From positions 570,001-602,000 of the forward strand of contig CP006868.1 of NCBI GenBank assembly GCA_025340205.1: a stretch of 32,000 nucleotides of DNA, given 5' to 3'. Of this stretch, positions 1-32,000 are shown piece by piece. The notes beneath the pieces are model-generated. The model searched no databases. It was not told the origin of the DNA and saw nothing but the letters and a program-made list of their open reading frames with translations. This DNA comes from Ignicoccus pacificus DSM 13166 (GTDB taxonomy: Archaea > Thermoproteota > Thermoprotei_A > Sulfolobales > Ignicoccaceae). Position 1 is the first letter of the stretch, and the number at the start of each line of letters is the position of its first letter. The position numbers were made by a program, and so were the translations under genes.

Positions 1-1
1 G

Positions 2-1492
2 ATAAAGCGCATAGGCATAGTCTTACAAGAAGCTGCTGAGAAGAGTGGTAACGCCTTTGAGTGGATAAATACAGACCCGCTACGCGACTTTCAAACCTTA
101 AGCTTGTACTTGAACGTTTATGACATAAAAGCTCTTAGAAGCGGGTTCGAGAATCCTTACTTACTTATTACATCGTCGACGAACAATTACATAGCACAAA
201 ACGTCTTGAATGCTGAACTTTGGGCCTATGATGTTACTCGAACCCATGATCTCAATTATAACGAAGATAGAAACAAATTAGAAGAAGCTCTTAAAAGAGG
301 AAGAGCCTCGATATTATATCATCATGCTGACTTGAAGAAAGACATAAGAAGTTACTTAGAATCCGAAATCAAGAAGAAACCACCTCTAGTCCTTCTCGCA
401 ACCTCTACGCTGGAAGTAGGAGTAGATTTACCGAACATACCCTTTGTAGTACAAGGAGGCATTGATTACGTCGAGACCGCTGACTTCTTGCAAAGAGTAG
501 GAAGAAGCGGTCGTGCCGGAGAAACTTTCTTCATTTCCTTAGCAACTATCGTACTTAAAAACAGAGGCGTTGACAGTACGATCAGAAATGATGAAGAGTT
601 AATAGAATATGCCGTAAACTTGAGACTGGGGCTGACCGCTTCCCCGCTAAGCGATCCTATAATAACTACCAAGCAAACGATTAGCCTAATCTACAATTTC
701 AATAAGAATAAATATCCAGATATAATGGACATCATAAGGGATCGTGATGTCATAGGCTTTGTTAAAAGCGCCGCTATTGCTTACTCGGAATATCCGAAGG
801 AATTTATACCCAATGTAACTAGAAACTTAAGAGTGTGGTTAATATACTATGCTACAGTGAAAGATGCTCTAGAAGGAGCTACACATACAAATAAGATTTC
901 CGAGATAGGGTGTGATGAAGTAAATGAAAAAGAGATAATCAGCTTGCTATTAGCTAAGCTTTACTCGCCCCATATAACCATGGAACTTAAATCGCTCCTT
1001 CGCGAGCTCCTAAACACGCTCGAAATACCCACCAATCATAAGGAAGGTACAAAGTTCCTACTCATGATCAGTTCCTTCTTGGACCTAATTGATAAAAACG
1101 ATAAACTAACTGAACAAGAGCTAGAATTACTCGCTAAGGTGTTACGTTATCTCGCCCCAAGAGCATTACCTATCTTACCCACTTACCTACTAGACTATAT
1201 AATGAATAAGACCCTAAAAATTATAATAAGTAACGTAGATAAGGATAATAGAGAACTAATTAACTTAATGATCTGTATCTTGTATTGTGTTATAAAGAAC
1301 ATAAAGAGGGTGAGTGTTAAAGTAAGCAAAAGCTTTGAAGTGGATAGTTTGATAGATAGAGTGTTAAGAGATAACTTCTTTGGGTTATTCGAAGAATATG
1401 GGGCCCCAACGAATTCCAACAGCTGTGACGGACAGAGCTGCGATCCCAACTCTTTCCTCATGGCAAGTAGACCTCTGAGATATGAGAGGTGA
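2..1492 (+). CDS. Superfamily-2 helicase, C-terminal part (5' end outside window); DrmA-like candidate
   Basis: The frame is open from window base 2, with no stop before the listed start at 104, so the gene is truncated by the window edge. RecA2 motifs are LLATSTLEVGVDLP (motif V-like) and LQRVGRSGRAGE (motif VI QRxGRxGR, nt 488-523). About 320 aa of unrecognised AT-rich C-terminal extension follow. Stop TGA 1490-1492 directly abuts ATG 1493 of the next gene. Confidence 0.75.
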   Translation: MKRIGIVLQEAAEKSGNAFEWINTDPLRDFQTLSLYLNVYDIKALRSGFENPYLLITSSTNNYIAQNVLNAELWAYDVTRTHDLNYNEDRNKLEEALKRGRASILYHHADLKKDIRSYLESEIKKKPPLVLLATSTLEVGVDLPNIPFVVQGGIDYVETADFLQRVGRSGRAGETFFISLATIVLKNRGVDSTIRNDEELIEYAVNLRLGLTASPLSDPIITTKQTISLIYNFNKNKYPDIMDIIRDRDVIGFVKSAAIAYSEYPKEFIPNVTRNLRVWLIYYATVKDALEGATHTNKISEIGCDEVNEKEIISLLLAKLYSPHITMELKSLLRELLNTLEIPTNHKEGTKFLLMISSFLDLIDKNDKLTEQELELLAKVLRYLAPRALPILPTYLLDYIMNKTLKIIISNVDKDNRELINLMICILYCVIKNIKRVSVKVSKSFEVDSLIDRVLRDNFFGLFEEYGAPTNSNSCDGQSCDPNSFLMASRPLRYER

Positions 1493-3697
1493 ATGGAGAT
1501 GGTAAAGTTTCCCATGTTTTACTTAGTAAGAAATGGTTCTATAAAAGCCTTGACGTACTGTTCGAAGATTTGTGTACACAAAGGTACAATATCCATATTA
1601 TTATATGGAAATCCACTAAGGTATAACGCCAAAAATTGCATATTCGAAGCCATTGAGTACTCATTGCCAGAGGTAAACCACGCGGTTGAAAGCGACAACG
1701 ACTTAGCATCGCTTTGCAAGAACACTACGTGTATGAGCTACACTAATGATGAGAACTGCAAAAAAGCGTTAACTACCATATACTTACTGGATGAGGACTT
1801 CTATCAAGATCATAATAATAGTAATGTAATCGTAGTGTCCAAGTTGTGTGATACATCGAACAAGTTAGCATACGTTTACGCTCAAGCACAAGATGAATTT
1901 GATAAGAGACGTTACTCTCTTACGCTCCTCCTCCACGGATCCCCTTTTGAGAAACCCCAGAAGATCTCGAAGATCTTACTTAAGGGCAGTGTACCCCAAT
2001 ACATCACCTTACGTGTGTTTAATGTAGTTGAACCCAAGAACTTGAGCTTCCTCGATTATATACCATACCAACTTGTCTTTACAGGCTTTGGAGTTTATGA
2101 GAAAGTCGAAGAAGGTAACTTTTTCAAAATCGTAAAGACTAGAGGATTTACCAGTAGAACGTTGCTAGCCTCTACCATAGTACTAGACGAGAAGCCGAAG
2201 AGGAGACAAATCCCTACACCTCTTCCGACCAACGTAAGCGGTAGCTTAGTGGAGAGGGGGTCTTCCAAAGGTTTGATAAGGTTAAGTACCGGACTTGATT
2301 CTCCCACGGTCTTCATAGGAAACTCCTTAGCAATAGGTCTAATCTTCGAAAATTTGGATGACTTATATAAGTCCTTAAAGGACTCGTTTAGAACTTTTGT
2401 CGAAGACTCTCTTGGTGCACTCCATGATTTGTTGGAAGATGATGAAGAGAATTTCCACGTGAGAATGAGAAGCTTGAGGGAACGACTACGACATGACGTC
2501 GCAACGTTTGACATGAGGTACTTCTTGAAATCCTTAGTACATTACCTAATGGGTAGCATTTCTCTAGGGAATGGAAATCTATGGAATGTAGCATGGTATG
2601 AAAGATACTTTAACATGGAATTAGATGATGTAAAAGCAATTCTGAGTTCGTTTTTAAGAAAAGTAGGATATGGTGAGGTTGATATCCAGAACATGAGACT
2701 AGGGTCAATAATATTGAAGATGAATTTTGACATAAAGATAAAGAAATCAAAATCGCACGGCAAACTCTTCGAAATATTAAAGTTCTATGATTTACTAAAC
2801 GGTTACTTTCAAATGAAGAAGAACAAAATCCGTTTGGATGAATGGGAAAGAGCTGCCTTAAGGAAAGTTTTGTTATTGATATCCGTGGCTCTTGTAAGCA
2901 AAGGTATCAAACCAGGTGCCAAGCTTGATGAGACTTTAATGTCACATACAAAAGATGTTCTCAAAGAGCTTTTACGGGAATCCCTAACAATAGCTGAACG
3001 TCTTAGTGCAGCCACTATAGAAATGGGGCTCCATGCTCTCTCGCACGCCCTTATGTCGTTTTTAATAGAAAAAACCGGATATAGTGACGTAACTGAGATA
3101 GTAATCGTAGAGGGTCCTTGGAGCAAAAGCTTTGCTACTCTCCTCGACGGCTTCTTCCTAAGGGTGCCAGGGGATTACGTCAAGGGAGCTATCTTTGCCA
3201 TATCATACACTTCAGGAAGCGGAGAACTGTTTGAGAGATTTAGGATAAAATTGGATGAGTTTATGTCTTACGTTAACTCGATTCTTTATCTCAATGGTCT
3301 TGATAGATGCTATGAATATTGGTTCCAAAGGAGAACTGCCTTAAAGAGGGCCTCTGCTATTAGGGGATATGGAGTCAATGAGGCAAAATATTCCAGTATA
3401 CCGATAGTGAGGTCCCTTATGCCCTACAATTTGAGAAGCGTCGATGAAGTTATAAGTTATCTCTCAATTGATACAGAAAACGCGAAAGAACTAATTTCAA
3501 TTGTGTATGGCAAATCTAAGAGAGCTGACAAGCAATACTTACTAGAGCTCAGTACCCCTGATTGCTTTGACGGTTGTGAGGCTTGCATAGGGATGCACGG
3601 GAGCTGCGCGGTTTCCTCTCCTCTACCGAAGATGTGGACATATAGCAAGAAAGCTCTCGAAATATTGCTTAAAGATGTAATTACACATAACGGTTAG
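1493..3697 (+). CDS. DUF1998/MZB-like zinc-binding domain protein (DrmB-like), large unknown N-terminal region
   Basis: 734-aa ORF coupled to the helicase stop. The C-terminal part carries the elements I associate with DUF1998: GLHALSHAL (H514, H518 by my count), AISYTSGSGELFERF, and a four-Cys cluster CFDGCEACIGMHGSC (C691, C695, C698, C705). The first ~500 aa are unrecognised. Confidence 0.6.
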   Translation: MEMVKFPMFYLVRNGSIKALTYCSKICVHKGTISILLYGNPLRYNAKNCIFEAIEYSLPEVNHAVESDNDLASLCKNTTCMSYTNDENCKKALTTIYLLDEDFYQDHNNSNVIVVSKLCDTSNKLAYVYAQAQDEFDKRRYSLTLLLHGSPFEKPQKISKILLKGSVPQYITLRVFNVVEPKNLSFLDYIPYQLVFTGFGVYEKVEEGNFFKIVKTRGFTSRTLLASTIVLDEKPKRRQIPTPLPTNVSGSLVERGSSKGLIRLSTGLDSPTVFIGNSLAIGLIFENLDDLYKSLKDSFRTFVEDSLGALHDLLEDDEENFHVRMRSLRERLRHDVATFDMRYFLKSLVHYLMGSISLGNGNLWNVAWYERYFNMELDDVKAILSSFLRKVGYGEVDIQNMRLGSIILKMNFDIKIKKSKSHGKLFEILKFYDLLNGYFQMKKNKIRLDEWERAALRKVLLLISVALVSKGIKPGAKLDETLMSHTKDVLKELLRESLTIAERLSAATIEMGLHALSHALMSFLIEKTGYSDVTEIVIVEGPWSKSFATLLDGFFLRVPGDYVKGAIFAISYTSGSGELFERFRIKLDEFMSYVNSILYLNGLDRCYEYWFQRRTALKRASAIRGYGVNEAKYSSIPIVRSLMPYNLRSVDEVISYLSIDTENAKELISIVYGKSKRADKQYLLELSTPDCFDGCEACIGMHGSCAVSSPLPKMWTYSKKALEILLKDVITHNG

Positions 3698-4395
3698 AAG
3701 ACCTTGAATAGGATCAATAGCAAGGTAGAGTAAAGCATAAATCTACTCATCTCTTTCCACCCAAACCTCTTCAATTCCTTTGGATTAACTTTAACGTTAT
3801 TTAATACATTTCTAACGAACTTTATCGTTGGTTCAATAAAAGCGATTAAGGAACAGGGTTTAAATATGAATACTGGGAGGGAAAGTCCCCATACCGCTAA
3901 GGCCGTTCTGGGATCCACCTTCCTCCACGGTAGCTTGCTCTCTATGTAAGCAGCAGTAGCACTCACATAGATCGCCAAAGCGTACCAGAATACTAGCTGA
4001 GTCAAAGTAACTTTGGGAGATAAGTAAATGATTATGAAAGAGGTAAGGGTAGGGATGGAAGAGCCTAGGATGTAGGCGTGAGGGTTGTCCCTGGACTTAA
4101 AGAGGTACAAATAGAGGAAAATTATTATTGCTGGTATTACCAATACTACCAAATTAACCTTTACGAATAATGGTAATACCAAATAGGGGATTATGTTCAA
4201 AGCTAAATAAGGAGCCGCCTCCTTAGGCGATATCTTGAGCCTTCGAAACGTCTCATCAAAGGTACTCAAGTGTATTAAGAGGAGTGTCATCGCTACGGGA
4301 ATTAGGTAGAGGGGTAAAGGAGTTAATATCAACATGTACAAGAAGGATACTATCATGAATCCGGCAGCGCTGGGCTCTTGGGGTAGAATTCTCAC
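3694..4395 (-). CDS. Multi-pass membrane protein, family unknown
   Basis: 233-aa ORF with about 7 hydrophobic helices, for example FMIVSFLYMLILTPLPLYLIPVAMTLLLI and VVLVIPAIIIFLYLYLF. GTG start at 4393-4395. Its stop overlaps the stop of the DUF1998 gene (TTAG at 3694-3697). Confidence 0.6.
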   Translation of the reverse strand: MRILPQEPSAAGFMIVSFLYMLILTPLPLYLIPVAMTLLLIHLSTFDETFRRLKISPKEAAPYLALNIIPYLVLPLFVKVNLVVLVIPAIIIFLYLYLFKSRDNPHAYILGSSIPTLTSFIIIYLSPKVTLTQLVFWYALAIYVSATAAYIESKLPWRKVDPRTALAVWGLSLPVFIFKPCSLIAFIEPTIKFVRNVLNNVKVNPKELKRFGWKEMSRFMLYSTLLLILFKVF

Positions 4396-4545
4396 CTCTT
4401 CTTCCCCCTTCCCCCGAGGGGGAGGGATTATTGGTGTGTCGAGTACACTTGAAGGAGCGTTGGATCCGAGGTAGTTAATTTCTCTAAGCGATAACCCTTC
4501 TCTATTAGGAATAGCATAAACCAGAAGGTGACCTCGAATTCGGCT

Positions 4546-4556
4546 ATCTTAAATTC
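4546..4556 (+). promoter_or_regulatory. TATA-like box upstream of the 1158-aa surface protein gene
   Basis: atcttaaattc lies about 30-40 nt upstream of TTG 4586. An SD-like GGTGA sits at 4577-4581, 4 nt before the start. Confidence 0.3.
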
Positions 4557-4585
4557 CATCTATCGCGTCGTAGCTGGGTGAGTGA

Positions 4586-7500
4586 TTGAGGACGCTGTTA
4601 CTGGCGCTCCTCTTAGCCTCTTTAACATTCGCCCAGAGCTACCTAATGATCGTCCACAACCCAAATTCCCAGACCTTAACGAACTTCCAAGTTAGAGCGA
4701 AGCTCCCTGCAGATCTTCAAGGGAAAGCCCTTACCATCAAGGACATGAATGGCAATCCAGTTCCCTTCTGCTACGAAACGGCAACTGGAGAGTGCACCAC
4801 CGATCCAACTCAAGGAGATGGCTACGTATGGGTGAAGGTTCCTTCGATTCCGGCAAATGGAGATGCTAAGTTAGTTGTGGAAGTTGGAAGCAATGGAGCG
4901 GTAAAGGGAGATCGAGTGTTTGAGTTCTACGACGACTTCAACAATCCTTCCTCCTTGAATCAATGGGAAGTAATCGAAGGGAAGGCAAAAATAGAGAACG
5001 GGGCTCTCGTCTTAACGGATGCAGGTCCTTATCAAGAGTTGCACCTGCAAGGCTTCAGCTTCTACAATGGAGTAATCGAGGTTAGGTGGAAGTGGGAGAA
5101 AGGGTGTGACTGCAACTATGGCGGAATGTACGTCCTAGCAAGAGTTCAGAGCGATGGCTCCGCTTATGCCGCCGCCACGGGAAGTTATGCCAACGAGTTC
5201 GTCATAGCCTACGACGACGACGGAAATAGAGATTCTTGGACCAATTTGGAAACCTATGGCTCCCACAACGACCTCGTAGAAGACAATTGGTACTACGTCT
5301 ACTTCGCGCTAGACGGTGAGAACCTAAAGGCGTGCCTCTACGAGAGCTACATAAGCGGGAAGATAACTTGCTTAAGCGCTACGGACGATCACATAACCAC
5401 CTCCGGCAAGATAGGGCTCGGAGGTTGGCAGATAGAGTACTTCGACTGGATCCGCGTTAGAAAATATGCTCCCATCGAACCAACGGTAACCTTCCAAGCC
5501 TACGGAGGCTATCAAGCCCCCTCAACCGTTACCGGAATGAGCCAAGTGTGGAGCTACGATATAGGCTCAAGCGTGGAGGCCCTGGCCTTCTCGGATAATG
5601 GAAATCTCGGGGCCGCTTCCGTGGACCGCTGCGCTTACGTCTTCGACCAGAGCGGTAACCTCCTGAACAAGGTCTGCGGAGACGACTGGATGAACGACAT
5701 CTCCTATGCCAACGGGAAGTTCCTGGCGGACAACTACGACAACTACCTCTACATAATGAGCGAGCGAGGCACTTTGATCAAGAAGCTCGAAGTAGGGGAG
5801 AGCTACGATGACGGAGTTACCGCCTTCTCCCAAGGATTTATCGTCTGCGACGACTACTGCGCCTACTACAACTGGAACTACGAGAAGATCTGGGATACCT
5901 CGGTGGGAAGCAACACCCATACCAGCGGTCCCGCGATAGCTAAGGGCTACGTTTACGCTCTAGCGGTGGACAGCGGCAAAGTGAAGATAATCTCCCTCTC
6001 CAGCGGGAGCGTGGAGGGAAGCGTTACCTTAGATGGAGATGCCTACGACGTCGCCGCTTGCGGGAACTACTTGGCTGCTGCAAGCCAAGACAAGCTCTAC
6101 TTGTACTCCTTGGACGATCCAACTAGTCCTACCTTGCTCTGGACGAAGGACATTAGCCTAGGGGATGCTGACTACCGCTCCTTGGCCTTCTCGCCCAACT
6201 GCAAGTTCCTGGCCTTGGCTGACACAAACAACGATCAAGTAGATATATTCAACGCGAAGACGGGAGCTATCGTTTACACAAAGGACTTCGACAGGCCCAC
6301 AGCCGTCGCTTGGTGGAAGGACGAGCTAGCCGTAGCGCAGAAGGACGGCTCGATCTACGTCTTCAGGCTAGAAGGATTCAAGGGCCCCGCCTATTCTCCT
6401 ACACCCAGCTCTTCTACGATCACCGGCCTAACTCTACTATGGAGGCACGGGTTCAGCGGAACGGCTGATGCTGTAGCGATAGCTGACAACGGAAACGTAG
6501 GAGTTGCCAATTACGACAACTGCGCCTACGTGCTGAGCAAGACCGGCTCCGTGCTAGGCAAGTACTGCGGAGGGGATGACGTGGACGACGCCTCTTACTG
6601 TTGCGGCAAGTTCGGCTTCGCTGACATAGACGACTACGACTACTTCTTAGACGTGACCGGCAACTACCTAAAGGCGATACATGTAGGAGATGACTACGAC
6701 TTCGCCATAACAATGCTTCCCAACGGCTTCATAGCTTGCGACGATTACTGCGGCTACTTCACCTACTCCGGAAGCCAGATCTGGAGCACGGAGCTTGACG
6801 GAGAGGCTAGGAACGGCCCAGCGGTCTACAAGAGCTACGTCTACGTTCCGGACTACGGAGAAGACGAGGTAGAGATACTTAGCTTGAGCGACGGAAGCGT
6901 TCTCAACAAGATGAGCTTTAGCAGCGCGGTCCACGACGTTGGAGTCTGTGGGAAGTACTTGGCCGTGGTTACCAGCAACAAGCTGTACCTCTACAAGCTA
7001 ACCGATCCGACCGACCCTACCTACTTGTGGAGCGTTGGAAACATTTACATAAACGACGAGTACAGCCAGAACTTGGCCTTCTCTCCAGATTGTAGGTACG
7101 TAGCGGTAGCGGATACCGGAAACAGGGCCTTGAAGATTTACGATATCCAAGGGAACTTAGTCTTGAAGAGGAGCTTCCCTGACCCGGTGAGAGGGGTGGA
7201 TTGGAGAAAGGACTGGATAGCGGTGAGCTCGGGATACTACGTGTACCTCTTCAAGGTGGAAGGGTACAAGCCCCAAGGGGCTCCGGTGACCAAGGCACAG
7301 ATGACTACAGTTACGAACACGGTCACGGTGACCAAGACGATTACAACTACTGTGACACAGACCGTGACCAAGGAGGTTACGTCGACCGTTACCCTTATGA
7401 TAGGGGGAGAGAACGTAAAGGTACAAGTAAGCGGCGATCTCCTCCAACCTTACATAAAGCTCACGAAGTTGTACGATACTATCTCGAAGAGTACTGGTTA

Positions 7501-8062
7501 CAAGGCTACACTACTAAAGGCCCCCTTCCAGAGGCAGATAGCCTACATTTCAGCATTATCCAACTTCGCCAGCTTAGCAAAGAGGCTCTACTTGCTGCTA
7601 GGAGAGGCTAAAGATAACATAAACAAGGCAGAACAACTGTTACAAAAACAGCCAACCTTCAAGAATGCCTTCGAATTCATGAACTTAGTACAAAAGGCTA
7701 TAGTTAACTTGAACCTAGCAAACGATGTATTGAAGAGGCTCGAAGCACAAGTAAATACCTTGAAGGCATCAATGCCGTCAATAGACTGTACGACCCTAAA
7801 GACCGAATTGGGAGATCCAATAGAGCTAACCTACAAGGTACTGAACGCTACTACGATGCTGGAACTTATACAGATAAGAAAGGAGTTAGAGAAGTATGGA
7901 GGAATAGATGCCTTGGCAAAGTGCGTAATAAAAGAAACTATACAAGAAACGATAGCGCTTTGGAACCAAAAGAAAGTTGAGTTGATGAACGAGATAGCGA
8001 AGCTTAAGGCGCAAGCGGAGGAGCTGAACCAGTACGTAAAGTACCTAAGCGTGGGAGGTTAA
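4586..8062 (+). CDS. Large secreted cell-surface protein: signal peptide, DUF2341/LamG-like N-domain, two tandem beta-propeller-like modules, Thr/Val linker, C-terminal coiled coil
   Basis: TTG start. Signal peptide MRTLLLALLLASLTFA|QS. The N-terminal segment (NFQVRAKLP...DMNGNPVPFCYE...GYVWVKVPSIPANGDAKLVVEVG) resembles DUF2341 and is followed by a concanavalin/LamG-like stretch. Two ~295-aa repeats are present. The TTVTNTVTVTKTITTTVTQTVTKEVTSTVT linker is followed by about 220 aa of heptad-like, lower-GC sequence with no TM segment. Confidence 0.85.
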   Translation: MRTLLLALLLASLTFAQSYLMIVHNPNSQTLTNFQVRAKLPADLQGKALTIKDMNGNPVPFCYETATGECTTDPTQGDGYVWVKVPSIPANGDAKLVVEVGSNGAVKGDRVFEFYDDFNNPSSLNQWEVIEGKAKIENGALVLTDAGPYQELHLQGFSFYNGVIEVRWKWEKGCDCNYGGMYVLARVQSDGSAYAAATGSYANEFVIAYDDDGNRDSWTNLETYGSHNDLVEDNWYYVYFALDGENLKACLYESYISGKITCLSATDDHITTSGKIGLGGWQIEYFDWIRVRKYAPIEPTVTFQAYGGYQAPSTVTGMSQVWSYDIGSSVEALAFSDNGNLGAASVDRCAYVFDQSGNLLNKVCGDDWMNDISYANGKFLADNYDNYLYIMSERGTLIKKLEVGESYDDGVTAFSQGFIVCDDYCAYYNWNYEKIWDTSVGSNTHTSGPAIAKGYVYALAVDSGKVKIISLSSGSVEGSVTLDGDAYDVAACGNYLAAASQDKLYLYSLDDPTSPTLLWTKDISLGDADYRSLAFSPNCKFLALADTNNDQVDIFNAKTGAIVYTKDFDRPTAVAWWKDELAVAQKDGSIYVFRLEGFKGPAYSPTPSSSTITGLTLLWRHGFSGTADAVAIADNGNVGVANYDNCAYVLSKTGSVLGKYCGGDDVDDASYCCGKFGFADIDDYDYFLDVTGNYLKAIHVGDDYDFAITMLPNGFIACDDYCGYFTYSGSQIWSTELDGEARNGPAVYKSYVYVPDYGEDEVEILSLSDGSVLNKMSFSSAVHDVGVCGKYLAVVTSNKLYLYKLTDPTDPTYLWSVGNIYINDEYSQNLAFSPDCRYVAVADTGNRALKIYDIQGNLVLKRSFPDPVRGVDWRKDWIAVSSGYYVYLFKVEGYKPQGAPVTKAQMTTVTNTVTVTKTITTTVTQTVTKEVTSTVTLMIGGENVKVQVSGDLLQPYIKLTKLYDTISKSTGYKATLLKAPFQRQIAYISALSNFASLAKRLYLLLGEAKDNINKAEQLLQKQPTFKNAFEFMNLVQKAIVNLNLANDVLKRLEAQVNTLKASMPSIDCTTLKTELGDPIELTYKVLNATTMLELIQIRKELEKYGGIDALAKCVIKETIQETIALWNQKKVELMNEIAKLKAQAEELNQYVKYLSVGG
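5522..7285 (+). repeat. In-frame tandem duplication of a ~295-codon module (copy 1 5522-6406, copy 2 6407-7285)
   Basis: The protein copies align along their whole length. STVTGMSQVWSYDIGSSVEALAFSDNGNLGAASVDRCAYVFDQSGNLL matches SSTITGLTLLWRHGFSGTADAVAIADNGNVGVANYDNCAYVLSKTGSVL. LAFSPNCKFLALADTNNDQVDIFN matches LAFSPDCRYVAVADTGNRALKIYD. IYVFRLEGFKGP matches VYLFKVEGYKPQ. Confidence 0.9.
7304..7393 (+). repeat. Thr/Val-rich low-complexity linker (likely O-glycosylated stalk)
   Basis: Imperfect ACN-GTN codon periodicity encodes TTVTNTVTVTKTITTTVTQTVTKEVTSTVT. Confidence 0.7.
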
Positions 8063-8326
8063 CCTCTCATATTCTTGATATAGATCCCACCACGAAACCT
8101 TGAACTTCCTGGCGAACTCCACCAAGTCCTCGAAGGTCAGGATCTCATACAGTTCCTTTTCGTCTCTTACTCTAAGTTCCCTCATCATTTCCTTTATCTG
8201 TTCGTCGTTGAACCTTACGAACAAGGCCCTCTTCAACTCTTCCTTTTTCCTTTCCATTTCTATCATCTTGTCCAAACCGAGCATGTGAAGTAACCGTTCC
8301 CCCACTTGGGGGATATGGAGCATCAT
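8045..8326 (-). CDS. Small charged hypothetical protein
   Basis: 93-aa ORF (K/E-rich, helical-looking) convergent with the surface protein gene, with 18 nt of 3' overlap. No family recognised and the true start may be an internal Met. Confidence 0.4.
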   Translation of the reverse strand: MMLHIPQVGERLLHMLGLDKMIEMERKKEELKRALFVRFNDEQIKEMMRELRVRDEKELYEILTFEDLVEFARKFKVSWWDLYQEYERLTSHA

Positions 8327-8418
8327 ATGACTAACCCAAGGGTTCAGACGAATTCGTCCCTCATATGTAGGGGCCCTAGCATTTTACCCTCTGGGAGCCC
8401 TCATCCTAGGAGTCCTCT

Positions 8419-8988
8419 ATGATAATAATTGGTGGGCAGAACGGCACGGGCAAGACGTCGCTGTGTAAGGCGCTGGAAAGCTACGGCATCAAGTGTCACC
8501 AAGTTCCTCCCCTGTGCTACGATCCCTCCCTCACTAAGCTCGGGTTTGAAATATATGCCCTCAGCAAGATAGTTGAGAACCTTAAGGGAGATGCCGTCGA
8601 CGAGTCGCCTCTTACCGTAGCCCTCTACGTAAGGGCAATGCCCTTCATAGTTAAGGAGTTGGAGCCTCACGTAGACGTTTACGTGGAAATAGTAAATGGG
8701 ATAGAAGGATACGTGAAGGAGAGGAAGGAAAGGGGGGACGTATTCGTATGGCTCACCGCTCACCCAGCTGTAGTATGGGAAAGGTTGACGAAGAGGACTG
8801 AATGCGCGAAGAGGGACATGATAAAGGACCCCACTCACGTGGGAGCGCTCCACGCCGAGGAGGAAAAGTTGCTCAAGGAATGGAAGAAGAAGGGACTGGT
8901 AGACCTAATCTTAGATACCAGCGAGAGAAGACCGGAGGAGCTGGCCGAGGAGGTGATCAAGCTTGTTGAGAATAAGAATAGAAAGTGA
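8419..8988 (+). CDS. P-loop NTPase, nucleoside/nucleotide kinase-like (UPF0200-like)
   Basis: Walker A motif IIIGGQNGTGKTS at the N-terminus, about 190 aa, with a lid-like ERLTKRTECAKRD segment. It is followed by an overlapping UPF0201-type gene, an adjacency I recall from other archaea. Confidence 0.55.
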   Translation: MIIIGGQNGTGKTSLCKALESYGIKCHQVPPLCYDPSLTKLGFEIYALSKIVENLKGDAVDESPLTVALYVRAMPFIVKELEPHVDVYVEIVNGIEGYVKERKERGDVFVWLTAHPAVVWERLTKRTECAKRDMIKDPTHVGALHAEEEKLLKEWKKKGLVDLILDTSERRPEELAEEVIKLVENKNRK

Positions 8989-9367
8989 GGTGAGGCCCAC
9001 AGAGGATCCACAAAAAGTCCTCAAAGCTCTGAGGAAGCTGTTCTCAACGAACTTTGAGCTCGTAGAAAGGGGAGAAGGCTGGGCCAGCTGGGTAGGGGAG
9101 TGTGAGGACCCATCTTGCCTTGAACCGTTGAGGAGCGCCATACACTCGAAATCTTTGGACTTCACCTTCAGATCGGAGCTAAGGAAGCTGGCCAGGGGAG
9201 GGGGAGGAAGGCTAGTCTTCAGGCTCAACAAACAAGCGGCCTTTGTTGGTGTACCCTCCTTCGCCGAAGAGGACGTGGATTCGCCCATGGGTCCCATAAT
9301 AGTGGAGATAGAGGCGGATTCCCAAGAGGAGCTTTACGAGCTAATCAACTGGTTGACGGGTGAGTGA
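8963..9367 (+). CDS. UPF0201 family protein (COG1931, predicted RNA-binding)
   Basis: The N-terminal SEVRPTEDPQKVLKALRKLF and the later LNKQAAFVGVPSF...DSPMGPIIVEIE match the archaeal UPF0201 pattern as I recall it. TTG start overlaps the upstream gene by 26 nt. Confidence 0.6.
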   Translation: MLRIRIESEVRPTEDPQKVLKALRKLFSTNFELVERGEGWASWVGECEDPSCLEPLRSAIHSKSLDFTFRSELRKLARGGGGRLVFRLNKQAAFVGVPSFAEEDVDSPMGPIIVEIEADSQEELYELINWLTGE

Positions 9368-9798
9368 TCGTGGTAACGATTTACAGCGTGGTCTTGGTTG
9401 AAGCTAAAGGAGTAAAGCACTGCGACATGACTGTGGAAAACGGGAGGCTCAAGTTGGAGCTCTTGGGAGAGAGGCTGAGGGGGAAGAGCAGGAGGGGGCT
9501 TTCAAAGCAGATGGACTTGCTACTCTACAAGCTTGAAAAGGAAAAGAGGAAGAACTACGGTAAAAAGGAAGTTATCCTTGACTTGAGCTTTGACGACATA
9601 AGGTGCTGGAGGATAGAGAGACATACGGGCAAGGGCATAGCAAGAGAGTACCAAAACACCTTCGTGTTCATAATTAGAACCAAGGATGGAAAGGAGTACA
9701 AGATGCTCGTGTCTGATAAGGTCTTCAAGATGTTTATAGATAAAGTGATTAAGCAATTTAAGAGAGCTGAGATCGAAAAGTGCTCCTTCAGAAGGTAA
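9364..9798 (+). CDS. Hypothetical basic protein
   Basis: 144-aa ORF. GTG 9364 overlaps the upstream TGA (GTGA). An internal Met at codon 22 is an alternative start. No family recognised. Confidence 0.45.
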   Translation: MIVVTIYSVVLVEAKGVKHCDMTVENGRLKLELLGERLRGKSRRGLSKQMDLLLYKLEKEKRKNYGKKEVILDLSFDDIRCWRIERHTGKGIAREYQNTFVFIIRTKDGKEYKMLVSDKVFKMFIDKVIKQFKRAEIEKCSFRR

Positions 9799-9835
9799 AT
9801 TAGCCTTTTCGAAAGGAGCTCAGTAGGTCCCGAAA

Positions 9836-10657
9836 GTGGAGGGGAGGAGACTCTGGATATATGAGACCTACGGTCACGTCTACGATGTTTACGTTAAGGG
9901 AAAAGACGTTCTAGCAGTTAATGAGAACAAGCTCCTACTTCTTAATGAAGAGGATTACAAGGTACTCTACCAAGCCCCCTTCGGTCTAACCTGCGTGAAG
10001 CCTATGGAATTTGAACTCGTTTTAGGAATGGAAGGGAAAGCGCTCCTCTTCCTAGGGGAGGAGGAAAGTAAGGTCGATCTAGAATATGGAGTTAACGACT
10101 GTATGCCTAAGGGGAACAAGGTAGCAGTAGGTCTATGCTGTAACGGAATGGCTTTGGTTGAAGATGGAGAGGTGAAGTGGCACTTGGAGACGGACAACCA
10201 CGTGTACTCTGTCGATTGGTACGGAGACGTAATAATAGGGGCGGGCTTCGACGGCTTCCTTTACGCTGTAGGCGAGGAGGGAAAGGTGCTCCATAAGCTC
10301 CCATTAGCTGAGAACGTGAACGTGGCTAGGGTTTGCGGGGACCTAATAGCGGTAGGGACCTTCGAGCCCGGTCAGCTCTACTTGCTCAAATATGATAAGA
10401 ACAACGGCTTCCAGATGGTTTGGGGAAAGAGGGATTTCTTTGACGTGAGGGCTTTAGCTTGGAGAAACGACTGCGAGTACTTGTTCGTGGCTGACTGGGA
10501 TGGAACGGTTGAGATATACGATCGACTAGGAAACATAGCATTGAAAGGAGTCGGGCCCAGATCTATGGAAAGCGCGCATTGGAATGGCGATTACGTGGCT
10601 TTAGGAGGCTGGGGAAGGATAGAACTCTACGAGATCAAAGAATCTTCCTCTGAATGA
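9836..10657 (+). CDS. Signal-less beta-propeller-like protein, paralogue of the repeat module in the 1158-aa surface protein
   Basis: VARVCGDLIAVGTFEPGQLYLLKY...VRALAWRNDCEYLFVADWDGTVEIYDRLGNIALK...HWNGDYVALGGWGRIELYEIKE aligns with VHDVGVCGKYLAVVTSNKLYLYKL...QNLAFSPDCRYVAVADTGNRALKIYDIQGNLVLK...DWRKDWIAVSSGYYVYLFKVEG. There is no N-terminal hydrophobic signal. Confidence 0.7.
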   Translation: MEGRRLWIYETYGHVYDVYVKGKDVLAVNENKLLLLNEEDYKVLYQAPFGLTCVKPMEFELVLGMEGKALLFLGEEESKVDLEYGVNDCMPKGNKVAVGLCCNGMALVEDGEVKWHLETDNHVYSVDWYGDVIIGAGFDGFLYAVGEEGKVLHKLPLAENVNVARVCGDLIAVGTFEPGQLYLLKYDKNNGFQMVWGKRDFFDVRALAWRNDCEYLFVADWDGTVEIYDRLGNIALKGVGPRSMESAHWNGDYVALGGWGRIELYEIKESSSE

Positions 10658-10993
10658 GGTAAGCTAGGAGGGGAGCGGTATAGAGCAACGTAAGGAGGGT
10701 CCTCCCTAGTACTGATATGCTGGAGTTGATGAATGCCATCGAAATAGCGTCCACTAGCTTCCTCCAGCTCATTTTAGCCCCTTAGAGGTATAGCCTTTCC
10801 GAGAGCTAGGAAAGAACGGTTTCAATGACACTTATCTCTCACCCCGATATGGTCTAGGTAAGACCGGAGATGAGCGCGAGTCGGAGAGCCGAGGGGTGAG
10901 GAGACCAGCTGAGCGGCGATCCATTTCCCACCCCAAACCCGCGTCCCTCCTTTAAACGGGTGGTCCATCTCTATAATCGAGGGGAACCAAGAA

Positions 10994-11812
10994 GTGACCG
11001 ACAAAGTGAGGTACAGAGCGGCTCTCAGAGGATGGCGGATAGTCGACGCCTTGGCCAGACCGGTATACAAGATATACGAGAGGAAGCTGGAGGACGAGGT
11101 GAAGAGCGGTCCTATACCGAAGCACGTGGGAGTGATTCCAGACGGAAATAGAAGATGGGCACGAATGAGAGGCTTGCAGGAGTGGCTAGGTCATAAGGAA
11201 GGCTACAAGAAGATGAGGGAAGTACTCCTCTGGCTCTTAGACGTGGGAGTAGAGATAGTAACTGTATTCGCCATGTCCACGGAGAACTGCTCGAGAAGGA
11301 AGAAGGAGGAGAGGGAGAAGCTCTACGAGCTCATAGCTGGTGGTCTAAGGGAGTTAGCAAAAGAGGAGATCGTTCACAAAAATAGAATTAGGGTGAAGGT
11401 AATAGGAAGGGACAACATGTGGCCTGACTTCCTCAAAGAGGCTGCTAAGTACGTTGAGGAAGTAACCAAGGACTACGGGGATAGGCACATAAACATAGCC
11501 GTCTGTTATGGAGGAAGACAAGAGATCGTGGACGCCGTGAAGAAGATAGCGGAGAAGGTGAAGAGGGGAGAGCTAGAACCGGAGGAAATAGATGAGGAGA
11601 CCATAAGCAAGCACTTGTACACCGCTCACCTTCCAGACCCAGACCTAATAATAAGGACCTCGGGAGAGGAGAGGATAAGCAACTTCCTCTTGTGGCAGTC
11701 CGCTTACAGCGAGCTCTACTTCGCAGATATGTACTGGCCCGAGATAAGGAAGATAGATATCTTGAGAGCAATTAGGGATTATCAAAGGAGACAGAGAAGG
11801 TTTGGAAGATAA
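10994..11812 (+). CDS. uppS: cis-prenyltransferase (undecaprenyl/tritrans,polycis-polyprenyl diphosphate synthase)
   Basis: HVGVIPDGNRRWAR and RTSGEERISNFLLWQSAYSELYF are hallmark UppS motifs. GTG start. Confidence 0.9.
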   Translation: MTDKVRYRAALRGWRIVDALARPVYKIYERKLEDEVKSGPIPKHVGVIPDGNRRWARMRGLQEWLGHKEGYKKMREVLLWLLDVGVEIVTVFAMSTENCSRRKKEEREKLYELIAGGLRELAKEEIVHKNRIRVKVIGRDNMWPDFLKEAAKYVEEVTKDYGDRHINIAVCYGGRQEIVDAVKKIAEKVKRGELEPEEIDEETISKHLYTAHLPDPDLIIRTSGEERISNFLLWQSAYSELYFADMYWPEIRKIDILRAIRDYQRRQRRFGR

Positions 11813-11822
11813 AAAGGGTCGG

Positions 11823-11848
11823 CTGAGAGAAGAGTCATCACCTCTCAG
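11823..11848. terminator. Hairpin between convergent uppS and dut
   Basis: ctgagag (11823-11829) pairs with ctctcag (11842-11848), giving a 7-bp stem and a 12-nt loop in the 51-nt convergent spacer. Confidence 0.25.
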
Positions 11849-11863
11849 GAGACCGTCGTGCGC

Positions 11864-12280
11864 TCATCCCCCCGTAGAGCCGAAGCCTCCTCTCCTTCCA
11901 TCGTTCGGAGGGAGTTCTTCAACCTCCACCGGATCGAAGTAGGCTACTGGAACTATTACTAGCTGTGCTATCCTCTCTCCCCTCTTAATTTCAATTTCCT
12001 TATCCGTAACGTTGGTCATAACTACCTTAAGCTCACCTCTATATCCGGAATCTATCACTCCGGCTAGACAGTGGAGACCCTTCAAGGCTTTTGAGGATCT
12101 ATCCTTCACCAAGCCTACGAAGCCTCTGGGAATGGCAACCGCTATTCCCGTTCTAACGGCCTTTACCTCATTTGGTTTTATTGTAGTATCTTCCAGAGCA
12201 TACAAATCTAACCCAGCATCCCAAGGATTAGCCCTCGTGGGGAGAATCGCTTCCTTCACGAACCTTTTTACCGGAAGCAC
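11864..12280 (-). CDS. dut: dUTP diphosphatase (trimeric dUTPase family)
   Basis: Motifs DAGLDLYA, GVIDSGYRGEL, RIAQLVI and the C-terminal RGGFGSTG. GTG start at 12278-12280. Confidence 0.85.
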   Translation of the reverse strand: MLPVKRFVKEAILPTRANPWDAGLDLYALEDTTIKPNEVKAVRTGIAVAIPRGFVGLVKDRSSKALKGLHCLAGVIDSGYRGELKVVMTNVTDKEIEIKRGERIAQLVIVPVAYFDPVEVEELPPNDGRRGGFGSTGG

Positions 12281-12914
12281 GGGAGGCCCTCCAAGAAGCT
12301 AGGAGGCCCAGAAATATGAAGGGGGATCCCTTGAAGTCCTCCACCGCTTCCAACTTGGCGGGTCTGGGAACCTTCTTCTTCTCAGGGGACTTCACCACTA
12401 CCTTCTCTTCAATGAGTTTTATGGGATAGAGCTTCTCCCCGAACAAGTAGAGGCCTCCTCCCGAGACTACGGACTCCACCAAGGACAACAGGGTGGGGTA
12501 GCGATATAGGTAGTCCTCACCCAAGACCAAGGGAGGATAAGCTCCGGTGGCTATGTGCCAAGCGCTGTCGCCGAGGACGTTTACCTTGAAGGATATGAGG
12601 AAGCCGTCGAACACGTAATTACCATCCTTGTCCTTCTTCGCCGTGCTCACCACTACCACGTTGCCCCTCTTCCTCAGCTCGTCGAGAGCCGCAGCTTGGT
12701 TCTTGTCAAACTTCATGTAAGCTATTGCTAAGTCTGCGGTAATCATCTTGAAGCCCAAGGGGAAGTAGGAACCTGCCCTCTCCTTGCTCGTCAGCACCGT
12801 CAGCTTGCAGAGCCTCCAGTTCCCCACTATCTTGTCGGCGTCGGAGGGGCCCACTATGGCCACTACCAGCGGTCTTTTGAGCTCCGTCAGCATGCGTTCG
12901 AATCGGTGGAGCAT
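12228..12914 (-). CDS. Hypothetical protein
   Basis: 228-aa ORF with no family recognised. Its last ~17 codons overlap the dut start in another frame (53 nt). Confidence 0.5.
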   Translation of the reverse strand: MLHRFERMLTELKRPLVVAIVGPSDADKIVGNWRLCKLTVLTSKERAGSYFPLGFKMITADLAIAYMKFDKNQAAALDELRKRGNVVVVSTAKKDKDGNYVFDGFLISFKVNVLGDSAWHIATGAYPPLVLGEDYLYRYPTLLSLVESVVSGGGLYLFGEKLYPIKLIEEKVVVKSPEKKKVPRPAKLEAVEDFKGSPFIFLGLLASWRASRASGKKVREGSDSPHEG

Positions 12915-12964
12915 TCGATACCCCTTAGCTCTATAGTGGCATAGGTAAAGTAGGTGAGGTTAAT

Positions 12965-14041
12965 TTGAGGATAGCAATAGTAGGAGCCGGTTTCGCCGGT
13001 CTCATAGCAGCTAGGGAACTTAGCAAGGTTTCTCACGTCGTAATTTACGAAGAACACGAGGAGGTGGGGGTGCCGGAGCACTGCACAGGAATAGTCTCCG
13101 AAAGGGTGGTGGAGGAGATCGGAGAGAGTGCTAAGAGGAACGTGGAAGGCTACTTGGAGGAGTTCAAGGTAGGACTGCCAAGCGGAAAGGGAATAACTCT
13201 CAAGGGTCCAAAGAGGTTCACCGCCAAGCTGAACAGAGTTGGCTTGGAAAAGGACTTGCTTGAGGAGATATTGAGCGAGGGAGTTGAGTTTAGGAATGAA
13301 ATGGTACTTAACGTATCAAAGGACGCTAGAGTGAACGACGAGGCGTACGATAGGGCCATAATCGCTGAGGGGTGGAGGGCGGAGCTCTCGAAGAGGTTAG
13401 GGATAGCGCATAAGGCTAGGATCGTTTATGGAATAAACTTTGAGGTAAAGGGTAAAACAGCTCATCCGGGCTCCGTAGAAATATGGTTCGATAAAGCTCT
13501 AGCTCCGGGGTTCTTCGCTTGGGTAGTGATGCTAGAGGATAAGGCAGTTGTCGGAACGGCCTCTGAACCGAGGAAGGCGAACGTGAGAGAACTCGCTAAG
13601 AAGGTGAAGGAGATAGCAGAGAAGAGGGATTTGATCAAAGGTGGGGTAACTAAAGAGTATGGAGGAGTGATCTTGACCGGTCCTCCGGCCTTAAGTCCTT
13701 GTACAACCAAGGTCTGTTCCTTTGGAGACGCTGCCGGTCTGAACAAGCCCCTTACGGGGGGAGGTCTTTATCCGAATACAGTAATAGCTAAGAGGTTCCC
13801 CGATACGTTTCCTAACTTAAGGAAAGCTTACTATCCATTAGTTGAGAGACTTAGGCTAGAAACCATCTTAGCGAGGATAGCTCATAAGGCCCCTCAGAGG
13901 TTCTACGAGAAGTTCTTCGAGAACATGAATGGGATGGAGATAAGGATAAACGAGTACGATAACCATCTAAGGACGCTGAGGGAAATGGGTATCGGAAACC
14001 TCCTAAGACTCCTTGGAGTTACCTTGAGATCTCTCTTCTAG
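12965..14041 (+). CDS. FAD-dependent oxidoreductase, geranylgeranyl reductase family
   Basis: N-terminal dinucleotide fold IAIVGAGFAGLIAA and a later FGDAAGLNKPLTGGG motif typical of GGR-type flavoproteins. SD-like AGGTGAGG lies 6 nt before TTG 12965. Confidence 0.7.
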   Translation: MRIAIVGAGFAGLIAARELSKVSHVVIYEEHEEVGVPEHCTGIVSERVVEEIGESAKRNVEGYLEEFKVGLPSGKGITLKGPKRFTAKLNRVGLEKDLLEEILSEGVEFRNEMVLNVSKDARVNDEAYDRAIIAEGWRAELSKRLGIAHKARIVYGINFEVKGKTAHPGSVEIWFDKALAPGFFAWVVMLEDKAVVGTASEPRKANVRELAKKVKEIAEKRDLIKGGVTKEYGGVILTGPPALSPCTTKVCSFGDAAGLNKPLTGGGLYPNTVIAKRFPDTFPNLRKAYYPLVERLRLETILARIAHKAPQRFYEKFFENMNGMEIRINEYDNHLRTLREMGIGNLLRLLGVTLRSLF

Positions 14042-14704
14042 CTCCTCGATCGCTATTTCCTTCAGCTTGTACGTGCCCGTGGTCCTATCCTTAACTACTA
14101 AACCATCCTTTACAAGCGCCTTAAGCCTGTTTTGAATGGTAGTTTTAGTGTAGCCATGTCCTTCCTTCTTGAGAGTACTGTATATATCTTGAAGTCTCGC
14201 CTCTCCAAAAGCTAAGAGCCTCATTATGTCTCTGTCCAAGCTGTCTTTCATGTATACGTGCATCAAGAACTTGCTTATGTTTATCAGTGGAAGCAGGGTA
14301 CCCGAGGTGGGATCGCTTTCTATCTCTAGGAATAACCAGACCTTCTCTTGATCCTCTAGCCTTAGGCTTAGGGCGGCTGTGTACAAGGCTAATACTATGA
14401 ACCTCATTCCACAAGAGAGGCAGATCACGTTTATCCCTTTCTTCACCCTCTCCTCAAGTTCCCTTCCGATGAGTAAGGCGGCCTTGATTATTCCCTTCGG
14501 TTCCTTGGGCACCTCTACCTCGTGAACTACGGAGTAACCCCTAGCGATCATCCTGAAGTTCTCTAAAGCCACCTTACCTCTGTCGTCTTGATTCTTAGGA
14601 ATGTAGGCTATTATTTCGTTGATCTCTCCCCACTTCTTCTGGGCGGCTATCATGCAGTGCATGGGACCTCTTTCGTCGAAGCCTACGGGGGTGTGAAGAA
14701 ACAT
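14003..14704 (-). CDS. Csa3-like regulator: CARF-type N-domain + C-terminal winged helix-turn-helix
   Basis: N-terminal HTPVGFDERG (compare TLGFDE of Csa3/cas_HTH proteins) and LSCGMRFIVLALYTAA (compare LSGGMR). The C-terminal wHTH is RDIMRLLAFGEARLQDIYSTLKKEGHGYTKTTIQNRLKALVKDGLVV. ATG at 14702-14704 is preceded by GGTG, 11 nt after the upstream stop. Confidence 0.6.
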   Translation of the reverse strand: MFLHTPVGFDERGPMHCMIAAQKKWGEINEIIAYIPKNQDDRGKVALENFRMIARGYSVVHEVEVPKEPKGIIKAALLIGRELEERVKKGINVICLSCGMRFIVLALYTAALSLRLEDQEKVWLFLEIESDPTSGTLLPLINISKFLMHVYMKDSLDRDIMRLLAFGEARLQDIYSTLKKEGHGYTKTTIQNRLKALVKDGLVVKDRTTGTYKLKEIAIEELEERSQGNSKES

Positions 14705-14715
14705 GAGGAAACACC

Positions 14716-15597
14716 TTACTTTATGTAGGCGGTAGCCCTATCCATGACAGTACAGTAGAGCTTTACCGTATCCTTGTACTTGTACTGCCAAGGTCCGGTG
14801 TAGATTAAGTGGGCCTCTAGGTTAGCTCCAGCGTAGTATAGATCTCTAGTAAGGAACAAGGCGAGGGCCTCCGCTAGGGGCTCCAAGCTGGGGTATCCCT
14901 TACCTAAGGGAGTTCTCTTCTTCAGTATGAACGTCCTGAATCTGAACGCTATTATCTGAGAGAATCTGAGGCTGAAGAACTTGTTTGTCATCTTCTTGAG
15001 CTCGTTTAATATATTCAACCAGAAGTCCACAGTGGCCTCCTTGTCTGCCGCCGCTATGTTTCCATGCTCATATACCTTTAGCTCCCTCATGAAATCGTTC
15101 TCCAGCTGAGCGCTCGGTATTACCCTTTCATCGCCAACCATCTCTATTATCTCCTTTATCTCCTTTAAGCTTCCTAAGAACCTAGCTGTGTAGGTGGTCT
15201 CAAGGGAGACGTAGATATCGGGTACCTCGCTTAATATCGCCTTGACCACGTCGACAACAGGTTCATAGTCGTAGGGAACTCCTCTTACCTTAGCTCCTAG
15301 GTGCATGTTGAATATCTTCGCCCCCGCTATCCTGGCCCTCTTGGCCGCTTGTACCATTGCCTTCTTCACTTTGTTATGGGTGTATTGATCATGATTAACT
15401 AAACTGTAATAGGGAGCGTGAGCGGTTATTAAGACGAAGTACTTGGAAGCGAGCTCGTTATACTGCTTGAAGTAATCCTCAGTGTACCACCTTCTGGAGA
15501 AGTCGGCGGGAGGGATCTCGGTCAGCCTCATTCCAGTCAAGGACGCCTTCTCGAGTTTGGTTAAGCCATTATAAGTTCCCCAATCGAACAATGCCAT
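14716..15597 (-). CDS. TIM-barrel protein, AP endonuclease 2 / xylose isomerase-like fold (divergent Endo IV-like)
   Basis: ITAHAPYYSLVNH, IFNMHLGA, YVSLETTYT and RTPLGKGY resemble Endo IV blocks (HDSYLINL, NFHPGS, IENTAG, DRHxxLGxG). Other ligand blocks are not recognisable. ATG 15595-15597 is preferred over the longer ORF to 15714, whose N-terminus is Arg/Ser-rich and would overlap thyX. Confidence 0.55.
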   Translation of the reverse strand: MALFDWGTYNGLTKLEKASLTGMRLTEIPPADFSRRWYTEDYFKQYNELASKYFVLITAHAPYYSLVNHDQYTHNKVKKAMVQAAKRARIAGAKIFNMHLGAKVRGVPYDYEPVVDVVKAILSEVPDIYVSLETTYTARFLGSLKEIKEIIEMVGDERVIPSAQLENDFMRELKVYEHGNIAAADKEATVDFWLNILNELKKMTNKFFSLRFSQIIAFRFRTFILKKRTPLGKGYPSLEPLAEALALFLTRDLYYAGANLEAHLIYTGPWQYKYKDTVKLYCTVMDRATAYIK

Positions 15598-15692
15598 AAG
15601 CTTTCCACCGTTTTGTTTACTTCGAACTCTAAAATTTAAGGAAAACACCCCAAATAAGCCTCTAGAAGCTATTGGTGATAGAGGAGGATAGT
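15598..15692. promoter_or_regulatory. Divergent promoter region between the TIM-barrel/csa3-like operon and thyX
   Basis: The spacer contains the AT-rich TATA-like element ctctaaaatttaagg (about 15627-15641). GGAGGA at 15683-15688 lies 4 nt before the in-frame TTG 15693. Confidence 0.3.
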
Positions 15693-16403
15693 TTGATCTG
15701 CGTGCCCTCACCAATGGAGAAAAAGACCACAGTTTGTTTGATAGCGTACAATAAACCGCTGCTTGACGAGGATCCTAGGAGGCTTCCCCTTCTAGCCGTC
15801 AAGACCAGTACCGGCAAGGTTATCGAGAAGGGCATTTGGCACTACCTCACGAGGGAGTGGAAAGAAGGGTGGAGCGGATGGTTGAGTCAGGCGCCGAACT
15901 CTTTTCCCTCAGTATTGGAACACATAACCTTCACTTTCTTCATAGATGGTATTTCGAGGGTTACCTCCCATCAATTGGTTAGACACCGTCTAGTATCCTT
16001 TACTCAAGAGAGTCAGAGGTATACCGAGAACAGGATACTGAAAGTAGTAGATGCGAAGGACTTGGAAGACGCTTTCGCTAAGTGGAGCGCTGTGCTGGGG
16101 AGGGGCGAAAGGGAAGTCGTGGAGGAGCTTTGCGTTCTCCCGGTGAAGGATTTCTGGAGGAGCTGCGCCGCTTCCGTGCTGGAATACCTAACTTGCAGGA
16201 TAAACGGGAAGCGCATGGAAGACTGCAGATACGCCCTTCCGCAAGCTGTGAGGACCTCAATTATGATGACCCTTAACGCTAGGGAGCTGCTGCATGTAAT
16301 AGAGCTGAGGGCGGACAGGAGGGCTCAATGGGAGATCAGAGGCGTTGCCTTGGCCTTGAAGGATCTTGCAAGAAGAATAGTACCAGAAATATTTACGAAG
16401 TGA
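15693..16403 (+). CDS. thyX: Flavin-dependent thymidylate synthase
   Basis: ThyX signature RHRLVSFTQESQRY, plus SVLEHITFTFFIDGISRVTSHQLV and the C-terminal ELRADRRAQWEIR. Start is uncertain: TTG 15693 with SD, ATG 15714, or the ORF-track start 15672. Confidence 0.9.
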   Translation: MICVPSPMEKKTTVCLIAYNKPLLDEDPRRLPLLAVKTSTGKVIEKGIWHYLTREWKEGWSGWLSQAPNSFPSVLEHITFTFFIDGISRVTSHQLVRHRLVSFTQESQRYTENRILKVVDAKDLEDAFAKWSAVLGRGEREVVEELCVLPVKDFWRSCAASVLEYLTCRINGKRMEDCRYALPQAVRTSIMMTLNARELLHVIELRADRRAQWEIRGVALALKDLARRIVPEIFTK

Positions 16404-17430
16404 TGAAGGTATAGACCGAGAGTATCAAGGATATGCTGGCCAGTATCAGTATCAACGTCCTCGTCTCCACGAACTTCTTACCCTTGTGTATTAATATCGT
16501 GAGCAATATTACAGGAGTAGAATATATCAAGGCGTAGAGGGCAAGTACTGGTAGCCTGAGCTCTGGGGGTAAGCTCGAGATCATGCCCATAGCGCTTAGG
16601 TACGCTCCGACGACGCATGGCGACATGGAGATCGTGCTAGCAGCAGCTCCCACCAAGAACACTGAACTCTTCTTCAACACAGCCCTGCTCAGCTTCTGAG
16701 CCGCGAAGCTGGCCGCTTTCTTGAGCTTCTCAGTAGGCTTTAAAGAGGCGACTATCATAAAGCTGGCTGCTCCCATACCTATTACTGAGTATATCTTAGA
16801 GGCTCCCAAGGTGCTCAACACTCCTCCCAACGCCATGTGAGCGCCAGTATAGGCCACTAGGAAGGCTAAGGCCTCCTTGTAGCACCTCTTCCTCACATTT
16901 ACACATAATATCATTAGGAGCCCATATATGGAGAGGCCTACTGGATTTAGTGAGTCCGTTAGGGCAGCGATGATTATCGGAACTATCTTGGGCGGAGGGG
17001 CCTTAGAGGTAACGTTTGAAGTGATTATGTCGACCAACTGATTGCCATAGTATACCTTGACGCCTTTGCTACTACAGTTCATTACGTTCAACCAGAACTT
17101 CGTATCCAATACTGCCCCTTCCACCACCGCTACCAACTTAGATTTACAGTAAACTAAGGTTATCGGTACTCCCGGGATTAAGCCTGCTTCTTCTAAGTAC
17201 TTCGTCGCCACATTGAGGAGTTTCGTGTGATTCAAGTCAACGGGTATCCACACGAGCGTGAAGTTGTACTGAGAGGAGAGGTTTCCGAGGAAGGCCTTCA
17301 AGTGAAGGCAAGGAGGGCCGTTGTGTATCCCGAGCAAGTAGAGAGTGAAGTTGGAGTAGGACGTCATGTTCAGCATTATTATCGGTATCGATAAGCCTAC
17401 TACCGTAGCGTTGGAACACGCTATAGGCAC
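16393..17430 (-). CDS. Membrane protein: sequon-rich thioredoxin-like N-domain fused to a CcdA/DsbD-like transmembrane domain
   Basis: The N-terminal ~150 aa carry many N-x-S/T sequons and a GPPC motif in place of CxxC. The C-terminal ~190 aa have 6 hydrophobic helices with LTDSLNPVGL (normally NPC) and MSPCVVGAYL (PC motif retained). Confidence 0.5.
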   Translation of the reverse strand: MPIACSNATVVGLSIPIIMLNMTSYSNFTLYLLGIHNGPPCLHLKAFLGNLSSQYNFTLVWIPVDLNHTKLLNVATKYLEEAGLIPGVPITLVYCKSKLVAVVEGAVLDTKFWLNVMNCSSKGVKVYYGNQLVDIITSNVTSKAPPPKIVPIIIAALTDSLNPVGLSIYGLLMILCVNVRKRCYKEALAFLVAYTGAHMALGGVLSTLGASKIYSVIGMGAASFMIVASLKPTEKLKKAASFAAQKLSRAVLKKSSVFLVGAAASTISMSPCVVGAYLSAMGMISSLPPELRLPVLALYALIYSTPVILLTILIHKGKKFVETRTLILILASISLILSVYTFITS

Positions 17431-17434
17431 TATC

Positions 17435-17953
17435 TCACACCACTCTGTTGCGCCTTCTGTGGAGGGCTAAAATGTAATTGACCGGCCAGACGAAGGCGTG
17501 GAGGTCCCAGAGCAAGACTATGAGGAAGCTCGTGACCAGAGATATGTGGAGCGCCAAGTTAAGGAGGGTGAATTCGCTTCTCAGCGCAATTCCGGAGAGA
17601 CAACAGAGGAACGCCATCAAGCCCCTAGCGCTTCTAGTCACTATAGTGTAAAGAGCGGAGGCTAGCAAGCTAAGCCATGCTAAGGTCGTCGGAGCGTCAG
17701 TACCAAAGTACCTAGCTGATGCCAACATCCATGAATTCAAGTGTGTTATTGTGCTAAACACTGCATATATGAGGAATGCAGAGTATATCAGCTTGAGCTT
17801 TTTGTTCCTTATGAATGGTATTATTAATAGAGGCAACACGTAATACCACCTAGAGAGCACCACGCTCCAGTTCACGACAGAGGACAAGTGCCACAGCATG
17901 AACGTTATCAGTAACACGTGGAACGCTATCGCTACTTCTCTTTCCCCTAACAA
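17435..17953 (-). CDS. Multi-pass membrane protein, unknown family
   Basis: 172-aa ORF with about 5 hydrophobic helices, ending 4 nt upstream of the CcdA-like gene on the same strand. Confidence 0.5.
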   Translation of the reverse strand: MLGEREVAIAFHVLLITFMLWHLSSVVNWSVVLSRWYYVLPLLIIPFIRNKKLKLIYSAFLIYAVFSTITHLNSWMLASARYFGTDAPTTLAWLSLLASALYTIVTRSARGLMAFLCCLSGIALRSEFTLLNLALHISLVTSFLIVLLWDLHAFVWPVNYILALHRRRNRVV

Positions 17954-18022
17954 CGCTCGCTCCCCGGTACGGTATTCCGAAGGATAAATAGCAATAGTTT
18001 TGGTAGGTTACTGGGAGCCGAA

Positions 18023-18691
18023 TTGGCAGACGAGCATGTCTATACATTGAGAATAGGGTTCGTGCGGACCAGCGACGGCAGCGGTTGCGGAAACGCCAAG
18101 GAGGTGTGGCCGGTAATCCGTAATATAGGGATGTCCCCCTATGGTTTCATATACGTAAAGCACAACAAGGACTTCACCATCTCGCTTCTTGTCGACGTGG
18201 GAAGCGAACTTTACTACGGAATTCTAGAGGTCTATACCGAACTCCCAGAGCCTAGACCTAGAAGAGGACCATCCTTCATTTCAGCGGTCGCTGCCGAAGC
18301 GGCTAGGCTAGTGGTTGACATGTACAACAACATGAAGACCGAAGGCAGCGGAGAGAGGATCGTGCTAAGCTACGAAAACATGAAAGCCGACTTGAAGAAC
18401 ATGTGTAAGGTTACCGATAAGAAGAAGGCACCCTCTGCAATAAGGCTGAGCGAGATAAGAAGCGGGGTGGAGGCGATCTGTTCCTCCCCTATTTACGTGA
18501 GCTTGGAGGACGTGTTATCGGACTTACCGATGTTGGCAGCTGGAGCGGTAAGGGGAGTATCAAAGGCATTGAGACCGATATGCTACACCGACCCGCTGGT
18601 CGTGGTCATAGCCGAGAGCAGCCTAGGAACCACCATAGTTACGTCCGGTATGGAAGAGGCAAACATATCAGAGGAAATGTTCATGGCTTAG
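18023..18691 (+). CDS. Hypothetical soluble protein
   Basis: 222-aa ORF. TTG start is preceded by GGGAG, with a TATA-like gataaatag at 17983-17991. It ends 12 nt before the coiled-coil gene. No family recognised. Confidence 0.55.
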   Translation: MADEHVYTLRIGFVRTSDGSGCGNAKEVWPVIRNIGMSPYGFIYVKHNKDFTISLLVDVGSELYYGILEVYTELPEPRPRRGPSFISAVAAEAARLVVDMYNNMKTEGSGERIVLSYENMKADLKNMCKVTDKKKAPSAIRLSEIRSGVEAICSSPIYVSLEDVLSDLPMLAAGAVRGVSKALRPICYTDPLVVVIAESSLGTTIVTSGMEEANISEEMFMA

Positions 18692-18703
18692 GGGTGCTGA
18701 GCA

Positions 18704-20284
18704 GTGATCAGCGAGGATACTGTACTGAAAGTGATCATGGAAGACGCCGGCTGCGAGAGGATGGACAAAGAGTGCTTGGAGAACATCCTAGAGCTGGTGA
18801 AGGAGGGAAAGTATCCAAGGTTGAGTACCGAAGAGCTAAGGGAGTTAGACGAAGGCTTGGCGAACTTAGTCAGCAAGGTGGGACTAAGAGACAGAGAGCT
18901 AGCGGAAAAGGCCACGAACCTAGGAATGGAAAAAACCGCCCAAGCGTTACAGTTTGGGCTACTGGAGGAAGAGGAGGAGAAGGAGGAGGCTCCGGGTGAG
19001 ATACCCATGGCTAGGAAAAAAGCTCCACCTAGAGAAACTCACGTTTCATATCAGCCCATGACCCAGAGGGCTGAGGTAATGCATCCCGTTACCCAAATCA
19101 AGATTAAGCAGAGTAAGGCACCTCTGGTACTCTCGATAATTGCTATTCTGTTATCCCTGGGCACGCTTGCCGTAATGATGGGTTACTTGACCCTTCCTGG
19201 AGTTAAGGTCCCGAGCGTTAAGACCATAGAGCAGATGAGTACCAAGATCAACAGTTTGGAAGCCATGGTTAAGAACTTGGACAACAGACTCTTGAGCAAC
19301 GTAGCAACCATAAATAGGAAACTAAACAAGCTTAATGCAAAAATTGACGCTATCCAAGCCAACGTCACGAAGTTGAACGCCTATGTGAACGCGCAGCTGA
19401 ACTTGCTAAACGAGAGGCTGGACAACCTGCAAATGAACTTAGCTAGGACTAGGAGTATAGCTATAAACAACAAGGCAGAGATAGAGACGCTCTCGGAGAA
19501 GATAGTTAACTTGAAGACCACGATGCAAGAGGAAATAAAGAGCTTGAGAAAGCAGCTAACCAGCATGATAAGCGAGTACCAAGCTAACGTAACCGCCAAG
19601 CTCGAACAGCTCAACAAGGAGTACGAAGCTTTGAATGAGGAACTCTTAACACTAAAGAAGGAACTCAACAGCTACGCTACAAAGGACGACGTAAAGAGCT
19701 TGGAGAGTAAGGTAGAACAGCTAAACGCTACCGTCTCAAAGATAAGGCTTACCTTAGCCAAGCTAGTGGCGCTCAACACTACTGTACAAGTGCTCGAGGA
19801 TCAGCTATCGAAGATGAGTGCCGAGATATACGCCCTCAAGACTCAAGTCGAGAAGATAGCTCAACTAGAGAATGAGCTGAACAAACTCAACGAAGAGCTC
19901 ACCATGCTGAACGCACAAGTTAGGGCGAACATGACCGAGATAAACTTGAAGGTCAAAGAATACCTGAATGAGGTGAACGCTAAGATAGAGGAGCTAAACG
20001 CTCAGCTGGCCATGCTAAAGAAGGATCTAAAGAGGTTGGACGAACAAGTGAAGGAGTTACCTCAGCTGGTCAACATGCAGATAGAAAAGGCGCTCAACAA
20101 CGAACAAGTGATCAACTCATTGGCCCATAAGCTACTTACTAAGGCGAAGCTCGACAAGATGGTGGCAAAGATGTTGCTGAGCAACGGTACGGCATTCTAT
20201 GACCTGGTTAAGAGGATAGCAGAGGAGGTGTACATCAACTTCACGGTGAATCCGCAGACCAACTTAGTGCAAGTTAACGGCTAG
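18704..20284 (+). CDS. Bitopic membrane protein with long extracellular coiled coil
   Basis: GTG start. The ~150-aa N-terminal region includes an acidic run EEEEEKEE. It has a single TM helix, APLVLSIIAILLSLGTLAVMMGYL. About 350 aa of heptad-like L/N/K/E-rich sequence follow, with several N-x-T sequons (NVT, NAT, NTT, NMT, NGT, NFT). Confidence 0.75.
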   Translation: MISEDTVLKVIMEDAGCERMDKECLENILELVKEGKYPRLSTEELRELDEGLANLVSKVGLRDRELAEKATNLGMEKTAQALQFGLLEEEEEKEEAPGEIPMARKKAPPRETHVSYQPMTQRAEVMHPVTQIKIKQSKAPLVLSIIAILLSLGTLAVMMGYLTLPGVKVPSVKTIEQMSTKINSLEAMVKNLDNRLLSNVATINRKLNKLNAKIDAIQANVTKLNAYVNAQLNLLNERLDNLQMNLARTRSIAINNKAEIETLSEKIVNLKTTMQEEIKSLRKQLTSMISEYQANVTAKLEQLNKEYEALNEELLTLKKELNSYATKDDVKSLESKVEQLNATVSKIRLTLAKLVALNTTVQVLEDQLSKMSAEIYALKTQVEKIAQLENELNKLNEELTMLNAQVRANMTEINLKVKEYLNEVNAKIEELNAQLAMLKKDLKRLDEQVKELPQLVNMQIEKALNNEQVINSLAHKLLTKAKLDKMVAKMLLSNGTAFYDLVKRIAEEVYINFTVNPQTNLVQVNG

Positions 20285-20351
20285 CGGACTCAGCGACCGT
20301 GGGAGCAATCATCTATTCAGTGCCCTATCGGGTCTTCATCGTCCGAATAGC

Positions 20352-20366
20352 TTTTTTATTATTTTG
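20352..20366 (+). promoter_or_regulatory. T/A-rich TATA-like box for fbp (may also act as poly-T terminator for the upstream gene)
   Basis: ttttttattattttg is centred about 23 nt upstream of GTG 20381, which is consistent with a leaderless or near-leaderless archaeal transcript. Confidence 0.4.
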
Positions 20367-20380
20367 CGAGCCTAACTGCG

Positions 20381-21559
20381 GTGCGCGTCTTGAGTGAGAA
20401 GACCACCATTAGTGTAATAAAGGCGGATATAGGTTCTTTGGCCGGCCACCACACCGTCCACCCGGACTGCATGGCTGCCGCTTCTAGAGTTCTAGCCGAA
20501 GGCAAGAGGGACGGAGTGATCAACGACTTCTACGTAACCCACGTAGGAGATGACCTAGTCCTAATCATGACTCATCGCAAGGGCGTAGACAACCCCGACG
20601 TTCACGGCCTTGCTTGGAAGGCCTTCAAGGAGGCCGCCAACGTGGCCAAGGAGCTAGGCCTCTATGCCGCTGGTCAAGACCTCCTAACCGACGCCTTCTC
20701 TGGCAACGTGAGGGGTCTGGGCCCCGCCGCTGCTGAGATGGAGATCGTGGAGAGGCCCAGCGAGCCCATAGTGATCTTCGCTGCCGACAAGACCGAGCCC
20801 GGCGCCTACAACTTGCCCTTGTTCAAGATATTCGCCGACCCCTTCAACACCGCTGGACTAGTAATTGACCCCAGGCTCCACATGGGTTTCACCTTCGAGG
20901 TCGTCGACGTATTCGAGGACAAGGGTGTTCACCTAAACACCCCCGAGGAGATGTACGACCTCCTCGCTCTCATCGGAACTCCTTCTAGGTACGTAATCAG
21001 GAGGGTCTTCCGCAAGGACGACGGCAGGATAGCTGCTGTAGTCGCTGTGGAGAGGCTCAACTTAATCGCTGGTAAGTACGTGGGCAAGGACGACCCCGTA
21101 ATGATAGTTAGAGCTCAGAGCGGCTTCCCCGCTGTGGGAGAGGTCCTAGAGCCCTTCGCCTTCCCCCACTTGGTCGCCGGATGGATGAGGGGCTCCCACC
21201 ACGGTCCTCTAATGCCCGTCCCCGTGAGAGATGCCAGACCCACCAGGTTCGACGGTCCGCCTAGGGTCATAGCCCTAGGATTCCAAGTAAAGAACGCCAA
21301 GCTCATCGGACCCAGCGATCTGTTCGATGACCCTGCCTTCGACAAGGCTAGACAGCTGGCTAATGACATAACCGACTACATGAGGAGGCACGGACCCTTC
21401 ATGCCTCACAGGCTAGATCCCAGTGAGATGGAATACACCACCCTACCTCAAGTGCTGGAGAAGCTCAAGGACAGGTTCAAGCCTGTTAAGGACCTACCCG
21501 AGCCCAAGATAAAGCACACCGAGATGCTAAGCGGTCCTGAGGAGGAGGTCCACGACTAA
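20381..21559 (+). CDS. fbp: Fructose-1,6-bisphosphate aldolase/phosphatase (class V FBPase)
   Basis: Typical length of about 390 aa. The N-terminus ISVIKADIGSLAGHHTVHP and the rest of the sequence match the archaeal bifunctional FBP aldolase/phosphatase family as I recall it. Confidence 0.9.
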   Translation: MRVLSEKTTISVIKADIGSLAGHHTVHPDCMAAASRVLAEGKRDGVINDFYVTHVGDDLVLIMTHRKGVDNPDVHGLAWKAFKEAANVAKELGLYAAGQDLLTDAFSGNVRGLGPAAAEMEIVERPSEPIVIFAADKTEPGAYNLPLFKIFADPFNTAGLVIDPRLHMGFTFEVVDVFEDKGVHLNTPEEMYDLLALIGTPSRYVIRRVFRKDDGRIAAVVAVERLNLIAGKYVGKDDPVMIVRAQSGFPAVGEVLEPFAFPHLVAGWMRGSHHGPLMPVPVRDARPTRFDGPPRVIALGFQVKNAKLIGPSDLFDDPAFDKARQLANDITDYMRRHGPFMPHRLDPSEMEYTTLPQVLEKLKDRFKPVKDLPEPKIKHTEMLSGPEEEVHD

Positions 21560-21578
21560 CGACATTCATCTTCGAGCT

Positions 21579-21584
21579 TTTTTC
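21579..21584 (+). terminator. Poly-T terminator after fbp
   Basis: A TTTTTT run lies 20 nt after the fbp stop (gagcttttttctc). Confidence 0.45.
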
Positions 21585-21715
21585 TCAAACCTCCTACACG
21601 TTATTCTGTTACTTTTGAGAACTTGGTCCCGATTATTCGAAAGCTTGAAAGCTCCTAACCTACGAGTCGAAAGCTAAAGTAGGAGTTTTCCCTTACCTTC
21701 TCTTGAGGATGCCCT

Positions 21716-22138
21716 ATGAGGAAGGGACAGATAGAGCTTTACGTGGCAATAGGTCTTGGCCTCTTACTACTCTTGGGATTAGCCTACTACTTCATGTACG
21801 TGAGACCCTCGGCCGGAGGGGTGCCTTACGCCACTCCTCTGCAAAAGGAGCTAGGGGGATGTGTTAATCAAACTGTAGACTTGAAGGTAAAGCTTGTTAA
21901 CCCGACATCCAAGACAGTGAAATTCGAGATAGATACCCTAGACAACATGCTTGTAACGGAAAAGGCCAGTAGCAAGGTAATAGAGGTTCCTCCGGGGTCA
22001 TCAAAGGTCATGGACGTCTACGTCACCTTCAAGAAGCCGGGTCACTACTTCGTTGTTCTCATCATAACTTGGCAGTCTGGAGCCAAGAGCAACGTAATTT
22101 ACCTAAACGTACCAGCTTACGTTACTCAGTGCGGCTAA
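21716..22138 (+). CDS. Type IV pilin-like (class III signal peptide) small secreted protein
   Basis: The N-terminus MRKG|QIELYVAIGLGLLLLLGLAYYF fits the archaeal prepilin peptidase pattern: short basic leader, [KR]G, cleavage, then a hydrophobic helix. Compare DUF361 RGQxSxE. The remainder looks like a beta-sandwich with terminal Cys residues. Confidence 0.5.
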   Translation: MRKGQIELYVAIGLGLLLLLGLAYYFMYVRPSAGGVPYATPLQKELGGCVNQTVDLKVKLVNPTSKTVKFEIDTLDNMLVTEKASSKVIEVPPGSSKVMDVYVTFKKPGHYFVVLIITWQSGAKSNVIYLNVPAYVTQCG

Positions 22139-22225
22139 CCGAACCTCAAGCTTTTTGCTCCCACAATCCTCCCTCTCCTGGATCGAACGTTGAAGGGCAT
22201 AATAGAGGAGCATAAAGATTTGGTC

Positions 22226-22819
22226 ATGAAAACTTTACTAATCACACCCAGCGGTGCCTTAAGTCCCGGCTTGCTGAGCGCTTCCGCAGTGGCAGCTGGG
22301 GCGTCCCTGGGCGTGCTCGGGGGGCTCTTGGTCGCTTTAGGGCACACTCTCTTTGAGCTCCCCTACGTTTTCGTCTTGAGCACCATGATGGGAAGGATAA
22401 AAAGGATTGCAGAGAAGTACGGGAAAGTGCTAAATGCCATAGTAATTGCCTTCGCCTTGTTCTTCGCTTGGGGGCTGATAGAAGGGGGAGGAAGCGCTAG
22501 CGTGAGCGTGAGCGACGCCCTAGCGGCTGGCTTCATCTTCACTGCTTCAAACGCGTACTTCCTACTCTGGTGGGCCACCGTAGGCTTTCCGTTAGTCGAG
22601 GAAATCGCTGGGTCCCCTAGGAGGTTCGCCGTGATGTACACCTCGCACGTCTGGATGGATTACGTCTGGTTAGCCCTGTTAGCCGCCGTAGGCGGAGCCT
22701 CGAGGCTGTTGGGTCCTTATTACAGCCTCTTCAACTATGCCCTAGCTGCGATGCTAGTAATCTTCGCCCTAGACATAGCCCTCAGGACGTATCTCAACAA
22801 GAAGTTGCTCCCCTACTGA
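22226..22819 (+). CDS. Multi-pass membrane protein, possibly LysE/RhtB-type exporter
   Basis: About 6 hydrophobic helices. ATG 22226 is preferred because the first 12 codons of the ORF from 22190 are hydrophilic. The family call is weak. Confidence 0.4.
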   Translation: MKTLLITPSGALSPGLLSASAVAAGASLGVLGGLLVALGHTLFELPYVFVLSTMMGRIKRIAEKYGKVLNAIVIAFALFFAWGLIEGGGSASVSVSDALAAGFIFTASNAYFLLWWATVGFPLVEEIAGSPRRFAVMYTSHVWMDYVWLALLAAVGGASRLLGPYYSLFNYALAAMLVIFALDIALRTYLNKKLLPY

Positions 22820-22947
22820 TCCATCATTCCTAAACTCATTTAGAGTATAGAATGTTACGGTAGTGCTCATTCCTTATATTTTAACTTGACCCCTAGATCA
22901 GTTCCCATCTTTTAAGCGTACATTAGCCATGCCTAACGGTTGATATC

Positions 22948-23931
22948 ATGCTGAGGTTAGGAGCGCCCGCTAGGAGGCCGAGGGGAGGCTCCTTCGACGT
23001 GGTCATCATTGGAGCGGGTCCCGCGGGACTGACCGCTGGAATGTACGCCTCTAGGCTCGGCTTGAAGACAGTAATCTTGGAAAAGGCAATGAAGCCCGGA
23101 GGGAGGACCGCCAACGCCCCCATAGTGGAGGACTACCCCGGAATAGAGAAAATCGGAGGAGAGGAGTTGGTAGATAGGTTCGTCAAACAAGCTCAGAAGT
23201 TCGGAGCCCAAATAGTCTACGGAGAGGAAGTCGTGGACGCTGACTTCTCCGGAGATGTAAAGATCGTTAAGACGAAGAAGGGCAACGAGTACAAAGGATT
23301 GGCGGTAATCATCGCCACCGGTCTGTCTTCTAAAGGATTGGGCATACCGGGCGAAAAGGAGTACTTCGGAAAGGGAGTGAGTTACTGCGTGGTCTGTGAC
23401 GCTCCCTTCTTCAAGGGACAGCCGATGGCTCTAATAGGCAACGACGATCACGCTATGGAGGAAGCTGTGTATATGACCTCTATAGCCAGCAAGGTATACA
23501 TAATTCCTCATGCTGATAAGATAGAGGCCTCCGAGAGCTACATGAACATATTGAGAAACTCTCCTAATGTCGAGATACTGGAAGGGGCTAGGCTAGTGAA
23601 GATAGAAGGTGACGGACAGAAGGTCACTAAGATAGTGGTGAGGCTTCCCGATGGTACTGAGAGGGAAATCCCGGTAAGGGCGGTCTTCATCTCCGCCGGA
23701 GAGGTACCAACTACTGAGATCTTCAAGAAAGCTGGCGTGGAGGTCGATAAGGCCGGATTCGTAAAGGTTGATCCTAAGATGCACACGAACGTTCCGGGGG
23801 TCTATGCAGCTGGTGACGTCACCGGAATAGGGTTTCAGATAGTTATTGCAGCTGGTCACGGAGCTACCGCCGCCTTGGAGGCCTCTAAGCACGTGAAGAG
23901 GCTTAAGAGGGTAAAGAAGATCCAAATATAA
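22948..23931 (+). CDS. trxB: Thioredoxin reductase-like FAD/NAD(P) oxidoreductase
   Basis: FDVVIIGAGPAGLTAG (FAD fold), redox-active CVVC, a second nucleotide fold MALIGNDDHAMEEA, and the C-terminal VYAAGDVTG. Confidence 0.8.
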   Translation: MLRLGAPARRPRGGSFDVVIIGAGPAGLTAGMYASRLGLKTVILEKAMKPGGRTANAPIVEDYPGIEKIGGEELVDRFVKQAQKFGAQIVYGEEVVDADFSGDVKIVKTKKGNEYKGLAVIIATGLSSKGLGIPGEKEYFGKGVSYCVVCDAPFFKGQPMALIGNDDHAMEEAVYMTSIASKVYIIPHADKIEASESYMNILRNSPNVEILEGARLVKIEGDGQKVTKIVVRLPDGTEREIPVRAVFISAGEVPTTEIFKKAGVEVDKAGFVKVDPKMHTNVPGVYAAGDVTGIGFQIVIAAGHGATAALEASKHVKRLKRVKKIQI

Positions 23932-23989
23932 TTTCTTCTCTCGGCATGGTTATTTAGACTCCCCCTCTACTGCCACCGGTCGTACGATC

Positions 23990-26245
23990 ATGGGACGTAG
24001 GGTGGACCGATACGAGGCTCTAGCAATAGCGCTGACGGTAGCAGTAGCCATAGCCTTTGGAGTATACGTATACTACAAGAACTTCGTAAACCTATCGTTC
24101 ACGACAGATACCGCTACCCTAGTGATGTCAACTTGCGTCCTTAAGAAGTCCGTACACTTGTACTACGGATTCAAGATATTCAAGCCCCTCTGTCATATAA
24201 TAGGTTGTTACAACTTCGTATTGTTCCTAAACATGCTAATGGTTGGTCTGCTTAGCTTGGCCGGGTACTTCCTCTACAAGCTAGCGAGGCTCATCCTAGG
24301 AGATGCTCTCGGTGCGATAATGATTCAAGCTCTGTATTATCTAAACCCTATGGTTCACGCCCTCTACCTCTTTGGAATCCACTCAGACGCCTTCGTGCTC
24401 TTCTTCGCGGTGCTAGGCCTCTACGTGCTCTTTAGGTACGAAGATAAACCACTAATAGGGTACTTCACCTTAGCTCTGGGAATGCTCTTTAAAGAGACAG
24501 CGATATTCCCGTTGGCCGGCGCATTCTTGTGGAGGCTCGTTCATAAGAAGCTCAAGCTCTATGAAATAGCTCTCGCCGGCCTCTTCGTAATAGGAGTGGT
24601 AGTAGCTTACTTCACATTGACGTCGCTGCCAATGCACTTCATAAAAGGAAGGTACATAACCTCGTTGGAATGGCTCATAGCTGACGTCGAGATATTTGCG
24701 ATAAGGAAGGTCATATTCTTCGCACTGCTCTTCCTGACCGTTCCCCTAGGATTCCTATCTCCCTTAGACTTCGCTATAGCGTTGCCAAACTTTCTCAACA
24801 TATTCTGGACGGCCGTGACTAAGGCCTATACTAAGTTCGTAATAGGATACCAATATCAAGGAACGCTGGCAGCTGTTCTATTAGTCGCCTCTATACTAGC
24901 CATTAAGCACTTAAAGATAAAGAGGTTCAGGATAGCTCTCATCTCGTTGATAGTCATAGTGGCGTTGGCTGACATTTGGATATCCCCAATAGGCTTTATC
25001 TATTTAGCAAGCGGACGCTATCCCGTACCTCAGTTCGTGACCTATAGAGTTCCATTGAACGATAGCTGTTGCCTGAACTCAGCCATGAATTTAGTAAAGT
25101 TCTCTGAAAAAATAATACCTCCTGGATCCAAGGTCCTCGTCGATGACCAAATATCACCGTTCTTTGCATGCAAATACGAGACGAAGAGAGCCGGCTTGCT
25201 GGTGTTCCCCTACAACGTCCTCACGGCTCCCATGACCGCTTGTCAGCTCAGCCGATTCTTAATAAAGAGAGCAGCCGACTACTTCGTGAACTTACCTGGC
25301 TTGACAATGAGCATAGACATGAATCCTAAGTACCTATCAATACTATGTACGAAGATCTGGTGGGCTCCCCACGGAGGCTACGTCTGTCAATTAGCTAACA
25401 TAACTAAGGCTGCCGAGAAGATATGTTCAATGTACATAAAGAACGGCATAAACGCATATAAGTTCGTAAATGGAATGTTAGAGAAGAGCATTACCTTCAG
25501 GACTCCTTGGATCGACTGGGGTTACGCTCACTTCAACAACCCAGCGCTCCTCACGGAGCTGGCACCTTACTTACCCCCCTACATACCGGTGCTGAGCACT
25601 GCCGAGCTATACTCCTTCTTGCCCGGAGGCTACGGTGTATTCGTTAGAGAGAATCCTCATACCATGGTGTTCTCAGGAAAGATATACATACCTATGAATG
25701 GGACCTACTTGTTCGAGGTCCACAGCGATGACGGGAGCGTACTCTTCATAGACGGAAAGCCTATACTCAACTGCTGGGGTCCTCACATATGCAATGAGAA
25801 GGTTGAGGTCTACCTAACCAAGGGAGAGCACAACATAATTATCGATTACAAGAACTTCTACGCTGCTGGAATGCTCAAGGTGGGTTGGAAGCCTCCCTAC
25901 GCTTGTAAGGTGGAGCCCATCTCGGCCACCTACCTCACCCCAAGACCCATCGAACCCTTTGGTGCCATAACGAAGGGAGGCAAGAGGCTCCTAGGCTTCA
26001 TTTGGCCCTTCAACAGAACCGCTACCTTAAGAGGATACTTCGAGGTTACTAAGACATCTACCTACCAGTTCAAGGTGCTAGGAAACGCTACGTTATACAT
26101 TGATGGAAAGCTTGTAAACGGAACGATAACTCTGAGGGAAGGCATCCACGAGGTCGTGACTAGAGGGAAGAACTTCGAGGTTATGATAAAGGTAAAGGAT
26201 AACTGGATGCCACTGATCTATCCATTGGTTAGGTTTAAACGATGA
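23990..26245 (+). CDS. Multi-pass membrane protein (GT-C-like N-terminal half) with C-terminal PA14 domain(s)
   Basis: The first ~330 aa contain about 9-10 hydrophobic helices. The C-terminal part has a clear PA14 pattern: FSGKIYIPMNGTYLFEVHSDDGSVLFIDGKPILNCWG...VYLTKGEHNIIIDYKNFYAAGMLKVGWKPP (about nt 25615-25900). A second degenerate copy follows (LRGYFEVTKTSTYQFKVLGNATLYIDGKLV). Confidence 0.7.
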   Translation: MGRRVDRYEALAIALTVAVAIAFGVYVYYKNFVNLSFTTDTATLVMSTCVLKKSVHLYYGFKIFKPLCHIIGCYNFVLFLNMLMVGLLSLAGYFLYKLARLILGDALGAIMIQALYYLNPMVHALYLFGIHSDAFVLFFAVLGLYVLFRYEDKPLIGYFTLALGMLFKETAIFPLAGAFLWRLVHKKLKLYEIALAGLFVIGVVVAYFTLTSLPMHFIKGRYITSLEWLIADVEIFAIRKVIFFALLFLTVPLGFLSPLDFAIALPNFLNIFWTAVTKAYTKFVIGYQYQGTLAAVLLVASILAIKHLKIKRFRIALISLIVIVALADIWISPIGFIYLASGRYPVPQFVTYRVPLNDSCCLNSAMNLVKFSEKIIPPGSKVLVDDQISPFFACKYETKRAGLLVFPYNVLTAPMTACQLSRFLIKRAADYFVNLPGLTMSIDMNPKYLSILCTKIWWAPHGGYVCQLANITKAAEKICSMYIKNGINAYKFVNGMLEKSITFRTPWIDWGYAHFNNPALLTELAPYLPPYIPVLSTAELYSFLPGGYGVFVRENPHTMVFSGKIYIPMNGTYLFEVHSDDGSVLFIDGKPILNCWGPHICNEKVEVYLTKGEHNIIIDYKNFYAAGMLKVGWKPPYACKVEPISATYLTPRPIEPFGAITKGGKRLLGFIWPFNRTATLRGYFEVTKTSTYQFKVLGNATLYIDGKLVNGTITLREGIHEVVTRGKNFEVMIKVKDNWMPLIYPLVRFKR

Positions 26246-26558
26246 GGGCTTCCACAAGTTTTCCGTAGTTGTAGCACATCAAGCCTTTTCCCGAGAGCAC
26301 GACGTATAAAGGCCAGAGAGTTGCTATCCTCAGATCCCTCTCGCTTGGCTCTTCTCTATGTTTGTGGAAAACTCCTATGAGGTCCTCCATAGGATAAGGA
26401 AGACATTCGAAGCCTCTCTCCCACACTTCACAAGGAGTGAAGGCCATAGCCTCGAGGATTATCGTTTTCCCCAAGATCTTACCTAGGAGAAGTGCCCCCT
26501 CCTCCTCGTAAAGTTCTTCCATTAGTTTCATCAAGGGCTTAGGGATTAACGCCCTCAA
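26235..26558 (-). CDS. JAMM/MPN+-like small protein (AF2198-like) with shortened metal motif
   Basis: EEEGALLLGK supplies the upstream Glu. GVFHKHREEPSERDL has the HxH...SxxD arrangement, but with 4 rather than 7 residues between the second His and the Ser. The C-terminal MCYNYGKLVEA is similar to AF2198 CYNRKGEEVE as I recall it. Confidence 0.45.
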   Translation of the reverse strand: MRALIPKPLMKLMEELYEEEGALLLGKILGKTIILEAMAFTPCEVWERGFECLPYPMEDLIGVFHKHREEPSERDLRIATLWPLYVVLSGKGLMCYNYGKLVEALIV

Positions 26559-26586
26559 GGAAGATCACCAATATTACCACTTTCCG

Positions 26587-26603
26587 CCTCCCTCCGAGGG
26601 AGG
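26587..26603 (+). promoter_or_regulatory. Hairpin sequestering the SD of the tRNA-binding-domain gene
   Basis: cctccct/agggagg forms a 7-bp stem with a 3-nt loop. The 3' arm contains GGAGG, 5 nt upstream of ATG 26609. Confidence 0.3.
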
Positions 26604-26608
26604 TCAAA

Positions 26609-27268
26609 ATGCCTTCTCACGAGGATCCAAGGTACTTGCTCTCGTGGTGGGGAATGGAAAAAGTAGAGAGGGTGGTGAGGAACCCCGGTAAGCCTATAGA
26701 CAAGGGCAAGGCTCAGAGGCTCCTTCAAGAGATGTGGTCGGAGCTCAAGAAGCTCAGGTGGAGCGGCCTTCCCTCTGACATGGCTGCGGACATGGCATTA
26801 CCCTTAGCTGAAAAAGCTAAAGAGATGAGGGAAGTCCTCGGACTGAAGGGAGAGATAAAGGACTTGGTTAAGGCTCAAGCCTCTTGGGCCCTTTGGTACG
26901 TCCAGACCTTGCCACAGAGGCTCAAGAGGAAAGAGGAGGTGGATCCGGGAGAGGCGGTGGACGTCTTCTCAGGAGAGATCAAGAGCGTGGAAAAGCATCC
27001 AAACGCTGACAAGCTAAAGGTGACGAGGGTAGCTATAGGCAACTTGGCCTTGACCGTCGTTACCAATATAGAGGACGTAAAAGAGGGTCAAGTTAGGGCA
27101 GTGGCGTTGCTTCCGCCGGCTGACCTAAGGGGAGTGGTCAGCTGGGGCATGTTCTGCTCAGACCCCCTAGACCTTCCCCCTGGCAAGCCCTTCCCGCCTT
27201 ATGACAAGGGAGCGGTAGGAGCTCAAGTGGAGATGATAATGAGGGAAGCGGTGAGGGTGAAGAAATGA
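26609..27268 (+). CDS. tRNA-binding domain (Trbp111/CsaA/EMAP-like OB fold) protein with unknown N-terminal extension
   Basis: SGEIKSVEKHPNADKLKVTRVAIGN...VVTNIEDVKEGQVRAVALLP...LRGVVSWGMFCS matches the tRNA_bind OB-fold pattern. About 115 aa of N-terminal sequence are unassigned. Confidence 0.65.
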   Translation: MPSHEDPRYLLSWWGMEKVERVVRNPGKPIDKGKAQRLLQEMWSELKKLRWSGLPSDMAADMALPLAEKAKEMREVLGLKGEIKDLVKAQASWALWYVQTLPQRLKRKEEVDPGEAVDVFSGEIKSVEKHPNADKLKVTRVAIGNLALTVVTNIEDVKEGQVRAVALLPPADLRGVVSWGMFCSDPLDLPPGKPFPPYDKGAVGAQVEMIMREAVRVKK

Positions 27269-27390
27269 GGATCAAGAGGTTTCTGACCAAGAAGAGGGAC
27301 GAGGAGTTCTGCCCTTCGTGCATACCTGTTCAATTAGGAACGGACAGCGTAAAAGATGAGAGCGAGCATGAGAACTGGGACCAAGGGTGA
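27265..27390 (+). CDS. Unlisted 41-codon ORF (MRIKRFLTKKRDEEFCPSCIPVQLGTDSVKDESEHENWDQG)
   Basis: Its ATG overlaps the upstream TGA (ATGA, 27265-27268) and its TGA overlaps the downstream GTG (GTGA, 27387-27390). The ORF exactly fills the gap between two genes. It is too short for the supplied ORF track. Confidence 0.35.
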   Translation: MRIKRFLTKKRDEEFCPSCIPVQLGTDSVKDESEHENWDQG

Positions 27391-27581
27391 GGTGCGTAAG
27401 CGCTTACCAACTCATCCTCGCCATGATCTTGGCGAGCTTGAGCGGCGTCTTGACCGTTTATAGCTTGGTAGGATCCTCCTATGCCTTGTACTTGCTTCAG
27501 CTCAGCACGGTATTCGTAGTGACCTTTGCCGTTTCCCTATTCATAGCGGAGGTGGTATGCAAATGGACAGGGCTCTGCTGA
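27387..27581 (+). CDS. Small two-helix membrane protein
   Basis: 64-aa hydrophobic ORF, coupled to the upstream small ORF and overlapping the protease start by 25 nt. Confidence 0.35.
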   Translation: MRCVSAYQLILAMILASLSGVLTVYSLVGSSYALYLLQLSTVFVVTFAVSLFIAEVVCKWTGLC

Positions 27582-29143
27582 GCGCCCTCCTTCTAGTTTC
27601 AATTGCCTTAGCCGTCGAGTTTCCCGGCTTCGGCTGGACGATAAATCCCTTGGCTCAAGGGTTCTACCAAGCGGGTCCCATCAAGCTGGTGAGAGGAGGC
27701 GGCTACCCGATATACTTGGGAACTTACCAGGCGGTTCCCGGGAACCAGTCCGGAGTATGCGTTCCCTTCTGGTGGAGGGACTTAGTAGGGGCCAAGCAAG
27801 CGAACGACGCTGGGATCAACGGTAAGGGAGTGAAGGTGCTAATCATCGACAGCGGCGTCGACGATAAAGTCTTGAAGCAAGTCTTCGGCAGGGGAGTGGA
27901 CTATCACTTCAACGCAGCTTACCAAGTGTATAAGGACCAATGCATAAAGAACGAAACGATCGCAGGAATAAAGTACTGTATTCTCGAGGAGATCCCCAGC
28001 GGATGGCAGAAGATAGTGTACGCTATTCCCCTCAACCAGAGCTTGGATGAAATGGGTCACGGAACGGCGGTGGCCGCCACCATACTCTCCATAGCTCCTA
28101 ACGTCACCTTGTACTCCGCCAGAGTAGCCATAGACATGCTAATACTGGACCAGAACAATACGCTCTACGCGAAGCAAGTGCTGATAGATTCATTCGCCGT
28201 CAACTGGGCTCTAACTCACGCCGTCTACGGACCGGACCTAAAGCCTGGAACGAGCGACGACGCTGACATAGTCAACATGAGCTTGGGAGGCATGTTCTAC
28301 CCCTCTCCAGGTCCCATGGAGTCCCTAGACATACCCTATGAGCTATTGATATGGTACCTCTACAGGGTGCCCTTACAGAACTTGAGCAAAAACGTGCTCG
28401 TTGTAGCAGCAGCTGGAAACGACGCGGAGAACATCCCAGCCGTTCCAGCCGGTATCGACGAGGCCACCGCTGTAAGTGCCCTGGAGTACTTGAACGGCAG
28501 CTGGGTCCTTGCCCCCTTCACTCAAACCGGTTATGGAATAGACTTCGCCGAGCTCGGCGCTGGAATGTACTTGCCGGTTCCCAAGAACTCCATAATAGCT
28601 CAGTACATCAACGACAGCTGTTCCAACGTGACCGGGGACGTGAAGTGGGTTAGGCTCGACGGAACCTCCTTCGCAGCTCCCATGCTGAGCGGCCTGGCCG
28701 CTCTGTGGGAACAAGCCAGCGGTCTGAAGGGTCAAGAGCTGTACAACCTGCTCAAGAGCAACGCGATAGACCTAGGCCCTACCGGCTACGACCAAGAGAC
28801 GGGGTGGGGAATGGTTAAGGCCCCTACCGGAACCATAGTCTTGAACAACTCCTCAAGTACTTCTTCCACGGGGATACCCATGATCTTCGCGCCGGCGTTA
28901 GTCGCCTTAAGGAAAAAGAAGAAAGTGCTAGCAGCTCTACTGTTGCTCTCAGCCAGCGTGTTTGCGTTAAACGTCACAGCTAATTCAGTAGCAATAGCCT
29001 CCGCCTTAGCTAGCGGAGTCACCGCTTACCTAGCGTACGGAGACCTCACTGCCTCGGTTATCTCGGCTCTCTTGGGATTTGGTATAATGATGTCTGCGCT
29101 GTTCCTAGCGATGTTGATACTGAAAATACTTAAGAAGCAATAG
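27557..29143 (+). CDS. Subtilisin-like serine protease (peptidase S8), membrane-anchored
   Basis: Catalytic blocks VKVLIIDSGVD (Asp), MGHGTAVAATILSIAP (His), AAAGND (Asn) and LDGTSFAAPMLSGLAALW (Ser). N-terminal signal LLSALLLVSIALA and hydrophobic C-terminal segments. Confidence 0.85.
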   Translation: MQMDRALLSALLLVSIALAVEFPGFGWTINPLAQGFYQAGPIKLVRGGGYPIYLGTYQAVPGNQSGVCVPFWWRDLVGAKQANDAGINGKGVKVLIIDSGVDDKVLKQVFGRGVDYHFNAAYQVYKDQCIKNETIAGIKYCILEEIPSGWQKIVYAIPLNQSLDEMGHGTAVAATILSIAPNVTLYSARVAIDMLILDQNNTLYAKQVLIDSFAVNWALTHAVYGPDLKPGTSDDADIVNMSLGGMFYPSPGPMESLDIPYELLIWYLYRVPLQNLSKNVLVVAAAGNDAENIPAVPAGIDEATAVSALEYLNGSWVLAPFTQTGYGIDFAELGAGMYLPVPKNSIIAQYINDSCSNVTGDVKWVRLDGTSFAAPMLSGLAALWEQASGLKGQELYNLLKSNAIDLGPTGYDQETGWGMVKAPTGTIVLNNSSSTSSTGIPMIFAPALVALRKKKKVLAALLLLSASVFALNVTANSVAIASALASGVTAYLAYGDLTASVISALLGFGIMMSALFLAMLILKILKKQ

Positions 29144-29257
29144 CGTCAATTTGTTTTGAGGACTGCCTAGCTTAGGATACTCAAGGGAGTTATAAGGTCT
29201 CTTTCGGAAGTCCTTTTATACCTTTTTCCAGTCCTTCATCACGAGGAGTGGAAGGTC

Positions 29258-30301
29258 GTGAAGGAAAAGGTATTCGCATTAACCATACTCCTCTCCTTGC
29301 CAGCGCTAGCCGTCACGCTAACTGGAACAGGCTCCAGCTTCGTCTTCCCCTTCCTCTCCGCCGCTGCCTACTACTACCAGGGAGCCAACGTTCAGTACCA
29401 AGCCACCGGTTCAGGAGCGGGAATAGTGAACTTGCTCAATCACCTAACCGACTTCGCCGCAAGCGACGTTCCAATGCCTAAGAACAACTATTGCAAGCTC
29501 CTCTATGAAGGGAAGCAAGTGGTTCACGTTCCCTTGGTCGCGGGAGCAGTAGTAGTGGTCTACAACGTTCCCGAGCTCAGAGGGATGACCTTAAGGCTGA
29601 ACGGAAAGGTTCTGGCTGACATATACTTGGGTAAGGTGAAGTACTGGGACGATCCGGAGATCAAGAGGCTTCAAACCCCTCAAGTGGCCTCTCGTCTACC
29701 TCACAAGCCCATAATAGCCGTCCACAGGTCCGACGCCTCCGGAACAACCGCTGTCTTCACCACTTACCTCTCCAAGAGCAGCAGGGAGTGGGCCAGAAGG
29801 ATTGGATCCGGACTAACCGTCACCTGGCCCGTCGACAGGCTTGGGAGGGGAGTGGGGGCCCCCAAGAACCAAGGAGTCGCTGCCAGCGTGTCCAGAACCC
29901 CCTACAGCATAGGCTACGTTGAGCTGGCCTATGCGATTCAAGCTAGGCTTCCGGTAGCTGAGCTACAGAACGCTGAGGGATACTTCGTCAAGCCCACTCC
30001 AGAGACCATAAGCGCCGCCACCGAGGGTGCCATGAAGTACTGGGTCTGTGTACTCCACGCCCCCTACTGGTTCGCCAACTCCTTGGTGCTGGCTCCCGGA
30101 AGGAACTCCTACCCGATAGTAGCAGTTCCCTACATGATCTTCTTCAGGGACTCTCCCAAGCTACCCTACCTAATAAAGTTCGCCGAGTATCTGCTGAGCG
30201 ACAACATACAGAAGAACGTAGTGAGGATGGGATACGCCCCGCTGAGCAAGGCTCTAAGGATGGAGATAATCAAGGAGCTCAACATGCTCATGAGAAGGTG
30301 A
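29258..30301 (+). CDS. pstS: Phosphate ABC transporter substrate-binding protein
   Basis: GTGSSFVFPF, YQATGSGAGI and HRSDASGTT are PstS-type phosphate-binding blocks. It has an N-terminal signal/anchor. GTG start, with the TATA-like ccttttatacc at about 29211-29221. Confidence 0.8.
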   Translation: MKEKVFALTILLSLPALAVTLTGTGSSFVFPFLSAAAYYYQGANVQYQATGSGAGIVNLLNHLTDFAASDVPMPKNNYCKLLYEGKQVVHVPLVAGAVVVVYNVPELRGMTLRLNGKVLADIYLGKVKYWDDPEIKRLQTPQVASRLPHKPIIAVHRSDASGTTAVFTTYLSKSSREWARRIGSGLTVTWPVDRLGRGVGAPKNQGVAASVSRTPYSIGYVELAYAIQARLPVAELQNAEGYFVKPTPETISAATEGAMKYWVCVLHAPYWFANSLVLAPGRNSYPIVAVPYMIFFRDSPKLPYLIKFAEYLLSDNIQKNVVRMGYAPLSKALRMEIIKELNMLMRR

Positions 30302-30307
30302 TTTTTT
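30302..30307 (+). terminator. Poly-T terminator immediately after pstS
   Basis: TGA at 30299-30301 is followed directly by TTTTTT. Confidence 0.45.
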
Positions 30308-30847
30308 AGGCGCGGTCCCGGAGTCCATTAAACTCTTGTTATCGCCTCATGGGGTCTTCCCGTCTTCTCCTTAGGCGCGACACGTTAAGCCGCGGGCGGG
30401 TCATCCCGCGCCTTCTCGTTGTGTGATCCCATCGTTCTCTAATTAACCTTAACCTTACGTTAGCAATAAATCTTTTTTACCATCCCAAGGCGAAATATAT
30501 TATCGCCTCTGATCCTCAGCTCTTTATTCGCTCTCTCGCAATTATCTTTAGAATTTCTTTCAGCGTTTGCTTTGATTGAGTTTAAAGTACCTACAACTTC
30601 GTACACGAGATCCGACGTATCCATTGTCCACTTCTTCTTGCTCCTCTGTGGAAAGACCTTGGTAGAGAATAGTATGACATGTTTGAATTACACGTATCGA
30701 CAAGGAAAGTACAAAATAGATCCCCCAATCCTAAACTCTATTCAGTCCATAAATAGAGAAATAAGTGAGATGCGTTTGTTCTGCCTTTAAAACTACTCAA
30801 ACGGTTTATTATAGGGAATACTCGCAATTACTATACGATGAGAGAAC

Positions 30848-31036
30848 ATGAAATACGAACTAGCGAACATGGCGCTTGGTCTCTTGGGAGTGCTCGTGTT
30901 CGCCTACTTGTTCCTCACAACAAAGGACAACAGCTATATTTACTACGCCTTTGGGGCGCTAGGTTATGCAGTAGTCTACTTCTTACTCTTTATAGTCTCA
31001 ATATCAAAAAAGAGAAACATCTCCTCCATCATCTAA
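30848..31036 (+). CDS. Small two-helix membrane protein
   Basis: 62-aa ORF with an ATG start and two hydrophobic helices (MALGLLGVLVFAYLFL, ALGYAVVYFLLFIVSI). Preferred over the overlapping Arg-rich 160-aa ORF. Confidence 0.35.
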   Translation: MKYELANMALGLLGVLVFAYLFLTTKDNSYIYYAFGALGYAVVYFLLFIVSISKKRNISSII

Positions 31037-31072
31037 TAAGGAAAATGCTTCCACTGAGATGGGGTCGATCCT

Positions 31073-31636
31073 TTGCTCCTCAAACCCTCGGACTCTCTAA
31101 AGGAAGCGGAAAAGCTTGGGATACCCGTTCCTCTGTGGAGCTTCGAACCCAACATAGAGCCTCCGGCCTACGTGAAGGCCGACGTGGCCTATCCACACAA
31201 GAGCGACGTGGGAGGGGTGAGAAGGGCCGAGACCAAGGAAGAGCTCTTGAAGTATTACCAAGAGATCAAGGAGAGGTTCGGATCAGCAATAGTTCAGAAA
31301 GAGGTGAAGGGGAACCTTGAGCTCTTGGTATCAATGAAGCGGGATAGGGTCTTCGGGAGAGTACTGGTAGTAGCCTTAGGGGGCCTCTTAGCATCCCTAC
31401 TCAAGGAGTCGGTCGTTACGTCCTGTCCCTTCTGCGAGGAAGTCTTCGAGAAGAAGATAGAGGGTTCGAGGCTCGGGGAACTCCTCAAGGGATACAGGAG
31501 AATAAGGGTGGATAAGGAATGCCTCTTCAGCGTTTTAGAGAAGCTCTGCTCAGCGGAAGCGGAGACTTTTGAGATCAACCCCTTGCTCCTCGCCGAGGGT
31601 GGCTGTTGGGCGGTGGATGTAAAGGTCTGGAAGTAG
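31073..31636 (+). CDS. ATP-grasp domain protein, ADP-forming acetyl/acyl-CoA synthetase beta-subunit-like
   Basis: EAEKLGIPVP followed by PHKSDVGGV, the hallmark of the ACD beta/ATP-grasp_5 family. At 187 aa it is shorter than typical. TTG start. Confidence 0.6.
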   Translation: MLLKPSDSLKEAEKLGIPVPLWSFEPNIEPPAYVKADVAYPHKSDVGGVRRAETKEELLKYYQEIKERFGSAIVQKEVKGNLELLVSMKRDRVFGRVLVVALGGLLASLLKESVVTSCPFCEEVFEKKIEGSRLGELLKGYRRIRVDKECLFSVLEKLCSAEAETFEINPLLLAEGGCWAVDVKVWK

Positions 31637-32000
31637 CGAGGTACTATGATGCCATCGCCCGAGGCTACGATGAACTATATGGAGAGGAGCAAGAGAGGAA
31701 ATATTATGTCGGTTTGAAGATCCTCCCACCTAAGGAGAGGGTGCTGGACGCCGGGTGTGGGACTGCCTTGCTCTCGGAGCACGTCGAGGGATACTACTTA
31801 GGAATTGACATAAGCATCGAGATGCTAAAGATAGGAAAAGAGAAGATAAGAGGTGAAACTAAGGACTTGGTTCTAGGAGACGTCCAGCTCCTCCCCCTGA
31901 GAAGTAAGAGCTTCGCTACTTGCTACTCCTTCACAGTCCTTCAGAACGTGGAGGACCCCCACAAGGCTTTGGAGGAACTGAGGAGGTGTTGTTCCTCTTG
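31623..32000 (+). CDS. Class I SAM-dependent methyltransferase (3' end outside window; start codon unresolved)
   Basis: The frame reads YYDAIARGYDELYGEEQERKYY...RVLDAGCGTALLS (motif I)...LVLGDVQLLPL...FTVLQNVEDP and runs off the window end. There is no ATG, GTG or TTG in frame between the TAA at 31620-31622 and the conserved N-terminus. Confidence 0.6.

Follow-up and report, generated by a model that had tools for sequence, protein, structure and literature searches.

Cas4-like nucleases linked to YprA/DUF1998 helicases have been described as a pair with a probable role in defence (Hudaiberdiev et al. 2017, PMC5704561), and the neighbourhoods described there, from bacteria and mesophilic archaea, have a solo Cas4-family nuclease beside a YprA-type SF2 helicase with DUF1998 fused to it. 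A separate gene for the OB-CON-DUF1998 module is a hallmark of DISARM and is sporadic elsewhere (Bell et al. 2025, bioRxiv 10.1101/2025.09.15.676423). The DNA analysed here, called the window, is a stretch of 32,000 nt from Ignicoccus pacificus DSM 13166 (CP006868.1, 570,001-602,000). Here it is proposed that its positions 1-3697 are probably the 3' portion of a defence-type module gained by horizontal transfer, in which a YprA-like helicase is split into two genes arranged as DrmA and DrmB of DISARM.

The AT-rich gene pair of Ignicoccus pacificus

The GC content is 0.397 in 1-3697, 0.426 in 3698-4585 and 0.503 in 4586-32000, and all of the sliding 3.7-kb segments of this remainder (95/95) lie between 0.480 and 0.539, with an sd of 0.014. 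The same break is seen in GC3, which is 0.41-0.43 in the helicase and 734-aa genes vs. 0.56-0.71 in the other genes of the window, and in the tetranucleotide composition, with a distance of 0.414 between the island and the remainder and a maximum of 0.209 for any internal segment. This compositional break at 1-3697 is far beyond chance. A first-pass annotation, made from the sequence of the window, had noticed that the block was more AT-rich than the remaining ~27 kb and had called for sliding GC and tetranucleotide profiles; these give a clear discontinuity, and GC3 agrees with them. In other hosts (loci L015 and L018), the operon again has a higher AT content than the DNA around it, and the genes flanking it vary from locus to locus, with a HEPN/NTase pair near the operon of L007. 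Because GC, GC3 and tetranucleotide composition are discontinuous and the flanks are variable, the cluster looks foreign, which supports the horizontally acquired character suggested in that annotation.

The first gene of the pair had been read as a 5'-truncated SF2 helicase, and this is confirmed by a frame that stays open up to a TGA at 1490-1492 and by a match of Pfam Helicase_C to aa 88-173 of the fragment (E = 8e-13). Motif V (LATSTLEVGVD) and motif VI (QRVGRSGRAGE, aa 164-174, nt 491-523) are the only ones inside the window, with the N-terminal part outside, and the C-terminal ~320 aa after motifs V/VI are family-specific. In BLASTP, the fragment matches the 1293-aa helicase of locus L003 with 35% identity over 158 aa (E = 3e-23), reaching past the generic helicase domain, and it is recognised by the family HMM with an E-value of 5e-32. 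Because its homologues have 1212-1492 aa, about 750-1000 further codons are expected upstream of the window. These homologues keep GxGKT, DEAH, SAT and QRxGRSGR at a conservation of at least 90%.

In PADLOC, DrmA matches the window fragment (E = 3e-7) and the three full-length homologues scanned (2e-14 to 3e-10), and is outscored on the helicase by DpdJ and SngC, all of these matches being partial. In the RecA1 region of the homologues, the best PADLOC model is DpdJ (5e-22), followed by DrmA (2e-14) and DruE, and the NCBIfam DpdJ model matches the same region at 7e-16. The RecA2 region scores as high with Lhr-like and SngC models as RecA1 does with DpdJ, and its NCBIfam and PDB matches include Lhr, Hel308 and ligase-associated DEXH helicases; no match of a helicase model approaches a curated cut-off. 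When plasmids were searched by tblastn with the helicase, the best matches were haloarchaeal twin helicases beside PLD or 7-deazaguanine genes, with one top match being the twin of WP_226013624.1, which represents BRIGADE in Bell et al. 2025, and cyanobacterial MZB-bearing helicases were also among the top matches. By these profile and plasmid comparisons, the nearest relatives of the RecA1 region are defence helicases of the YprA family (DpdJ, DrmA and BRIGADE).

The second gene encodes IPA_03235, a predicted accessory subunit of the helicase, and the elements previously attributed to it are all found at their positions, namely a start at ATG 1493, HALSHAL as part of GLHALSHAL (aa 512-520), YTSGSGEL (aa 572-579) and a cysteine element, CFDGCEACIGMHGSC, spaced as C-x3-C-x2-C-x6-C (aa 691-705). 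Seven remote homologues were found for IPA_03235. Along the family alignment, G553 is invariant and R557 nearly so in the strand region, C606, C695, C698 and C705 never vary, C691 (at least 90% conserved) is replaced by His in one member, and the knuckle is followed by the conserved residues P710, W715 and S718 and then by a terminal helix. The insertion between Cys606 and the knuckle is family-specific and poorly conserved, and its boundaries are approximate, as other deletions nearby help the hhalign alignment almost as much. The partner has five candidate zinc ligands with one of them ~85 residues upstream, so that they lack the close spacing of the MrfA cluster. Two AlphaFold2 models reached a pLDDT of 47 and 42.5, both placing strands at aa 553-579 with low confidence, and Foldseek gave only noise. 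The features of the locus are collected in Table 1.

Table 1. Features of the Ignicoccus pacificus locus, in positions of the window
Feature	Position	Strand	Basis or remark
AT-rich island	1..4400	none	composition; open at window edge; core 1-3697, 39.7% GC
SF2 DEAH-type helicase, 3' part (last 496 codons)	1..1492	+	frame from nt 2, truncated by window edge
Partner IPA_03235 ("famX"), 734 aa	1493..3697	+	ATG adjoins helicase stop; TAG 3695-3697
Helix motif E-x-G-x-H-x-x-x-H-x-L (EMGLHALSHAL), aa 510-520	3020..3052	+	invariant in 27 family members
Beta-strand region, DGFFLRV to AIFAISYTSGSGEL, aa 553-579	3149..3229	+	conservation, MZB alignment
Cys606 (DRCY), proposed first zinc ligand	3308..3310	+	invariant in 27/27 sequences
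Helical insertion of ~75 aa, splitting the putative zinc cluster, aa 612-685	3326..3547	+	variable, gapped in alignments
Cys knuckle C-F-D-G-C-x2-C-x6-C, aa 691-705	3563..3607	+	F692, D693, G694, C695, C698, C705 invariant
Hydrophobic membrane ORF, 233 aa	3694..4395	-	stop 3694-3696 overlaps TAG of partner

Likeness of the partner to MZB/DUF1998 domains

IPA_03235 has no match in Pfam, PADLOC, NCBIfam, PHROG or the PDB sequences, even with a 27-sequence profile. The MZB family (PF09369, gathering score of 24.2 bits) is not found at E≤10 in the 734-aa protein or in its C-terminal 234 aa, nor at E≤1 in seven relatives. As a positive control, the Nostoc helicase of L043 was matched by MZB at 2e-19 with the same Pfam library. 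The first-pass annotation had itself named the lack of a significant DUF1998 match as refuting its reading, and the hmmscan with PF09369 gave none. It had also called for PADLOC, which returned the partial DrmA-type matches on the helicase and neither DrmB nor any other family on the partner.

Profile-profile comparison gave a different picture of the C-terminus. With hhalign against 15 MZB regions and no manipulation, a probability of 50% was obtained (E = 1.6e-4, score 35.6), with the unaided runs spanning 24-50% over 41-98 columns, and with aa 612-685 removed the probability was 93.8% (E = 1.7e-7, score 51.4) over 95 co-linear columns. The controls scored 17.7 for the reversed template, ≤30.3 for block-shuffled ones and 14-26 for the Cas4, methyltransferase and helicase families, so that both real scores exceed every control, including the Cys-rich Cas4 family. 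The strongest result requires a hand-chosen deletion, and several other deletions are nearly as good; because the effect of the deletion is non-specific, the MZB score comes mainly from the HxxxH helix, the Cys knuckle and the terminal helix.

In the alignments, the EMGLHALSHAL helix corresponds to the helix with which MZB domains begin ("SLxYAL / HTLxHG"), the family consensus "GxIxVxDxxPYS" corresponds to the MZB strand-loop "IxIYDxxPGGAG", and the knuckle corresponds to "C..(G/A)C(Y/P)xCL" of MZB, being much like "CDCxDGCPxCLYQYGC" of haloarchaeal BRIGADE-type helicases. With the insertion removed, Cys606 is aligned with the leading cysteine of the cluster in MZB. The likeness between the partner and MZB profiles appears specific but moderate, and the C-terminal ~240 residues are predicted to form a very divergent zinc-knuckle domain of the MZB/DUF1998 type. 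Of the split helicase and DUF1998 pair proposed earlier, the two-gene helicase/zinc-knuckle layout stands, together with the hhalign alignment of the C-terminus, and the DUF1998 assignment itself, without a PF09369 match, is remotely supported by evidence that is partly guided.

The conserved operon and its described relatives

An exhaustive search and a metagenome scan gave ~35 loci from genomes of thermophilic archaea and from metagenomes, whose partner sequences number ~26 when those sharing 90% identity are counted once. The gene order in these relatives is a Cas4-like Fe-S nuclease of the PD-(D/E)xK type, a DEAH helicase of 1200-1500 aa, a partner of 710-780 aa and an N6/N4 DNA methyltransferase. 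The order nuclease-helicase-partner is present in 23 of the ~35 loci, and the methyltransferase follows the partner, directly or after one extra gene, wherever the contig extends past it. The gap or overlap between the helicase and the partner is always at most ~15 nt in the relatives, and the two genes abut directly in the window. In a sub-type there are also an Lhr-like helicase and a 460-aa protein without a known family.

The operon nuclease is Cas4-like (PADLOC 7e-11, TIGR00372 3e-9, Pfam Cas_Cas4 1e-6), with D99, E112-x-K114, QxxxY and the four cysteines C44, C200, C203 and C208 at least 90% conserved, and its catalytic core and four-Cys Fe-S signature are present in 19 homologous loci. 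The operon methyltransferase, of ~400 aa, has DPFAGSG and TSPPY at least 90% conserved and matches the PADLOC model MTase_II at 3e-15 to 2e-14. No PLD nuclease, SNF2 DrmD or DrmE was found in the related loci. No name for the four-gene operon was found in the profile libraries or in the literature searched, and it apparently is unnamed so far. Support for the candidate archaeal defence module of the first-pass annotation comes from its homologues, which are encoded beside a nuclease and a DNA methyltransferase in an operon like those of restriction-modification.

The operon resembles DISARM in having a helicase and a putative zinc-knuckle module of the OB-CON-DUF1998 type in two adjacent, coupled genes, in the nuclease and DNA methyltransferase of the relatives, in the weak, repeated matches of the helicase to DrmA HMMs and in the defence-island-like composition and context of the locus. 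However, the partner is unmatched by DUF1998, MZB and DrmB models and has an insertion within its putative zinc cluster; a Cas4-like Fe-S enzyme of the PD-(D/E)xK type, encoded upstream, serves as the nuclease, whereas DrmC of DISARM is a PLD nuclease encoded downstream; the methyltransferase is small and of the SPPY amino type; the hosts are thermophilic archaea, and the Ignicoccus copy is without a methyltransferase. Canonical DISARM was rejected because the family has a Cas4-like nuclease in place of a PLD enzyme and SNF2 DrmD was found in none of the loci.

With YprA/MrfA (COG1205) and the Dpd, BRIGADE, ARMADA and DruE helicases, the family shares the DEAH SF2 core, its RecA1 being nearest to DpdJ/BRIGADE, the apparent C-terminal order of helix, strand, helix, Cys knuckle (DGCxxC) and helix, and the association with a nuclease, and the helicase and partner together have ~2000 aa vs. 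1831-2097 aa in the fused defence helicases. It differs from YprA/MrfA in being split and in leaving the Pfam MZB threshold unreached; no diagnostic insert of the YprA branches (BrxA-like or other) was confirmed in the helicase family, there are no 7-deazaguanine genes at the operon as in Dpd/BRIGADE, and for Druantia only weak partial DruE matches were obtained, with no DruA-D/H genes in the window or the related loci. The neighbourhoods of PMC5704561 share the pairing of nuclease and helicase, whereas the present family has apparently thermophilic archaeal hosts, a separate, unrecognisable DUF1998-like protein and a fixed methyltransferase. Like Type I/III restriction-modification, the operon joins a methyltransferase, an SF2 motor and a PD-(D/E)xK nuclease; unlike it, there is no HsdS/Mod-type specificity subunit and no Res/HsdR architecture, a Cas4-type Fe-S nuclease is encoded as a protein of its own, and no Type I or III model matched.

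On the model of DISARM and restriction-modification, host DNA would be marked by the methyltransferase. The partner, whose start codon abuts the helicase stop, would be a translationally coupled subunit forming a "canopy" over the helicase motor, and the complex of the two may load on unmarked invader DNA and translocate along it, with the Cas4-like nuclease degrading that DNA. In this scheme the conserved operon, the catalytic motifs, the composition and the lack of a methyltransferase in the window are observations, and the complex, its role in defence and its mode of action are inferred.

Alternative readings and state of the Ignicoccus copy

The same operon could be read as a new helicase-nuclease-methyltransferase type for defence or restriction, in which the partner, without kinship to MZB, binds zinc as a specificity or adaptor subunit and resembles MZB by convergence. 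Such a reading would fit the absence of Pfam, PADLOC, NCBIfam and PDB-sequence matches even with family profiles, the low and short unaided hhalign results, the guided gain that is not specific to the chosen deletion and the uninformative AF2 models. It is nevertheless quite unlikely, as the hhalign scores lie above the shuffled, reversed and unrelated-family controls, the elements of the partner are co-linear with those of MZB, and the adjoining helicase independently points to YprA-type relatives, which carry a near-identical "DGCPxCLYQYGC" knuckle and "HTLxHG" helix. That the pair is instead a housekeeping helicase for DNA repair in Ignicoccus, of the MrfA/YprA or Lhr kind, is highly improbable (the first-pass annotation had named the MrfA-like form as an alternative): the island is strongly atypical for its host, and the relatives are few, scattered on otherwise unrelated contigs with differing flanking genes, and in every case accompanied by genes for a Cas4-like nuclease and a DNA methyltransferase. 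A role in repair is established for MrfA-type helicases (PMC7797055), and Lhr, Hel308 and ligase-associated DEXH helicases are among the RecA2 matches; however, these matches reflect generic motifs only, with scores far below the cut-offs.

The membrane ORF that follows the partner had been described as a 7-TM protein converging on it with overlapping stops. The convergence and the overlap are correct, and the segment number is approximate, with ~7-8 hydrophobic segments by eye and fewer in a crude Kyte-Doolittle scan. The ORF had also been offered as an unusual partner or effector, that is, as the effector of a non-canonical helicase-DUF1998-membrane system. The overlapping stops and a GC of 0.41, nearer to the island than to the remainder (the ORF lies in the intermediate zone of 42.6% GC), would agree with this, but the gene is encoded on the other strand, matches no family at all and lacks homologues throughout the ~35 related loci, and the slot after the partner is held there by the methyltransferase, in the sub-type after one extra gene. 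It can hardly be the effector, and by this comparison of loci it is a neighbour and not a conserved component of the operon.

In the Ignicoccus copy, this unrelated gene takes the position of the methyltransferase, and none is encoded in the 28 kb downstream. Neither a methyltransferase nor a remnant of one was found in the window by HMM or tblastn, and no PLD nuclease; more broadly, no methyltransferase, PLD or PD-(D/E)xK nuclease kin to those of the homologous operons is present in the whole 32 kb, as the first-pass annotation had stated for methyltransferase and PLD genes downstream of the pair. The nuclease gene of the Ignicoccus copy would lie upstream of the window. The copy is incomplete or decaying, or has its methyltransferase elsewhere, or is a methylation-independent variant. 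It is possible, though doubtful, that it is a non-functional, decaying remnant that has lost the methyltransferase and perhaps the integrity of the helicase, a reading that bears on the condition of this copy and agrees with the locus being a probable defence module. The missing methyltransferase, present in every related locus that extends past the partner, is in line with decay. The helicase fragment has no match, not even itself, in a collection of 5.8 billion proteins that holds the adjacent IPA_03235, so that it may be annotated as a pseudogene in the deposited genome; this would fit as well, but absence from a protein database is indirect evidence. Against decay, both frames are intact in the window (496 and 734 codons), the family-invariant partner residues and helicase motifs V and VI are all kept, and the tight junction between helicase stop and partner start is preserved.

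A further reading extends the preferred one of a split, horizontally acquired defence-type module. The family would be an archaea-specific YprA/DISARM branch, invisible to defence tools and confined to thermophilic hosts of the Thermoproteota type, with the Ignicoccus copy as a methylation-independent derivative; this is tentative and rather unlikely. If the derivative were real, the discrimination of self and non-self would be made by the helicase-partner complex alone.

A recent census found few Thermoproteota defence systems beyond CRISPR, restriction-modification and Argonautes, and called for archaea-adapted discovery strategies (PMC12988326). The locus is a concrete case, with a restriction-like four-gene operon whose signature subunit is unmatched in Pfam, PADLOC, NCBIfam and PHROG. 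IPA_03235 and its relatives, now "hypothetical protein", could be annotated as a helicase-associated zinc-binding subunit. If confirmed, the module would extend the YprA/DISARM helicase superfamily to hyperthermophilic archaea, with a second, independent split of the motor from the MZB canopy and a swap of the PLD for a Cas4-type nuclease, and would be a source of thermostable proteins for studying the mechanism by which such helicases recognise foreign DNA.

Gene content and composition at the left end of the window

The first-pass annotation had described a helicase cut by the window edge, a second gene beginning at its stop codon (here the partner gene), a membrane protein converging on the latter with overlapping stops, and an AT-rich block spanning them. 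Since the junction, the sequence elements, the convergent frame and the composition were all found, this observation was confirmed in full. The helicase fragment contains Pfam Helicase_C at aa 88-173 (E 8e-13), with LATSTLEVGVD as motif V and QRVGRSGRAGE as motif VI, and the partner protein, 100% identical to the NCBI 'hypothetical protein IPA_03235', carries the three elements attributed to it, GLHALSHAL, YTSGSGEL and CFDGCEACIGMHGSC. Both frames are intact within the window and retain all invariant residues. The discontinuity in composition is clear in GC (0.397 for positions 1-3697, against 0.480-0.539 for all 3.7-kb windows of the remainder), GC3 (0.41-0.43 against 0.56-0.71) and tetranucleotide distance (0.414 against at most 0.209).

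Features of the window and of the related loci
Feature	Position	Strand	Description	Basis
Helicase fragment	open from nt 2, TGA 1490-1492	+	496 codons	ORF
Partner gene	ATG 1493 to TAG 3695-3697	+	734 codons; start abuts helicase TGA	ORF
Membrane ORF	3694..4395	-	233 aa, hydrophobic; converges on partner gene, stop codons overlap	
1158-aa protein, likely a surface protein	4586-8062	+	hydrophobic N-terminal leader, DUF2341, two similar beta-propeller-like modules, Thr/Val-rich linker, long C-terminal coiled coil	
Operon gene 1	first		nuclease, about 180-220 aa	operon order
Operon gene 2	second		SF2 helicase, 1212-1492 aa	operon order
Operon gene 3	third		partner-family protein, 708-783 aa	operon order
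Operon gene 4	fourth		amino-DNA methyltransferase, about 390-420 aa	operon order
Example of the sub-type, locus L031	1225-4152	-		
Example of the sub-type, locus L031	10574-11956	+		
Haloarchaeal BRIGADE-type helicases, locus L042	3248-14244			
Haloarchaeal BRIGADE-type helicases, locus L053	6788-12352			
Haloarchaeal BRIGADE-type helicases, locus L054	6689-12220			

Further downstream are ordinary host genes with host-like composition, including those for the DUF2341/beta-propeller protein, UPP synthase, class V FBPase and others; the first of these, with a host-like GC3 of 0.65, marks where the AT-rich island ends on the right. A 526-aa protein at 18704-20284 (+) is nearly all coiled coil and matches only filament-like/apolipoprotein-like low-complexity models. 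The tRNA-Ser(tga) called by ARAGORN at 29635-29704 (-) lies within the ORF 29258..30301 and is probably a false positive; an Rfam scan at the gathering threshold gave no tRNA in the whole window.

A four-gene operon in related loci

Word-indexed searches with the 734-aa partner recovered only the protein itself, as did an 8-sequence profile, and the family was opened up solely by an exhaustive phmmer search and a metagenome pattern scan. The former, over 1.84 billion representatives, gave seven relatives (553-761 aa) that could be aligned across about 250 C-terminal residues, and the latter, using the invariant motif, gave 31 further loci, for about 26 distinct partner sequences at 90% identity. 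Invariant in 27 sequences are K346, E510, G512, H514, H518, L520, G553, C606, F692, D693, G694, C695, C698 and C705. The family is absent from IMG/VR viral contigs and from PHROGs.

Mapping of the neighbouring genes with HMMs built from three loci revealed a single operon, seen in 23 loci and in part on shorter contigs. The helicase and partner genes are always separated by no more than about 15 nt or overlap, and the same is true of the window. The nuclease belongs to the Cas4 family (PADLOC Cas4 7e-11, TIGR00372 3e-9, Pfam 1e-6) and conserves D99, E112-x-K114, QxxxY and four cysteines of the Fe-S signature; the methyltransferase conserves DPFAGSG and TSPPY (PADLOC MTase_II 3e-15), and the helicases keep GxGKT, DEAH, SAT and QRxGRSGR. 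The window fragment shares 35% identity over 158 aa with the helicase of locus L003 (E 3e-23), in an alignment that runs beyond the generic domain, and matches the family helicase HMM at E 5e-32; it is a true member of the operon's helicase family.

The six loci L013, L027, L028, L029, L031 and L038 represent a sub-type with an extra 460-aa ORF, whose family was not recognised, between the partner and methyltransferase genes, and in most of them an Lhr-like helicase of 975-1009 aa (TIGR04121 E 1e-78), transcribed divergently, is encoded upstream of the nuclease as well. In locus L026, the partner gene at 4515-6855 (+) is apparently broken by a split or frameshift, giving ORFs of 194 and 582 aa, and a 548-aa C2H2 zinc-finger protein is inserted ahead of the methyltransferase. 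The flanking genes vary between loci. A HEPN/nucleotidyltransferase (NTP_transf_2) pair, a typical defence-island neighbour, follows the operon at a distance of ~1.4 kb in locus L007 (14821-15382 (-), GCA_054016835.1). The operon has a lower GC content than its flanks in L015 (2633-10619; 0.389 vs 0.520) and L018 (4071-12125; 0.352 vs 0.478), and this AT-richness in other hosts too points to donors of low GC and to horizontal transfer on more than one occasion.

The RecA1 region of the helicase scores best against DpdJ (PADLOC 5e-22, NCBIfam 7e-16), then DrmA and DruE, all three being YprA-family defence helicases (Bell et al. 2025, bioRxiv 10.1101/2025.09.15.676423). Lhr-like and SngC models score equally well in the RecA2 region, and no match comes near a curated cut-off. 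In tblastn searches against plasmids, the top matches were haloarchaeal twin helicases that have a PLD nuclease or QueC/QueE encoded beside them. One lies next to WP_226013624.1, which Bell et al. name as the BRIGADE representative, and cyanobacterial MZB-bearing helicases were also among the top matches. The operon helicase is placed as 'closest to YprA-type', and is not a member by threshold. Its reading as a housekeeping repair helicase was rejected.

The C-terminal domain of the partner protein

The first-pass annotation had expected DUF1998 in the 734-aa protein by HMM search, and this was not borne out: the protein has zero matches in Pfam, PADLOC, NCBIfam, PHROGs and PDB sequences. Pfam gave nothing on the C-terminal third even at E<=10, nor any match in the seven remote relatives; run as a positive control, a helicase from a Nostoc plasmid gave an MZB match at E 2e-19 in this library. 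The partner-family alignments A1 and A2, of 8 and 27 sequences, found none of the solved MZB-containing proteins when used as profiles against PDB sequences, the outcome being either no match or a single spurious designed protein. The haloarchaeal BRIGADE-type helicases are reported to be YprA-family members (Bell et al.). The two L042 helicases scanned have no Pfam MZB match at E<=0.01, yet all four haloarchaeal sequences examined clearly have C-termini with 'HTLxHG ... EGGAG ... CDCxDGCPxCLYQYGC'. The Pfam MZB model under-detects archaeal MZB variants. The family motifs 'LHxxSHxL' and 'CFDGCYNCVLxxxxC' are closely mirrored by the haloarchaeal 'HTLxHG' and 'CDCxDGCPxCLYQYGC'.

The reference for profile-profile comparison by hhalign was a set of 15 authentic MZB regions taken from plasmids, none of them from a true DrmB; three plasmid 'DUF1998 domain-containing protein' records are IS-disrupted fragments, not clean DrmB genes. 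Against a single MZB sequence, A2 was insignificant (1% probability), so an alignment of 10-15 MZB sequences was needed. Unaided, the probability was 24% with 10 sequences and 50% with 15 (E 1.6e-4), pairing CFDGCYNCVL...W.VSK..A..IL with C..aCYxCL...LDRH....LL. With the poorly conserved aa 612-685 removed, it rose to 93.8% (E 1.7e-7, 95 co-linear columns), the invariant HxxSH helix aligning with the first MZB helix, 'GxIxVxDxxPYS' with 'IxIYDxxPGGAG', and C606 with the first MZB Cys.

The corresponding scores were 35.6 for the unaided comparison and 51.4 for the one lacking the insertion. They compare with 17.7 for a reversed template, no more than 18.6 in 100 column shuffles of the 10-sequence template, at most 30.3 for block shuffles, and 14, 15 and 24-26 for the control families of Cys-rich Cas4, methyltransferase and helicase, respectively. 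Other 75-residue deletions between helix and knuckle score nearly as high; the insertion boundaries are therefore approximate, and it is mainly helix, knuckle and terminal helix that generate the MZB signal. AF2 models were poor for both the full-length partner (8 sequences, pLDDT 47) and its C-terminal 250 aa (pLDDT 42.5), and Foldseek against the PDB with the full-length model returned noise (best E 1.6). The C-terminal domain is, in all, quite probably a true, highly diverged MZB homologue.

Relation to known systems and proposed function

The DISARM-like reading held in part. As in DISARM, the operon of the relatives contains a nuclease and a methyltransferase beside a split helicase of YprA type; however, the module has no PLD, no DrmD/DrmE was seen, no DrmB or MZB HMM matches the partner, and the Ignicoccus copy is without methyltransferase. 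By analogy, the module would work like DISARM but falls outside it on the tested features. Neither is it Druantia, Dpd or BRIGADE, because it has neither their fused architecture nor their partner genes. The four-gene archaeal operon was not found described in the literature searched, including the main text of Bell et al., nor in their supplementary tables, searched in a possibly truncated form; the absence of Ignicoccus, Sulfolobales and Thermoproteota entries there is for that reason uninformative.

As the first-pass annotation had noted, no methyltransferase lies downstream of the partner gene, nor any remnant of one in the 28 kb searched. The suggestion that the membrane protein is an unusual partner or effector was rejected, since none of the related loci encodes a homologue of it and it matches no family; it is a neighbour, or else some further cargo of the island. 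The helicase fragment has no protein match, not even itself, in a 5.8-billion-protein collection that does contain the adjacent IPA_03235, an indirect hint that the GenBank record may carry its gene as a pseudogene or without annotation. The Ignicoccus copy may be functional, may be served by a methyltransferase elsewhere, or may be decaying; the instance in the window is truncated and atypical.

The operon is conserved and tightly packed, with island-like composition and variable context, and its nuclease, DEAH motor and DNA methyltransferase are predicted to be active. On the model of DISARM and MrfA mechanics, here it is proposed that the partner would bind the motor and form a canopy equivalent to OB-CON-MZB, and that the complex would load on and move along DNA without cognate methylation, which the Cas4-like nuclease would degrade while the methyltransferase would protect the host. 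Pairs of a Cas4-like nuclease and a YprA helicase had already been put forward, for bacteria and mesophilic archaea, as a defence module (PMC5704561). With the key partner-MZB homology still provisional, the system offers a worthwhile insight into archaeal immunity.
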